From Nitrosopumilus sp. (GTDB lineage: Archaea > Thermoproteota > Nitrososphaeria > Nitrososphaerales > Nitrosopumilaceae), in contig OZ241857.1 in assembly GCA_965203315.1 (NCBI GenBank), forward strand, positions 1,876,505 to 1,940,504: a stretch of 64,000 nucleotides of DNA, given 5' to 3'. This document shows, piece after piece, positions 1 through 64,000 of this stretch. Each line of letters begins with the position of its first letter. Position 1 is the first letter of the stretch. The notes below the pieces were generated by a model. It did no database searches. It was not told the origin of the DNA and saw only the letters and a list, made by a program, of their open reading frames with translations. Both the position numbers and the translations under genes were made by a program.

Positions 1-1
1 A

Positions 2-307
2 CAACGACCTATACTGTCTAACAAGTTTGGTGGATTATCTGGTTCGCCCATAAAACACATTGCACAGAGATGTGTCTTTGAGATTGCGACTAAACACAAG
101 ATTCCTATAATTGGCTGTGGTGGAATCTCGACATGGGAAGATGCTGTGGAGTTTATTCTTGCTGGCGCATCTGCACTTCAAGTAGGTAGTGCGATAGGAT
201 CTAGTTGGATGAATACATTTGATGTTATCAATCAAGGAATAATCCAATACATGAAGAAGAAGGGATACAATACAATACAGGAGATGGTTGGACTTGCAAC
301 GAGATAA
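2..307 (+). CDS. pyrD: Dihydroorotate dehydrogenase catalytic subunit, C-terminal part (runs off the window start)
   Basis: Frame 2 translates ...LSNKFGGLSGSPIK...IPIIGCGGISTWEDAVEFILAGASALQVGSA...; stop at 305-307; overlaps pyrK. Confidence 0.9.
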   Translation, partial: QRPILSNKFGGLSGSPIKHIAQRCVFEIATKHKIPIIGCGGISTWEDAVEFILAGASALQVGSAIGSSWMNTFDVINQGIIQYMKKKGYNTIQEMVGLATR

Positions 308-1106
308 CAATCACCCGACTATTGTAACTATTCAAGATATCATTCAAGAGACACCCACTGTCAAGACGTTGATCTATACCGATGAGGTAATGTCTTCTGC
401 ACTACCAGGCCAATTTGCAATGGTTTGGATACCTGACATAGGTGAGCTGCCGATGAGTATAATGATAGATCCAGAACCTGACAGAGCCGCATTTACTGTT
501 AGGAGACACGGTGTATCGTCAACAGGACTGTTTGATCTTCATGTGGGTGATTCTATTGGTGTACGTGGTCCATATGGAAATACATTTGATCTAAAACATG
601 GTAAGGTGCTGATGGTTGGCGGTGGTACTGGTCTTGTACCTATGATGCGACTATTAACACAAGTAAAAAGAGATGATGATGTAACTCTCGTCATGGGCGC
701 AAAGACCAAGTCTGAGGTCTTTTTTGAAGATCTTGCAGAATCGTTACTGTCTACAAACCCTCATAGAATTCTAGTATCTACTGATGATGGTAGCTATGGC
801 CAATCCGGACTGGTAACCGATATCGTAGATCAATTAATCAGTAAAGAGACTTTTGATGGTGTATATACATGTGGACCAGAGATGATGATGTACAAGACTG
901 TTAAATCAGCAAACACGCATGGAGTCTTTGTCCAAGCCAGTCTTGAGAGAGTTATGAAGTGTGGCGTAGGTATCTGTGGCAGTTGTTGCATGGGCAGAGA
1001 TCTTGTATGTCGAGATGGAACAGTATTTGATGGTATACATTTAGAACAGAACAACGAATTTGGACACATATACAAAAGTAAATCCGGAATTCAGATTAGA
1101 TATTAG
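288..1106 (+). CDS. pyrK: Dihydroorotate dehydrogenase electron transfer subunit
   Basis: PGQF, RGPYG, GGGTG and CGPEMM motifs plus the 2Fe-2S motif MKCGVGICGSC...VCRDG. Confidence 0.92.
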   Translation: MDLQRDNNHPTIVTIQDIIQETPTVKTLIYTDEVMSSALPGQFAMVWIPDIGELPMSIMIDPEPDRAAFTVRRHGVSSTGLFDLHVGDSIGVRGPYGNTFDLKHGKVLMVGGGTGLVPMMRLLTQVKRDDDVTLVMGAKTKSEVFFEDLAESLLSTNPHRILVSTDDGSYGQSGLVTDIVDQLISKETFDGVYTCGPEMMMYKTVKSANTHGVFVQASLERVMKCGVGICGSCCMGRDLVCRDGTVFDGIHLEQNNEFGHIYKSKSGIQIRY

Positions 1107-1246
1107 TGATGGTAAATGTACAAGAATATCTCGAATTTAATTCTGTCAACTATATCTCAAATTTAGATATGCTCGGATTTAGATATGTGCCTTTGCATAA
1201 CATTCTTGTATACTGTACTAGTTTTGTATGGTCTGTACTCTATGCA

Positions 1247-2989
1247 CTACCAATACTTTGCCTTGACCTTTTCTATAACTTGCTCATGTTCGTGACTCTT
1301 TTTACGCGCATATCGTTCCATAGCTCCTAGCGGAACACCTCCGAGTGATCGAGCAATGGCATTGAAAAAGTATCGTTGCGGTCCCTTGGAACCAGTCTTT
1401 GTCATAAATTTTTGAATGCCGTACTTAAAGTTGTGCTGCCATGTCTTGTATAGTACTCCAAGTTGTGCTGGTGTCATCTCATTACCAATGTTGAAAAAGT
1501 CAGACTTTTCAAGCAAACCAATAGGAACAAATGTGAGTGCAGTAGCTGTAAACATTGATCCTGGTTGTTCTTGCTCTAATTCATTGATGAGGCGTATCGT
1601 CTCCCATGAATCTTCGGGTGTTTCATCATTGTCTAATCCCATAATAAGCGTGAATGCAGGAATCCAATAGTTCTCGTTAAGTGTCTTTACTCCTTCCTTT
1701 ACTACCCAGTGCCATTCTTCTGGTGCATATGGCGCAAGTTTGCGATCTGCATACTTGTCGATCAATCGAAGGCTACCTGTCTCAAATCCTGCCTGTACGC
1801 CAATCATGTTATCGGGACCTGCACGAATGATTCTAGATAGATTTGGAATGAGTCTCTCGTCTGCAATAGCTCCTGCTAGTGTTCCGTGTGTTGGATTGGT
1901 ATGCTCGATTCCAGTAGACATGATCGCAGTGAATAGCTCCTCTAGCGCTTCACGATTAGGCTCCATTCCTTTTGCGGTTCTAGGATCCATTCCATAGACA
2001 AAGATATCATCGCTATGAACCCAAGCAGACTTTGAACCGCCTTTCTTTAGATTGATCTCGATCTCTTTTTTGACTTTTTCAGGCGGATAGTATCGTAGTG
2101 AACGTAGCGTTACGTCACAAAACTTACAGCCACGTCCACATCCGCGCATCACTTCTATCATTCCATGCATGCTGGGCTCTACGATGTTTGGAATCTCTTC
2201 TAACTCTGGTCTATCCCAAAAGTTGACAAATCTTCCATGCATCTTGCGCCCATTTCTCTCGAACTCTTTTATGTTTACTTTAAAGTCACTTCGCTTTCTA
2301 AACGGATCCATGTTCTCAAAGTCGCCATTGATCAAATAGTTGAAGAAACGACCTGCATGGCCGTCAATCTCTGGCGCAATACCGCCTAACTCGCCTTCTA
2401 ATATTGCATATATTCCAAACTCTTCGATCTTTTCTGGATCATAGTTGTACTGCCATGTACCCGAAGCACCAGATATGACTTTTGCATGACTTCCATTCTT
2501 CTTCTTTGCCGCCTTTATTCTGTGATGCAGCTCTGTGTTGTAATATTCGTCATATGATATCTGTTTTCGTCCATAAGTAAACGTCATGGTTACAGGACCC
2601 ATGCCTAGTGGATCCATCTCATATGTGCCAACAACCTCTGTCTCTGGACCTATAAACTTCTCTATGTGATCTGGATGCGCTACAACAACCTCTTGTCTAC
2701 CGAACCCGTCTCGTAATAGGCCTGCTTCGAGTTTACGTAGTCCATATGGAGCATAGTTTGCAATGCCATTGGTGTGTGGAATATAATTGCATATAAAGTC
2801 AAAGAGAATCTTGGGCGTAACCTGTTTACCTAAAATCTTGTACCATACGCTACTCTTATCTCGATTTGGATCGATGGCAGGTGCGCAACCAAAGAATGTA
2901 GCAAGTGACAATCCCCGATATGGTGACATTAACGTTCTATCGGCAGTTAACACTATCTTTGGAGTACCCATGTTCTTCAACGAGATCAT
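1247..2989 (-). CDS. B12-binding radical SAM enzyme, probable GDGT ring synthase (GrsA/GrsB family)
   Basis: CxxxCxxC (GCGRGCKFC); N-terminal IVLTADRTLMS and APYGLRKLEA segments resemble Grs proteins as recalled. Confidence 0.7.
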   Translation of the reverse strand: MISLKNMGTPKIVLTADRTLMSPYRGLSLATFFGCAPAIDPNRDKSSVWYKILGKQVTPKILFDFICNYIPHTNGIANYAPYGLRKLEAGLLRDGFGRQEVVVAHPDHIEKFIGPETEVVGTYEMDPLGMGPVTMTFTYGRKQISYDEYYNTELHHRIKAAKKKNGSHAKVISGASGTWQYNYDPEKIEEFGIYAILEGELGGIAPEIDGHAGRFFNYLINGDFENMDPFRKRSDFKVNIKEFERNGRKMHGRFVNFWDRPELEEIPNIVEPSMHGMIEVMRGCGRGCKFCDVTLRSLRYYPPEKVKKEIEINLKKGGSKSAWVHSDDIFVYGMDPRTAKGMEPNREALEELFTAIMSTGIEHTNPTHGTLAGAIADERLIPNLSRIIRAGPDNMIGVQAGFETGSLRLIDKYADRKLAPYAPEEWHWVVKEGVKTLNENYWIPAFTLIMGLDNDETPEDSWETIRLINELEQEQPGSMFTATALTFVPIGLLEKSDFFNIGNEMTPAQLGVLYKTWQHNFKYGIQKFMTKTGSKGPQRYFFNAIARSLGGVPLGAMERYARKKSHEHEQVIEKVKAKYW

Positions 2990-3194
2990 TGTGTGATTTA
3001 TTTTAAACCTTGCTAGTAATGTAATATGCTAGATTACTGCACATCTAGTCGGGGTTTGGAGTGCTTGGTTTGTATATCGTGTAGGTTCTGCTAATTTGGT
3101 GTGGGCTGAGATCTAGATGACGATGTTTTGAGGACTGATTGTGTGACTAACACTAGTTTACAATAGTCGATACACGACAGTCTCTATATTTTAT

Positions 3195-4423
3195 CAGTCA
3201 TCCCAAATGTGCTGCCTCGTAGACTCATTTCGTGGGTGGTGGCCAACGAGCCATTATCTCTCGAAAACGCAGCTGTAAAAATGTCTTAAAGTACACCTTG
3301 GTGACTTTCTTGCCCATCTCTGAGAATCCTTTTGTTTCAGATGGCATGTGTCGTGCTAGGATCCATGCGTTGTAAAATAACATACTAAACAAAAACAGCA
3401 TAAATCTTACAGATTCACTCTTACTCTGCATCTTTAATCTCATCTGTTCTAGATCACGATATCCAGACTCTATGATCCATCGACTTGCATATATCGATAT
3501 GTCGATGTCGGGATCATTTGTTGCATATGCCATCAACTTTCCTTTTCTGTTCTTGGTTATTATCATGGTAAAAGGTACGGTCAATCCTTTTCCGTTGGTG
3601 ATTTTCGCTTGCGATATTCTGCTACGTAATCCTTGCTGATACTCTCGTATGCAGTTCTTAACATATGCCGTGTTTTTACATGGGGTAAGAAACTTGTACG
3701 TGGTATTTTGAAATTTAGCAAATATCTCTGCAACATAAAATTCACGATCAAACAAGAATACACCGATCTTGAACTTGTATGACACACAAATATCGATGAT
3801 TTTATCTATAGAAACTATGTTATTATCAGCTGCAGACATGAGAATACCTGCAAGATTTAGTTTTGCTATTGGATGAGCAACTTGAGCAGTCATGTAGGTT
3901 ACCTTGTCTGTTCCCTTGTCTGGTTTGCAGCGTTTCAGTTTTTTATTTTGTTTGTCGTATCGCATGATTTTGTGTTTGTCTATTGCAATGTTGACTACAT
4001 CTGGCCAAATATCTGCATCCTGTAAAGCTTTGATCTGCTGTTTGACAATCGTTTTGAATTGCCTTTGGAAATTAAGTTTAGAAATTTTTACAAATAATAC
4101 TCTAAACCATTCACTCGTTGGCGATAGTTCGAATATCTGTCTTACAGATATTGCACAGCTTGTAATCGTTGCACTATTTATCATGGTCGCTATCATCACG
4201 TAAAAGACATTGTACTCGTCGTACAATCTATTGTATCGATTTGATACTGGTATCTCAAGAGAGAATAGCCACATGATGATGGCATTATGTGTTGTTCTTT
4301 TTGAGCGCACGTCACGTTGCATCAGGGTTTTTTGAACCATAAAGAGTATCCAAAAACTTGCCCGATCTAAATGTTTAGATCGACCCTCATCTCAGCCCAA
4401 TCGGAGCACATTTGGGATGTCTG
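3195..4423 (-). mobile_element. ISH3-family insertion sequence
   Basis: 19-bp TIR CAG(T/A)CATCCCAAATGTGCT with 1 mismatch; 5-bp target duplication TTTAT at 3190-3194 and 4424-4428. Confidence 0.9.
3225..4340 (-). CDS. ISH3-family DDE transposase
   Basis: AID, FDREFY, YASRWIIESGYR and LFYNAW motifs. Confidence 0.88.
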   Translation of the reverse strand: MVQKTLMQRDVRSKRTTHNAIIMWLFSLEIPVSNRYNRLYDEYNVFYVMIATMINSATITSCAISVRQIFELSPTSEWFRVLFVKISKLNFQRQFKTIVKQQIKALQDADIWPDVVNIAIDKHKIMRYDKQNKKLKRCKPDKGTDKVTYMTAQVAHPIAKLNLAGILMSAADNNIVSIDKIIDICVSYKFKIGVFLFDREFYVAEIFAKFQNTTYKFLTPCKNTAYVKNCIREYQQGLRSRISQAKITNGKGLTVPFTMIITKNRKGKLMAYATNDPDIDISIYASRWIIESGYRDLEQMRLKMQSKSESVRFMLFLFSMLFYNAWILARHMPSETKGFSEMGKKVTKVYFKTFLQLRFREIMARWPPPTK

Positions 4424-4727
4424 TTTATAAACTGAGAATTTTGTACAAAAATTGTCAACATCTGCTGTGTTGACCGAACTTGAGCATTTGTAATGGTTTA
4501 GTTATTTACAAGCAACAATCCAAAGATCGTTATGATCAATTGTGGTATATCCAAAGATGTGTCTGACGCTAATAAATGAAAGCAGATCTATTATGTGATC
4601 CGTCTAGACGTACTTTGGGTTCTGGGCATGATATTCAACCATGCCGTGTTGTGACAACTTGATATCGTACAAGACATGGCATATTGCATTATCCTTATAT
4701 ATATGGTAAATACTTTATTTTACAGTA

Positions 4728-5864
4728 ATGGGTGAAAGAGAAAGACTGGATTTAATCAAAAAGATACAAGAGACGCGAAATTCTTATGTTATTACTTATG
4801 TCTTGAGTGATCGGGACGGTTATCAAACATCTATTGCGTCAGATGCAGTACGAATTTTTTATGAACATTTAGAAGATTATCATAAAAAAATACCTAGACT
4901 TGATCTGTTCATGTATAGTGTGGGTGGTGACACAAGTACACCATGGAGGATTGTTTCTCTGTTTAGAGAATTTGCTGAAGAGATTAACATTTTGATTCCA
5001 TATAAAGCATTAAGCGCAGCTACCCTTGTGGCGATCGGAATGGATAACATAATCATGGGTAAAAAAGGAGAGCTGGGTCCTATTGATCCCACTGTAAACA
5101 GTAATTTCAATCCCATAGATCCTATTGTACAAAATCGTTCATTGCCGATTAATGTGGAAGATATTTCAAGCTATATTGATTTGATGAAGAAATTCGGCAT
5201 AACTGGACAGAAACAAATTGGACAAAGTTTTGCAAAACTTGCAGATGCTGTCAATCCAATAGCTTTGGGATATATCAATAGACATTACTCATTCATTAGA
5301 ATGACTGCTACAAAACTTTTAAAATCTCAAAAGAAGCCACTTAACGATCAAAAAATTAGTCACATTGTAAAACAGTTGATCGAAGAAATCTATTTTCACG
5401 GTCATGGTATAGCTAGAATGGAAGCAAAAGATATCGGACTGAAAATAATTCGTCCTGATCAAAAATTAGAAGAATTGATGTGGAAATTATATTTAGAGTA
5501 TGAGAATGATCTCCAACTTACACAACCTTTAAACCCAAAAGACATTCTAGAAGAGAGAAAAGCAGATCGTTTTGTAATGGATGGAGTACCTGGAGCGTAT
5601 ATAGAATCTGAAAAACACTCTCATGTTTATAGGGGGAATATAGAATTCATTACAAAAAGGGCAATACCACAAACGATGAACATAAATTTCCCATTACCTT
5701 CAAACAATGATAAATTAGATTTTGATCAACTACTAAAATTACGTGAATATGTACAAAAGATAGTTTATGAAGAGATCGTCAAGCAATCCTATGTACTAGC
5801 ATATGATGTAGACTTTAGCAAGATGAATTGGTATCTTAATCATGATTGGATCAAGCTAGTATAA
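4728..5864 (+). CDS. ClpP/crotonase-fold serine protease (SDH_sah / SppA-like)
   Basis: LYSVGG-like segment, ALSAATL (catalytic Ser), LGPIDP and FHGHGI. Confidence 0.8.
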   Translation: MGERERLDLIKKIQETRNSYVITYVLSDRDGYQTSIASDAVRIFYEHLEDYHKKIPRLDLFMYSVGGDTSTPWRIVSLFREFAEEINILIPYKALSAATLVAIGMDNIIMGKKGELGPIDPTVNSNFNPIDPIVQNRSLPINVEDISSYIDLMKKFGITGQKQIGQSFAKLADAVNPIALGYINRHYSFIRMTATKLLKSQKKPLNDQKISHIVKQLIEEIYFHGHGIARMEAKDIGLKIIRPDQKLEELMWKLYLEYENDLQLTQPLNPKDILEERKADRFVMDGVPGAYIESEKHSHVYRGNIEFITKRAIPQTMNINFPLPSNNDKLDFDQLLKLREYVQKIVYEEIVKQSYVLAYDVDFSKMNWYLNHDWIKLV

Positions 5865-6224
5865 ATTTCCCTTCTGGCCACGTACCTTCTCTCTTTATGT
5901 TTGTTCTGGTGATTAGTGGGCGCTGCCTAGTATTTTCATATGTATAAGTAAAACTATCTGCGGGAACAAATCTGATGTTTATTGTTACTTTATTCACCAT
6001 GTTAATACTTGAACCTTGTATAATATAAGTAATGTGTTGTGAGTTCGGTAGTGTGGGATCCGGAAAACTATCTAGTACTCTATCATCGTTCATAGATCTC
6101 TTGTCTTGTATGTGACACATCTGTGAACTAGCAGTCATATCCTTATCTGATCTCATTATCTGATACTATTCGACATGATCGTCTAGACCCTAATCTATAA
6201 ATTCATAAGAGTTGTAGTCTATTC

Positions 6225-6407
6225 ATGGCAACACACGGCTCGCTTACTAAAGCAGGAAAGGTTAGAGGTCAGACCCCCAAGGTTGAGGGTAGAAAGATAG
6301 TTGGAACAAACTCTAGTCTGCGTAACAAACGCAACTTTGTGAAGCGGTTTGTTTTAGGTCGAGTACCAGGTCAGAACAAGCCCGGTCAAAAACGAAGAAA
6401 GCGTTAG
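6225..6407 (+). CDS. rps30e: 30S ribosomal protein S30e
   Basis: HGSLTKAGKVRGQTPKV signature. Confidence 0.95.
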   Translation: MATHGSLTKAGKVRGQTPKVEGRKIVGTNSSLRNKRNFVKRFVLGRVPGQNKPGQKRRKR

Positions 6408-6418
6408 AGCATTCAAAC

Positions 6419-7102
6419 CTACAAACCAAACTCTGATTTCAAGTTGGTGTAAAATTTCACCATATTGTCGTTCACTTTGGGTAGTAGTGTATCGATATCT
6501 GAGCGAATCTTATCTGGATTAATGTCTGGAGTATTTTGGATCTTTTCGTATGTGTTATCTAGCCAGAGATTCACCATGTTGCGATCTATCTCCATATGAA
6601 ATTGGAGTCCTATTACACTCTTGTATCGAAAGGCTTGATTCTTGTAATGTGTGGATGATGCAAGTCTTGTTGCACCGTCTGGTAAGTCAAATGTATCTCC
6701 GTGCCAATGAAATACCGTGAACCGTCGTTCAAATCCTGCAAATATCTCTGAATCACACTCGATGTATAGATCATCATAGAATCCGATCTCTCTTCTTGAT
6801 CCCTTGTATACGCGACTACCGAGTGCTCTTGCAGCCAGCTGTGATCCCAGGCAAATTCCTAGCAGTGGTGTTCCGTCATGTATGCAGCGTTTCACCAACT
6901 CTTCTTCGGCTCGTAGATGTGGCAGATCATCATTTGCACTATTTGGAGCGCCGAGTATTATGATCAGTGAGAACTGTTTATCAGGGATACTGGTATACTT
7001 TGCATTGATCGATGTTATGTTGAAACCATCTTGTTTCAATAGATGACCTAGATATCCAGACCCCTCTATCTTTGTATTTTGTATTAAAAGAACACTAGAC
7101 AT
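6419..7102 (-). CDS. Class I glutamine amidotransferase (GMP-synthase-like)
   Basis: LGICLGSQ, WHGDTF and QFHME catalytic triad motifs. Confidence 0.9.
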   Translation of the reverse strand: MSSVLLIQNTKIEGSGYLGHLLKQDGFNITSINAKYTSIPDKQFSLIIILGAPNSANDDLPHLRAEEELVKRCIHDGTPLLGICLGSQLAARALGSRVYKGSRREIGFYDDLYIECDSEIFAGFERRFTVFHWHGDTFDLPDGATRLASSTHYKNQAFRYKSVIGLQFHMEIDRNMVNLWLDNTYEKIQNTPDINPDKIRSDIDTLLPKVNDNMVKFYTNLKSEFGL

Positions 7103-7110
7103 TAATCCAA

Positions 7111-8385
7111 CTAGGGCCAGACGCCTTTCTGTTCAAAAGCTTCTAAAACTCGTTGTACTGCTAGGACCATCGTAGCTTTTCTCATGTCGATCTTGTGCTC
7201 CTTTGATTTCGCATATGCGTCTTTGAATCCCTTTGTAATGTTACTTTCCATCTTTTTTGCAACTTCGTCAAACGTCCAATAATACCCCATGTTGTTTTGT
7301 ACCCACTCTAAATACGATATACATACACCACCCGAGTTGGCCAAGATATCTGGAATCACCAATATCTTCTTTTTGTATATGATTGGATCTGCTTCTGGTA
7401 GTGTTGGACCATTTGCGGCCTCTGCAAGTATCTTGCATTTTAGATTCTTTGCAATATCCTCTGTTATCTGATTCTCCAAAGCAGCAGGAATCAAAATATC
7501 GCATTTTGTTGTCAACAATTGTTCTGTAGTAATCTCTTTACTGCCTGGAAACCCTACAACAGATCCTGTCTCTTGCTTGTAATTTAGAATCTTGTCAACT
7601 TTGGCCCCTTTTGGAATGGATATTGATCCCTTGGAGTCGCTAACACCAATTACAATCACCCCCATCTTTTCAAGAGACTCTCCTGCAAAGGTTGCAGCAT
7701 TGCCAAACCCCTGCAAAACTACTTTGGCACCTTTTAGATTTAATTTTAGTTTCTTTGCGGCCTCTCTTACTGTATACGCTGCACCGAGTCCGGTCGCAAC
7801 GTTTCGCGCAAGTGATCCTCCCATGGATATTGGTTTGCCTGTGATTACGCCAGGCGAATATCTATTTCCATTTAGTTTACTAAATGTATCCATTATCTGG
7901 GTCATCTCACGACCTGTAGTGTACACGTCTGGAGCAGGAATGTCTTTCTCTGGACCTATGATCTCTGATATCTTGTATGCAAATCCGCGAGTTAGTCGCT
8001 CCAATTCGCCGTCACTGAGATTCTCAGTCTTGGGATTGACGTATATTGCTCCCTTACCTCCTCCTAATGGAATATCAACTATTGCACACTTCCACGTCAT
8101 CCATGAAGATAGTGCCATGACTTCGCGTTCCATGTACTCGACTCCACCTTTTGGATTAAAGTAACGAATACCTCCCTTGTACGGACCCCGATCGTTATTA
8201 TGTTGACTACGAAAACCTGTGAATATTCGTATGCTTCCATCATCCATCTTTACTGGAATCTTTACTCTCAAAACTTTGTTTGGCATCGCAAGATAGTTGC
8301 GTATCTCTTGATCCTCAATCCCTAATATGTCACATGCATCGTTTACCTGTTTAGTGGCGTTTGCAAACGGATCTGATTCTACCAA
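7111..8385 (-). CDS. gdhA: Glutamate dehydrogenase
   Basis: GPYKGGIRY, GGGKG, PAPDV, QGFGN and EAANGP motifs. Confidence 0.95.
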   Translation of the reverse strand: MVESDPFANATKQVNDACDILGIEDQEIRNYLAMPNKVLRVKIPVKMDDGSIRIFTGFRSQHNNDRGPYKGGIRYFNPKGGVEYMEREVMALSSWMTWKCAIVDIPLGGGKGAIYVNPKTENLSDGELERLTRGFAYKISEIIGPEKDIPAPDVYTTGREMTQIMDTFSKLNGNRYSPGVITGKPISMGGSLARNVATGLGAAYTVREAAKKLKLNLKGAKVVLQGFGNAATFAGESLEKMGVIVIGVSDSKGSISIPKGAKVDKILNYKQETGSVVGFPGSKEITTEQLLTTKCDILIPAALENQITEDIAKNLKCKILAEAANGPTLPEADPIIYKKKILVIPDILANSGGVCISYLEWVQNNMGYYWTFDEVAKKMESNITKGFKDAYAKSKEHKIDMRKATMVLAVQRVLEAFEQKGVWP

Positions 8386-8428
8386 ACTATTATGTCTAAT
8401 ATATTGGACTATTTAAGTTTGGTTTTAC

Positions 8429-8535
8429 AGATCTCTTCGATTTATCTGGGATATGATTTTAACAGAAAAAGTACTGTTGGACTTTATGGGAACATTTTTA
8501 GAAAAGTCTTGGAAAAATACCATCTACGTTCTTCC
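8429..8535. mobile_element. Degenerate MITE family B copy
   Basis: agatctcttcgatttatctgggat...acagaaaaa...gaaaagtcttggaaaa matches the MITE-B layout. Confidence 0.5.
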
Positions 8536-8689
8536 ACCAATCATATTTTGATCGCTATATGATCTGCTAACTAGATTGTCGATAATCGCACAAGATCAAG
8601 AACATGCGATGTCAATGTACGTTGATTCTAACACGGTGTAGAGTCATACTATATACCCTTAAATTAACTTGAAACTAACTGCCTGTATT

Positions 8690-9412
8690 ATGATGGCATC
8701 GCGTGGGTACGATATGACGCCCACAATGTACTCACCTGATGGAAGGATCTATCAAGTAGAGTATGCGTTAGAGACTGTAAAGCGCGGTACTTTGGCGATT
8801 GGAATCATATCCAAAGATGGGATAATTGTTGCAGTAGAAGAACAGCCTAGATCACTCCAATCAACAGATATCACTCAAAAGATCTTTCAAGTAGACTATC
8901 ACATAGGCGTAGCAGCAGCAGGCTATATTCCAGATGCACGTGTTCAAGTTGATAACGCTAGATTATTCTCACAAGGAAATCGTATTACGTACAACGAGTC
9001 AGTTGAGGTCATAACAGTTGCCAAACACCTTGCAGATATGTCACACCAATTTACTCAATATTCTGGTGTAAGACCAAACGGAGTATCACTGATAATTGCA
9101 GGAATTGATCAAAAAGGCGAGTCTATATACGTCACTGATCCAAGTGGTACGTTTGTCCAATACTCTGCAGTTGCTATAGGCGCGGGTTCAGACGATGTGA
9201 ATACATTTCTTGAGAAAAATTATGATCCTGAGATGAGTTTAGATGATATTGCAGCGCTAGCCATTGCATCATTGAATCTCAAAGTAGAGAAGAAAGACGA
9301 TACAGATCACATAAAGATGGCCAAAATTACCACAACCAACAAGATATTTGAACGGGTACCCGAGCCAGATCTACAAAAGTATGCAGCAAGTACTATCAAG
9401 TTTGAGCAGTAG
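8690..9412 (+). CDS. psmA: Proteasome alpha subunit
   Basis: GYDMTPTMYSPDGRIYQVEYA signature; start placed at ATG 8690. Confidence 0.95.
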   Translation: MMASRGYDMTPTMYSPDGRIYQVEYALETVKRGTLAIGIISKDGIIVAVEEQPRSLQSTDITQKIFQVDYHIGVAAAGYIPDARVQVDNARLFSQGNRITYNESVEVITVAKHLADMSHQFTQYSGVRPNGVSLIIAGIDQKGESIYVTDPSGTFVQYSAVAIGAGSDDVNTFLEKNYDPEMSLDDIAALAIASLNLKVEKKDDTDHIKMAKITTTNKIFERVPEPDLQKYAASTIKFEQ

Positions 9413-9435
9413 GAACTTTAACCTGTGATGTGTAG

Positions 9436-10119
9436 ATGGGTCTTGGTAGCTATTGGGCTGATGTTATCAAAGTTTTAAGCGAGATCATTCCCATATACGA
9501 TAAAGTAAACTCGATAATCTCATTAGGCAAAGACGTTGAACACAGAAGACGTGGAATATCGGGTAGAATATCATCTGGAGATCGTATCCTCGATGCAGGT
9601 TCTGGTTTTGGAAACATGTCCAAGACTGCATTAGAGATTGCTAATGTATCAGTAACACTATATGATCCACTCGTACCGATGCTCAAGAATACCGGTTCAC
9701 ATTTTGATGAAATTCCTGATATGACAAACGGCGTATTTGAGCACATTCCTTTTAGAGATGATGAGTTTGATGCTGTACTCTGTGGATACTCTTTACGAGA
9801 TGCAATTAATCTACGAATAGCAATATCTGAGATTCATAGAGTGCTCAAAGATGGAGGTAGATTTGTGATAGTTGATCTGGGCAAACCAGATAACCGGATA
9901 ATTCGTACGGGTGTTGCATTCTATCTACGATGTATTCTTCCTATACTCGCATTTGCAGTTGGAGGAAGATTAGGACTCAAGTTTGGAACATTATATGGAA
10001 CATTTCAGAGGTGGCCACATAACAGCAAATTGAGATCTATGTTACTTGACAAGTTTACAAAAGTAGAGTTTGAACAAGATCTCTTGGGTGGGGCAATAAT
10101 GGTCGCAGCATACAAGTAA
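9436..10119 (+). CDS. UbiE/MenG-like SAM methyltransferase
   Basis: YDKVNSIISLG, LDAGSGFG and EIHRVLKDGG. Confidence 0.85.
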   Translation: MGLGSYWADVIKVLSEIIPIYDKVNSIISLGKDVEHRRRGISGRISSGDRILDAGSGFGNMSKTALEIANVSVTLYDPLVPMLKNTGSHFDEIPDMTNGVFEHIPFRDDEFDAVLCGYSLRDAINLRIAISEIHRVLKDGGRFVIVDLGKPDNRIIRTGVAFYLRCILPILAFAVGGRLGLKFGTLYGTFQRWPHNSKLRSMLLDKFTKVEFEQDLLGGAIMVAAYK

Positions 10120-10122
10120 AAT

Positions 10123-10845
10123 TCAAAATGGACTATATTCAAATCCGTCTAGATCGCTAAAGATTCTAAGATTCTTGATCTCTGCTTCGATCTCTTGTTT
10201 GAATCTAGTAAAGTCTGTGTCGTTGGTATACAGTACAATGCGTTTTGGTTGAGATATGCAATATGCCAAGATCTCTCTGTCGTTATCTACGTATATCTCG
10301 TATGAATTAAAAGTTTGCGTCTGGTTATGTTGAGGTCTTTTTGGAATACGCCACACACTGGCTCTAACTCTACCTCCATTTGCAGATGTGCTTGCTTCTT
10401 TACGTATGATGTGATATCTATAGACGTTTGGATTGAACTCTTTGATGTATGTTCTGAGTTGATCTACTCTGTTCAGTGAATCTTTGGATATGTTGTTATC
10501 ACCATCATGTAGTTTTATGTCACCAAGTACAGTCTCTGCATATTTATCAGATATCTGCGCTAGTATCTTTTTGTAGCATGTATAATTTTGATTGCAAATC
10601 CAGTAATACAATACACCATGAAATTCGTTATGTACGATTCTACATAATTTGATCTTTTTATTATTGTATGTGGTATTGATCGCATATACATGCTCTTGAT
10701 TCATCTTTTTCATGCTAAAGTTTGGTACTATCATTTTCAGATGCTTAGAACAATAGTTTAATAGTATGTTTGTATCCAGAGTCATACAAAAATCATCATG
10801 TCTTGCATCGCGTAATAATAATGAGACGTTGTTGATCTTTTGCAT
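10123..10845 (-). CDS. Hypothetical protein with PIN-domain-like acidic motifs
   Basis: LDTNILL near the N-terminus; DNDREIL and LYTNDTDF near the C-terminus. Confidence 0.55.
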   Translation of the reverse strand: MQKINNVSLLLRDARHDDFCMTLDTNILLNYCSKHLKMIVPNFSMKKMNQEHVYAINTTYNNKKIKLCRIVHNEFHGVLYYWICNQNYTCYKKILAQISDKYAETVLGDIKLHDGDNNISKDSLNRVDQLRTYIKEFNPNVYRYHIIRKEASTSANGGRVRASVWRIPKRPQHNQTQTFNSYEIYVDNDREILAYCISQPKRIVLYTNDTDFTRFKQEIEAEIKNLRIFSDLDGFEYSPF

Positions 10846-11028
10846 AATAAAATAGTATTGTCGTATTTTTTAAATTTTGGTTAGTTTACTAATCCTATTC
10901 GATCTTTGTAAATACTTTGGATATGGAATCAAGACTAGATTGATTGCAAAGTTACACTCGTGATGGTACGGGTGTTAGTTTGACTGCTTCTAGCAGGGTT
11001 AATTTCATGCCGTATATCACAATATGAT

Positions 11029-12171
11029 ATGAATCGTACACTATTGTTAGTATATCTGACTGGGCTAATAATTGGCATATCGTATGGAATGCATGCTCCC
11101 ATCTTGCCTGTATTTGCAAAGAATGCCTTGAATGCCAATTATTCCGAGTTGGGATTCATCGGATTAACAAATTTTGTTCCCTATATGTTTATTCCATTCT
11201 TTGTTGGGATACTATTAGATCGATTCAACAATGGTTATCTACTATCTGTGGGGGTTGCAATAAACACCATCTCAATCTATCTATTATCGATTGTCCAATC
11301 TGTCCCAGAGGTGATGGGGGCTAGAGTCTTGACCGGGGTGGCACACGCATTCTTTTGGCCACCATGTGAGTCAATAATAACTGCTGTGAGTAATAATGAG
11401 AACCGTGTCCAAAATATCTCGTTATTTACAATGTTCTTTGTGATAGGGTTTATGGTAGGTCCACTAATCGGAAATATCTTTCTAGATGGATTTGACGTAT
11501 CGTATAGAGTACTCTTTCAGATCACTGCATTTGTACTAGCAGCTGCGATCATCACCGCGTTATTTACATCAAAGAAGAGACAGGCCAAACACGTACGATT
11601 CTCTCTTTCATCGATCTTTATGATGAAAAGATTTCCAGAAGTGATTATGCTGTTGATCTTTTTTACATCTACCTTTGGAATAATCTTGACCATCTATCCT
11701 GCATTTCTAAACGATCGTGGAATGACTGACACAGATATACTATACCTGTACTTTATCTTTGGAATATCTAGAGTCATATCACTTGTATTTGGTGGCAGAT
11801 TTGCTAAACGTACTAGTCATACGTTGATTGCAGCTGTGATGTCTATATCTGTGGGACTAGGCATATCTATAATCTCTGTATCTTTTGTAGAATTTGCAAT
11901 CGCACTTGGTCTGATGGGATTCGGTTTTGCCATATTCTCTCCACTAACTCTAGAGATCATACTGAGCAAGACAAAGAGAAACATGTCTGGTAGTATAATA
12001 GGCACATATGAGACTGTCTTTGGTATAGGGTGGGTAATCGGTCCCACTTTGGGCGGACCTTTGGCGCAGCTGTTTTCAACTACTATGCCGTATGTCGTAT
12101 TTTGTATGATCGGTCTTGGAATCTTTGTCCTGTCTATAATCCGATATAAAGTGCTACAGCCTGAACGATAA
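11029..12171 (+). CDS. MFS transporter
   Basis: About 12 hydrophobic segments; GILLDRFN motif A. Confidence 0.9.
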   Translation: MNRTLLLVYLTGLIIGISYGMHAPILPVFAKNALNANYSELGFIGLTNFVPYMFIPFFVGILLDRFNNGYLLSVGVAINTISIYLLSIVQSVPEVMGARVLTGVAHAFFWPPCESIITAVSNNENRVQNISLFTMFFVIGFMVGPLIGNIFLDGFDVSYRVLFQITAFVLAAAIITALFTSKKRQAKHVRFSLSSIFMMKRFPEVIMLLIFFTSTFGIILTIYPAFLNDRGMTDTDILYLYFIFGISRVISLVFGGRFAKRTSHTLIAAVMSISVGLGISIISVSFVEFAIALGLMGFGFAIFSPLTLEIILSKTKRNMSGSIIGTYETVFGIGWVIGPTLGGPLAQLFSTTMPYVVFCMIGLGIFVLSIIRYKVLQPER

Positions 12172-12208
12172 CATTAAGTTTAATTTAAAATTGTATTCTA
12201 GTGTATGC

Positions 12209-12553
12209 ATGATACATACTGCTCTAAATGTTGGCGGTAGCGAATGGATGATCATAATCTTTGTTGCGTTGATCTTGATACTAGGGACAGGTAAACTCCC
12301 GGCAGCTGCAAGAAAGCTTGGCAAAGCAGTAAATGAATACAATCGCGCAAAGATGGAGATCAGTGATCAAGTCAAAGTTACAAGTGAGGCTCCAAAGATA
12401 CTGGGTCCAGTGGAAAACGAACGTGAGAAACTTGACGCCATTGCAAGATCAATCGGAATTAATCCTGCGGGCAAGTCTGATGAACAGCTACGAGATGCAA
12501 TCTCTGCAAAGATCGGTAAAGACACAAAGCAGGATGGTGGCGAATCCACATAG
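12209..12553 (+). CDS. tatA: Twin-arginine translocase TatA/E subunit
   Basis: GGSEWMIII...LGTGKLPAAARKLGKAVNEY. Confidence 0.85.
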   Translation: MIHTALNVGGSEWMIIIFVALILILGTGKLPAAARKLGKAVNEYNRAKMEISDQVKVTSEAPKILGPVENEREKLDAIARSIGINPAGKSDEQLRDAISAKIGKDTKQDGGEST

Positions 12554-12737
12554 TACAAATGTCGTTAGAATTTGTAGTTCATTATGCGTTATTCTAAACC
12601 AGAAATGAGTTTTTATACATGTATGTTAAACAGCAATGTCTCAAGACTGTACTGCATAGAAATGTTTATGGAAAAATGAAGAGTAAAAAATTAAATGTTT
12701 ATGAATTTTACAAATGTCTGTTTGTTGTTTACGTACA

Positions 12738-12853
12738 GGATCTTTTAGGTTTACATCAGATTACTAGTTACAGAAAAAGCACCACTAGATGTCATAAGTG
12801 ACAATTATGGAAAACGCCGTGCTAAATGGCATCTTAAATGACTCGAAAAGACA
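12738..12853. mobile_element. Degenerate MITE family B copy
   Basis: ggatcttttaggtttaca...ttacagaaaaagcac...cgaaaagac. Confidence 0.6.
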
Positions 12854-14389
12854 TAATCGATCAAATGTATAACAAGGTCACAAAAAAACGTAGATAAAAT
12901 ACCGAAAGACTTTGTAATGCATGTAAAACTTTGCCTAGACTGCATTGAATTGTAGACTAGTAGATGTGTCCTACTAATTGGATGCTGTTGGGACGCTATT
13001 AGGTACCACATACTTGACACGCACCTATCCCACACACCTGACAAACACCCTAAACAATAAATCCTAGATTAATCATACCTAAATCTTGAAGTTTCGCTGT
13101 CCAAAATGTAAATCTAGAATAGAACTTCAACGAACATTTAACAAAAAGATACACGTATCATGTACAAAATGTGAAGTAGAGGATATTATAGGATTTATAA
13201 AAAATCCTGATGAGGCATTCTTGGAATTTTGTGCTAGATATGATGCGGGAATAATAAGAGACATACGTTCAAATCTAATTGCAGAGTCTATAGTGCGTTC
13301 CGACTCTGAGATTGACGCAATGATATCTGGGAAAGAACCATCCGACATAACTAACGGTATTTTGCGCACCAAAAAAGACTATGTATCGGAGTATCGAGTC
13401 TTAGATAGTATCGAACCAGAGATTGGCTGTGCCCCATCAGATCTAGATCTGAACGACTCGTTGCTCAAATATCTGACGGAGATTGGCATATCAAATCTAT
13501 ACAAATTTCAAGAAGACTCTTTCGTAGAGATCACAAATGGTAGCAATGTTGTTATTGAAGCTCCAACAGCTAGTGGTAAGACAGAAGCATTTCTGATTCC
13601 TATAATTCAGCGCATGCACAAAAGAGGTATATCTGGCAGCGTTTATGCTGTATTTGTATATCCTACAAAGGCATTGGCTAGAGACCAATACTTGAAGATT
13701 AAACACTTTGCATCACTATTGAGCATGCGTGCAGAGGTGTTTGATGGAGACACAGAACTAGAAAAAAGAAGATCCATAATTGTAGATCCTCCACAGATCA
13801 TAGTCACAAACTTTGACGTAATCCATTATCATATGTGGCACCGAACTAGATTTGGTTCTCTGTTGTCTACAACTAGAGTTTTGATAGTAGATGAAGTTCA
13901 TACATACTCTGGCATATTTGGTACCAATGTACACTATATTATAAAACGCCTCAAACGATTATGTAAGGATCTCCAGTTTGTTGCCGCATCAGCTACCATA
14001 CATGATGCAAAACAGTTTACTTGCGATCTCTTTGGTGAAGAGATGAAGTTGATAAAAGGTTCTGGAAGAAAAGGCAAGATCGAATTTACTATGTTATTTC
14101 CAACACTTCGATCACAGCGCGCATTGATGATCGATATCGCAAAGCAACTAACTAAAAAGAGACACAAGACCATGATCTTTAACAACTCTCATCTCAACTC
14201 AGAACTATTTGTTATCCAAGCAAAAAAGCAAAAGATCAACGTCAAGGTACATAGAGCTGGGCTGATGGCCAAATACAGACAGTCAGTTGAACAACAGTTT
14301 CGAGCAGGCAAGATCGAGGCGATATCATGTACTCCTACATTGGAGCTAGGAATAGACATTGGAAACGTAGATGGAATAATATCGTCTAC

Positions 14390-15912
14390 GGGGTTGTCCG
14401 GTGAATATCTCGTAAAATCTATGCATTTTATGATCTCTTAAACAAAATACAACAAATTAACTCTATTTGCCGTTATTTTTCTATTAAAAGTTAAACTTTG
14501 GTGCAAAGTGTACCGTTTTGCACTTCAATAATCAAGTTTGATTAATTAAAACGCCACAAATTAATGCTCGACAAGCATGCATTTACCAAAAAACAGTATT
14601 TGGTTACCACTCAATACCCACTTGTGCTAAAATTACTTTTGAATTATGTGCAGCAATCTTGAACTTTAACTCTTGAACCATGTTTTCCCATTTTATTGCT
14701 TTAATGTCTTCACCAAATAGGAGTTTCATTGTTGAAAATACGCCTTCAACATTTGCACGGTCTCCATATCCTAGAATTATCTTCCAATCATCTTGATTTT
14801 CTTCGCGTTCGTCTGTTGGCATGGAATTTAGATCTTTACCATCTAAAGCACCAAATTGAAACTCGGCTAATTTACTTCTGGGATCATCTCCATGTGATAC
14901 TGCATTACGTTTTATCAATATTCCATTGATGAGATTATACATCATACAAAACTCGTGAATCTTTTTTGTATCATAACCTTTGTCGGCGAGAATTTTCTTT
15001 GTGATTGGTTTACCGGTACGATTACATTCATCAACTATCTCTGTTGCATCTTTTAATAGTTGCTTAAACTGTGACGAATCTGATTTCTTGTCAGTCGTAA
15101 TGCTGTATGACCTTATAATCTTTGAATTCACGTCTATACAAATGTGCATTTTTACAAATCCATCTCGTTCTACTTTGTAATGGGCTTCAATCCATCGACC
15201 ACCTGCATGTTGTCTAAAGCCAGAAGCATCAATAGCTAGAGTATGTGGCATTTTAGACTTTATAATTAAGAGATCGTTTAAAATATCGACTTCCTGTGCT
15301 TTTATTCTAGCGTGTAACTGAGATCTACGTGGTATCTTGAAATTAGGAAAAGATTTCTCTAACTCTTTTATGAGTCGTCTATATGAATAGTTGTTTCTAG
15401 ATTTTGTAATGCCTGCGTACATTATAAGAGCTTCTGAATAAAGGAATTGTCCACCACGTTTATTTTTATTCATAAGAGTTAACTCTTTTTCGAATTCTTC
15501 TTTAAATTTATCCTCGTCTTCCAATCTTAAAACAAGCATAAAAAATAAAAGTCTTAATCTTGGTTTATGTTTTAATGATTTCATAATTCTACTTAAATTT
15601 CTTGCTTTCTCACGTTTTTCTTTACGATTCATGTCCTCATCTTTTAGAAACTTGAACCAATAAGGGAAATCACTCGCCATGACATTTCTAAAAATAGTTC
15701 CCCTTTATAGATCTTTTCATTTTGATATCTATTTTGTGTTTTAAAATTAATTGTAAACTAGAACTTGTTACTAATTCTATGCAGCAGTTGAAAAAACAAC
15801 ACTAGAAACGATGCAATTAGAGAAAATATTTCTCATGTGTTCAAAATCGAGCGATTTGTATCCCCGATGAGTGGATTTGCAGCTGCCCTATTCCTATTCA
15901 CCGGACAACCTC
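14390..15912 (-). mobile_element. IS5-family insertion sequence (ISH1/IS903-like)
   Basis: 18-bp TIR G(G/A)GGTTGTCCGGTGAATA; 8-bp TSD TCGTCTAC at 14382-14389 and 15913-15920. Confidence 0.92.
14604..15680 (-). CDS. IS5-family transposase
   Basis: AIDASG, KMHICID, LADKGYD and YGDRANVEGVFSTMK. Confidence 0.9.
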   Translation of the reverse strand: MASDFPYWFKFLKDEDMNRKEKREKARNLSRIMKSLKHKPRLRLLFFMLVLRLEDEDKFKEEFEKELTLMNKNKRGGQFLYSEALIMYAGITKSRNNYSYRRLIKELEKSFPNFKIPRRSQLHARIKAQEVDILNDLLIIKSKMPHTLAIDASGFRQHAGGRWIEAHYKVERDGFVKMHICIDVNSKIIRSYSITTDKKSDSSQFKQLLKDATEIVDECNRTGKPITKKILADKGYDTKKIHEFCMMYNLINGILIKRNAVSHGDDPRSKLAEFQFGALDGKDLNSMPTDEREENQDDWKIILGYGDRANVEGVFSTMKLLFGEDIKAIKWENMVQELKFKIAAHNSKVILAQVGIEW

Positions 15913-17213
15913 TCGTCTACTGTACCAATAAATCGACTCACGCAGCGGATCGGTCGTGCAGGAAGGAGAGGCCAGACAGGATATGCATTCTTGGCATTAG
16001 GTAACGATCCGATCTCACAATACTATGGACATCACCCTGACGACTACTTTGAAGATATGGAACATAACTATATCGATCCAGAAAACCCTTTTGTTAAAGA
16101 GTATCAGATATTGGCAGCCGCATGTGACAAACCACTCTTGTATGACGAACTAGATCATGACACAGTAGAGTATCACATAACACAAAATAATCTCAAAAGA
16201 GATGGCAGACTAGTATATCCAAATTTAAAAAAAATTAAACCTCTTCTAGATGAGTACAGCATTAGAGGCATAGGACAGTCAGTTGATATTAAACTGGATG
16301 ATAAAAAGATAGGTGATCGTATATTGCCTATTGCTCTAGAAGAACTTCACAAAGACGCAATATATTTTCTAGCAGGTACAAAATACAGAGTACAAGAGTT
16401 TGATTATCCTAAAGAGAATGTTGCACAACTGATCAAGATGCCAAAAGATCATCAATATTATACAAAGGCACTCACCGAAGAGTGGCCTACGGTTGAGACA
16501 ACATACGAGACACGAATAGCAAATGGCGTTGAGATCGCATTCTGTAAATTACACATAAAAAAGACTGTATGTGGATATGTGAGACTAAAGATTGGTCAAC
16601 CTCTACACGAAGGTGAGCGAGTGTTGCTAGATGCAAATCTAGAATATGATTTTATAACAAAAGGTATTGTGTTTTGCGCACCAACCCCAGTAAACACAAT
16701 CGATACATCTGAAGACAAAGAGCGTACAGAACTAAGTGGCTATCACGCTACCGAACATGTTATAATCGAAGGTTCCAATATGATAACCGGTGGTGTCTCC
16801 CAAGATCTAGGCGGCATATCGATGGGCACATCTGGAATGATATACGTCTATGATGGAGCAATAGGTGGAAGTGGAGCAAGTAAGAACATGTGATATATGG
16901 CTGGATTACAGAGGTTGTGTACTACAAGACGGTTCTCAGGCAACTCCTAACTCTAAAGGATGGTCTAGAGTGTCCAAACTCAACTTTGAGAGATCTATTA
17001 AATCTTCTCTAAATGCATGATTTTACATCCAAATATTTGGTGTATCTTGTAATGTTCAACTAGGTAAGCGACTATTCTAGATTCATGAGTGTATTGGCAC
17101 ATAGATGCTGTTCTAAATAGTTGAGATTTTACTGCATATTATTTGATGTATGACCAAAGAATATTGTGGTGGTGTCAAAATGGAATAAATACTAGTGTAC
17201 TACAAACCAAACA

Positions 17214-18041
17214 ATGAAGACGGCACTAGTCACAGGAAGTTCATCTGGTATAGGATTACAAACTGCACTAGCTCTTGCTCGTGACGACTATCAAACCTTT
17301 GCTAGCATGCGTGACGTATCACGATCAACCGAATTGGAACAAGCTGCTAAAAAAGAAGATCTAGCAATTGAGATAATCGAACTAGATGTTGACCGCGAAG
17401 AGTCTATTATATCTGCAATTCGTCATGTATATGACAAGACTGGAAGAATTGACGTATTGGTGAATAATGCTGGGTATGGTCAATTTGGATGCACAGAGGA
17501 TGTGTCTGTAGATAGTTTTAGAAAGCAGTTTGAGACAAATTTTTTCAGTGTCGTAAGAATAATTCAACAGGTAGCTCCAATCATGAGGGCACAAGGCTCT
17601 GGAATAATCGTCAACATGAGTTCAGTTGCAGGTAGAATTGGGTTTCCAGGATCGCCTGCATATATCAGCTCCAAGTTTGCGCTAGAAGGGCTATGCGAAT
17701 CTCTTAGATACGAACTCGATCAATTTGGAATAAAGACCACTCTCATCGAACCTGGAGTTATCAAGACAAACTTTTTTGACTCTTTACGAATTCCAGAGTC
17801 AAAGATCGATCCTAAATATAAACAACTCACTGAAAGTATTCTGTCTGGTCTAAAGATGATGGTTGAGATGGGAACACACCCGTCTCAGGTGGCAGACACA
17901 ATAATCTCTGCAATACACGACGATGAACTACTTCCTAGATATGTGGTAGGCTCAGATGCAGCAATGTTTCTTGAAGCCAAACATAACAAGACAGACATCG
18001 AGTTCGAACGATTTATGAACAAGCAATTAACTGCCAGTTAA
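17214..18041 (+). CDS. Short-chain dehydrogenase/reductase
   Basis: TGSSSGIG, NNAG and YISSK motifs. Confidence 0.93.
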   Translation: MKTALVTGSSSGIGLQTALALARDDYQTFASMRDVSRSTELEQAAKKEDLAIEIIELDVDREESIISAIRHVYDKTGRIDVLVNNAGYGQFGCTEDVSVDSFRKQFETNFFSVVRIIQQVAPIMRAQGSGIIVNMSSVAGRIGFPGSPAYISSKFALEGLCESLRYELDQFGIKTTLIEPGVIKTNFFDSLRIPESKIDPKYKQLTESILSGLKMMVEMGTHPSQVADTIISAIHDDELLPRYVVGSDAAMFLEAKHNKTDIEFERFMNKQLTAS

Positions 18042-18094
18042 GATAAATTGATATACAAATTGTTGATCATCTACTTAATGTCTTGTGGTGATGC

Positions 18095-19929
18095 GTGATG
18101 AGGTGGAAGACACTTGAACATAATGGAATAACATTTCCAGAACAGTATCAAACAAAAAAAGGCGTAAATATAAAGATCAAAGGCAAGTCCATACCGTTAG
18201 GTATTCTTTCAGAAGAGATGGTATACCAATGGGCCAAAAAGAAGGACACTCATTATGTACAAGATGAAGTCTTTCAAGACAACTTTACAGATGATCTTGT
18301 AAAAGAGCTACGATCTGATCCTAAAACGGCAAATAATGATATAGTGAAACAAGGGATAGCATATCAGGACATTGACTTTACCGATGCGTACAATCTAGTC
18401 CAAAGTGAAAAGGACAAAAAGAAGCCGAAAAGAACAAAGAGAGAGAGAGAAACAAGCAAGAGAGAGAAAGGATAAACTCTTTACCGCCTGAGGAACGAAA
18501 ACCTGAAAGAGAGAAATCAGCAGAGAAACGCAAAAGAGACCGTGCAGAAAAGAACAAACATCGTGAGAAACTAAAAAGCAAATACGGCATAGCATTTGTG
18601 GATGGTCAGCAGGTAGATGTCGCTAGCTATATCGCAGAACCTCCTGGAATATTCATAGGACGAGGCAATCATCCACTACGAGGTAAATGGAAGCCGAGAA
18701 TCACAAGCAATGATATAATTCTAAACCTGGGCAAAGAAGCAAATGTTCCGGATGTGATGCTAGAACTAGACACGGTCAAAGATCCTCACGGAAAATGGAA
18801 AGCAATAGTTCATAATCAAGATGCAACATGGTTGGCAAGCTGGACTGACTTTCTTACAGGAAAGACCAAGTATATCTGGCTTGCAGATACAGCTGGATTA
18901 AAACAAGAGCGTGATAAAGAAAAGTACGAGAAAGCAAAAAAACTTGAAACAGAGATCGAAAAGATCAAAGATCATCTAGTCAAGGACATGAGTAAAGGTG
19001 ACAAGACAAAGATTGCGACTGTGTGTTATTTAATATATAGAACAGCGATGAGAGTCGGCGACGAGAAAGACCCTGAAGAAGCAGATACAGTTGGGGCTAC
19101 GACACTGCGCAAAGAACACATAACGATAACTAGTAATACAATAAAGTTTAATTTTTTGGGCAAAGATAGTATACCATGGCGAGAGACACTAAATGTGCAA
19201 GAGCATGACAAACAATTCCAAAAAAATCTAAAAGAGTTAATGAAAAACAAGAAACCCCACGATCAGATATTTGATAATATATCTTCTAGACATGTAAATG
19301 CATACTATTCTGGTATAGTAAAAGGATTAACGGCCAAAGTATTTCGCACATATCTTGCAACAGATGTAGTTAAAAAATACCTCATAGATCACGACGATGT
19401 TCATAAAAAGTCAAATCATGAGAAACTATATCATGCAAAACTAGCAAACTTGGAAGCTGCTATAATGTGCAACCACAAACGAACTATACCTAAAACCTTT
19501 GATGAAAAATTAAAAGAACGTAGTAATAAACTCGAAGAGATTCGTAAACAGAAACCGTGGTCTAAAGCAGAAGATGATCTAAAAGATATACTAGAGATAA
19601 AGCCCAAGACTGATAAACAGACAAAGAGCAAGAATAAAAGACTTAGAGCCAAGAGAAAGCAGATTAGAGAACAAAAGAGACGTCACAAAGATCGAACTGA
19701 AAAGCTTGGATTACAACTAGATCTTGTTAAAAAGACTCGGGACTATAATTTAGGTACATCACTACGAAATTATATAGATCCACGAGTATTCGTGGCATGG
19801 ACATCTGAAGTAGGCGCAGAATGGGAGCGTCTATACACCGCTGCACTACAAAAAAAGTTTCTGTGGGTCAAGAACGAGGATGTAAAGTGGAGCGACATAA
19901 AGTCTAAAGAATCTGTGTCTGATGTGTGA
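18095..19929 (+). CDS. DNA topoisomerase IB, split by a single-base frameshift near 18416-18475
   Basis: WKTLEHNG start; EPPGIFIGRGNHPLRGKWK, MRVGDEK, AKVFRTY, CNHKR and the catalytic Tyr in SLRNYIDPR; the second frame is open from about 18421. Confidence 0.88.
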
Positions 19930-20998
19930 TGTATCTTGTATCGTGTCTAGAGTCGAGATATCTGATCCCAAATCTCCCTGTCTGAGTGATGCGCATATTG
20001 TACATTTATACTTGCATAGATCAACATTTGTCTTGGCGTGGAAGATACAAGAATGTGTCTGTTTTTCTGATATCGTCTTATGGTCAAACAGTAAGTTTTT
20101 TATATTCTCGCATCGTGTATATGTTGTGCCATCTCTGAGCAATGATAAAGAGTGTATCAAATGTCATCATTGTAAAGAAATATTTCAGTACAAAGACACT
20201 AAATGGTTTCCTCTACCTATAGAATTCTTTGACGATGACAATATTGAACTCTTGAAGCGTGAAGAGTCTCGAGAATATGTGATGGCGATAAAAAAGAAGA
20301 AAAGAGAGATGCAGATTCTACAAAAGCGATTACGTAGTTACAATCATGATCGCATAATCAATGATCTTATAAAACAGATCGATGCTAGCCCTGAAAATGA
20401 ATCTAGTAAAAAATACAAGATCAACGTATTGACTGTAACTAGACAACTCCGCAACAATCTAGATGCCTCCCTAAAGAAAACAATAGATAATTTTACAGAA
20501 TATCCTTGTCTGGTATTCGGATATTATGAATTTCAATATGTGGGACTATGTCCGCTTTGCAAAAATCATCTGTCCCTCGGATGGCGTGGACATCACTCAC
20601 TCAAGCGTGGCATAAAACTTGAACAGAGAGATGACGATGAGAGATGTATTTTTAAGTGTAAATCATGTAAAGCAGATATAGTTGCTGAAGATCATATTTG
20701 GTTGTGTAGTACAGACAAGACATATGTATTGCTAACTATGTGTCAAAATTGCCATACAGAACAAAAATACCCGTACAAATTTACGGCTATGCCCCTTGTA
20801 GTGATGGGTGGTGGACGATTTACCAAGCTTAAACGTAAATCAATTCCAGAATGGATGTTTCCTAGATCTATGATTTATATGCACAGCAGGCTATTTGGAT
20901 GGGAAGATACTCAACCATACACAGTAATGAAGAGTGAACTAGCCACAACTATGTTCGAAGGTTCAGTCTCATACCTTGAAAAATCAGGTAATGTTTGA
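19922..20998 (+). CDS. Hypothetical protein with several CxxC pairs (start uncertain)
   Basis: 358-codon ORF containing CHHC, CPLC, CKSC and CQNC. Confidence 0.55.
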   Translation: MCDVSCIVSRVEISDPKSPCLSDAHIVHLYLHRSTFVLAWKIQECVCFSDIVLWSNSKFFIFSHRVYVVPSLSNDKECIKCHHCKEIFQYKDTKWFPLPIEFFDDDNIELLKREESREYVMAIKKKKREMQILQKRLRSYNHDRIINDLIKQIDASPENESSKKYKINVLTVTRQLRNNLDASLKKTIDNFTEYPCLVFGYYEFQYVGLCPLCKNHLSLGWRGHHSLKRGIKLEQRDDDERCIFKCKSCKADIVAEDHIWLCSTDKTYVLLTMCQNCHTEQKYPYKFTAMPLVVMGGGRFTKLKRKSIPEWMFPRSMIYMHSRLFGWEDTQPYTVMKSELATTMFEGSVSYLEKSGNV

Positions 20999-21294
20999 TC
21001 GGCTCCAAGATCAACGATATCTGTGGTCGACCACGTTCTAACTTTGCAATATGTTATGCGTGATATACAAATATCTCCAACGTGCATATCTCCAACGTCC
21101 TAGTCACCTAGTTCTAAATGTGGTCGAGTCGACAGCAACTGTATCTCAATCGAAATGTCTCTAGTTGCTTGTATCATATATGATGAAATTGTATGTTCAA
21201 TATCTTGTAATCGTACAAACCGTCTGAGATAAATCATGATCTCACTAGACCTATTAGAATGATTTAAGTTCTTAAATTTATTGAGTACAAGCAT

Positions 21295-21411
21295 GCCGGG
21301 GTAGCTCAGCCTGGTTAGAGTGCCAGTTTACTTGGTAATTCTCTCTAAGGTTCTCCAACAAAGGCAATACTCATAATCTGGAGGTCGCGAGTTCGAAACT
21401 CGCCCCCGGCA
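21295..21411 (+). tRNA. tRNA-Met(CAT), probably elongator, with a ~42-nt intron at a non-canonical position (about 30/31)
   Basis: Acceptor stem GCCGGGG/CCCCGGC; T-loop GTTCGAAAC; the anticodon arm CCAGA-CTCATAA-TCTGG forms only after removing about 21327-21368. Confidence 0.85.
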
Positions 21412-21423
21412 CACAAAATACTG

Positions 21424-21753
21424 TTATACTGTACACTTACAACCCTTCTTTTTGAGGATATGTATCTGCTCTGAGATAGAGTTGACATACTCTGTCTGAA
21501 CACTCGATCCTATTGCTCTTCGCTTGTCTAATGGACTAGAATGTTTGTACCCTCGTTTGGACATCTCTTCTACGAGAAGTTCATGTCGCAGATACATGGC
21601 AGACAGTTTACCACGCCATCTAAGCGTCTCTGGATGGTTTGCATATCCTCTCTTGTTTAATGTGATTATTGTCCACATTGCATGTAATTCTCGATGTTCG
21701 CCAAGAAGATGATTACGACAGAGTCTGGATGGATCTATGTCCCATATTCTCAT
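21424..21753 (-). CDS. Pyrimidine dimer DNA glycosylase (T4 endonuclease V-like)
   Basis: MRIWDIDPSRLCRNHLLGEHRELH, HPETLRW and LVEEMSKRGYKH. Confidence 0.85.
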   Translation of the reverse strand: MRIWDIDPSRLCRNHLLGEHRELHAMWTIITLNKRGYANHPETLRWRGKLSAMYLRHELLVEEMSKRGYKHSSPLDKRRAIGSSVQTEYVNSISEQIHILKKKGCKCTV

Positions 21754-21810
21754 CTGATATCGATCTGTACTCTGATGATCTTGTAAATATGACATGCTGT
21801 ATGATCTGAT

Positions 21811-22263
21811 CTAGTGCCAAGATAATTGCATGTCAAACACAAATGAGAGTGATGTCTGTTTGAATCCCAGACGTTTGTAAAATTGATGAGATCGTTGTCT
21901 CTGATTTCCTGTCTCTAATCTGATTCGATGACATCCATATTGTCTTGCCAGTGATATGCATTCATTGACTAGTCTTGTTCCTATGCCACAAGACCTCAAA
22001 TCATGAGTAACGATCAACTCTGGTATATACATCTCTTTTGTAATGCGATTTAATCTAGACAGAAACATGATGCTGATCATGCCTACGATTCTGTCATCAT
22101 GTATGGCTACCAATATCATCTTGTCCTGATCTATTATGTATTGTTCAATGATATCTCTAAACCCATCTATATTACCGTCAGGTCTTGGACGCCCAAGTTC
22201 GTATAGCATTTCAAGTATGTCGTCTATACTCTGTTCGGTCGCAGCCTTGATTATCAGATTCAT
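21811..22263 (-). CDS. GNAT acetyltransferase
   Basis: RSCGIGTRL motif A and FYKRLGF. Confidence 0.9.
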   Translation of the reverse strand: MNLIIKAATEQSIDDILEMLYELGRPRPDGNIDGFRDIIEQYIIDQDKMILVAIHDDRIVGMISIMFLSRLNRITKEMYIPELIVTHDLRSCGIGTRLVNECISLARQYGCHRIRLETGNQRQRSHQFYKRLGFKQTSLSFVFDMQLSWH

Positions 22264-22340
22264 TCATAATGGTACAACACTGCAATAGATATACGCAGCT
22301 GATCTGTGCATTACACAACCGTTAAAACTATGATGTTCAT

Positions 22341-23207
22341 TTAACGTGTTTTACATATTATCAGATCAACTTTGTAGCAAAGTCTGGCGCGATCATATAG
22401 ATTTAGATTCCATGCTATATGTGAAGGATCTGACGTACCATAAATGATATCAAATCCAAGTTGCTGCATAGCTATGCGTAATGAGCCAGGTTCTAGCCTC
22501 TTCACTACGTGCTGTCGTTCAAAGTCATAGGGATCTGTTATCACGACATAACCATTTGAGATCTGACGCGAGATACACTCTAGCAATCTATGCGGTTCAA
22601 TTATCTCAAGAATGTTTAATGCGATGACGATATCAAATTGTTTACTAAATATCTCAGATAGCGAATCTGCCACAAAATAGTCTAGATTTGCCCGATGGTT
22701 TCGTTTTGCTTGCCAGATTGCGCTAAATGATCTGTCTATTCCCAGTACTGTGTCATGACTTTTGGCAAGATGAGCTGCAATTGTACCTATGGAGCAACCA
22801 TGTTCTAATACAATATTAGATCTTGGAATCAGTGACAATTTGGATCTAATCACATGGTAGAACTTGCTTTTTACACTGTTTTGATATATTCTGGTCCATC
22901 TATCTTCAATCACGCCTCGATCTTCTTTATACTGTATGCCTGTTATTGCATTCTTTAGATAGTCTCTCATGACTTTGCTTTTAGATATCTGATAGAGTTT
23001 ACCAACTAGTGATCTGCGTTCTGCTAGATATGTTGTAATGTCATTCCATAGTATCGGCACTCGATCTATTATGGGGAACTTTAAACCACAGCAGTTACAT
23101 TCTAGTATCCCTTCAACAATCTCTAGATCTTTAATCAATACCTCAACTTTTAGTCTCTCTTTACATATCATACATTGTAAGATATCTAGACTAGACTCTA
23201 ACATCAT
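22341..23207 (-). CDS. Class I SAM methyltransferase with an N-terminal Trm112-like zinc module
   Basis: CMIC...CNCC...FPIIDRVPIL; LEHGCSIG. Confidence 0.8.
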   Translation of the reverse strand: MMLESSLDILQCMICKERLKVEVLIKDLEIVEGILECNCCGLKFPIIDRVPILWNDITTYLAERRSLVGKLYQISKSKVMRDYLKNAITGIQYKEDRGVIEDRWTRIYQNSVKSKFYHVIRSKLSLIPRSNIVLEHGCSIGTIAAHLAKSHDTVLGIDRSFSAIWQAKRNHRANLDYFVADSLSEIFSKQFDIVIALNILEIIEPHRLLECISRQISNGYVVITDPYDFERQHVVKRLEPGSLRIAMQQLGFDIIYGTSDPSHIAWNLNLYDRARLCYKVDLIICKTR

Positions 23208-23315
23208 TTATGTAATATGCGTCATGCTAATAATCGCTTTGTACTGTTTCGGCACATTCCAGTATTATCTCAATTGAATATACCAAGATAGTGTTAAATG
23301 TAGTTTAGACTAGCT

Positions 23316-24518
23316 GTGTACAACTTGAGTGAGTTTGAAGAGTTTGCAGAAGCATTATTTGGTCAACTCTCAGTTGAGCTTGATGAAGAACGAGATATAG
23401 TGGAGATGGCCATAAAAGCAGATGAAGAATTAGCAGGAAAGGTCAAGTTTCGAGATCTGCGAGATATCACATCGAATATAGTGGATCAATTCAAGACAGA
23501 GATTGATGGTATCTTTGGAGTTCAGACACCACAAGATCTGCGTGTCGAGTATCTAGAACTAGATGCACTAAAACGACTAAAATGCAGCAAGGTCTTTGCA
23601 GATCCTGCCGCTAGCGAGTTTGTGGCTAGATTGTTTGCTGCAGTAATATCTCAAGATTCTAGAGCAATTGCAACTCTTATGCAAGAAGATACTGCAAAAT
23701 ATCTAGTATACTCGACATATGCAATCCAGTACATATCGAAACTCACAACTACTTATGGTGACTATCTAGACTCTGTGATATACCTAAACGAGTTTATTCT
23801 ATCGCGTTACCCACAGATAATTCTCTACAAGCAAGGTGAACCATACAGTACAAGATTTGACGACGTTAACTCAGGATATGTTGGTGCCGTAAAGATGACA
23901 GTACTAGAAGAGTTGATTCATTCAACACAGGGAAACTTGCATTTACTGAACAAGAATGCCGCAATGCAAGTGAACAAGATCAATGAAGAGTTGGCAGAGA
24001 TAATTCTAACACTAGACTCGTCAACGATCGACATGTTGACAGAGTACTGTCAACTACAAGCTGTCCCTGACGACTTTCCTTTTGCCAAGAGAGCAAACTT
24101 GTTCTTCTTTTTGAACCCAGATCACTTTCTTATCGAACAGATCGGACCTGATGTTTTGACGTTTACTCATGTGGAGATAGATCCCAAGATAGGCACTGCT
24201 ATTCCACAACTGCTTGATATATACAAGAGGTGGCTTGGACCAATCCAACAACACCACGCAGCGTTTACATCTATGGAAGGTATGGCGGCATTTGCAGTAG
24301 AACGAATACTGTACAACGATTCAGACTTTACACGTTATCTTGGAACATTTATGGGAACTGACTTTACATCATATCAAGTACGAAAGAACATTGGAAAAGA
24401 CTTTACTGCTCTAGTGTATTCCGAGTTTGGATCAGAGTCTTTCTCAAAGATTATTAAAATGCCTCCTAGCACCCTTGAACTCAAAGAGCCACAACTGTAT
24501 ATTCAAAGACTGAGGTAA
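23316..24518 (+). CDS. Conserved hypothetical protein, possible zincin-like fold
   Basis: 400-aa ORF with EELIHS and SMEGMA segments. Confidence 0.6.
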   Translation: MYNLSEFEEFAEALFGQLSVELDEERDIVEMAIKADEELAGKVKFRDLRDITSNIVDQFKTEIDGIFGVQTPQDLRVEYLELDALKRLKCSKVFADPAASEFVARLFAAVISQDSRAIATLMQEDTAKYLVYSTYAIQYISKLTTTYGDYLDSVIYLNEFILSRYPQIILYKQGEPYSTRFDDVNSGYVGAVKMTVLEELIHSTQGNLHLLNKNAAMQVNKINEELAEIILTLDSSTIDMLTEYCQLQAVPDDFPFAKRANLFFFLNPDHFLIEQIGPDVLTFTHVEIDPKIGTAIPQLLDIYKRWLGPIQQHHAAFTSMEGMAAFAVERILYNDSDFTRYLGTFMGTDFTSYQVRKNIGKDFTALVYSEFGSESFSKIIKMPPSTLELKEPQLYIQRLR

Positions 24519-24529
24519 CAGTTGGTACC

Positions 24530-25360
24530 ATGTTTGATCCATTTGTATCTGAATGGACTACATTTGTAAAGAGCCCTAGTTTTACTTTGATCGAAAAATT
24601 ATTAAAGACAGCACAGACTCTTGAATATCCTGATCTAGACATAAACAAGTATGTCTTGGAAGTATCTAGAATTGGCGCATCGTTCAAAGAGTCAACAATT
24701 ACTATACGCGATACATCTCAAAAAATCTCTCTATTGAATAAACATCTATTTACAAATCTGGGATTCACAAACCAACAAAATATACGCAATATTGACGGTA
24801 ACATGTTGAATCGAGTACTCGACATAAAGATCGGGACACCCATAACATTGGCAATAATATACACAAATACAGCAAAGTACACAAAATTAGATCTAGACAT
24901 AGTACAATATGGCTCAAATATCTTGATTCAACATGACGAGATATTATTTGATGTTTTACAATCTTGTCCTAGTCTGCTTATGGATGATATCGCAAATGAT
25001 GTCACGAGTGACACAACAGATGTCGTAAAATACTATACGCGAGATGATATTGGATACGAGTCTATCGTTGGTATCTACGATACAAATAAGATACTGATTC
25101 ATCTATTACATAATCTAAAGAGATCATATGCTGAATTCTACTCTTATGATAAATCTATGTTGTGTGTTAATATGATCCTTGGTATCGCACCATATCTCGC
25201 AGAAGATATCCGAGACAAAGGCATACTTGAAGATCGATTATTGAATTTTGCATCTGCATTATCGTATTTAGAGAAATATCTAGAGATCGAACCGGACGCA
25301 GATGACGCAGACTTTGTTTTAGATCTGATTCAAGATATACGACAAAAGATCAATCGATGA
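24530..25360 (+). CDS. SirB1/transglutaminase-like protein with C-terminal TPR
   Basis: EYPDLD, LNRVLD..GTPITLAIIY, NLKRSY and YLEIEPDADDA. Confidence 0.8.
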   Translation: MFDPFVSEWTTFVKSPSFTLIEKLLKTAQTLEYPDLDINKYVLEVSRIGASFKESTITIRDTSQKISLLNKHLFTNLGFTNQQNIRNIDGNMLNRVLDIKIGTPITLAIIYTNTAKYTKLDLDIVQYGSNILIQHDEILFDVLQSCPSLLMDDIANDVTSDTTDVVKYYTRDDIGYESIVGIYDTNKILIHLLHNLKRSYAEFYSYDKSMLCVNMILGIAPYLAEDIRDKGILEDRLLNFASALSYLEKYLEIEPDADDADFVLDLIQDIRQKINR

Positions 25361-25520
25361 TAGAAGAGATATCGTCGCCTTTCTTGATCATGGATATCTC
25401 ATAACGGGCAAGCTTGTTTCGCAACGCGCGCTTTAATATCTCATGCTCTGTCTTCAACAGTGCTATCTCGTCCTCGAGTTTCGCTACTCGCTCATAGATG
25501 GTCTCTGCCTCTGAACCCAT
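25350..25520 (-). CDS. Small coiled-coil hypothetical protein, 56 aa (not in the ORF track)
   Basis: MGSEAETIYERVAKLEDEIALLKTEHEILKRALRNKLARYEISMIKKGDDISSIID. Confidence 0.65.
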   Translation of the reverse strand: MGSEAETIYERVAKLEDEIALLKTEHEILKRALRNKLARYEISMIKKGDDISSIID

Positions 25521-25775
25521 GACTTGTACAGTAAACCTGTATTAAAAAAAGCTATTGATCAATTTTATCTACGTGCCTAGTAAATCTTGATTGTCATATT
25601 TGACGACAATGTTGACTCTGGTTCAAAAAGTACATTGGTATTGTGTGGTTTGTACTAGGTGCTTAACTCTGTCACTAGTAAGAGATATGATAAAGATACG
25701 TCTAGCGTGACTATCTATATCCTGCGTACGTATTATGTATAAACATTTATATCTTACTGTAATTTACGATATTTT

Positions 25776-26921
25776 ATGGTGGAAGAACTAAGATTAGATA
25801 GTTTGGCTGGCGTAGGTCCAGTAACTACCAAAAAGCTATCAGACGCTGGCATTCATAACATCATGGATCTAATAGTTCGCGGTCCTGTAGAGATCGCAGA
25901 GATCACAGGGATGGAGAAAGAAGCTAGTGAAAAGATCGTCAACAAGGCTAGACAGCATCTCGTTGATGGTGGTATGCTTGCAAATCACTTTACAAGCGCA
26001 AAAGAGATCTATGAGCATCGTCAAAGTATAGGCAAGATTACGACTGGAACACAATGTCTAGATTCTCTCTTTGATGGAGGAGTTGAGACACAAGCAATCA
26101 CTGAAGTATATGGCGAATTTGGTTGTGGCAAGACACAATTTGCTCATACCATGTCTGTGATGGTTCAACGACCAAAGAACGATGGTGGTCTAGAAGGTGG
26201 TGTACTGTATATTGACACAGAGAATACCTTTAGACCTGAGAGGATAGTTGCAATAGCAAAAGCACACAACATGGATCCAGAAAAGACTCTAGATAACATC
26301 ATTGTTGCACGTGCATACAATAGCGCGCATCAAATACTGATCCTTGAAGAGGCGAGCACAGTGATCAAAGAGAACAACATCAAATTAATCGTTGCAGACT
26401 CTGCTGTGGGACTATTCCGTTCTGAGTATCTTGGACGTGGCACATTGTCTAACAGACAACAAAGACTGAATCACTTTGTTCACATGTTGTCTAGAATTGC
26501 AGAGACATACAATTGTGCTGCAATTGCAACAAACCAAGTCATGGCATCACCTGATGTCTTTTTTGGCGATCCAACACGTCCGATTGGAGGAAATGTTGTT
26601 GCACACACTAGTACATATCGAATCTACTTCAAGAAATCTGGTAAGAAGCGTATTGCTAGAATGGTTGATAGTCCACATCATCCAGAGGAAGAGGTAATCT
26701 TTAGTCTGGGTGAAGCAGGAGTAATGGACCTAGAAGACGCAGAACAGGCAAAGAAAGCACGAGAGAAGGCAAAAAAGACCAAGACCAAAGCTAAAGCAGA
26801 CAAAGATCTAAAAGCAGACGCCGATTCCGACTCGGATGAATCGCACACTGATGATATTGACACCGATACTGGTGTTGAGAATGTGACATCCGACATGGAT
26901 GAAGATAACACTAACGAGTAA
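25776..26921 (+). CDS. radA: DNA repair recombinase RadA
   Basis: GEFGCGKTQ, YIDTENTFRPER and GGNVVAH. Confidence 0.97.
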   Translation: MVEELRLDSLAGVGPVTTKKLSDAGIHNIMDLIVRGPVEIAEITGMEKEASEKIVNKARQHLVDGGMLANHFTSAKEIYEHRQSIGKITTGTQCLDSLFDGGVETQAITEVYGEFGCGKTQFAHTMSVMVQRPKNDGGLEGGVLYIDTENTFRPERIVAIAKAHNMDPEKTLDNIIVARAYNSAHQILILEEASTVIKENNIKLIVADSAVGLFRSEYLGRGTLSNRQQRLNHFVHMLSRIAETYNCAAIATNQVMASPDVFFGDPTRPIGGNVVAHTSTYRIYFKKSGKKRIARMVDSPHHPEEEVIFSLGEAGVMDLEDAEQAKKAREKAKKTKTKAKADKDLKADADSDSDESHTDDIDTDTGVENVTSDMDEDNTNE

Positions 26922-26922
26922 T

Positions 26923-26946
26923 CTTTTTCCTTTTTTTATTTTTTTA
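26923..26946 (+). terminator. Oligo-T terminator after radA
   Basis: T-rich tract immediately after the stop codon. Confidence 0.55.
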
Positions 26947-27117
26947 TTATGCATCAATGTCATGATGTGTTGCTGATCTTTTGTGGGTGTCAAAACAATG
27001 AATAACAATGAATCTGATGTTTGTCCTTTTCTACATATATCTGTCTTTACATTTTTGCACGTGTGTACGGACTTTACATTAAGTATTAAAATAGGCTATA
27101 GATAGACTTGAGATCAG

Positions 27118-27417
27118 TTGGCAACGAAAAAGTCACATGGACGTTCACATGGCTTCAAGCACAAGTCTAGATCTGTAATGAAGAAAAAGTCCCCTAGGGG
27201 AGTCTCTTTTCTACTCCAACACTACGAAGAGGGTCAACAAGCCTTGGTGATAATCGATCCAAGACAACACAAGGGACTGCCCCACAGGCGTTATCATGGT
27301 AAAGTAGGCGTAATAACTGCGATCGGCAGACGTGCTGTGACCTTGAATGTGAAATTAGGTAATAAAACGAAGACCTTAATTACTAGGCTAGATCATATAA
27401 AACCGTTTGGTGTGTAG
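27118..27417 (+). CDS. rpl21e: 50S ribosomal protein L21e
   Basis: HKGLPHRRYHGKVG. Confidence 0.95.
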   Translation: MATKKSHGRSHGFKHKSRSVMKKKSPRGVSFLLQHYEEGQQALVIIDPRQHKGLPHRRYHGKVGVITAIGRRAVTLNVKLGNKTKTLITRLDHIKPFGV

Positions 27418-27419
27418 GT

Positions 27420-27818
27420 ATGGAAGAACAAGAACAAATTGCTATTTCGCTTGCAGAGGTTAAAGAGATTCTAGGTGATGTAGATCTAGAGAATATGGAT
27501 CAGATCCAGCGATGGACATATGACTATGTATCCAAGTTTGCAACAACAGAACCAGCAAATGCCAAAGAGATGAAGAAGCAGCTCCTAAAAGAGTGTAATA
27601 ACTTGACAGAGAAAGAAGTGTCTGATATAATGAAACATGGAACTGGCTCAAAATACTTGAGCAAGTGTTCTACTTTGACTATCGAGGAAGCAGTAGAAAT
27701 TGTAAATATTCGACCAACCAGTCTTGCAGAACTTCGTTCGTTTACATTTGGCTGGAAGAAGCTAATTCTAGCAGAGACACTAGAAAAGATGCTCAAGATA
27801 ATCAAGGAGTATACATAG
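27420..27818 (+). CDS. rpoF: RNA polymerase subunit Rpo4 (F)
   Basis: IQRWTYDY and EAVEIVNIRP; conserved rpl21e-rpoF-DUF655-ksgA order. Confidence 0.88.
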   Translation: MEEQEQIAISLAEVKEILGDVDLENMDQIQRWTYDYVSKFATTEPANAKEMKKQLLKECNNLTEKEVSDIMKHGTGSKYLSKCSTLTIEEAVEIVNIRPTSLAELRSFTFGWKKLILAETLEKMLKIIKEYT

Positions 27819-27841
27819 CTCTTTGGAGTGAATATTGTCTG

Positions 27842-28387
27842 ATGTATAAAACACGGAAATTTGATAAAGCATACATACTTGACTTTAGACCTAGAACCAG
27901 ATCTGTAAACAATAAACGAAAGGAAGGAACAATCATTACTGCACTTGAGGGAAACAACTTTAGATTATTAGAGATACTTGGAAGAGAAGACTCAAAGTTT
28001 GATATTGGTAATCTGATTAGTTTAGAAAAAAATAAACAAATAGTCATGGTTTTAGGCGAACTAGAGTATACTCAGATATCTGCAACAGCTATATCCAATA
28101 TTCCCAACGTGGTCACAAATATTGTAGAGACATACGAGACGAGATTTATAGAATACATAAACACATCTAGATCACTCACTCCTAGAATTCACTCACTCGA
28201 ATTAATTCCCGGTATTGGTAAAGCATACATGAAGATGATGCTTGAAGAACGAGAGATAAAAAAATTTGAGAGCTATAAAGATATACAGGAACGTGTAGGG
28301 CTTTACGATCCTGTTAAGCATATCACTGAAAGAATTGTGGATGAACTTGCAGGTAAGGGCAATGTTAAACTCTTTGTTCGCCGATGA
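27842..28387 (+). CDS. DUF655 predicted RNA-binding protein
   Basis: AYILDF, TPRIHSLELIPGIGK and FESYKDIQERV. Confidence 0.88.
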   Translation: MYKTRKFDKAYILDFRPRTRSVNNKRKEGTIITALEGNNFRLLEILGREDSKFDIGNLISLEKNKQIVMVLGELEYTQISATAISNIPNVVTNIVETYETRFIEYINTSRSLTPRIHSLELIPGIGKAYMKMMLEEREIKKFESYKDIQERVGLYDPVKHITERIVDELAGKGNVKLFVRR

Positions 28388-29079
28388 TTAAAAAGAAGCG
28401 GTTGGGCCAACACTTTCTCAACTCAGATACAATTGCTCGAGACATAGCAACAAATGCCAAGATATCAAAACATGATGCTGTCTTTGAGGTAGGGACCGGC
28501 TATGGAATTTTAACGGCTCTCTTATGTGATATGGCAAGAGAGGTCATATCTGTGGATATCGATAAAAGATTGATCGATGACGCTAGAATCAAATTCGCTC
28601 ATATCGAGAATCTTACACTAGAGTGCGGTGATGGTTTTACAGGTACGCGGAACTTTACAGTATTTGTCTCAAATTTACCATATTCTCAGAGTCGAGCCGC
28701 AATAGAGTGGTTGTCTCAACAAGACTTTGTACGTGGGACAATAATGATCCAAGATGAGTTTGCCAAGAAACTAGCTGTTCCGACTAGTCGTGCAGTAAGT
28801 GTCATTGCCAACTATTGCTTTGAGATGAGTACATGCATGCATGTGTCTAGTAACAACTTTTTACCACCTCCCAAAGTTGACTCTGTTGTTATATGTATAC
28901 GACAGAAACGTAGGCTAGGAATATCTATGATCAAAGCCATAAACCACATCTTTGCATATCGTCGCAAGACAGTAAAGAACATAATGCGTCAATTTGGTAT
29001 CTCTAGTGATATGCAGTGTCGTATAGATAATCTAAGTGTGGAGGAGATCATAGATATTGCACGACAGATCGTCAAGTGA
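28384..29079 (+). CDS. rsmA: 16S rRNA adenine dimethyltransferase
   Basis: LGQHFL, EVGTGYG, SNLPY and FLPPPKVDS. Confidence 0.93.
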   Translation: MIKKKRLGQHFLNSDTIARDIATNAKISKHDAVFEVGTGYGILTALLCDMAREVISVDIDKRLIDDARIKFAHIENLTLECGDGFTGTRNFTVFVSNLPYSQSRAAIEWLSQQDFVRGTIMIQDEFAKKLAVPTSRAVSVIANYCFEMSTCMHVSSNNFLPPPKVDSVVICIRQKRRLGISMIKAINHIFAYRRKTVKNIMRQFGISSDMQCRIDNLSVEEIIDIARQIVK

Positions 29080-29599
29080 ATATACTCCGGCAGAAGACAC
29101 ATTCTTTATCGCTGACAATATCTGTTCGGAACAAGGGGATATGGCTCTAGATGTTGGAAGCGGATCTGGATACTTGACTAACATACTTGCCAAAAACTTT
29201 GAGTATGTAGTCGGAACAGATATTGTATTTGATGTTCTCCGTGATCAAACATACAAGACTACCAACCTCATATGCTGCAACGCTGCAGATGCATTACATG
29301 CAATGTTTGATTTAGTGATATGCAATATGCCCTATCTTGCTACAGATACAATACAAGACGTTGCAACAGATGGTGGCTACAGAGGATTAGACGTACCTAC
29401 AAAGATACTCGATTCTGTATACCCTCAAGTTCGACTAGGTGGCAAATTTATGTTTGTGACATCATCTCTATCATCTTATCAATGTTTGATCAGATATGCA
29501 AAACAATTAGGATTCGATGCAAAGGCAGTTGCAACAAAAAAACTATTCTTTGAGGAGTTGATTTTGATATCTGCTGTCAAGTCAACGTCTGAGGTTTAA
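29057..29599 (+). CDS. HemK2/PrmC-like methyltransferase
   Basis: YTPAEDT, DVGSGSG, NMPY and KKLFFEEL. Confidence 0.88.
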   Translation: MHDRSSSEYTPAEDTFFIADNICSEQGDMALDVGSGSGYLTNILAKNFEYVVGTDIVFDVLRDQTYKTTNLICCNAADALHAMFDLVICNMPYLATDTIQDVATDGGYRGLDVPTKILDSVYPQVRLGGKFMFVTSSLSSYQCLIRYAKQLGFDAKAVATKKLFFEELILISAVKSTSEV

Positions 29600-30613
29600 T
29601 CTGGTATAATCGATTATCGCATCTGTCATCTGTGATGTAGATGCACTGCCACCAATATCCCATGTAACTGTCTTGCCTTCGTTGATGACCTTTTCTGTTG
29701 CCGAAAATATTGCATGACTGATCTCTCGTTCACCTAGATACTCTATCATCCATGCACCTGAAAGTATAGTTGCGGTGGGATTTACTTTATTCTGCCCTGC
29801 AAACTGTGGTGCACTGCCATGCGCAGCTTCAAACATTGCATAACTGTCTCCCATATTTGCTGAATATATTAGACCTATTGATCCTACCAAACCAGACGCA
29901 AGTTCTGATATGATGTCCATAAAGAGGTTTGTACTAGCAAGTACTGCACCATTAAACTGTTCAGGAGCTACAACTAGCTGTTGTGCCATATTGTCGATAT
30001 ATATCTCAGAGAGTTTGATGTCTGTACCTTGTACTGCTTCTTGAGCAGAACTCCAAAATATTCCGTCAGTCTCTTTGAGGATATTCCGTTTTGTTATTGC
30101 CACCAACTTTTTCATATTGTGCTCTTGGGCCCATCTTACAGCTGATCTCATAAATCTGTCACAGTTGGGTTTGGATATCTTTCTGATTGCAATAGCGGCA
30201 TCGCCTGTAACTCGTGTCTCGATTCCAGTGTACAGGCCTTCGGTTGCTTCACGAAAACATACACAATCAAGATTTGTATTTGGGGATAATCTGGGATATG
30301 TCTTTGTCGGACGGATATTTGCATATAGTTCAAATTTTTGTCGCAATGTTACTGCAACACTTTTGGGTGCATGTGGTATCGGAATTGTTGTAGTTGGACC
30401 CTTGAAACAGGCATCTGCCTCTTCTAATATCTTGATTGTATCGTTTGGGATATATGTTGCATCTCGTCTACCGTTCTGTTCCCATTGCTCAGAGCCTGCA
30501 ACACATGGAATGATCTCAACTTGACTATTACATTCCCTGATGACTCGTAACATAGAATCAACAACTTCGGGACCGATTCCGTCTCCTCTCATTACAGCTG
30601 CTTTTTTACCCAA
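29582..30613 (-). CDS. Isocitrate/isopropylmalate dehydrogenase family protein
   Basis: GDGIGPEV, REATEGLY, FEAAHGSAP and NPTATILS. Confidence 0.9.
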   Translation of the reverse strand: MGKKAAVMRGDGIGPEVVDSMLRVIRECNSQVEIIPCVAGSEQWEQNGRRDATYIPNDTIKILEEADACFKGPTTTIPIPHAPKSVAVTLRQKFELYANIRPTKTYPRLSPNTNLDCVCFREATEGLYTGIETRVTGDAAIAIRKISKPNCDRFMRSAVRWAQEHNMKKLVAITKRNILKETDGIFWSSAQEAVQGTDIKLSEIYIDNMAQQLVVAPEQFNGAVLASTNLFMDIISELASGLVGSIGLIYSANMGDSYAMFEAAHGSAPQFAGQNKVNPTATILSGAWMIEYLGEREISHAIFSATEKVINEGKTVTWDIGGSASTSQMTDAIIDYTRLNLRR

Positions 30614-30760
30614 AACTGTTTATCTAGTATAATCTAATTATTTAATTCTAACCAATATTCGATGATTTGTCGTGTCTTGGAAATAAGTGTACAGTCTTAC
30701 GTTTTGCTATGTAATTGAATCTATCTACAAATATCTACATCACAGCATACTTTGATACCC

Positions 30761-30820
30761 TCTTACATCTTCTTACATCTTCTTGTATACGCTTGTATAC
30801 TCTTGTATACACTTGTATAC
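30761..30820. repeat. 10-bp-period tandem repeat
   Basis: TCTTACATCT x2 followed by NCTTGTATAC x4. Confidence 0.85.
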
Positions 30821-30862
30821 ACATATGTGATGATTTAATATTGACAACATGTAATCAAATTT

Positions 30863-31603
30863 ATGAAGATTGTTCAGATCTCAGATCTACACGTTGGTTC
30901 ACAATTCATACAATCCAAATTTGACATACTAGTTGAAGAAGTAAATGCTCTACAACCTGACGTGATTATAGTTACTGGTGATCTAACAAATCAAGGACTA
31001 CAAAAAGAATATGAACGATGCAAGCAACTATTGTCTAGCTTTAACACTGAGAGAATAGTCACAATCAGTGGAAATCATGACTATCGCAATACCGGTTATC
31101 TGTTATTCAAGAGATATTTTCCATTTGATACCATAAACGAGTTAAATGATAATGTTGTACTGGTTACTGTGGGAACTGCTAGACCTGATAGGGATGAGGG
31201 AGAGGTTGGTTATAGACAAAATCTCTGGCTTGAACGAACCATGAAAAAATACAAAGATCATGTAAAGATAGTTGCAATGCATCACCATCTTATCGCAATA
31301 CCTGATACCGGCGCTGATCAACTAACTGTAATCGACGCAGGTGATGTACTACGAACTATTCTGGCAACAGATGTCAATGTAGTATTGTGCGGACACAAAC
31401 ATAGACCGTGGTTATGGAGGTTAGGTGATCTTAATGTTGTAAATGCTGGAACAGCCACATCTGAACGAGTTAGGGGTTTTTTTGAGAACACATACAATAT
31501 ACTCACCGTCACAGATTCTAATGTTCATATAGATCTCAAGATAGTTGGCGGGGATACACAGCCACTCGAAGATATCGTCACAAATTCCAATTCCGACATC
31601 TAA
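30863..31603 (+). CDS. Calcineurin-like metallophosphoesterase
   Basis: SDLH, TGDL, GNHD, HHH and GHKH. Confidence 0.93.
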   Translation: MKIVQISDLHVGSQFIQSKFDILVEEVNALQPDVIIVTGDLTNQGLQKEYERCKQLLSSFNTERIVTISGNHDYRNTGYLLFKRYFPFDTINELNDNVVLVTVGTARPDRDEGEVGYRQNLWLERTMKKYKDHVKIVAMHHHLIAIPDTGADQLTVIDAGDVLRTILATDVNVVLCGHKHRPWLWRLGDLNVVNAGTATSERVRGFFENTYNILTVTDSNVHIDLKIVGGDTQPLEDIVTNSNSDI

Positions 31604-32036
31604 ATGTGTTGTTATTGATAGCGTATAGATTATTTGCATAAAAATATGATCAGATAGAAACAAGTACACATTTGTCGATCAAGACTGTTACTGATCAATA
31701 GATTTCTAACCGAGTTAGGAGCGACAGAATTGTTAAACGTACTAGCGCATCATGGGTAAGCATGAGCTCATTTCTATTCGTGTCTGTTCTATCAGATCGA
31801 GTTGGCGAACTGACTCTAGATGTTCATCTTTGTTTTGGTCACTGATTGTCTAGATTTTATCTGAATTAGAGTTAGATTTCTCTGAACGAAAATCTTTGAT
31901 CAACCTTTTTTCCTGGAAACGCCAGTAATGTCTACACACTGCTATTCTGGCATATCATCTATTATGAAATCATCTATTGTGAAATTAAGAGCTGAAACGT
32001 CTGCTTTATTTACAGACTGATTGTAGGGCTACATGT

Positions 32037-32123
32037 GCGGAGATCGCCTAGCCTGGTAGGGCGTGGGATTGCTAATCCCATGTCCGCAAGGACACGGGGG
32101 TTCAAATCCCCCTCTCCGCGCCA
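32037..32123 (+). tRNA. tRNA-Ser(GCT)
   Basis: Acceptor stem GCGGAGA/TCTCCGC; anticodon arm TGGGA-TTGCTAA-TCCCA; long variable arm; encoded CCA. Confidence 0.93.
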
Positions 32124-32207
32124 TGAATCTTGTACACCTACAAACCAGTCTTAGATCTAGAATGTCAGAACTAGATTTTACTGACTTGTAGATCAGTAGC
32201 AGCTGTG

Positions 32208-32336
32208 TCGTCACAGCCGAAATTATTTTCCTATTCTCTTTTGCGTATGTGTGGTTACGGACATAGTTTACATCTCGGATATAGATAAACTAGATTACAC
32301 TAACAAATACTAGGAAAACAATTATGCTCACAACTA
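32208..32336. mobile_element. Probable MITE family C copy
   Basis: Ends gtcacagccgaaattattttccta / actaggaaaacaattatgctcacaacta resemble the ends of the insert at 47611-47741. Confidence 0.5.
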
Positions 32337-33137
32337 TGGAAAACATTACTCAAAATTTCAACTTAAATTTTCTTATTCTCAGTCAAGAAACGAGTCAAAC
32401 TAATCTTGCACGAGCATGGCTTGTAACTATGATTTACTATACACAATAAACTCCAATCAAAAATTAGTCATTTTGGAAAAATTTCCCACGAGATGCCCCT
32501 AACTCTGGGTGTCCACAGACCGATATAAGCCACTATGAGAGAACTGTCTCAAAGATAAAAACAGGTGTGGATAAAACAAGTAATTTATGGAATGGTGATT
32601 GCGGCTTTTATTGATACAATATTTTACAGATTTGGCAAACTAGAAGATCAGATTACAGACTTGGCCATAATTATAATGCGCGATATCAGATTGAATCAAG
32701 CCATCTGACATGATGTTATTTTTAAGAGAGAAGAGTAATTCATGCCGTGGTAATATTACAAGATACAAACACGATAAGGAGATATTTGCTACTAGAGATA
32801 AAAACGAATCAAGTTTTTGTGGTTGGATGTGATTGTAATCTCTGTGTGGTATTGCCCTTGGTTTATGATTTGAAAAATGAACACACAACGTCTATCGATC
32901 ATTTGTGCGAAAAAGATGATGAAATCTAGTCTCACACAATACAAAATCTGATTGTACGTCATCGGTGTGAATCTATACTGGTAGTGTCTTAGTGAGTCAT
33001 CAAAGGCTTGCGTCTCATCTCTCATCATGACCTACTTGCGACATAATACTGATCACTTGGACATCTTTCTAATGCCTCAATAACTTGGCAGACCTGTGCT
33101 ATGAAACCTTAATAATCTACCAAAACCATTTTTACTC

Positions 33138-33299
33138 ATGGGACGAAGAAAGACTCAGAAAGTGATTCGTAGCAGACAAAAGAATGCAACGACTGGCATG
33201 TGTCCTCTATGTATGACTATTGGTAAGGTATTTCTGATTGGACCACCTGGTAAAGAACGCTGCAAATGTGAAAAATGTCGTCAAGAATTTGAACTATAA
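33138..33299 (+). CDS. Small basic zinc-ribbon protein, 53 aa, Elf1-like (not in the ORF track)
   Basis: MGRRKTQK...CPLC...CEKC; TATA-like TTAATAAT upstream. Confidence 0.65.
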   Translation: MGRRKTQKVIRSRQKNATTGMCPLCMTIGKVFLIGPPGKERCKCEKCRQEFEL

Positions 33300-33382
33300 C
33301 ATGATCACATGCGTGCGTATTGCCTCTATTTTCTCTGTAGGGTGATAGGCTGATCAATTAACTTAATATACCGATTTATGCT

Positions 33383-35506
33383 TTGAGCGATCAAGATATG
33401 GATGTAAAAACAATCTTTGACGAGACTATCAATACTGACCATAAAGTCATAACAGAAGAGGCATCTAAATCTATCTTGGAAGAGTATGCTGTAAATGTAC
33501 CTCCTTTTGCTCTAGTTAAATCATCTACTGATGCAGTAAAGCAGGCAAAAAAGATAGGCTTTCCACTAGTTATGAAGGTCGTCTCTCCTCAGATATTACA
33601 CAAGACCGATGTTGGTGGCGTAAAGGTTGGCGTTAATAGCATATCAGAAGTTCGATCTACATTTGATGACATGTATAACAGACTCTCAAATAAAAAAGAT
33701 GTAGAGATAAAAGGTATCTTGCTTGAAAAGATGGTTCCAAAAGGCGTAGAGTTGATCGTTGGTATTCAAAACGATCCACAGTTTGGTCCGGTAATGATGG
33801 TTGGGCTAGGTGGAACCATGACTGAGATTATGAAAGATGTATCATTTAGGATGTTACCGATCACAAAGACCGACGCAAGATCGATGCTTGCTGAATTAAA
33901 AGGGTACAAACTCTTACGTGGCTTTCGTGGTAGCGAACCTATTGATATCGACCAAGTTGCAAAGATGTTGGTTCAGATAAGTAAACTTGGCGTAGATAAT
34001 GCAGATTACATAAACAGTATAGACTTTAATCCAGTCGTAGTGTACCCCAAGTCACACTATGTTGTAGACGCAAAGATCATACTAAACGACACTGTAAAGT
34101 ACAATTCAATATCAAAGGCAAAACCAAACCGAGACAACATGGAGACATTTTTCACTCCAAAGTCAGTAGCACTAGTTGGAGCATCTGCTACTAGAGGTAA
34201 GATCGGCAACTCTATTCTAGATAGTCTAGTAAACTATGATTTTAAAGGTAATGTATATCCAATAAATCCCAAATCTGATAAAATATTTGGTAAAAAATGC
34301 TATTCCTCCATAACTGAGATACCTGGCAAAGTAGATCTAGTCGTCATATCAGTAGATCTATCGGTAACTCCGCCAATTCTTAAAGACTGTGCAAAGAAAG
34401 GTGTCCATAGTGTTGTCATTGTATCTGGTGGTGGAAAGGAGCTTGGTGGTGAACGAGCTCAATATGAGGCAGAGATAAAACAACTCTCTGAACAACACAA
34501 GATTAGGATAATAGGACCCAACTGTATTGGAATGTTCAATGCAGCAAATAGACTAGATTGTGCATTTCAAGGTCAAGCAAGGATGATCAGAGCAAGACTA
34601 GGGCCTGTTGCACTGTTGTCGCAGAGTGGAACTATGGGTATCAGTTTTTTGGAGAGCGCCGATACATTTGGATTATCCAAGATGATAAGCTATGGAAATC
34701 GCTCTGATGTTGATGAAGCAGACATGATCTGGTATCTTGCAAACGATCCACAGACAAAGGTAATAGCACTATATGTCGAAGGATTTGGCGACGGACGCAA
34801 GTTCATTAATACTGCAAAGAGAGTGATGAAGGAGAATAAAAAGCCGGTTGTAATATGGAAGAGTGGCAGAACAGAACTTGGAGCAAAGCAAGCCCAATCT
34901 CATACAGGCTCGCTAGGAGGATCTAATGCAATAATTATGGGTGCTTTTAAACAAGCTGGAATAATCTCTGTAGATAGTTATCAAGAGTTGGTTGCAGTAT
35001 CCAAAGCACTTGCGTGGCAACCAGCTGCCAAAGGTAATCGTGCCGCAATGGCTAGCAATGGAGCAGGGCCCATGATAGGCGCAATGGATCACTTTGAACG
35101 ACTAGGGTTACAGCTTGCCAAAGTTAGCCCCGAGTCTCTAAAAAAGATGCTATCTCACTTTCCACCTACATACGTGATAGGCAGCGGTAATCCAGCTGAT
35201 GTGACCGGTGGCGCAAGCGCTGAGGATTATGACTTTGTAATGAAGACTTTTGCAAGTGATTCAAACGTTGACATCATTATGCCGTGGTTTGTATTTCAAG
35301 ATGATCCACTAGATGAGATTATAGTAAAGTATCTAACAGCGATCTCCAAAAAACAACAAAAACCTCTACTGGTTGGTGGAAACGGCGGACCGTACACGAA
35401 AAAGGTCAGCAAGATGATCGAAGATAATAAAGTTCCAGTCTATGATGATCTTCGAGATTGGGTCGCTGCTGCTTCAGCATTGGTCAAGTGGGGCAAGCAT
35501 CAATAA
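33383..35506 (+). CDS. ADP-forming acyl-CoA synthetase, probable 3-hydroxypropionyl-CoA synthetase of the 3HP/4HB cycle
   Basis: ATP-grasp domain (HKTDVGGV) followed by CoA-binding and ligase domains (GPNC, SQSG, SHTG); directly upstream of a crotonase as in Nitrosopumilus. Confidence 0.85.
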
Positions 35507-35538
35507 CATTTAATTCATACATGTTGGCGAACATAAAC

Positions 35539-36294
35539 ATGACACTAGTAACTGCATCCACGTCAGAAGGAATATGCACCGTCACGATAAATCGCCCTGA
35601 TAAACTAAACGCGATGAATATTGATGTTGCTAGAGATATCATCAAAACTTTTGAGTTGCTAAACCATGATGATAATGTCCACGTCATCATTCTTACGGGA
35701 GAAGGTCAAAAAGCATTCTCTGCAGGAGCAGATATTGAATACATGTCCAAGATATCGCCTGACGAATCAGTCGAGTATGCAAAGATCGGTCAACTGGTAA
35801 CTCAGACAGTCGAACTAGTACGACAACCAACCATTGCGGCAATCAACGGATTTGCTTTGGGTGGCGGTTGTGAACTCGCAATGTCGTGTGATATTAGAAT
35901 TGCAGCCGATACTGCAAAATTGGGTCAACCAGAGGTAACAATTGGAATTCCGCCTGGTTGGGGAGGTACACAACGATTGATGCGAATAGTTGGTATTGCA
36001 AAAGCAAAAGAGTTGGTATACACCGGCAAGATGATAAAGGCAGATGTTGCAAAAGAGATCGGATTAGTAAATCACGTGGTGCCTCTAGATTCGCTACGAG
36101 ACGAAGCTATGCGTATGGCAAAAGATATCGCAAAAAACTCTGCCATGGGAGTTCAAATGTCCAAAGTTGCAATAAACAAAGGACGTAACGCTGATCTGGA
36201 CACTGGACTTGGAATCGAACTGCTTGCATGGCGTAACTGCTTTACGCACCCTGACCGTCAATCTCGTATGACTGACTTTCTCAACAAAAAGTAA
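35539..36294 (+). CDS. Enoyl-CoA hydratase, probable 3-hydroxypropionyl-CoA dehydratase/crotonyl-CoA hydratase
   Basis: [16 protein letters not shown] and PGWGGTQRL; gene context. Confidence 0.87.
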
Positions 36295-36688
36295 TATCGT
36301 AACTGTTCTGACAAGTCTGACACCAATCAAGTTCATTTGCATTACATGTAGTGTAATGTGGTGCGATATAGTAGACTGTATGCGTATTATTAAGAGTGCC
36401 CATGTCCAGTCATCAAACACGATAACAATGAATCGATTTGCCTCTATAAATCACGCTTGTGTTTTATTGTACCTTAAACGTGAGTATGATGTAAGAAATA
36501 CGCATACCGTCTTGTGATGTACTATCAGACTGTTGTAAGCAAATCTCTGCTTGAGACAACACTTTGCTCGTATGCGTAGCTAGTATCTTGAACATTATGA
36601 TTACTGCGTCTTGATAGATCTACTCACTCCGTCTCGATGATGCCCAGAGTGCCAAAGGTTATTATAATTTGTTATCATACTCTGTACA

Positions 36689-37039
36689 ATGGAAACAGAA
36701 CAAACTCAAAAGATGATCACAGTTACTGCAAAAGCAGCTGAAAAGATCAAAGAGTTTATGAACGAAGAAGCAGAGAAACCAGAATATCTACGTGTCTATG
36801 TTCAAGGTGGTGGTTGTTCTGGTCTATCTTATGGAATGGGCTTTGAGAAAGCACCAGAAGAAGACGACCTGGTTATGGAAGAGAATGGAATAAAACTCCT
36901 TGTCGACAACTATAGTGTTGATCATCTCAAGGGTGCAAATGTTGACTATATTGAGAGTCTGATGGGATCTGGCTTCAAGATCAACAATCCAAATGTAACA
37001 AAGTCTTGTTCTTGTGGTCACTCTTTTAGTACAGAGTAA
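36689..37039 (+). CDS. Fe-S cluster insertion protein (HesB/IscA/ErpA)
   Basis: GGGCSGLSY and CSCGHSF. Confidence 0.93.
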   Translation: METEQTQKMITVTAKAAEKIKEFMNEEAEKPEYLRVYVQGGGCSGLSYGMGFEKAPEEDDLVMEENGIKLLVDNYSVDHLKGANVDYIESLMGSGFKINNPNVTKSCSCGHSFSTE

Positions 37040-37393
37040 ATCCACTAGTCACTTTTTTTCATTTTTAATGCATGTGTGATCTATTCCAGGTTCTTTTAAC
37101 TTAACGGGGGGTCGATAGTTTTCACGCAACATTCTCTAAAAATTTTACAAGTCATGAAAAATGGTTAGAACACCCATTGTAGATTTTGCTGTTTTAAGTT
37201 GCATACAGTGCGTTTCTTGAAATACCTACAACTTAATCTTAACCCCCCGTTAAGTTAACCATATGTGAAGAAGTCGATCAGAGTACATTCAGATGATACA
37301 AAGCATGCAGGTCGATCCAAGCGATCATCTGTAAAGCGATCTAAAAGAGGAAATGCAAACAAACAGATTACCCATCCAAAAAGTAAAAACAAG

Positions 37394-38401
37394 ATGATCT
37401 ATATCGGAATAGATGCACATAAGAGATTTCTGCAAATTGCAGCAATGGATCAGGATGGCAAGCGTCTACTCAATGAGCGTGTTGCCACAGATCATGACAG
37501 TCTAAAAAAATTCTTTGCGCAGTTTACACCACTCAATACACGTTGTGTGATGGAGTCATCGTCAGTATGGTATTGGTTGTATAGATACTTGACAGATGAA
37601 TTGGGATTTGGTGTAGTGTTATCGAATCCATATCAAACAAAGGCTATTGCAGAATCAAAGAAAAAGACAGACAAGGTGGATGCATGGACACTGGCAGATC
37701 TTTTAAGAGGAAATTATATCTCGCCTTGTTTTGTTCCTAGTGAATACATTGTTAAATTGAAACAGTTGGTTCGACATAGAGATATAATTGTAAAAGGAAG
37801 AACGCGATACAAGAATCTTATACATGGGATATTACTGCAATATGGAATTAAAATACCTGGTTCAAGTTTTAGCAAGTCATTTAGAGAGGAATTGAAGAAA
37901 CTCGAGGATTATAGAATAGATAACTATTTGGACATGATAAACCTCTCTGACGAAAAGATTCGACAGTTGGATATTAAAATGCATAAAGAAGTAAAGAGAT
38001 CACATGATGCGCAGTTGTTAAAGACAATTCCGGGAGTTGGAAACTTTGTTGCACTTGTTGTAATATCCAGCATTGGAGATGTCAAGAGATTCCCAAATGT
38101 ACGCAAAATGTGTTCGTATGCAGGAATAGTGCCGTCTGTTCGCAATTCAGCTGGTAAACAAAATCACGGACGTATAACGAGGAAAGGTGATAAAATACTT
38201 AGATGGGCATTGACCGAAGCAGTTCATGTACACATAAAATGTGAACCCCATAGCTACATTACAAAATTTTATACTAGAATTAAAAAGAGACGCGTGACAA
38301 GCAAGGCAACTGTTGCAACTGCCTCCAAGCTACTCCGATTGATGTACCATATGCTTATAGATAGGGATGATTATGTCACACATTGTAGTCGAAATCATTA
38401 A
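37394..38401 (+). CDS. IS110/IS1111 DEDD recombinase (transposase)
   Basis: IGIDAHK, VMESS, KTDKVDA, TIPGVG and PSVRNSAG; start placed at ATG 37394 (the ORF track extends to 37265). Confidence 0.93.
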   Translation: MIYIGIDAHKRFLQIAAMDQDGKRLLNERVATDHDSLKKFFAQFTPLNTRCVMESSSVWYWLYRYLTDELGFGVVLSNPYQTKAIAESKKKTDKVDAWTLADLLRGNYISPCFVPSEYIVKLKQLVRHRDIIVKGRTRYKNLIHGILLQYGIKIPGSSFSKSFREELKKLEDYRIDNYLDMINLSDEKIRQLDIKMHKEVKRSHDAQLLKTIPGVGNFVALVVISSIGDVKRFPNVRKMCSYAGIVPSVRNSAGKQNHGRITRKGDKILRWALTEAVHVHIKCEPHSYITKFYTRIKKRRVTSKATVATASKLLRLMYHMLIDRDDYVTHCSRNH

Positions 38402-38590
38402 CGTACGGGTTCTGTTTGAGATATCACTCGGCAAGTTAAATGTACAGATTTTGACGAATGGACGAAGAATGATACTGAGTTAACCACTCGAATGGATATA
38501 TGTTCGCAGTCCTTTACATGGGAACACATCCCTAGCGTAAGCTATACACAATAGTCGTGAATCAGAGTAAATCTTTATAAGCTATTCACA
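38402..38590 (+). ncRNA. Putative bridge/seek RNA of the IS1111 element
   Basis: Two parallel stem-internal loop-hairpin units (38403-38445 and 38460-38512) carrying target and donor matches. Confidence 0.75.
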
Positions 38591-38715
38591 TGGATAAAAG
38601 AACCGTATTCCATATGGTGGCTTTTGATCACCATGTATTTGATATTGTATAAACTGTACAAATTTGATATTCTCACACTAACTTGAATCATTATTCTGCC
38701 ATGATTCCAATATGC

Positions 38716-39858
38716 CTAACTGACACCAAGATCTTTGAACGTCTTGAGTACTATTCCAGTAGAGTTGGTAAGGTTGGCTATTCTGTGACTTACAATATAT
38801 TCGACTCCTACATCTTTGGCGCTATCTAGGAGACGTTGCGTTATGATTCCATCTAGTAATAGATATTTTATTCCTGACTGAGTTGACAGCTTGGCCACGA
38901 CTTCACTTATTGGAACTTTAAAGATCTCTGAATGACTTTCATCTAGAGCTACTGCCTCTAGTGTTTGGTTTAGATCAGGATATATTTTAGCGGTGATGTC
39001 TGCAATCGGTTTATCTGCATCATCTTTGAGTTTTGGAGACTGCTTCTCTTCTTTGATCTCATCTGCTATGGGTCTTAGTATCTCATCTATTCGTTGAGGA
39101 GTTAGTTCTTCAACCTCTACTCCATTATCTGCTCGTACCTCGTAGTCTATAGTTACGACTGACTTTAACTCTTTCAGAATAAAACCGCCTGCTCTATCTC
39201 CATCTAGAAATGCAACTATGATATCTTTTGTCTTACACAACTCTTTGATGGACTCGTCGATCTTGGCCCCCTCAATAGCAATTGCATTATCATATCCTGC
39301 ACGTAATAGGTTGATGACATCTGCTCTTCCTTCTACTAGTATGATCCAATCTGAATCTAACATTCCTGGACTACATGTAAGTTTTGATGGACCATAAGTA
39401 GACAGCTTTTTCACATCTCCCTGGTGTACATCATTTAGCATGATCTCTCCTTCACTGACTGTCTTTGTTGCCCATTTTCGTTTGATCTCTTTTGCACGTC
39501 TTACAATATCCTCTTTCTTTGCAGCTCGTACATCATCTATGGTGTCTAGTTTGAATGTGCAGTCAAATGGTCCAACCTTGTCTATGCTCTCTATTCCTGC
39601 TGCAATTAACGCACACGTGTCGATGTCTGTACTCATGGGAATTATCACTGAACCTGAGGTGGTGTTTGTTGTCGATTTGGCAGTTACCTCTATTCGACCG
39701 ACTTTTGAGACTCGTTGTAACTCGTTCAGATTCATCTCCGGACCTAGAAGACCTTCGGTTTGACCAAAGATCGCTCCAATTATATCTGTCCGTTCAACGA
39801 GCCCATCAACTTCGTAGGAAAGCTTAACGTGATACTTGACAATTCCTGATTGAGGCAT
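38716..39858 (-). CDS. dnaG: Archaeal DnaG-type primase
   Basis: GAIFGQTEGLLG, VEGRADVINL and FLDGDRAG (TOPRIM). Confidence 0.95.
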   Translation of the reverse strand: MPQSGIVKYHVKLSYEVDGLVERTDIIGAIFGQTEGLLGPEMNLNELQRVSKVGRIEVTAKSTTNTTSGSVIIPMSTDIDTCALIAAGIESIDKVGPFDCTFKLDTIDDVRAAKKEDIVRRAKEIKRKWATKTVSEGEIMLNDVHQGDVKKLSTYGPSKLTCSPGMLDSDWIILVEGRADVINLLRAGYDNAIAIEGAKIDESIKELCKTKDIIVAFLDGDRAGGFILKELKSVVTIDYEVRADNGVEVEELTPQRIDEILRPIADEIKEEKQSPKLKDDADKPIADITAKIYPDLNQTLEAVALDESHSEIFKVPISEVVAKLSTQSGIKYLLLDGIITQRLLDSAKDVGVEYIVSHRIANLTNSTGIVLKTFKDLGVS

Positions 39859-40112
39859 AAACTAATCATCTCCTTAATTATCATATAATTGGTTTTAAAG
39901 TCCCATATATCAGGGTATCGATTAGGGATTAGCAAACAACTATGTCGATCATACTCTTGAGTGCCAAGATCAATTATTCTGTATTTCAATACTTGTTGCT
40001 AGTGACAGTATAGATCTCTTTGGTTTACGTGGGATAGAATTCTCACAGAAAACACTACAAGATTCTATTGAGGGAATGTGGGAAAAGCCTTGCGAAAAAC
40101 CATCTCATGTAC

Positions 40113-41345
40113 CAGACATCGCAAAAGTAACTATAATTTAACCAAAAGATCAAAAATATCGATCAAACAAAGTCAATAAGGATTGCATGTCTCAGGAATC
40201 TAATGCGCAAACAATCAGACTCGCTGAGACAAGCAGTATCTAGAAACCGTTCTACTTGTAGATATATTTTCATAAACGCTATGGATCAGATACCATTCAA
40301 AGTATCTAATTATCACAATGCCAAATACACAAAATGGGACGGACTCAAGATCATCATAGATGCGGCAGTAGCAAACAAATCTCCTGCTGATCGTTCCAGA
40401 TTGATCAGAGATAGTGATGGTTATGCACCTACAGGCGAATGGATTAGGAAGAGGATCGAAGAGACGTGTGAGAAACCGATAGATGAGATATTCAAGTATG
40501 CCGTGACGCAACACCTGTCAGAGCTAAAACGGCTTGGTCGCTTTCCTCGACATCCTATCATTGGAGTAGACAGAACGAGTTTTTCAAGATATGATAAAGA
40601 TAATCCAGATCTGATTAAGGGTAGAGCGAAAGATGGTACGACTGTATTTGAGACACACATCTCTGCACAGCTGGTCAACCCCGGCACAAGACTTGTTTAA
40701 TCTACATTTTCAGTCAAAAAAGGGGAAAAAATGCTGATTTTATGCCTAAAATTGTAGATTTTTACGAAATAAACTCTACAAGACCAGCGCTGTTTGTTGC
40801 CGATCGTGGGTTTTATTCAGTTGCTATGATCAAATTCTTGAATGGAACTAGACACAAATATTTGATGCCATGCGTAAACACTTCTGGCATAAAAAAAGCA
40901 ATAGAGGAATACAAACGAGGAGAACGAGTTAGAGTGTCAAAATATGTAATAAAGAACAACAAGGATCAAGCAGGATGTTACATCATAATAACTCGTGACA
41001 GAGATGACCCAGAAGAGTATAGAGCATTTGCAACAAATGATCCAAATATTGATCTAGAGAAATATCGCGATCGTTGGGAGATTGAGAATGGATTCAAATT
41101 TACTCGAAATATGCGTGTTAGAACTCACAGTAGATCAACACCGTGTAGAACATACATGTTCATGTCTGCACAAATGTTGCTAAACTTGTGGACTATATTC
41201 AATCTTGTATTGTTGGTTGAAGGTATCACATCTCACAAGATGTACCAAAGCTTGTTTCTTAAAACGGTGCAAACATTGATCGAGATCCTACCTGAGCCGA
41301 TTGCACCCTAGATGCCAAAATTTACACGTACATTTGCGATGTCTG
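40113..41345 (+). mobile_element. ISH3-family insertion sequence
   Basis: TIR CAGACATCGCAAA(A/T)GT; 6-bp TSD ATGTAC at 40107-40112 and 41346-41351. Confidence 0.88.
40203..41311 (+). pseudogene. ISH3 transposase pseudogene
   Basis: Two ORFs (IGVD...; ADRGFY, YRDRWEIENGF) separated by a stop at 40698-40700 and a frameshift in the following A-runs. Confidence 0.8.
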
Positions 41346-41435
41346 ATGTACATAGAAAAGATCCGATTTTTGTGCATGTGTTGTATCGATCTGATCGTGT
41401 ACTTGTGAGTACTTGCTGCAAGTCTACAAGATACT

Positions 41436-41461
41436 TTTATAAGATACGGGGGGGGGGGGGG
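41436..41461 (+). promoter_or_regulatory. TATA-like box followed by a G14 homopolymer upstream of the giant surface protein
   Basis: TTTATAAG at about 41436-41443; G run 41448-41461; start codon at 41474. Confidence 0.6.
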
Positions 41462-41473
41462 AGGGAGTAATTA

Positions 41474-44400
41474 TTGAGTAAGCGTCGTCTGATCCCTATT
41501 CTAGCTTTGGCAGCAGTTGTACCACTCTTACTAGTTGATCTAGATGATGTATTTGCAGCACCTATACCTCCAAACACATATTCCGATCCATCAACAAGCT
41601 GGCGTGATGGTAAAGGTTCCAACGGAGTCCCACTTGTCATACATACTAACAACAACAGCGCAACTCTTCAGATTAATCCTCATGTAACAAGTTATGATCA
41701 CTATAGAAATAATCCCATCAATTACCAACAAGGAGACATTACCATAGATAGAGGCACAAAGATACTACCAAACTCTGTATTGGCATCATTTAGTAGTTGT
41801 ACAGTCAGGTTTGGAGTACAAAACGTAGGTTCCAATCCAGCTAATGCTGACGATCACAATTATGCTAAACTACCCACTGATGTCGATAGTCGCACCTATA
41901 CGAATCCTAGTATAGGCGGTGATGTAAGAGCACTAGGTGTAGACTTTAAACAATATTCTGGCTGTGACGTCTCTGCTCTTACCACTCCAAACTCTACCAA
42001 CTCACCACTCATCACAGACAAAGAGATGAGAGTTACGATTTATGGTCAGGCTGGCAAAAAGGCATTCTTTTCTTCACACTTTGAAAATATCACCACGGCT
42101 CAACTGATCCCAGAGTGTACTAGCGCAAACTTTGACAACAGTACCAATCCCAAAAAACTCAAAGGAGATACAAGGATGTGTCACGGTACCTATGGTGGCG
42201 ATCTAGTTATCATAACAAAGCAGATTGGAGAGTATGGTTCCACTAGTACGATTCTTCCACCAGATACACTACCTATACCACCGCCTAGTGGTTTTCCTAC
42301 TACACTTACTACGAGTGATGTTCCATACCTGAAAAGTAGTCTTAATATCGACAATGGAACACTTGGTACAAGTGCAAAGAGATATCAGATAGATGGTACC
42401 CAACCTGGTTCGTTGGTCAAGGCAGGTGATATCCATATACAAGGTACGACAACGATACTCTCAAATCCGATACTCTTAGATCTCTCAACAACATGTGCTT
42501 TTAATATCGTATCACTTCCTGCTCTAAGTACTGCTTTCCCCACCAACGTACAACCAGCAGGTAATGCAAGCAATCCCGCCTCGATTGCATTTAGTGGACA
42601 ATCTACTTGTGCAAACTGGTCTCCTACACATCCAATGATAACCGACAAAGAGATGCGAATTACTCTGACCAATAAAACAGGCAGTAAGGCATGGTATGCA
42701 TCGCCTAGTGAGGGTATAACAGAAGCTCAGCCGATCCCAGCATGTACAGATGATATGATACACAAGAATCAAACTCTCAAAGGCAGGACAAAGATGTGTT
42801 ATGGTGTGTACAGTGATGATCTAATAATCGTCACCAAGAGATTCTTTGGACAATATGGATCTGCTGACACCATTACACCGCCACAGAATTCTGTGGATCT
42901 TGATTCAAGCTATGCAATCCCTCCAGGTACGCTGTCCATACCTCCACCTAGTGGTTTTCCTACTTCCCTTACTAGTAGTGATGCTCCATACATATCAGCT
43001 CAACGATCTAGCGATAATGGAACAATTGGTGCTACCAGCGCCAAACGATATCAGATAGACGGTAATCAAAACGTACCGGTCAGGGCAGGCGATATCTACA
43101 TACAAGGTACAACAACGATACTCTCAAATCCATTCTTTGTAGGAAAGGGTTACACTTGTCCTTTTAATATATTCTCACTCCATACTGAACGCACTTATCA
43201 CGGGGGTGGTTTTGCTTATCCGACCAACGTACAACCGACAGGTAATGCAACCAATCCGGCATCGATGACATTTCATGGAGACTCTACTTGTGAAAACTGG
43301 TCTCCTACACATCCAATGATAACAGACAAAGAGATGCGAATCACCCTAGACAATAAAACAGGCAGTAAAGCTTGGTATGCATCACCTCGTCAAAACATAA
43401 CAGAAGCGCAACCAATTCCTGCATGTACTACAGATACCATAAATGTCAGTACAGGTAAACTCAAGGGCAACACAAAGATGTGTTATGGTGTATACGACGG
43501 CGATCTGATAATCATCACAAAGAGATTCTTGGGATACTATGGATCTGCTGACACGATCACAACACCACAGAATCCAGTTGATCTCGATTCCGACAAGCCC
43601 ACATCTGCGACCCCTCCGCCCACACCCGGACAGACCCTGACGATAACCATACCTGTACCCAATGATGGTAACATTACCAGTGCGCCCCTCAGTCTCGACC
43701 ACAATACGCCCAACAAGGCACGATTCATCAATAATGAAGTTTCACCAGGATCTGGCACTAGGTATCATGATTTGATTGGTGGACACTTGGGCAACATTAC
43801 GATCCATTACAACACAAATATCACTAGCCAAACGTTTACTGTACCCTCAAATCCTGTTAATTACTGTTATACTGCCCAGGCAAAGGTGGGACAATTCACA
43901 TTCTCTGTGCCAAAGATAAACTCCTATACCGTCATAACATACCTAGATATCTCAAAAAGCACTCTACCAAGATGTACTAGTAGTGTTCCTGATATATCAT
44001 TTGACGGTAAATTAACACTAGACAAAGAGGTCTACATAAAACTGACTGGGACAGACGGCCAAAATATCTTTTATCATGTGAGTGGTACGGACACGCCAGT
44101 AGAGATACCAAAGTGTACCAGTACCAACTTTGATTCTAGCGACAATACACTAAAGGGCAATACAGAGGTATGTTACGGCAAAGACGGCACAGATACAGTC
44201 ATCGTATCCAAGATACTTGCACGCTTTGGAGCAACAACCGAAGATATTCCCAAGTCTAGTACACCAGATCCAGGCAGTCAAGACCTATTGACCATACCGC
44301 CAAAGACCAACTCTACAGTTGACGGTGCAGTACAATTTAACTCGGACAAATTTAATAGCGGCAAGATATTCTATAGTGGCTCTCCTATGAGATTCCTAGA

Positions 44401-47320
44401 CAAACCAAACCCTACAGGTGATATCTATATAGAATCAAATACTGAAACACTCCCGAACTCTCTATTTGTGATTACTGACGATTACGCATGTGATGCAACA
44501 CTTGATCCTATTAAAAGTCTCAAGGAAAAACAGGTTCCAAATTTTGTCAGACCAGACAATGTATCCCCTAAAAATAACAGACTATTTGGATTCGGTTTAG
44601 ACTTTGAATCTCCATGTTCCACACCAAGTCCAGAAACTCCATCTAACCAAACCATATTCACCGACAAAGAGATGCGAGTCACTCTATATGGCAAGGCAGA
44701 CAAAAAGCCTTACTATTTCTCTCCACGTGACGGCATACTGCAAGCTCAACCCATACCCGCATGTACCAGTGATATCATCCACACAAGCAACAATACTCTA
44801 CGAGGCGACAATACCATCTGTTATGGTAAACATGGTGATGATATGGTCATCATAACAAAACGACTGGCTGGATTTTATGGTGCAGCCAACAAAGTCACCA
44901 CACCTACAAATCCGGTAAACCTCAATGCAGATCCTCCATATCCCTCTCCCAAGGTACCTCGTGAGACCGATCTTTTACGACTGTCACCTCCTGCAAACTT
45001 TCCTGCACTGAATACAGATGGCAGATCTCTGTCGGTGACATCTGATCCGACTACTGCTCCTGGCGCATACTTGGCAGGCAATGATCGTGAGCGATACACT
45101 GGTCATCAAAACACTAGAATAGGCGACATGCATATAAAAAACGATACAAAGATACTCCCCAACGAGTTTCCAGAGACGAGTACGTGTAGAGCTCAATTCA
45201 GAACCGTCAACGTTCTGATTGCCGATGACAATTATGGAAATCTCACTCTTAAAGTACCTACCAATTTAATAGCAGACTCGGGTTCGTTTGGACCAAACTT
45301 TCTTGCAAGCGATACATGTAAGATTGATCTTACCAAAAACTCTGCCAAACCTCTCCTAACAGACAAAGAGTTGTGGTTTACTCTATACAACAAGGTAAAT
45401 GAACACCCATACTATTTCTCGCCTCGTGAAAACATAACAGATGCTCAACCAATTCCTGCGTGTACAACCGAGACACTTGACAAAAGCGACAATACCCTCA
45501 AGGGTGATACTATTATGTGCTTTGCTAAACATACCAACGACAACGATATCGTCATTATAACAAAACGGCTTAGTGGATTTTATGGAGCAGCTGCTCTGAT
45601 ACTCGAACCTACAACTCGTGCACCCATCAATCCAGTTACGCCTAGTACACCAGTCCCACCTAGCGGCACAGTTCCCGTTACTGTACCTGTTACTATTGAG
45701 ACAGCTTTTCCACTAGTTACTGACCCCAAGTCTCACACACGTATGGATATACCAATAAGATCACTGGGTGCAGATGTTGGTGGTCTCTTAACTGAGAACG
45801 GCACCTTTAGACACGGATACTTGGATCTAGGTGATTCTGGCATCGAGTCGGGCTATACCGGGCCCATACATGTTGGTTATGTTTACCTTCCACCAAATAC
45901 AAAACTAGATCCAAATCCATCATTTGCAGCTGTTGGCAAGAACACTTTTGACGCAAATCTCTTACCTACCTATATTAAACAAACCTTGTTCACTGATTCC
46001 AACACGTTAGGTGTACCAGCATTTGGATTCTTTTACGAGCCGGGAGCCGATTATCTCGAATCTGATGACAAGGCTACAATGTTCAAACCGCACGAAACCA
46101 ACTCTACTATACGTGTCGTACTGTACAACCAGACCGGCAAGGCTGGATTCTCTTACTATCCATTAGGACCAGCAAAGACGTTTACACCAGATTTCATGTC
46201 AAAATGTACTGCATCTAACTTTGACTTTACCACTCTATTACTAAAAGGCGACACCAAAGACTGCTATTATGACAACAATCGTGACATAATCATATTTACA
46301 AAGATACTAGAGTGGTATGGTGCTGCAGATGACCCCAGTAAATCTATGAATAAAACGGCTAAATCGGATAAAAGCGATACTTTTCTGTCCCTTGCACCAA
46401 CATTTGGCAGATCACAGTTTACGGGTGAACAGTTGGTAACCTGTGGCTATACAATGGACGACACTTGCCGTGATGTTACTGCATATCATGTCCGGTACGA
46501 ACGAGATACAATCCAGACAAACACAACACACACATTTGCTCTCAAGGCACATGCGCCAAATCTGTTAAACAATGTAATGCTGGCATTCAGTGTACCTACA
46601 GTTGGTGCTCCACTGAGTGCAGCAGAAGCACACATTTCTGTAAATCTTGGTATAAACTATAGCGAACCATCATACCATTACATCACAGATGTTACTATAC
46701 ATGACCCAAACAATATCATCGACTATGACATACAAGGTACAACCGTATCCAAGGTATCTTGTTCTGGCGGTACACTAGAGTGTATCCAAGTAATCCTCCC
46801 AGATGTACTATTCCGTGATGTAATGAATCACGAACCGTTTGCAATACAAGTAACAGACACGTTATCACTGAACGCAATAAACTACATGAACGAAGGCGTC
46901 TTTGTTGAAGGTACATCACTAAACGCACCACCGACTGTACGGCCAGGACTAACACTGTCTAGTGACGATGGCAGACCAGTAAACTTGGTGTTGGTCCGTA
47001 CAGACAAGGTCTCTGATCTATGGGCAGACGCATTTGGCAACACGTGGAGTCGCAACTCGTTTGGCAACTTTGTCATTGTACAATATGCACCATACGCAGG
47101 TACCACTCCAGTATGTACAGACATCAACGACAGAATATGTACGCCATTCAAGATCAAACTCGACTGGCACAATCAAAAGATGATAGAACTACGTGACTCG
47201 CTATACAATGCATACAAGACAGAACCATACGCAGAGATCGACAACATATTCACCTACGAGTTTGGTGACATGGACTCTCGCACTAGAACACTGATGAATC
47301 TGGGCTGGCTAACCGAGTAG
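41474..47320 (+). CDS. Giant secreted/surface protein (1948 aa) with seven ~200-aa repeats
   Basis: Signal-peptide-like N-terminus; recurring TDKEMRxTL...IPxCT...LKGxTxxCxG...DxxIxTK block; Pro/Thr linkers; distinct C-terminal domain. Confidence 0.85.
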   Translation: MSKRRLIPILALAAVVPLLLVDLDDVFAAPIPPNTYSDPSTSWRDGKGSNGVPLVIHTNNNSATLQINPHVTSYDHYRNNPINYQQGDITIDRGTKILPNSVLASFSSCTVRFGVQNVGSNPANADDHNYAKLPTDVDSRTYTNPSIGGDVRALGVDFKQYSGCDVSALTTPNSTNSPLITDKEMRVTIYGQAGKKAFFSSHFENITTAQLIPECTSANFDNSTNPKKLKGDTRMCHGTYGGDLVIITKQIGEYGSTSTILPPDTLPIPPPSGFPTTLTTSDVPYLKSSLNIDNGTLGTSAKRYQIDGTQPGSLVKAGDIHIQGTTTILSNPILLDLSTTCAFNIVSLPALSTAFPTNVQPAGNASNPASIAFSGQSTCANWSPTHPMITDKEMRITLTNKTGSKAWYASPSEGITEAQPIPACTDDMIHKNQTLKGRTKMCYGVYSDDLIIVTKRFFGQYGSADTITPPQNSVDLDSSYAIPPGTLSIPPPSGFPTSLTSSDAPYISAQRSSDNGTIGATSAKRYQIDGNQNVPVRAGDIYIQGTTTILSNPFFVGKGYTCPFNIFSLHTERTYHGGGFAYPTNVQPTGNATNPASMTFHGDSTCENWSPTHPMITDKEMRITLDNKTGSKAWYASPRQNITEAQPIPACTTDTINVSTGKLKGNTKMCYGVYDGDLIIITKRFLGYYGSADTITTPQNPVDLDSDKPTSATPPPTPGQTLTITIPVPNDGNITSAPLSLDHNTPNKARFINNEVSPGSGTRYHDLIGGHLGNITIHYNTNITSQTFTVPSNPVNYCYTAQAKVGQFTFSVPKINSYTVITYLDISKSTLPRCTSSVPDISFDGKLTLDKEVYIKLTGTDGQNIFYHVSGTDTPVEIPKCTSTNFDSSDNTLKGNTEVCYGKDGTDTVIVSKILARFGATTEDIPKSSTPDPGSQDLLTIPPKTNSTVDGAVQFNSDKFNSGKIFYSGSPMRFLDKPNPTGDIYIESNTETLPNSLFVITDDYACDATLDPIKSLKEKQVPNFVRPDNVSPKNNRLFGFGLDFESPCSTPSPETPSNQTIFTDKEMRVTLYGKADKKPYYFSPRDGILQAQPIPACTSDIIHTSNNTLRGDNTICYGKHGDDMVIITKRLAGFYGAANKVTTPTNPVNLNADPPYPSPKVPRETDLLRLSPPANFPALNTDGRSLSVTSDPTTAPGAYLAGNDRERYTGHQNTRIGDMHIKNDTKILPNEFPETSTCRAQFRTVNVLIADDNYGNLTLKVPTNLIADSGSFGPNFLASDTCKIDLTKNSAKPLLTDKELWFTLYNKVNEHPYYFSPRENITDAQPIPACTTETLDKSDNTLKGDTIMCFAKHTNDNDIVIITKRLSGFYGAAALILEPTTRAPINPVTPSTPVPPSGTVPVTVPVTIETAFPLVTDPKSHTRMDIPIRSLGADVGGLLTENGTFRHGYLDLGDSGIESGYTGPIHVGYVYLPPNTKLDPNPSFAAVGKNTFDANLLPTYIKQTLFTDSNTLGVPAFGFFYEPGADYLESDDKATMFKPHETNSTIRVVLYNQTGKAGFSYYPLGPAKTFTPDFMSKCTASNFDFTTLLLKGDTKDCYYDNNRDIIIFTKILEWYGAADDPSKSMNKTAKSDKSDTFLSLAPTFGRSQFTGEQLVTCGYTMDDTCRDVTAYHVRYERDTIQTNTTHTFALKAHAPNLLNNVMLAFSVPTVGAPLSAAEAHISVNLGINYSEPSYHYITDVTIHDPNNIIDYDIQGTTVSKVSCSGGTLECIQVILPDVLFRDVMNHEPFAIQVTDTLSLNAINYMNEGVFVEGTSLNAPPTVRPGLTLSSDDGRPVNLVLVRTDKVSDLWADAFGNTWSRNSFGNFVIVQYAPYAGTTPVCTDINDRICTPFKIKLDWHNQKMIELRDSLYNAYKTEPYAEIDNIFTYEFGDMDSRTRTLMNLGWLTE

Positions 47321-47548
47321 GTTTGTATTCGAGATATATGATATCAAAAATTGTTCATCATTCATCTGACATGACATTTACTTTGTATTGATTATTCAAT
47401 TTGCTTCTTTTGACATTTTTTGGATAACGTCTCAGATGGTATCTCTTTACCATCTTTTAGATACATGTGTGGTTGTTCATGACTGTAGATGTCCATGAAT
47501 TGCTGGATCACTTGATTGCATTACTGTCTCAAATTCTGTAACTTGCAT

Positions 47549-47798
47549 GGATCTTTTCGATTTGCATGGGTTGGTTTTTCACAAGGCTTTTCACATAATT
47601 CTCCCTTATATGGTCACGAACGGAATTGTTTTCTTGTTTACTCCAGCATATGTGAGATCAAAGACGGAATTTACCTCTGGCAGAACAGCTAACACCAAAT
47701 TGTGATACTACAGACTAGGAAAATTATTATGTTCACGATTATAGAATCTTGTAGTGTTTTTCTGTAACTATTTTATCCCACGTAAACCGAAAAGATCC
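47549..47798. mobile_element. MITE family B copy (reverse orientation) carrying an internal insert
   Basis: GGATCTTTTCGATTTGCATGGG...ATCCCACGTAAACCGAAAAGATCC. Confidence 0.85.
47611..47741. mobile_element. MITE family C insert (imperfect TIRs, TA/TTATA site)
   Basis: Extra ~130 bp relative to other MITE-B copies; TTATA at 47606-47610 and 47739-47743. Confidence 0.6.
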
Positions 47799-48046
47799 GT
47801 GTAGAATTGAATTTAAAGCAGTACGGCATGTAGTGAGTACTAACCATGTCTGATATCTGTTAAGTATAAAATCTGATATCATGTATTTGTCTTTTCGTAG
47901 ATTTTATTTTCTTGTAAATTTGAACACTGGTTGTGATTCTAAATTATAAATTGTTTCTCCGATTCTGTTAACCATGCCTGTTTTTCTGATTTGACCAACT
48001 ACTGCTTTAATACTAATTGTCCAACCATTGCTCAGATCGTACGTAT

Positions 48047-49550
48047 GGATGTTTTCGATTTACGTTGGATGGTTTTTTAGACGACTTTTTCCTAAAACTA
48101 CCCAACACTTCAAAAATAAAGCGATTGCGTCATATTTACTAGATTTCTATTTGTAATTTAGTATATGATAGAAAACTTTAAATGAATAAAATTTTTTTAA
48201 CTAAAAAATTAACTTTTTTTAAAAAAAGTGGTATATACTAGTATATTTCTACTACACATGTGAAGCAAAATCTAGAGCAAATCTGCATGTCTGATGCTAC
48301 AAAAGAATATTTGGAAATGTGCAAGTGTGTCAAAAAAGTACAAGATAACCACTACAAAGTCAAGATTCAAACAGGAGATGAAACATACGATGTTATGGGT
48401 GAACCAGGAAATTGGTTTTGCACTTGTAAAGGCTACAAGTTTGGAAAAAAGAGATGCAAACATGTCAAAATGGTTGATATCGTAGTGGAGGTTGGGACAA
48501 AAACAAAAGAAACTACGCTAGAGTCACTAAATGATGGCAAGATTTGTTGTAAACATTGTGGCACACTAGAGACTGTAAAAAATGGCATCAGACCTAACAA
48601 AAATTATGATAATCAAAAATATTACTGCAAGATATGCGAGGTATCGTTTTCTGGAAATGTAGGATTTGAGGGACTAGCCGCGTCACCAGAGCATGTAACT
48701 GATGCAATACATTTACATCTTACAGGATCTAGCTTGAGTGAAGTCGTACAATTTTTGGCAAAGAAAGGTGTCAAAGTTGGGTGTACCACCATTCACGACT
48801 GGACTGTAAGATACGTCAAATTGATGGATGAGTACATTTCAACACTCGCACCTCAAATTGGTGAGATATATCATGCTGATGAAGTGTGGTTCGAGATCAA
48901 TGGCAAACTGCATTATCTCTTTGCGATGCTGGATCGTAAAACAAGGTTTTGGCTGGGCAGTCAAGTTGGCAAGAAGAAAAATAAAGCACAAGTCAATAAA
49001 TTATTTAAAGAAGCAGAAAAGATTGCACAAAAAACACCATCTGTGCTGATAACTGATGGCGCAGCTTGTTATGAAGCATCGTTTAAGAAGATATTTGCAA
49101 AAGCAAAATCAGGCAAGTCATCTATTCACATTAGAGAAATTCACATGGCAGGTGATCATGTACACAACAATGAGATGGAGAGTTTTAATGGAAAGTTTAG
49201 ACATGTTGAACAAAAAATCAAAGGCTTCAAAAATGCTTTTCTTATTCGTGGAATTAGAATACATTACAATTACATTAGACCACATATGGGTTTAAACAGT
49301 GACACACCAGCCGACAGAGCTGGAATTATCATAAAAGGAGCAAATAAATGGCGCACATTAATACTGAACGCAGTGAAAACTCTGTATAATTTTAAATTTG
49401 TCTAGTAAATTCTAACAGAATTAAATAACAAGTGTTTTTTTAATTGACATTTTAATACAAAGTTTGAATATTTCGTTTCAATAATTCCATAAAGTCTTGC
49501 AATGATGTGTCTGTAAAAAAAAATCCATCCAACGTAAATCGAAAAGATCC
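48047..49550 (+). mobile_element. IS6-family-like insertion sequence, probable autonomous partner of MITE-B
   Basis: 26-bp TIR GGAT(G/C)TTTTCGATTTACGTTGGATGG; no matching TSD. Confidence 0.85.
48260..49405 (+). CDS. IS6-like DDE transposase with N-terminal SWIM and zinc-ribbon modules
   Basis: CTCKG...CKH, CKHC...CKIC, HADEVW, LITDG, NNEMESFNG and HYNYIRPH. Confidence 0.85.
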   Translation: MKQNLEQICMSDATKEYLEMCKCVKKVQDNHYKVKIQTGDETYDVMGEPGNWFCTCKGYKFGKKRCKHVKMVDIVVEVGTKTKETTLESLNDGKICCKHCGTLETVKNGIRPNKNYDNQKYYCKICEVSFSGNVGFEGLAASPEHVTDAIHLHLTGSSLSEVVQFLAKKGVKVGCTTIHDWTVRYVKLMDEYISTLAPQIGEIYHADEVWFEINGKLHYLFAMLDRKTRFWLGSQVGKKKNKAQVNKLFKEAEKIAQKTPSVLITDGAACYEASFKKIFAKAKSGKSSIHIREIHMAGDHVHNNEMESFNGKFRHVEQKIKGFKNAFLIRGIRIHYNYIRPHMGLNSDTPADRAGIIIKGANKWRTLILNAVKTLYNFKFV

Positions 49551-50234
49551 TAAACTCGATCCATCTACCGCCTGCGTGTTGTGTAAATCCAGAGGCATCC
49601 AGGGAAAGAATGACTTCTTTAAAATGATCTGCAACTGCGATATCATTTAAAATGTCTACCTCCTTGTCATTTATTCTAGTAAATAATGTAGTATAAGCTG
49701 GTATATCGAAATCAGGAAAAAATCGTTTTAATTCGTCTTCTAATTCTCTATATGATAATCCTCGCTTAGCTCTTATCATTGCAGCACATCTCAAAAAAGA
49801 TTCCGAATAGGCGTATTGACCGCCACGTTTCTTTACGTTCATCTTTTTTAATTCTTTCCTAAACAGTTCTGCAAATTCCTCAGTATCGATTACTCCAAAT
49901 TCAAATAATAACAAAACATATCTGACCGTTGAACCTTTACTAAGTTGCTTTGCTATTCTTCTTATTTTATTTCTTTCTTTATTTTGAACTTTTTTATCTT
50001 TTAAAATTTTGAATGTTGACTTGTTTTTACGTTTCAATATCTTGTAGAAAATAGATACCCTATATAGATCTTTTCATTTAATTTTAAAATTACGTCACAA
50101 AAAACGAAATCATAATTAAAAGCAAACTAACGTGCAATTTAATTTCATAATCTCTAATCAGCTCCGAATTTGACGCAGTTGAGTATTAACTAATGAGAAA
50201 TTTTGCAGTTTTGTGCCTATTCATTGAACAGAGC
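49551..50234 (-). mobile_element. Truncated IS5-family element (5' half only)
   Basis: ORF from 50037 is homologous to the 14604-15680 transposase up to LDASGFTQHAGGRWIEF, then reads into the IS6 TIR; probable end GCTCTGTTCAATGAATAGG at about 50234. Confidence 0.78.
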
Positions 50235-50577
50235 AATTTTTAATACATGATTAATTTTATACACCACACTCAAAATTGTATCATCCTCTAATTTGTAAAA
50301 ACTGGGTATAATCTTATTTTGCGGAGTCGCTAGGATGTAATCTCTATCTTGAATATCCTGATTAATTTCTTCAAGTGTTATTGACATGTTACTTTACCTG
50401 AGTTTTTTCAATTGTTGCGCTTCCATCAGAGTTTCCATGAATCCTAATTATTGTCTAATGCCGTAACGGTTTCTCTATTTTATCTATCAAGTGTTCGCAC
50501 GGTTTAAGTGTTGTAGGAAATTTATTACTTTTTTTGTATGTTCCACTGAAAGACAGTCCAGATATTTTGATCTCTAC

Positions 50578-50916
50578 TCATTTCTCATCTAAATCCCGTT
50601 TGTATAGTTCTATGTCTGATTCAGTTTTAACTAAACAAAAATACTCTCCGTCCCAAATTATAGGATATGGTTTGTCTAATTCCATCAGGTCTGACTTGTA
50701 TACTATCTTTTCTCCACTATCTGTTTTGATAACATATACTGGTTCATCTATTGGTATTGTATCTACATCTGTGGATGAAAGAGACAGAAAATCCAACTTG
50801 ATCTCCTTGCCTTCGACACACTCTACCGTAGTATATTGATCAGATACAAGTATCTGTTCTCGTTGGCTTTTGAAATAATAATTGGATCGCTGCTTTAAAG
50901 GAATTGGATATAGCAT
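50578..50916 (-). CDS. Hypothetical protein
   Basis: 112-aa ORF in an AT-rich accessory stretch. Confidence 0.5.
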   Translation of the reverse strand: MLYPIPLKQRSNYYFKSQREQILVSDQYTTVECVEGKEIKLDFLSLSSTDVDTIPIDEPVYVIKTDSGEKIVYKSDLMELDKPYPIIWDGEYFCLVKTESDIELYKRDLDEK

Positions 50917-51008
50917 GTTTATAGATACTTTAACTAATATTTAGTCGTTGTGTCTTGTGATGTTAGTGTAGTCGGTTCTGTTCAATTGACGGGGGTTGAG
51001 ATCATGAT

Positions 51009-52263
51009 CAGTACTTCCAAATGTCTCTTTAAATAACGAAAATTATATAGAAATAGAAAGATCTATAAAGGGTTTCTAAAAATAACTTTTGTTGAAAAAC
51101 AAAAATGAATTAAATGGACAGCGATTTAGAAGACATTTAGAATATTCTCGATATACTGCATTTTTAAATGATTTAGATATTCCTGTGTCTAAAAAAAATA
51201 ATGCAAAGTTTGGTAAAGAAGATGTTTTATCCATTATGTTTAAAACAGCCATGTCTAAAAGTACAATAACTGGACATTCAACTTCAATGAAAATGAGGAA
51301 AAAGCGTGCTCCATCTCCAGAATATTTTAGACTATTATTCAAAAAGGCAGCAGCTGATTTTGACAACTTTAAATTTAAAAGGTCAGTAAAAAGCAACATC
51401 GCAGCATTACAAGATATGGGTCGTTGGTCTAAAGAGCCAAAAGATATAGCAATTGATCTGCACAAATATGCACGATATGATGACAAAACAGATACTAAAC
51501 TATGCTATGGTCCGGTTGACGACAGATATGCATTACATGAAAAGTACATGACAGCACAAGTCATAAACGAAGGCGAAACACTAGTTGTGTCAAAACATGC
51601 CATGTACAAAGGAGACCAAAACCCCAATTTTGTGCGTAAAATCATCAAAGATTGTGAAGATCTGCGTCTGGACATTGGTAACTGGTTGATGGATCGTGAG
51701 TTTCTTACTACACAGATCTTGCAGCTGCTGCAAGGTCGAGGTTACACATTTCTCACCATCTGTCAAAATAACGCCAAGACAAGGCGATATCTAGAAGAGT
51801 ACAAACAAGGAAAACGTAAACGAGTATCAAAACGTACGATCTCTAATGGCAAAGGCTTGTCAATGGACTATTACATGATCATAGAAGAAATTGAAAAGGA
51901 TGGTAAAATAGACTACATTCCATTTGCAACAAACAATCCAAGAATTGATACAAAAAAATACGCAAAGCGATGGGTTATTGAAACTGGATATAGGGTAGTC
52001 GATAAGATGAGATTACCAACTACAACTAAAAATGAATCAGTAAGAGATTTGTTGTTTTCTTTTTCTCTTTTGTTTTATAATGCTTGGATCATAGCACGTA
52101 ACATAGATGATGAAAATGATCCATTGAATGTTGGTTGGTGGCACATTCCTCAACTTACGTTCAGAGATCTTGTGCTAGATTACATTGAACTCTATCGAGA
52201 AAAATGGCCTCCGCCAAAGATTGCCGCTGCAGCTTGTTAATAAGCAGACAGTTGGAAGTACTG
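51009..52263 (+). mobile_element. ISH3-family insertion sequence
   Basis: 18-bp TIR CAGTACTTCCAA(A/C)TGTCT; 5-bp TSD ATGAT at 51004-51008 and 52264-52268. Confidence 0.92.
51089..52240 (+). CDS. ISH3-family transposase
   Basis: IAIDLH, MDREF, YAKRWVIETGYR and LFYNAW. Confidence 0.9.
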   Translation: MLKNKNELNGQRFRRHLEYSRYTAFLNDLDIPVSKKNNAKFGKEDVLSIMFKTAMSKSTITGHSTSMKMRKKRAPSPEYFRLLFKKAAADFDNFKFKRSVKSNIAALQDMGRWSKEPKDIAIDLHKYARYDDKTDTKLCYGPVDDRYALHEKYMTAQVINEGETLVVSKHAMYKGDQNPNFVRKIIKDCEDLRLDIGNWLMDREFLTTQILQLLQGRGYTFLTICQNNAKTRRYLEEYKQGKRKRVSKRTISNGKGLSMDYYMIIEEIEKDGKIDYIPFATNNPRIDTKKYAKRWVIETGYRVVDKMRLPTTTKNESVRDLLFSFSLLFYNAWIIARNIDDENDPLNVGWWHIPQLTFRDLVLDYIELYREKWPPPKIAAAAC

Positions 52264-52406
52264 ATGATGACGTTATCTCAAAGAACGTACAGTATGAGAT
52301 TCAAAACCGCAACGATTTACGATAGCCGATATGAGATCGTTTCCATATTTTGCAAAGTTTCGAGAATTTTGTGCAGAAGATGCTAACTCTTGTCAATTGA
52401 AGAGCC

Positions 52407-53549
52407 TTAACCAATCTTGCCTTTGAAGACTATGGTCTCTGCCATCTTTGAAGGTGTATTAAGATCTATGTATCGTATCTCATATTTGTCTCCGATATGA
52501 ACAATCTCGTTGTCTATATATCTCGGAATTTTTATGCTTACTTCAAAGATACCGGTGCTGAGATCAGTCTCTAGCATAGCATGTGGTTCTGCTGAAAAGG
52601 CAGTATTATCTAACGTTGTTCGAATTCCTCGCTCTGTCCTAAACTCTAGTTGAACAAGCGATATTCGATCTCGTTCTCTAGAATCAAAGTTGGAATCAGG
52701 ATCATACAGACGTAGTGTAAATTTGTGACCTAGTCTAGAGTCGTCTCCTCTGGTCTCCATCTGTGCAAATGTATCTCTCAATACTAACCACTGTGTCTGT
52801 ATTCTAGAATTTCCAGAATAATCTGATTCATCAAAGTATCGTATCACAACAACGTCGTTTGTCTTTAATGACATTCCGTTGACTGTATCTGGTAGAGTCA
52901 GTCGTCCATGAAATATTCCTGTATTGGCACCGGTCTCAGTTAATGACTTTGGTGGCTCTATGACGATTCCGTCTATCGTGATCTCTACTAGATCTCTAGT
53001 ATCCACTATGTCGACACCACTACGCGATATGTTGAGATCTTGATCACTGATGTAAAAATCAACAATAGATGTGACTGGTACTATGTTTTGACTATGCGGT
53101 ACTGTACTGGCAGGCTCGGATTTGTCCTCTCTCTGAACCTTATTTGATGCTTGTATGTCTGACATATCAAAAGATGTAGGTGGTTGAGATGTCTCATTGT
53201 CTCTCTGAACCTTATTTGATGCTTGTATGTCTGACACTACGGTATCGATGTTGTTCTGTGGAACAAAGGTTACTCCAATATGCTCTAAAATCATACCTCT
53301 GTCACTCATAATTATGACGGTCTCTGGAGTGAGACATGCAGGCTCTAGTATGGTTCTAATTACTAACTCTAAACCTTCCTTGCATACAATCTCATCTGAA
53401 AGAACACCTTGTTCTAACTGCAACCTAGGTGAATCTATCTTGTCGTATGTAGTACCATTTGTACTGCTTGTACCATATGTGCTACTAAACTCTATGCCAA
53501 ACATTATGACAAATATCGTCACGCAAAGTATTGCAGACGTGTGTCTCAT
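52407..53549 (-). CDS. Secreted/surface protein of thaumarchaeal type
   Basis: Signal peptide; SPRLQ...CKEGLELV...PAC motif; two ETxxxTGxF repeats; short internal duplication SDIQASNKVQR. Confidence 0.7.
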   Translation of the reverse strand: MRHTSAILCVTIFVIMFGIEFSSTYGTSSTNGTTYDKIDSPRLQLEQGVLSDEIVCKEGLELVIRTILEPACLTPETVIIMSDRGMILEHIGVTFVPQNNIDTVVSDIQASNKVQRDNETSQPPTSFDMSDIQASNKVQREDKSEPASTVPHSQNIVPVTSIVDFYISDQDLNISRSGVDIVDTRDLVEITIDGIVIEPPKSLTETGANTGIFHGRLTLPDTVNGMSLKTNDVVVIRYFDESDYSGNSRIQTQWLVLRDTFAQMETRGDDSRLGHKFTLRLYDPDSNFDSRERDRISLVQLEFRTERGIRTTLDNTAFSAEPHAMLETDLSTGIFEVSIKIPRYIDNEIVHIGDKYEIRYIDLNTPSKMAETIVFKGKIG

Positions 53550-53757
53550 ATTGTATAATATCTGATTTTCTATAAAAGTTGTACACGATCGTCATCACAC
53601 ATTATGTTGACGGCGCGTTTAATTTTTTGCGTTCGAGTAGTGCATTGACTTAATGTGTCGAGTATTTGGAAACCAGTACAGATTATCAATGCAATGTATC
53701 GGCGTCTTTGGTCGCATAAAAATACAGATAATTACTAGCAGATCATTTGCTCTATGA

Positions 53758-54570
53758 TTGAAGAAGATTGGATTACTTGGATGTGGCGCAATTGGAACAC
53801 AGATCGCAATGGCGATCGATTCTAAAGTAATTCCAGGTTTATTGACTCATGTGTATGATCAATCCCAAATTGCTACTCGAGAGTTAGTTGACAAGTTGAA
53901 CACAAAACCTGTAATCGTAACAAACTCTCATCTGCTGTCGTCCTATCCTGTAGATATCGTTGTTGAAGCTGCATCACAGTCTGCTGTACGTGATGTTGCA
54001 TTAGGAGTATTACAGAATAGACGAGATATCATGATCATGAGCGTAGGTGCACTAGCTGATGAGTCCATACGTGATATCTTGATTGCAGCATGTAAAGACT
54101 ATAATCGACGAGTATATCTTCCATCTGGAGCAATAGCTGGGCTGGACGCATTGCGTTCTATAAAAAGCGAACTAGAGTCAATATCTCTGATAACAACAAA
54201 ACATCCCAGATCATTCAAGGGAGCTAAATTTTTCGATCACAACAACATGAATCTAGACACACTTGTGTCTTCTAGAACAATATTCGAAGGTTCTGTAGAA
54301 TCGGCAGTAGAGTTGTTTCCTGCCAACATAAATGTCGCTGCTCTACTATATCTAGCAACAGAACATGATGTTCGTGTCAAGATAGTTGCAGATCCTCACA
54401 CAACACACAATACTCATCAGATAGTCGCAGAGGGTGCATTTGGCAAGATGTCGTTTATGTTAGAGAATGCACCTGATCCATCTAATCCCAAGACTAGTAA
54501 ACTGGCAGTCTTGTCGGCAATTGAGACACTTCGAGCATACTGTACAGATGGTCTCAGAGTAGGTACATAA
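53758..54570 (+). CDS. nadX: L-aspartate dehydrogenase
   Basis: GCGAIG, SVGAL, SGAIAGLD, FPANINVA and NPKTS; adjacent to nadA. Confidence 0.92.
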   Translation: MKKIGLLGCGAIGTQIAMAIDSKVIPGLLTHVYDQSQIATRELVDKLNTKPVIVTNSHLLSSYPVDIVVEAASQSAVRDVALGVLQNRRDIMIMSVGALADESIRDILIAACKDYNRRVYLPSGAIAGLDALRSIKSELESISLITTKHPRSFKGAKFFDHNNMNLDTLVSSRTIFEGSVESAVELFPANINVAALLYLATEHDVRVKIVADPHTTHNTHQIVAEGAFGKMSFMLENAPDPSNPKTSKLAVLSAIETLRAYCTDGLRVGT

Positions 54571-54732
54571 TACATTCTATATCGTCTATATTCATCGATT
54601 TGACAGATAACTATTTTGGCAACTTGACGCACAGCTATGTTGTTGCCATCTCGGCAATAATTGCCATGTGTGCTGTTTTTGTTGAAAATTATAGACAACT
54701 TCCTATCCCTTAAATCTCAACTTTGTTAGTCT

Positions 54733-55686
54733 ATGTTGTTGCAACAATCCTTGAGACTCAAAGAGGAGATACTTTGTCTTAAAAAAGAGAGAGACATAGT
54801 AATCCTCGCACACAACTATCAGATCCCAGATGTGCAGGACATCGCAGATTTTGTAGGTGACTCGTTGGGTCTATCAAGAAAGGCAGCAACAGTTGATCAA
54901 TCAACAATACTCTTTTGTGGCGTAAATTTTATGGCCGAGACCGCTGCAATCATCAGCCCCACCAAGCGAGTTCTACTTCCAGATATGGCTGCAGGTTGTT
55001 CATTATCTGATTCAATCACCGTCGATGAATTACGTCAATGGAAGAAGCAACATCCCAAAGCTATATCGATCGGTTATGTAAATACGACAGCAGAGATCAA
55101 GGCAGAACTTGATTATTGCTGTACATCATCAAATGCTGTAAATGTCGTAAACGCAATTCCTCCAGATAGGGAGATACTCTTTCTTCCAGACATGTTTCTT
55201 GGCTCATATGTGGCCAAAGTGACAAAACGCACAAACATGCACATATGGGCAGGTGAGTGTCATGTTCATGCAGGTATTACTGCAAAAGATGTTAAAGATA
55301 AACTAGACTCGATGGATGCAGAACTCGTAATACATCCAGAGTGTAGTTGTACTACACCAATGATCTATGATGTTGCAGACGGTCGTTATGATGGCGACAA
55401 GGTCTCAATACTATCCACTGAAGGTATGATGAATCATGTATCGCAATCAAAATCAAAAAACTTTGTCGTAGCTACAGAGACTGGAATACTGTACAGAATG
55501 AGACAACAAAACCCAGACAAGGTCTTTGTTCCTGCATCTACCAAAGCAGAATGTCAATACATGAAGATGATCACTTTGGATAAAGTTTATGACTCGCTGA
55601 TAAACGACAGACATGTAGTTACAGTTCCAGATCATATAGCCAAGAAGGCACGTCTGGCAATAGATCGAATGTTGGCAATCAGCTAG
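54733..55686 (+). CDS. nadA: Quinolinate synthase
   Basis: AHNYQ, FCGVNFMAE, AGCSL, CHVH, HPEC and CQYMK. Confidence 0.95.
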   Translation: MLLQQSLRLKEEILCLKKERDIVILAHNYQIPDVQDIADFVGDSLGLSRKAATVDQSTILFCGVNFMAETAAIISPTKRVLLPDMAAGCSLSDSITVDELRQWKKQHPKAISIGYVNTTAEIKAELDYCCTSSNAVNVVNAIPPDREILFLPDMFLGSYVAKVTKRTNMHIWAGECHVHAGITAKDVKDKLDSMDAELVIHPECSCTTPMIYDVADGRYDGDKVSILSTEGMMNHVSQSKSKNFVVATETGILYRMRQQNPDKVFVPASTKAECQYMKMITLDKVYDSLINDRHVVTVPDHIAKKARLAIDRMLAIS

Positions 55687-56076
55687 ATGGAGTTATGTGG
55701 ATTGTTTAACAGAGATCCAAAGAAAAGACAAAACTCTGAGAAACTCAAACAACTCCGAGATCTTGTAAAGAAGAAGAGATTTACAGAAGCTATAGAGTGT
55801 GGAAACGAGTACATCAAGGCAGTCCCAAACAACCCTGATGCGTTGTTTATACTAGCTGGAGTATACTATATGAATAAGGATCTAAAATCTACGTTGAGAT
55901 ACATTAACCGCGCATTAGATATAGCGACATATGATATTGATATGTTGCTACTCAAAGCATACGTTCATCATGATCTAAAACAAGACAAGATCGCACTAGA
56001 GTGTTGTTTAAAGGTACAAGAGATCGATCCAAAGAATCAAGATGTTACTAGACTATGTTCACAACTAGATCTCTAG
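55687..56076 (+). CDS. TPR-repeat protein
   Basis: PNNPDALFILAGVYY...EIDPKN helical repeat pattern. Confidence 0.75.
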   Translation: MELCGLFNRDPKKRQNSEKLKQLRDLVKKKRFTEAIECGNEYIKAVPNNPDALFILAGVYYMNKDLKSTLRYINRALDIATYDIDMLLLKAYVHHDLKQDKIALECCLKVQEIDPKNQDVTRLCSQLDL

Positions 56077-56889
56077 ACTCATATCTATACTATGTACTGA
56101 ATTTGTTATACTTCCGACAGAGATCATATCTACTCCTGTATCTGCATATTTGGTAATATTTTTGTCCGTTATTCCGCCTGATGCCTCCAATCGGACCTTT
56201 CTCCTAAGACCAATTCGCTTCAAGGCATTGATCGTAGCTCTTATTCTGATGGGAGTAAAGTTATCCAAGAGTATTCTCTCTGCACCATTTTCTGCTGCAA
56301 GAACTGCTGCTCGTATCGTGTCTACCTCTACCTCGAATAACTTGTATCTCTTTTTTGCTCTTTGAATCAAACTGATCATAGACCCTTCGACAGCTATGTG
56401 GTTATCCTTTATGAGTACCATCTCGTCAAGTCGCATTCTGTGTCGGTTGCCACCACCGATCTCTACTGCTTCCTTGTCAAAATATCGTAGACCAGGTGCT
56501 GTCTTTCGTGTTGCGTATATGTCAACTCTCTTTGGGACTTTGGATACAAGATTTGCTGTCTGTGTCGCAATTCCACTCATTCGAGCAAGTATGTTCAAGA
56601 CAGTTCGCTCACACATCAAGATCTTTGTAGCATCTCCTTTCATTGTCATGATCCTCTGACATTGCTTTGCTTTTGATCCATCACGTATCTGGATTTTGGT
56701 ATGTATGTCGTACATTCCAAATATCGTCTTTGCATGGATTGTGCCTGCAATGACTGCTGGTTCTCGTGTAATTATGTGTGCTGTGATATCTCTCTGTGTT
56801 AGTAGACTCGATGTTATGTCTCGTCTGCCGATATCTTCTGCTAGAAACTCTTCTAGTTGTCTCTTTGGATTAAACTTGTTCAACGTCAT
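56065..56889 (-). CDS. nadC: Nicotinate-nucleotide pyrophosphorylase
   Basis: TRKTAPG, HRMRL, LIKDNH, LLDN and EASGGI. Confidence 0.95.
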   Translation of the reverse strand: MTLNKFNPKRQLEEFLAEDIGRRDITSSLLTQRDITAHIITREPAVIAGTIHAKTIFGMYDIHTKIQIRDGSKAKQCQRIMTMKGDATKILMCERTVLNILARMSGIATQTANLVSKVPKRVDIYATRKTAPGLRYFDKEAVEIGGGNRHRMRLDEMVLIKDNHIAVEGSMISLIQRAKKRYKLFEVEVDTIRAAVLAAENGAERILLDNFTPIRIRATINALKRIGLRRKVRLEASGGITDKNITKYADTGVDMISVGSITNSVHSIDMSLEI

Positions 56890-56899
56890 CTGTTGATCT

Positions 56900-57088
56900 C
56901 TATGTTACGTTTATCGCATACTTGCCTTTCTCTGTAAACCCCATCGTCTTCGATATCTTTGAGTTTGTAGGATCTACAACTAAAACTATTCCACTCCAAT
57001 CTGGAGTCATGTCTGATGATTTGCATAAAGGACAGACCTTGCCTGTAGTCACATACTTGCATTTTCTACATGCCATCTCTCTTGCCAT
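56900..57088 (-). CDS. spt4: Transcription elongation factor Spt4 (RpoE'')
   Basis: ACRKC...CPLC...WSG...GKYA. Confidence 0.92.
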   Translation of the reverse strand: MAREMACRKCKYVTTGKVCPLCKSSDMTPDWSGIVLVVDPTNSKISKTMGFTEKGKYAINVT

Positions 57089-57146
57089 CTTAACTTGACT
57101 CTTTTATCCCTCTATAAATATAAAAACATGAGTTACCCATTCCATC

Positions 57147-57737
57147 TTAACTTGACTCTGGTTTGGCCTCTTGTACCAACTCTTCACCACTAGATCTCTT
57201 GATCTCATCTGCAATCCATGCATCTGCGCCTAGGAATGGTTGTCTACATGTTATGCCGATCTTGCCCATCGATGCAGTTTTGCCCAAAGATACTGCGGTA
57301 ATCCTTGCTCTAACTGTAGAGTTGACTTTGAGTGTCTTACTGCTCTGTTTTGCTATAATCATTCCTGATTTGACATCACTCTTTAGATAGTCGTCCAATA
57401 CTTGTGATAGATGTAATAGTGCATCAGTAGGACCAATTCTGACAAATGCTCCAAAGTCTGTGATATCCACTATCTCTCCGTGAACTATCTCTTGCATCTT
57501 TGGATAAAACGTTAGAGCCTTAAACTCAACCCTGTGATGTGTTCCTCCGTCTCCTGGGGTTATCTTGCCCATCTCTGCAACCTTGGCGTCTAGAATCATG
57601 ATTATGTAACCTAGCTTGGCGTCTATCATGCTCTCGTACTTTTCTTTAAGTATGTCTTTGGCCGCCTGCTTGAGCGTGGTTCCAAACAGCTTGGGAGGAA
57701 TCCTTACACTGTCCTCTAGCGTCAATATGGAAAACAA
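57147..57737 (-). CDS. rpoE1: RNA polymerase subunit Rpo7 (E')
   Basis: VRIPP, PGDGG and DFGAFVRIGPTDALLHLSQ (S1 domain). Confidence 0.93.
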   Translation of the reverse strand: MFSILTLEDSVRIPPKLFGTTLKQAAKDILKEKYESMIDAKLGYIIMILDAKVAEMGKITPGDGGTHHRVEFKALTFYPKMQEIVHGEIVDITDFGAFVRIGPTDALLHLSQVLDDYLKSDVKSGMIIAKQSSKTLKVNSTVRARITAVSLGKTASMGKIGITCRQPFLGADAWIADEIKRSSGEELVQEAKPESS

Positions 57738-57786
57738 CTGTTGTCTCTCTCAAGTATCAATTTATGAATCTTTGTATATGTATGCG

Positions 57787-58137
57787 GTATGCGTTTAAGT
57801 CCCTTTTAAGCACCTAATTAGGGATCTTTTTGATTTATGTGGGATGAGGATTACAGAAAAAGCACTACAAGATTCTATGAGGGAAAATTAGAAAAAAGCC
57901 TTGCGAAATGTCATCCCACGTAAGCCGAAAAGATCCCAACTAGTATATTGACATACACAGTCAACGTTCCATGACACGTTGATAAAATATTCCGATCAAT
58001 ATTTTATGCAAATTATTTGAATACACCATATATACTAGATATACTTTTGATACAACACAGCATCACCACAGATACTTTGACACTTTAAAGAACAAGATCT
58101 CTCCAAACTAGTCTTTAAAAGGGACTTAAACGCATAC
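57787..58137. mobile_element. Non-coding element with perfect 23-bp TIRs (MITE family D)
   Basis: GTATGCGTTTAAGTCCCTTTTAA at 57787-57809 and its reverse complement at 58115-58137. Confidence 0.75.
57822..57936. mobile_element. MITE family B copy nested in MITE-D
   Basis: GGATCTTTTTGATTTATGTGGGATG...CATCCCACGTAAGCCGAAAAGATCC. Confidence 0.85.
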
Positions 58138-58138
58138 A

Positions 58139-58534
58139 GGATACGGTGATGAAGAGTTATATCTAGAAGCTGTCTATGTAGATGAACAAAAACAGACTCT
58201 TGTTATTTGGTTAGAGCCAATTCATACATTTGATCCGGTAGCTTATGTGAATGTTACTGTTCGCGATCCTAATGGAATATTAACAGATCATGCAATTGCC
58301 ACATACAATTCTATTGGTGGTGATAGTGGTGCGCCTATTATTTATTATCACCAAAATGGAACCGCAAATCTATTTGGGTCACATAATGGTAAATTATGCT
58401 CATTTAGTCTTAAGAGCGATCCGCATCATATGGATCGTGTAGTTTTAAATGATAGGGAATGCAATTATTCGCATTTAAACATGAAAGTGTTTAGTCCATG
58501 GGAGAACATAAAATTCTTTCTGACGTTGAAATGA
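58139..58534 (+). pseudogene. Fragment of a trypsin-like (S1) serine protease gene
   Basis: GGDSGAP motif; frame open back to the MITE-D end with no His/Asp region. Confidence 0.6.
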
Positions 58535-58899
58535 AAAAACCCGAATCAAAGATTTTTCTTATTCCTATAGTGTCTCTAATGCTGCTTGTACTATTCTTTC
58601 CGTTTCATGTAGTAAATTGGGTATTTAGTGATGACACAGATTATGAGGGTTTCAGAGATGTACTCGAGTATAGTTGGACAATGAAGTTTGTTTACACCAC
58701 TCTATTCTTTGATAGGGTATTGTGCGTAGAATTGTGGGACAGAGGGGATACCCCACCTGACCATATGTCAAAATCTCGAGATAATGTTGAGGATCAAAAT
58801 GGCAGGTATAGTAGTGGCATTGGTTTATTCCATGCACACAATCAACACTATCCTCCATGTCTATTCAAACTTGATCTAACATCGTATGATCAAACATGA
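58531..58899 (+). CDS. Hypothetical membrane-anchored protein
   Basis: N-terminal hydrophobic segment; overlaps the protease stop by ATGA. Confidence 0.5.
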   Translation: MKKPESKIFLIPIVSLMLLVLFFPFHVVNWVFSDDTDYEGFRDVLEYSWTMKFVYTTLFFDRVLCVELWDRGDTPPDHMSKSRDNVEDQNGRYSSGIGLFHAHNQHYPPCLFKLDLTSYDQT

Positions 58900-58931
58900 A
58901 TACGAATTTCCCGCATAATGAGTAGATCAAC

Positions 58932-59108
58932 GGTTCTGTTCAATTGATGGGGGTTGGCATTCTCTGCGCAAAATTCTCGAAAAATTTTGCAAAACATCGA
59001 AACGGCATCATATGGACTATCGTAAATTGTTGCTGTTTTGAGTCGAATATTATACGTTCTTTGAGATAACATCGTAACGATCTCAACCCCCGTCAATTGA
59101 ACAGAACC
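58932..59108. mobile_element. Intact MITE family A copy (177 bp)
   Basis: 25-bp TIR GGTTCTGTTCAATTGA(T/C)GGGGGTTG. Confidence 0.9.
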
Positions 59109-59111
59109 ATT

Positions 59112-59246
59112 GGCGATACAATAACCTAGATTGCGATCTGTTTGATTTGTTGGTTCAGTACATGTTAGGGGCCAGGTAACTAATCACCAAAGAAAATTAT
59201 GGAAAAAGTCTTGTAAAATATCATCACACGTAAATCGTAAAGATTC
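59112..59246. mobile_element. Remnant of the IS1595-like element end (to 59188) followed by the right half of MITE-B
   Basis: ggttcagtacatgttaggggccaggtaactaatcacc matches 61650-61687 reversed; then ...catcacacgtaaatcgtaaagattc. Confidence 0.6.
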
Positions 59247-59290
59247 ACCACAGATCATGTTTAAATAACGTATCAAGATTTTTTCAAACA

Positions 59291-60379
59291 ATGGTTGGAA
59301 TAGATCAAGTACTATCCAAGCTTAGCACCGTGATTGATCCAGATCTCAATAAAGATATCGTGTCGATGGGAATGATAAAAGATCTAGAACTTGATGACGG
59401 CAACCTCAAGTTTACTCTGGAGCTTACTACGCCTGCATGTCCGTTCAATGTAGAGATCGAGGACGATGTACGACGAGTAATAGGTGAGATAAGTGAACTG
59501 AAGAGTTTTGATATGAACGTTACGGCCAAAGTGATGGAAGGACGTTCCCTTGATGAGGATACAGGAATGGCTAGTGTCAAAAATATTATCGGTGTTGCAA
59601 GTGGCAAAGGTGGAGTTGGCAAATCAACTGTATCACTAAATCTTGCACTTGCACTATCTCAGACGGGCGCAAAGGTTGGTCTACTTGACGCTGATATTTA
59701 TGGTCCAAGTATTCCGTTGATGCTTGGAATGAAGGATGGTTACATGGAGGTTGAAGATAACAAACTACAACCAGCTGAATCCAATGGGTTAAAGGTCGTT
59801 TCATTTGGGTTCTTTGCAGAGCAATCACATCAAGCTGCTATATATCGAGGTCCAATAATCTCTGGAATACTAAAACAATTTCTAGTTGACACAAACTGGT
59901 CTGATCTAGACTATCTCATTGTAGACCTACCTCCTGGCACAGGAGATATTCCTCTAACGCTGGCACAGACTATTCCGATTACTGGAATTCTAGTTGTAAC
60001 TACACCTCAAGATGTAGCAAGCAATGTGGCCGTAAAGGCGATCGGAATGTTTGAGAAACTCAACGTACCTATAATTGGTGTAGTCGAAAACATGAGTCAT
60101 TTTATATGTCCTAATTGCAATGAGAAACACTACATTTTTGGCGAAGGTGGAGCTAGAAAGATCAGTGAGCAGTTCAAGATGCCATTCTTGGGCGAGATCC
60201 CACTCAACTCTGGAATCATGACTGGTTCTGATCTAGGTAAACCTATAATGTTTACAAATCCCGAGTCACCGAGCGCTATTGCATTCAAGTCTACTGCCAA
60301 AAATATTGCAGCACAATGTAGTATACTAGCTGCAAAACTTCAAGAGACGTTATCTCAGACTATACAATCTTCAGAATAG
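59291..60379 (+). CDS. mrp: Mrp/Nbp35 Fe-S carrier ATPase with an N-terminal DUF59-like domain
   Basis: LTTPACP, SGKGGVGKST, DLPPGTGD and ENMS..CPNC. Confidence 0.93.
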   Translation: MVGIDQVLSKLSTVIDPDLNKDIVSMGMIKDLELDDGNLKFTLELTTPACPFNVEIEDDVRRVIGEISELKSFDMNVTAKVMEGRSLDEDTGMASVKNIIGVASGKGGVGKSTVSLNLALALSQTGAKVGLLDADIYGPSIPLMLGMKDGYMEVEDNKLQPAESNGLKVVSFGFFAEQSHQAAIYRGPIISGILKQFLVDTNWSDLDYLIVDLPPGTGDIPLTLAQTIPITGILVVTTPQDVASNVAVKAIGMFEKLNVPIIGVVENMSHFICPNCNEKHYIFGEGGARKISEQFKMPFLGEIPLNSGIMTGSDLGKPIMFTNPESPSAIAFKSTAKNIAAQCSILAAKLQETLSQTIQSSE

Positions 60380-60381
60380 AT

Positions 60382-60876
60382 TTGGTTAAATTACCTGACT
60401 CTTTACGTGATCAGCTAAAGGTTCCGTTAGGGATTTTATTGCCTGGTACGCCAACACGAGAAGATATACTGGAACACTTGGACAGTAATTCGTGTCTGAT
60501 ATCTGTTGGTGACAGAACTACAACAAATCTCTTATCTATGGATATCGTGCCATCTCTATGTATTGTGGACGGAGTTGAGAAGAGGCAAAAGCGGACTTTT
60601 GACAATATACTCAATATGCATATCATTCAAGTAGATAATCCTCCAGGTCACATCACAAAAGCTAGTGTCGATGCTATACTACATGCGTTAGGGATGACAG
60701 AGCCTGTACAGCTATATGTAAATGGTGAAGAGGATCTCTTGGTCATTCCTGTATGTATTCATGCTCCCAATGATGCAACTGTGGCGTATGGCCAACCTGA
60801 TAAAGGTCTAGTTCTAGTACGCATTACGCCTGATATTAAACATAAAACAAAAGCATTTTTTGATATGATGGAATAA
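60382..60876 (+). CDS. DUF359 GTP-dependent dephospho-CoA kinase
   Basis: LKVPLG, VGDRTT, NPPG, GEEDL and YGQP. Confidence 0.88.
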   Translation: MVKLPDSLRDQLKVPLGILLPGTPTREDILEHLDSNSCLISVGDRTTTNLLSMDIVPSLCIVDGVEKRQKRTFDNILNMHIIQVDNPPGHITKASVDAILHALGMTEPVQLYVNGEEDLLVIPVCIHAPNDATVAYGQPDKGLVLVRITPDIKHKTKAFFDMME

Positions 60877-61084
60877 TCTTCAGACAGGGTATGATGAGAC
60901 GGTGGCTGTATGATCGATGATTACACTACTAAATCTCTGACCCCGTTCACTAATTCACCTAATGATATATTCAGTAATAATATCTGGAATACGATCTGTC
61001 ACAACTGGTGGTTCAAACATAATAACCAAATCTTGTACAAGTATTGACATTTTAACATAAACGTATCTTGTACAAACATTACAT

Positions 61085-61459
61085 GTGAGACTAGACCCTG
61101 ATCTCCGACTAGAGATTCTAGAAAAAGTCGGCATATATTCGAGACGATTCTCTATTCCTGAACCCACCGTATTGTTGAGTACGAGGGAGGTCCTTTTAGC
61201 ACCAAAAGAGATGACTCGAGGGAGGAGGACATCCGCATACAAATACTATGGCGTCTCATATCTATTACACAACATGATCTTTATCAATGTCAGAAAGATA
61301 CCTGATCTAAAGACTCTGGATAATACAATAGTACATGAACTCATACACCTCAGATTTCCTTACATGTCTCATGGCAAGCGGTTTAACAAACTTGTTAGGC
61401 AAGGACTGCGTGGGAAGACCTTTTTACCATACAGGAAACGCAAGACATCTGTACAATAG
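61085..61459 (+). CDS. Small zinc metallopeptidase-like protein (SprT/YgjP-like)
   Basis: VHELIH...HGKRF. Confidence 0.75.
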   Translation: MRLDPDLRLEILEKVGIYSRRFSIPEPTVLLSTREVLLAPKEMTRGRRTSAYKYYGVSYLLHNMIFINVRKIPDLKTLDNTIVHELIHLRFPYMSHGKRFNKLVRQGLRGKTFLPYRKRKTSVQ

Positions 61460-61649
61460 CTCTAGTTGTCTAGTAGACATCGCAAGTGTTCACGGAAAAG
61501 GGCAAGTGGGAGGTCGGCTCTCTTAACTTATCGGAGGCGGTTGGGATTTAGGGCGGTTCTTGGAATTATGTTCGTGATAAAATTACCATAATAAAAAACT
61601 AAAAAATTACATGATTCAAGATTGTTATTCAATAATATGTAAAATTTTT

Positions 61650-62228
61650 GGCGATTAGCTACCTGGGGCCCTAACATATACTGAACCATAAAATCAAGGA
61701 GCACAATCTTGGTCATGGTATTGCCGTCCCATCTCCAGAGGAGTGAAATCTTTGAACTCACACTACATACTTTGTCAGATGCGGTTTCGCACATCCCTTG
61801 AACCATTCCATTCTATTAAGTGCACTTTATCTCCAAAGATATTCTGATGATCCTTGTCACATGTGGTACTAAAACGGCATAACAAAAAACTAGAAAATTT
61901 ACACATTTTATCTCCTAAACATCAGAGATTTACAATATTCAACGTATGTTTCACATATTATTACACAATTTTGAACTCGACATTCCTGTTGCCATTGTAG
62001 AATTAAACTATTTGCAGGTTGCGTAGTGCAATCACTCAACTATCCTTCGCAGCACAATATTCGTCATTCTTGAAAAACTTGCAGGTCATTCTTTTAGAAT
62101 AACATGATTCCAGACACGTGATTATGGTTAGTTAACCATTGCCTACATCCACTAAGATTTCATGCCGGATGTTACGTACTACGCAAATTACTCTATAATT
62201 GTTCTAGGGGCCCAGGTAGCTAATCGCC
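61650..62228. mobile_element. Non-autonomous IS1595-like element
   Basis: 24-bp TIR GGCGATTAGCTACCTGGG(G/C)CCCTA; 8-bp AT-rich TSD AAATTTTT at 61642-61649 and 62229-62236; no long ORF. Confidence 0.8.
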
Positions 62229-62309
62229 AAATTTTTTATGGATTGTTTACAGGATTGTCAGTACACACAAATTTTCGAGATCTCTTAAATTTCAACTGCC
62301 TCCGATAAG

Positions 62310-62543
62310 TTAAGAGAACCGTTTACTATACCACTGCTGAAAGTCGTCTTTCGTACTTCCTACTTGATCTAATAGACTTAACAACAATCCCTTACCAATC
62401 TCTTTCCTAACCGGCACAGATAATGATCTCTTACCCTCTTTACGAAAAATCATGTGACTGCCTGATTGATGGTGGTATGTATAACCTAACTCGAATATAA
62501 ACTTGCTGAAAACGTTTGACGAGACTAGCAGTGTTTTCGTCAT
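62310..62543 (-). CDS. hicA: HicA-family toxin
   Basis: LGY...SGSHMIF...SVPV..EIGKGLL. Confidence 0.82.
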   Translation of the reverse strand: MTKTLLVSSNVFSKFIFELGYTYHHQSGSHMIFRKEGKRSLSVPVRKEIGKGLLLSLLDQVGSTKDDFQQWYSKRFS

Positions 62544-62550
62544 TTCGTCT

Positions 62551-62832
62551 TTAATCTTTTTCCATGCAACTAAGGCAGTCTAATATGCCTAGAGCTGCTT
62601 CACGTATGTTTTTCATCGCTTCTTGTTTAGTCGCACCATCTGTTACTGCTCCTGGTAATTGTGGTATTGTGGCAACATAGCGCCCATCTTCATCTTCTTT
62701 CAAGTGTACCTTGTATCTATAAGATTTGGTGAGATCGTCAATATTTATTGATTTATGATTTTTAGGATTAACAAACAAAGACACAGTCATCTCTTCTACT
62801 GTACTCATACTAATCATATGTACCACTCTCAT
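62551..62832 (-). CDS. hicB: HicB-family antitoxin (short form)
   Basis: EDEDGRYVATIPQLPGAVTDGATKQEAMKNIREA. Confidence 0.85.
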   Translation of the reverse strand: MRVVHMISMSTVEEMTVSLFVNPKNHKSINIDDLTKSYRYKVHLKEDEDGRYVATIPQLPGAVTDGATKQEAMKNIREAALGILDCLSCMEKD

Positions 62833-62849
62833 ATATATATGGCATTTTC

Positions 62850-63006
62850 GGTTCTGTCAATTTGGCAAGGGTTATAGTTCTCTGCACTAAACTCTTAAAA
62901 TTTTACAAAATATGAAATGCCTCAGACCATCTATCATAAACCGTTGCTGTTTTAAATCACATACTGTGTTCCTTGATAACATCGTCTCAATACAAGTCAG
63001 ATTAAC
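62850..63006. mobile_element. Degenerate MITE family A copy
   Basis: ggttctgtcaatttggcaagggtt...aaattttacaaaa...gttgctgtttt...gataacatcgt. Confidence 0.65.
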
Positions 63007-63156
63007 ATATACTTGGAACTTTCATGTTTGTATATGTTAAGTTGGAGATACATGTCTATTGAATCACCTAGAATTAATCTCGTCTTGATATCAAAAAGTT
63101 TGATCCTGATCTCTATTTGATTTATATTTACAATATGTGGGCAAGCTCGTATACAC

Positions 63157-64000
63157 ATGGAACAAGAGATTCTGACGTTTGTTGCATGCATTGCATCATT
63201 TTTGGTTGCTGGCGGTCTAGTAGTATGGATAACAAGACAACCTCCTGGTACCAAAGAGATGACAGATATCTCAAATGCAGTAAAGATTGGGGCTGCTGCA
63301 TTTCTCAAACGAGAGATGATGATAATTGTACCTGTCGCTATAGCATTATCGCTGATAATCGGAGTCTTTCTATCGTATACAAACGGCATAGCTTTTGCTG
63401 TAGGCGCAACGCTATCTGCTGTTGCGGGGCTCATATCACTAAAGATCACTGTAAAGGCAGCAGTTAGAGCTGCAAATTTGAGTAGCCATGGATTGGGAAA
63501 GACGTTTGCGATGGCATTTAGGGGCGGTGCAACTGTCGGTCTTGCTGTGCCTGCAATGGCACTTATGGCGATAACCGGTCTCTATATGGCATATCCAGAT
63601 CCTATCACCATCGCAGGCGTAGGTATTGGAGCTAGTCTTATTGCATTGTTTATTAGAATTGGTGGTGGAATATTCACAAAGGCTGCAGATATGGGGGCAG
63701 ACCTAGTAGGAAAGGTGGAGGCAAACATTCCTGAAGATGATCCACGAAACCCTGCAACGATTGCCGACAATGTTGGAGACAATGTAGGTGACGCAGCTGG
63801 AATGGGCTCAGATGTATACGAGTCTTACATCGTCACAATCCTTGCCGCAATACTGATCGCTGCACTGATCAACGCTCCAGATCTACTACTATATCCAATA
63901 CTAATTGGTGCATCTGGAATGGTTGCATCGATAATCGGTGTCGTGATAGTGAGTTCAAAAAATATCAAAGATGTCATGAAGCCATTAAATCGTTCGTTCT
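63157..64000 (+). CDS. hppA: Membrane-bound cation-translocating pyrophosphatase (runs off the window end)
   Basis: GGGIFTKAADMGADLVGKVEANIPEDDPRNPATIADNVGDNVGD. Confidence 0.95.
   Translation, partial: MEQEILTFVACIASFLVAGGLVVWITRQPPGTKEMTDISNAVKIGAAAFLKREMMIIVPVAIALSLIIGVFLSYTNGIAFAVGATLSAVAGLISLKITVKAAVRAANLSSHGLGKTFAMAFRGGATVGLAVPAMALMAITGLYMAYPDPITIAGVGIGASLIALFIRIGGGIFTKAADMGADLVGKVEANIPEDDPRNPATIADNVGDNVGDAAGMGSDVYESYIVTILAAILIAALINAPDLLLYPILIGASGMVASIIGVVIVSSKNIKDVMKPLNRSF

Follow-up and report, generated by a model that had tools for sequence, protein, structure and literature searches.

An IS110-family element with a putative downstream guide RNA in the inverted repeat of a Nitrosopumilus MITE

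Introduction

The window analysed here comprises 64,000 nt of Nitrosopumilus sp. (assembly GCA_965203315.1, contig OZ241857.1, positions 1,876,505-1,940,504, forward strand), and all coordinates below are those of the window. Within it, a recombinase gene with a long non-coding tail interrupts the terminal repeat of a resident MITE, which raises the question of how the element recognised this particular site. An initial annotation of the sequence proposed that an IS1111-type element had been directed to the MITE repeat by the programming of its 3' RNA. This proposal is supported by the distribution of the genomic copies, by the arms of a sister subfamily, by the covariation of arms and flanks among relatives and by a conserved RNA fold. 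We therefore consider region 37258-38596 to be, with high probability, an active or recently active IS110-family element with an IS1111 layout that is guided by a bridge/seekRNA encoded downstream of its gene.

The element and its host MITE

The host MITE is 178 bp long and extends, once interrupted, from 37089 to 38604. It starts with GGTTCTTTTAACTTAACGGGGGG at 37089, its interior ends with ...CCCCCCGTTAAGT-TA at 37257, and the element begins at 37258, 7 bp inside the right inverted repeat (Table 1). The annotated position inside this repeat was confirmed by the sequence at both junctions. As had also been claimed, excision of the element in silico yields a right repeat (CCCCCCGTTAAGTTAAAAGAACC when intact) that is the exact complement of the left one, and the MITE has kept a target duplication that is identical at 7/8 positions (CTATTCCA versus GTATTCCA), the 8-bp duplications of other MITE and IS6 copies being perfect. 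An earlier end coordinate of 38612 resulted from counting the duplication (38605-38612) in; the boundaries given here, i.e. ACCATATG... on the left at 37258 and ...CACATGGA-TA on the right at 38596, were set from empty MITE repeats and from contigs continuing AAGAACC after 37258.

Around 20 copies of the MITE with more than 80% identity were found in the genome by BLAST. The same repeats also bound 1469-bp elements encoding a DDE_Tnp_IS240/IS6-like transposase, the protein of which matches PF13610 at 6.9e-14 and has IS6 as its best NCBIfam match, at 110.8 bits and below the cut-off of 125. Since an IS6-type DDE transposase, inverted repeats and an 8-bp duplication (CAGATAAG) are all present, the host MITE is, to judge from its sequence, a derivative of an IS6-family element.

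Table 1. Features of the element, its guide RNA region and its host MITE (window coordinates)
Feature	Position	Strand	Basis or remark
IS110-family (IS1111-like) IS, subfamily A, 1339 bp including right-hand TA	37258-38596	+	identical copies, empty sites
Left copy of 8-bp target duplication of host MITE, CTATTCCA	37081-37088	.	sequence
Host MITE: left inverted repeat, body and inner right repeat to TA core	37089-37257	.	BLAST
Left copy of TA core dinucleotide, common to target and element	37256-37257	+	empty versus occupied sites
Left subterminal inverted repeat, CCATATGTGAAG	37260-37271	+	kept in all relatives
Left-end motif ATGATAC, bases +36 to +42	37293-37299	+	same sense as donor-loop 5' arm
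Transposase/recombinase gene, 335 aa from MIYIGIDAHK	37394-38401	+	Pfam, NCBIfam
Putative target-binding unit (unit 1)	38388-38455	+	covariance model R1, pair counts, arms versus flanks
P1, outer helix	38388-38396 with 38447-38455	+	overlaps last codons and stop codon of gene
P2, GTACG / TGTAC	38403-38407 with 38441-38445	+	unit 1 stem
Target-loop 5' arm, GGTTCTGTT	38408-38416	+	unit 1
P3 hairpin	38417-38430	+	unit 1
Target-loop 3' arm, GCAAGTTAAA	38431-38440	+	unit 1
Putative donor-binding unit (unit 2)	38460-38505	+	RNAalifold, pair counts
P4, GGACG / TGTTC	38460-38464 with 38501-38505	+	unit 2 stem
Donor-loop 5' arm	38465-38475	+	unit 2
P5 hairpin	38476-38490	+	unit 2
Donor-loop 3' arm, AATGGATATA, holding ATGGATA (element right end)	38491-38500	+	unit 2
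A/T-rich box TTTATAA, 16 nt from right end, facing outward	38574-38580	+	kept position in relatives
Right subterminal inverted repeat, CTATTCACATGG	38582-38593	+	partner of CCATATGTGAAG; kept in all relatives
Severed outer bases of MITE right inverted repeat, AAAGAACC	38597-38604	.	sequence
Right copy of MITE target duplication, GTATTCCA	38605-38612	.	7/8 identical to CTATTCCA

The open frame of the transposase itself begins at 37265, upstream of the gene start in Table 1. Its product matches PF01548 (1.1e-28) and PF02371 (3.7e-24), both above the gathering scores, as well as the NCBIfam model NF033542, 'IS110 family RNA-guided transposase', at 263.5 bits (cut-off 140). In seven aligned relatives, residues D7, E54, D93, D96 and S252 do not vary, and from published knowledge of the family we take them to be the catalytic D-E-D-D residues and serine; the conserved C-terminal G..P....S motif reads GIVPSVRNSAG. 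Over its full length, the recombinase shares 25% identity with that of IS4321, and it matches those of IS621 and ISCro4, IS110-group members with solved structures, in two stretches at E = 1e-11 to 1e-13.

Assignment to the IS1111 group would hold only in part. Subterminal repeats of 7-17 bp, as described for that group, are found in CCATATGTGAA (37260-37270) and TTCACATGG (38585-38593); they follow the pattern CCAT[AT]GTGAA, with nine matched bases and a 2-nt gap, of which ATGTGAA/TTCACAT forms a perfect stretch of seven. Likewise, the longer, guide-bearing non-coding region lies downstream of the gene (195 nt, compared with 136 nt upstream). The asymmetric terminal extensions of IS1111 elements, i.e. 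7 (or 6) + 3 bp, are absent: beyond the subterminal repeats there are 1-2 bp on the left (A or AC) and 3 bp on the right (ATA) if the TA is given to the right end, or 3 + 1 bp if it is given to the left end, the total being 4-5 bp instead of 10 with either assignment. The A/T-rich box near the right end occupies the same position in all relatives, including a GC-rich one, and is a candidate for an archaeal TATA box, from which transcription would proceed over the circle junction and on into the gene of the transposase.

Target site of subfamily A and the TA core

The genome contains three copies of the element (subfamily A), which are 100% identical and, at three loci, occupy one and the same position within this repeat. 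Listing the genomic copies, as had been suggested, placed all three in the MITE-type repeat and none elsewhere. The target site occurs 48 times in the genome, i.e. in the three occupied copies and as 45 empty 14-mers, all of the latter at the ends of such repeats.

The sequence of the target-loop 5' arm, GGTTCTGTT, occurs five times in the window, with 0.54 occurrences expected. It had been regarded as a MITE terminus found elsewhere in the window; this was borne out by three of the four other matches in the window, while none of the three A copies is located there. The proposed 'ideal target', AAGTTAACAGAACC, does not occur in the genome at all. In the larger second MITE family, the bases that follow, CAATTGAC, do not fit the other target arm, and six termini of the GGTTCTGTTAAC type, each one mismatch away from the ideal target, are all empty. 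One arm position of subfamily A mismatches the real target; the G is a tolerated mismatch.

A TA core had been deduced from the arms, and four empty copies of the element that hosts subfamily D show it directly: all read CATCAC-TA-GAATTAC, and in the copy that is occupied a TA is found at each of the two junctions. In subfamilies A, B and D, a single TA in the empty sites corresponds to a TA at either junction of the occupied ones, and a TA core fits all five subfamilies of this genome. Several relatives have TG or TT at the right junction where the left one is TA, and a strict TA core thus does not hold for the family as a whole. Other cores were tried as well (fixed AA or TAA, AC, single T), none of which fits the junctions of every relative. 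Insertion is sequence-specific and oriented, without duplication beyond the core; 3/3 copies of A and 5/6 copies of B share the register in their targets, with copy B3 offset by 2 nt.

Natural reprogramming in a sister subfamily

Subfamily B comprises six copies that are 92-93% identical to A and inserted into a different target, the inverted repeat of an IS66-family element with the flanks GACC-TA-ATATCTTACC. At the positions where A carries GGTTCTGTT and GCAAGTTAAA, B carries GAAGATATT and GCGACCTAAA, and both of these arms match B's own target. Within the 195-nt tail, 8 of the 11 differences between A and B fall within the 19 arm nucleotides (Fisher p = 2.4e-7). The recombinases of the two subfamilies are 93% identical, and their targets have only the TA in common. 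Comparison of the two sequences indicates that the step from A to B is a natural reprogramming of both guide arms.

Do these copies reflect transposition by the element itself? The three A copies could be dead relics, multiplied by duplication of a larger segment or by movement of the host MITE. Decay is indeed visible in the family, as copy C has an in-frame TAG, B5 lacks 28 bp of its left end and three transposase-less remnants are in evidence. The three A copies, however, reside in MITEs that differ from each other in their ends and in the surrounding DNA, the long identical flanks expected of a segmental duplication were not seen at these copies, and the frames of A and B are open, with copies that are 100% identical within A and 97-100% within B. 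Moreover, severing the repeat should stop the MITE from moving. We therefore regard an origin of the copies as relics as highly improbable, and favour transposition by the element itself.

Covariation of guide arms and flanks among relatives

A test proposed with the initial annotation, i.e. whether the guide arms of homologous elements covary with their flanks, was carried out and proved positive. The more distant subfamilies C, D and E of the same genome (52-62% protein identity) have different arms, each fitting its own flanks, and the same covariation was found in more than 15 relatives from other Nitrosopumilaceae genomes; arms and flanks covary in more than 20 related elements. Among 15 distinct elements, the right arm matched the flank at 105/120 positions and the left arm at 52/75, compared with means of 3.7/8 and 1.4/5 for wrong pairings; none of 100,000 permutations reached the matching of either arm, figures that overstate independence because the elements are related. 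Seven further elements, found later with the covariance model, served as an out-of-sample set: five of the seven had at least 7/8 matches, and their total was reached by 10 of 5040 permutations. Poor matches were seen on both sides of element L069 and on the left side of L039/L040 and L056, and the offset between the right arm and the hairpin differs by 0-2 nt from one element to the next.

These data also bear on another explanation, according to which the IS would be of an ordinary site-specific kind, with a protein that recognises the MITE repeat, and the similarity of the arms would be left over from flanking target captured in the past. A precedent for such confusion exists, since the ends of IS1111-family elements have been mis-assigned before, with target bases counted in the element, as described in PMC11187229. 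Capture is nevertheless hard to reconcile with the location of the arms, at distances of around 1.15 kb (left junction) and 160-190 bp (right junction). Copies at different loci have the same arms, one of which is in reverse-complement sense. A protein reading the site would also have to account for recombinases that are 93% identical in A and B and yet act on targets sharing only the TA, and capture cannot explain the joint change of both arms in five subfamilies. The chance that this explanation applies is accordingly as slight as that of the relics, and guidance by the arms is the reading that we retain.

Structure of the putative guide RNA

The two parallel RNA units that had been described immediately after the recombinase stop codon were confirmed at their positions (Table 1). 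Together they form a five-helix, two-loop fold, in which 18/28 pairs show compensatory changes among 27 distinct sequences. In these sequences, 93.6% of the alignment cells are paired, compared with 34-46% when the partners are slid, and 0/500 shuffles reached the observed pairing values; the closing pairs are G-U in 21-27 of the 27 sequences. The match to the covariance model begins 14 nt before the stop codon of the gene.

Applied to a plain MAFFT alignment, RNAalifold found P4 and P5 of unit 2 unaided and missed unit 1, because unit 1 was misaligned between groups; the alignment of this unit was solved with a structure given by hand and covariance model R1. The minimum-energy fold of 38387-38506 recovered P1, P4 and P5, although not the target loop, and was no more stable than those of shuffled sequences (z = +0.58). 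As the energy of the single-sequence fold is unremarkable, thermodynamics was dropped and the structure is based on covariation only. A scan of 36900-38800 with E up to 10 against Rfam, which in release 15 may or may not include a bridge-RNA family, gave nothing near a gathering score; the matches to snR34, RAGATH-30, a viral pseudoknot and snoZ17 were all far below their gathering scores and were dismissed as chance. Taken together, the 3' non-coding region probably encodes a bridge/seekRNA of around 120 nt with two parallel internal loops, and its transcription is likewise presumed.

Recognition could, in principle, take place at the DNA level, with a tail that carries DNA copies of the target halves and element ends which are read by the recombinase or through DNA-DNA pairing, and no guide RNA at all. 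The matches of the arms to flanks and ends are sequence identities and, taken alone, do not tell RNA pairing from DNA pairing. What speaks against this model is that pairing in the five helices next to the arms has been maintained by compensatory changes, with G-U pairs, meaningless in duplex DNA, among them. In addition, for characterised members of the family, the RNA is reported to be purified together with the enzyme and to be needed in trans (PMC11187229, PMC11208160). DNA-level recognition is thus very improbable, though marginally less so than the two alternatives discussed above, and we infer that it is the RNA of the region, and not its DNA, that does the recognising.

Proposed mechanism of insertion

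In the mechanism that we propose, the two target-loop arms would pair on either side of the insertion point: the 5' arm, GGTTCTGTT, on the right with the top strand, and the 3' arm (AAGT-TA-A) on the left with the bottom strand. They would overlap at the TA core and thereby specify ...AAGT-TA-AAAGAACC, the terminus of the IS6/MITE repeat. In the RNA, the top-strand arm precedes the bottom-strand arm in 5' to 3' direction, and their target sequences overlap; the same order and overlap are reported for IS1111-family seekRNAs (PMC11187229). On the donor side, the 3' arm of the donor loop (ATGGA-TA) matches the element's right end. If the element behaves like IS621 and ISEc11, its circularised form, with the junction ...CATGGA-TA-ACCATATG..., would be synapsed with the target by the recombinase-RNA complex, and strand exchange at the TA would lead to insertion without duplication, cutting the outer 8 bp off the MITE repeat.

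The circle intermediate itself is presumed from the same analogy. Contigs of four public runs contained, at their loose ends, MITE copies without the element and the flanks of other copies; there were no joints and no circle junction among them, and they provide no evidence on circles or expression in either direction.

The donor loop and a motif in the left end

The 3' arm of the donor loop follows the right end of the element in the relatives, reading ATGGAT, ATAGAT or ATGGATGA. The initial annotation had matched this arm (38491-38498) to the circle junction, which stands, and had considered the remaining arm to match only weakly. This fourth arm is not random. It fits only four to five bases of the left end (ACCAT), and it does not fit the junction in the way that the IS621 model predicts; it matches a site inside the left end (+36 to +42) much better, as a same-sense copy, and covaries with it. 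The motif ATGATAC occurs in the element only at 37293-37299 and 38469-38475, the latter within the donor-loop 5' arm, and the two change together between subfamilies, down to a single C/G difference between A and B. No complementary partner of the arm was found at a consistent place within the element. A reading of both sites as box C-like motifs was abandoned because the variant ATAGCAT does not fit it.

Two explanations may be considered. The donor-loop 5' arm could engage the donor's bottom strand in a second RNA-DNA contact. Alternatively, an antisense RNA shared by both sites could couple the availability of the guide RNA to the translation of the transposase leader. A broader reading, in which the donor 5' arm is base-paired to the site at +36 to +42 rather than to the junction, the A/T-rich box is an outward promoter and the whole Nitrosopumilaceae family resides almost exclusively on the termini of other mobile elements, including the ends of its sisters, is doubtful. 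If true, bridge recombination would exist in an archaeal form in which donor recognition and control are distinct. The link between donor arm and left end offers a lead on the way in which elements of the IS1111 type recognise their ends or regulate them.

Implications and comparison with known systems

Retargeting of guide RNAs has so far been shown mostly by engineering, and subfamilies A and B would represent a natural case within one genome, involving around eight bases in two arms. The anatomy of the bridge/seekRNA would thereby be extended to ammonia-oxidising archaea, with over 20 pairs of arm and target, as well as a covariance model that has been calibrated, as a resource. A compact recombinase of 335 aa and an RNA of around 120 nt from a mesophilic archaeon are, moreover, a testable candidate for an editing tool. 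In these very repeat-rich Nitrosopumilus genomes, one layer of mobile elements parasitises, and probably disables, another.

According to Siddiquee et al. 2024 (PMC11187229) and Durrant et al. 2024 (PMC11208160), the IS1111-subgroup elements ISEc11, ISKpn4 and ISPa11 carry a seekRNA or bridge RNA. The element described here resembles them in its DEDD recombinase with PF01548 and PF02371, its subterminal repeats and its long downstream non-coding region, in target arms that address opposite strands in the same order and overlap, in the lack of duplication beyond the shared core, and in that each close group has its own target. It differs from the known IS1111 elements in its archaeal host (Nitrosopumilaceae), in the low protein identity to IS4321 given above and in its terminal extensions of 1 + 3 bp, those reported for IS1111 being 7 + 3 (or 6 + 3) bp. 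Its donor loop has the same simple internal-loop construction as the target loop, whereas in many IS1111 members the donor-binding bases lie in a multi-loop, as stated by Durrant et al. (PMC11208160). The left non-coding end is also long here (136 bp) and contains a same-sense copy of the donor-loop arm.

Insertion at a fixed position and orientation into the inverted repeat of another transposon, which is split as a result, is known from an IS110-family case. In contrast to that case, the victims here are an IS6-family element with its MITEs (A) and an IS66-family element (B) of a single genome, and the two subfamilies aimed at these element families differ mainly in their guide arms.

IS621 (8WT6 and related structures), the recombinase of which is related to the one described here (E = 5.2e-11), likewise has a two-loop RNA with a target and a donor loop whose arms share the core dinucleotide. 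Its RNA is encoded in the left end, upstream of the gene, and not downstream as here; the order of the arms is reversed, and the subterminal repeats are much longer in our element. The core dinucleotide of IS621 is CT, that of the present element TA.

A possible precedent for the identity between donor-loop arm and left end is found in ISPpu9, where Ssr9, an RNA from the region downstream of the gene for the transposase, has sense-strand sequence in common with the 5' leader and is complementary to the antisense RNA Asr9 (PMC12288879). The similarity in ISPpu9 is long and forms a separate module that is dispensable for transposition, whereas it spans 7-9 nt inside the donor loop of the guide RNA here.

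Archaeal members of the IS1111/IS110 group have already been catalogued, so an archaeal host is not in itself new. Rather, the element appears to add another member to the known bridge/seekRNA-guided elements of the IS1111 type and, with its sister subfamily, a clean case of natural reprogramming.

Anatomy of the locus

Re-reading of the window sequence from 36700 to 39000 bore out every sequence statement of the initial annotation on this locus, an IS1111-like element of the IS110 family lying in the right inverted repeat of a MITE. The element contains a single long open frame (37265–38401) with a likely start at 37394 (MIYIGIDAHK), the product of which carries both IS110-family Pfam domains (1.1e-28 and 3.7e-24) and scores 263.5 bits against the NCBIfam model 'IS110 family RNA-guided transposase' (cut-off 140). 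This transposase aligns over its full length with plasmid-borne IS4321 transposases at 25 % identity and, more distantly, with the solved recombinases ISCro4 (8.8e-13) and IS621 (5.2e-11).

Around 16–20 nt from the right end lies an outward-facing A/T-rich box, conserved at the equivalent place in all relatives (as TTTATAA, TATAAAA, TTAAAAA or TTTTTAA) and still kept by the GC-rich relative L005. By its sequence, it looks like a candidate archaeal TATA box, transcription from which would cross the circle junction and enter the transposase gene.

Coordinates of the locus and of related features in the window and in the own genome (G000; C1 and C5, contigs)
Feature	Position	Remark
MITE, 178 bp	start 37089	begins GGTTCTTTTAACTTAACGGGGGG; sequence reading
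Break in MITE right inverted repeat	37257	after ...CCCCCCGTTAAGT-TA; sequence reading
Inserted element	37258–38596	ACCATATGTGAAG... to ...TTCACATGGA-TA; sequence reading
Outer MITE repeat bases	38597–38604	AAAGAACC; directly after element
MITE flanks	37081–37088 / 38605–38612	CTATTCCA / GTATTCCA; 7/8 identical
Upstream neighbour of locus		Fe-S cluster assembly gene
Downstream neighbour of locus		Toprim-domain gene, convergent
A/T-rich box	38574–38580	
Donor-loop 5' arm / left-end motif	38465–38475 / 37290–37299	same places in B, C, D, E, L004, L035, L039, L043, L045, L046
Second, larger MITE family, terminus GGTTCTGTTCAATTGACGGGGG	50974, 58932, 59100(-)	around 70 termini genome-wide
RNA-model matches without transposase gene within 2.5 kb	G000:C5:139572-139687(-), C1:89971-90100(-), C1:936505-936624(-)	
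B1 and B2 in one IS66-family element	G000:C1:231869-236219	L020, L028
Second IS66 copy, with B5	near C1:1214455-1216124	
B5	G000:C1:1216095-1217432	L023
B3	G000:C1:673039-674375	
D	G000:C1:1544171-1545510	cf. L116 778-800

Subfamily A and its target

The own genome (2.47 Mb, 7 contigs) harbours subfamilies A to E of the element, the copy in the window being A, as well as several element fragments. The A copies (three, 100 % identical) occupy MITE repeats: all three share the junctions ...CCCCCCGTTAAGT-TA-[element]-AAAGAACC, but each lies in its own MITE copy, and the DNA outside these MITEs differs. Uninterrupted, the site reads AAGTTAAAAGAACC, a 14-mer found a further 45 times in the genome, every time at the end of such a repeat. 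The same termini also bound 1469-bp copies with perfect 8-bp duplications, the encoded protein of which matches DDE_Tnp_IS240; the repeats hit by subfamily A belong to an IS6-type element, IS6 being the best NCBIfam match of this protein at 110.8 bits, under the cut-off of 125. MITE-like repeats are very numerous in this genome in general, e.g. one 105-bp flank of the B copy B6 gives 78 BLAST hits.

The 'ideal' target that had been derived from a literal reading of the arms, AAGTTAACAGAACC, does not occur in the genome. GGTTCTGTT, which the initial annotation gave as a MITE terminus elsewhere in the window, occurs 135 times in the genome, most commonly (40 times) continued by CAATTGAC; it is indeed a MITE terminus in three of its four other matches in the window, but of a second family that is not A's target, i.e. 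one without the TA and the left target half, and with no A copy in it. This GGTTCTGTTCAATTGACGGGGG-type terminus is related to the IS6-type repeat and is unused by subfamily A.

Natural retargeting in subfamily B

The strongest evidence for arm-guided targeting comes from the A/B pair and from the distinct targets. The six B copies (92–93 % identical to A and 97–100 % among themselves) differ from A in their consensus junctions, GACC-TA-[element]-ATATCTTACC. Aligning all copies revealed 11 differences between A and B within the 195-nt 3' non-coding region, 8 of which fall in the 19 nt of the two arms of unit 1, the target-binding loop of the predicted guide RNA (Fisher p = 2.4e-7). These arms read GGTTCTGTT and GCAAGTTAAA in A, and GAAGATATT and GCGACCTAAA in B. 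In each case, the right flank is the reverse complement of the first arm (AACAGAACC versus AAAAGAACC, 8/9, for A; AATATCTT versus AATATCTT, 8/8, for B), and the second arm has the sequence of the left flank followed by TA (AAGT-TA in A, GACC-TA in B).

Subfamily B is aimed at the inverted repeat of a different transposon. B2 and B1 occupy, in inverted orientation, both repeats (GTAAGATATTAGGTC...) of one 1.7-kb element encoding an IS66-family transposase (PF03050, 2.6e-28), and in a second IS66 copy B5 lies in one repeat, the other being empty and reading GAGACC-TA-ATATCATACC. A further repeat has four other copies in which the outer flanks of the element bearing B1 and B2 directly adjoin each other, around 9 bp being duplicated.

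Two B copies show peculiarities. B5 lacks the first 28 bp of its left end, the flank ...GACC-TA running straight into CATTCAGATGATAG at a TA that lies within the element, immediately upstream of the left-end motif; its right arm (AAGATGTT) has a G at the position of A's target mismatch. In B3, the right target half ATATCTTAC is shifted by 2 nt (GC inserted) and the left flank has one mismatch (GATC); either the insertion was off register or the sequence changed afterwards.

Predicted RNA structure

A single-sequence fold of the 3' region was unremarkable, and plain RNAalifold found the second unit and not the first. A covariance model, R1, was built from a hand-given structure. In the predicted RNA, an outer helix overlaps the stop codon and the two units share one design, each having a 5-bp G-U-closed stem, 5' and 3' arms of 9–11 nt and, between the arms, a hairpin that starts with U-G/G-C/A-U/G-C. 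In the own genome R1 matched 15 places, comprising 12 full elements and three transposase-less remnants. One of these remnants is fused to an inverted left-end piece, another resembles E, and the third is a decayed relic similar to B. These three may be dead remnants or non-autonomous derivatives.

Across 54 sources, R1 matched 29 places, all archaeal loci of the element's clade except a 1.3-kb contig labelled Campylobacterales and a weak match in a Methanomassiliicoccales contig; bacterial loci and three plasmid loci gave no match at E up to 0.01. The Campylobacterales contig (L047, 1281 bp) carries a complete archaeal-clade element (49 % identity, RNA model 60 bits), and the bacterial label is probably due to mis-binning and not to horizontal transfer.

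Among 27 distinct sequences, 93.6 % of cells pair, versus 34–46 % with slid partners, in an alignment that was fitted to R1 and thus biased toward the structure, with slid controls and an independent parse in agreement. Both sides change in 18 of the 28 pairs, and none of 500 shuffles reached the observed pairing values.

Arm–flank matching in other subfamilies and relatives

Subfamilies C, D and E (one copy each; protein identity to A 62, 56 and 52 %) have distinct arms, each set fitting its own flanks. C lies inside a 290-bp MITE-like repeat with a rearranged flank, E in unique DNA, and D splits the transposase gene of a DDE_Tnp_4 element of 1.54 kb, the four other copies of which are uninterrupted and carry the exact target CATCAC-TA-GAATTAC. 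Since these empty sites have a single TA and the inserted D is bordered by TA on either side, the TA core is fixed for the own genome.

A scan of species-representative genomes gave 80 loci, the group at 44–56 % identity being almost all from Nitrosopumilus or Nitrosopumilaceae, where a single genome often carries several. Arms were scored against flanks for 15 elements that differ in their arms, misses included in the sums; own right flank and right arm agreed at 105/120 positions (mean for wrong pairings, 3.7/8), and left flank and left arm at 52/75 (1.4/5). L069 fitted on neither side, and L039/L040 and L056 were weak on the left. In a later set of seven elements, found only with the covariance model, five had at least 7/8 right-side matches, while L003 and L047 did not fit when the register was held fixed. 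Guide arms and flanks of homologues, the covariation of which the initial annotation had proposed to check, thus match beyond permutation (0/100,000 for either arm; 10/5040 for the later total), although these figures overstate independence because the elements are related.

In L035–L038, L004, L005 and L039, the right junction reads T-G (or T-T) versus T-A on the left, and it is the G that the right arm tracks; the second base may therefore differ between target and donor cores, with a consistent outcome in all four copies of L035–L038. In another Nitrosopumilus genome (L044; 2512-2720, 3849-3969), one element of the family sits within the left subterminal repeat of a sister, and AACTAT / ATGTGAAT fit its arms; members of the family are thus among its own targets. 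The right end at L070 (~1310-1340) likewise abuts ATGTGAAT.

The donor-loop 5' arm and the left end

One arm of unit 2, the putative donor-binding loop, had been considered weak. Indeed, just 4–5 of its bases fit the very left end (ATGG, ATAG or ACGG opposite CCAT, CTAT or CCGT), but the arm covaries with a left-end motif. In every subfamily, its last 7–9 bases are a same-sense copy of left-end bases +31 to +43, with the variants ATGATAC in A, ATGATAG in B, AGATGATAC in C and D, ATGGTAC in L039 and AGATAGCAT in the L043 group. Within the element, the shared 7-mer is found at these two places only, and no complementary partner of the arm was found elsewhere in it. The sole A/B difference in the arm (C to G, 38475) is mirrored at 37299, and over seven distinct variants 48/56 positions match, a value reached by 6/5040 permutations. 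This identity may reflect a second contact with donor DNA, mimicry or a common antisense partner, the last by analogy with ISPpu9 and its Asr9 and Ssr9 (PMC12288879).

Comparison with known systems

The three A copies, the arm swap between A and B, the arm–flank matches and the helix covariation uphold the main claim of the initial annotation, an IS1111-type element aimed at a MITE inverted repeat. The element is thus, as a well-supported prediction from sequence, an archaeal bridge/seekRNA-guided insertion sequence of the IS1111 type, the target of which is the inverted repeat of an IS6-derived MITE. Interest is added by the sister element that, within the same genome, has been retargeted to an IS66 repeat, by the family generally living in other mobile elements, including a sister's left end in a relative (L044), and by the coupling between donor-loop arm and left end.

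Archaeal family members are already catalogued in ISfinder (ISHvo10, 'Hvo9'), and 662 archaeal IS110 recombinases have been counted, according to the accessible text of 10.1101/2024.06.21.599552. The accessible literature on archaeal and thaumarchaeal mobile elements yielded no description of the Nitrosopumilus elements, guides or targets, which supplementary tables may list.

Members of the IS1111 family are described as carrying subterminal repeats and, downstream, a non-coding region, as having a seekRNA in which the top-strand match lies 5' of the bottom-strand match, the two overlapping in the target, and as inserting without duplication, with terminal extensions of 7 + 3 bp (Siddiquee et al., PMC11187229); for 93 % of IS1111 elements a bridge RNA was predicted in the right end, with 8–14-nt pairings and often multi-loop donor sites (Durrant et al., PMC11208160). 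These published features fit our element except for two: its terminal extensions are 1 + 3 or 3 + 1 bp instead of 7 + 3 bp, and its predicted donor site is a simple loop, in contrast to the often multi-loop form in IS1111.
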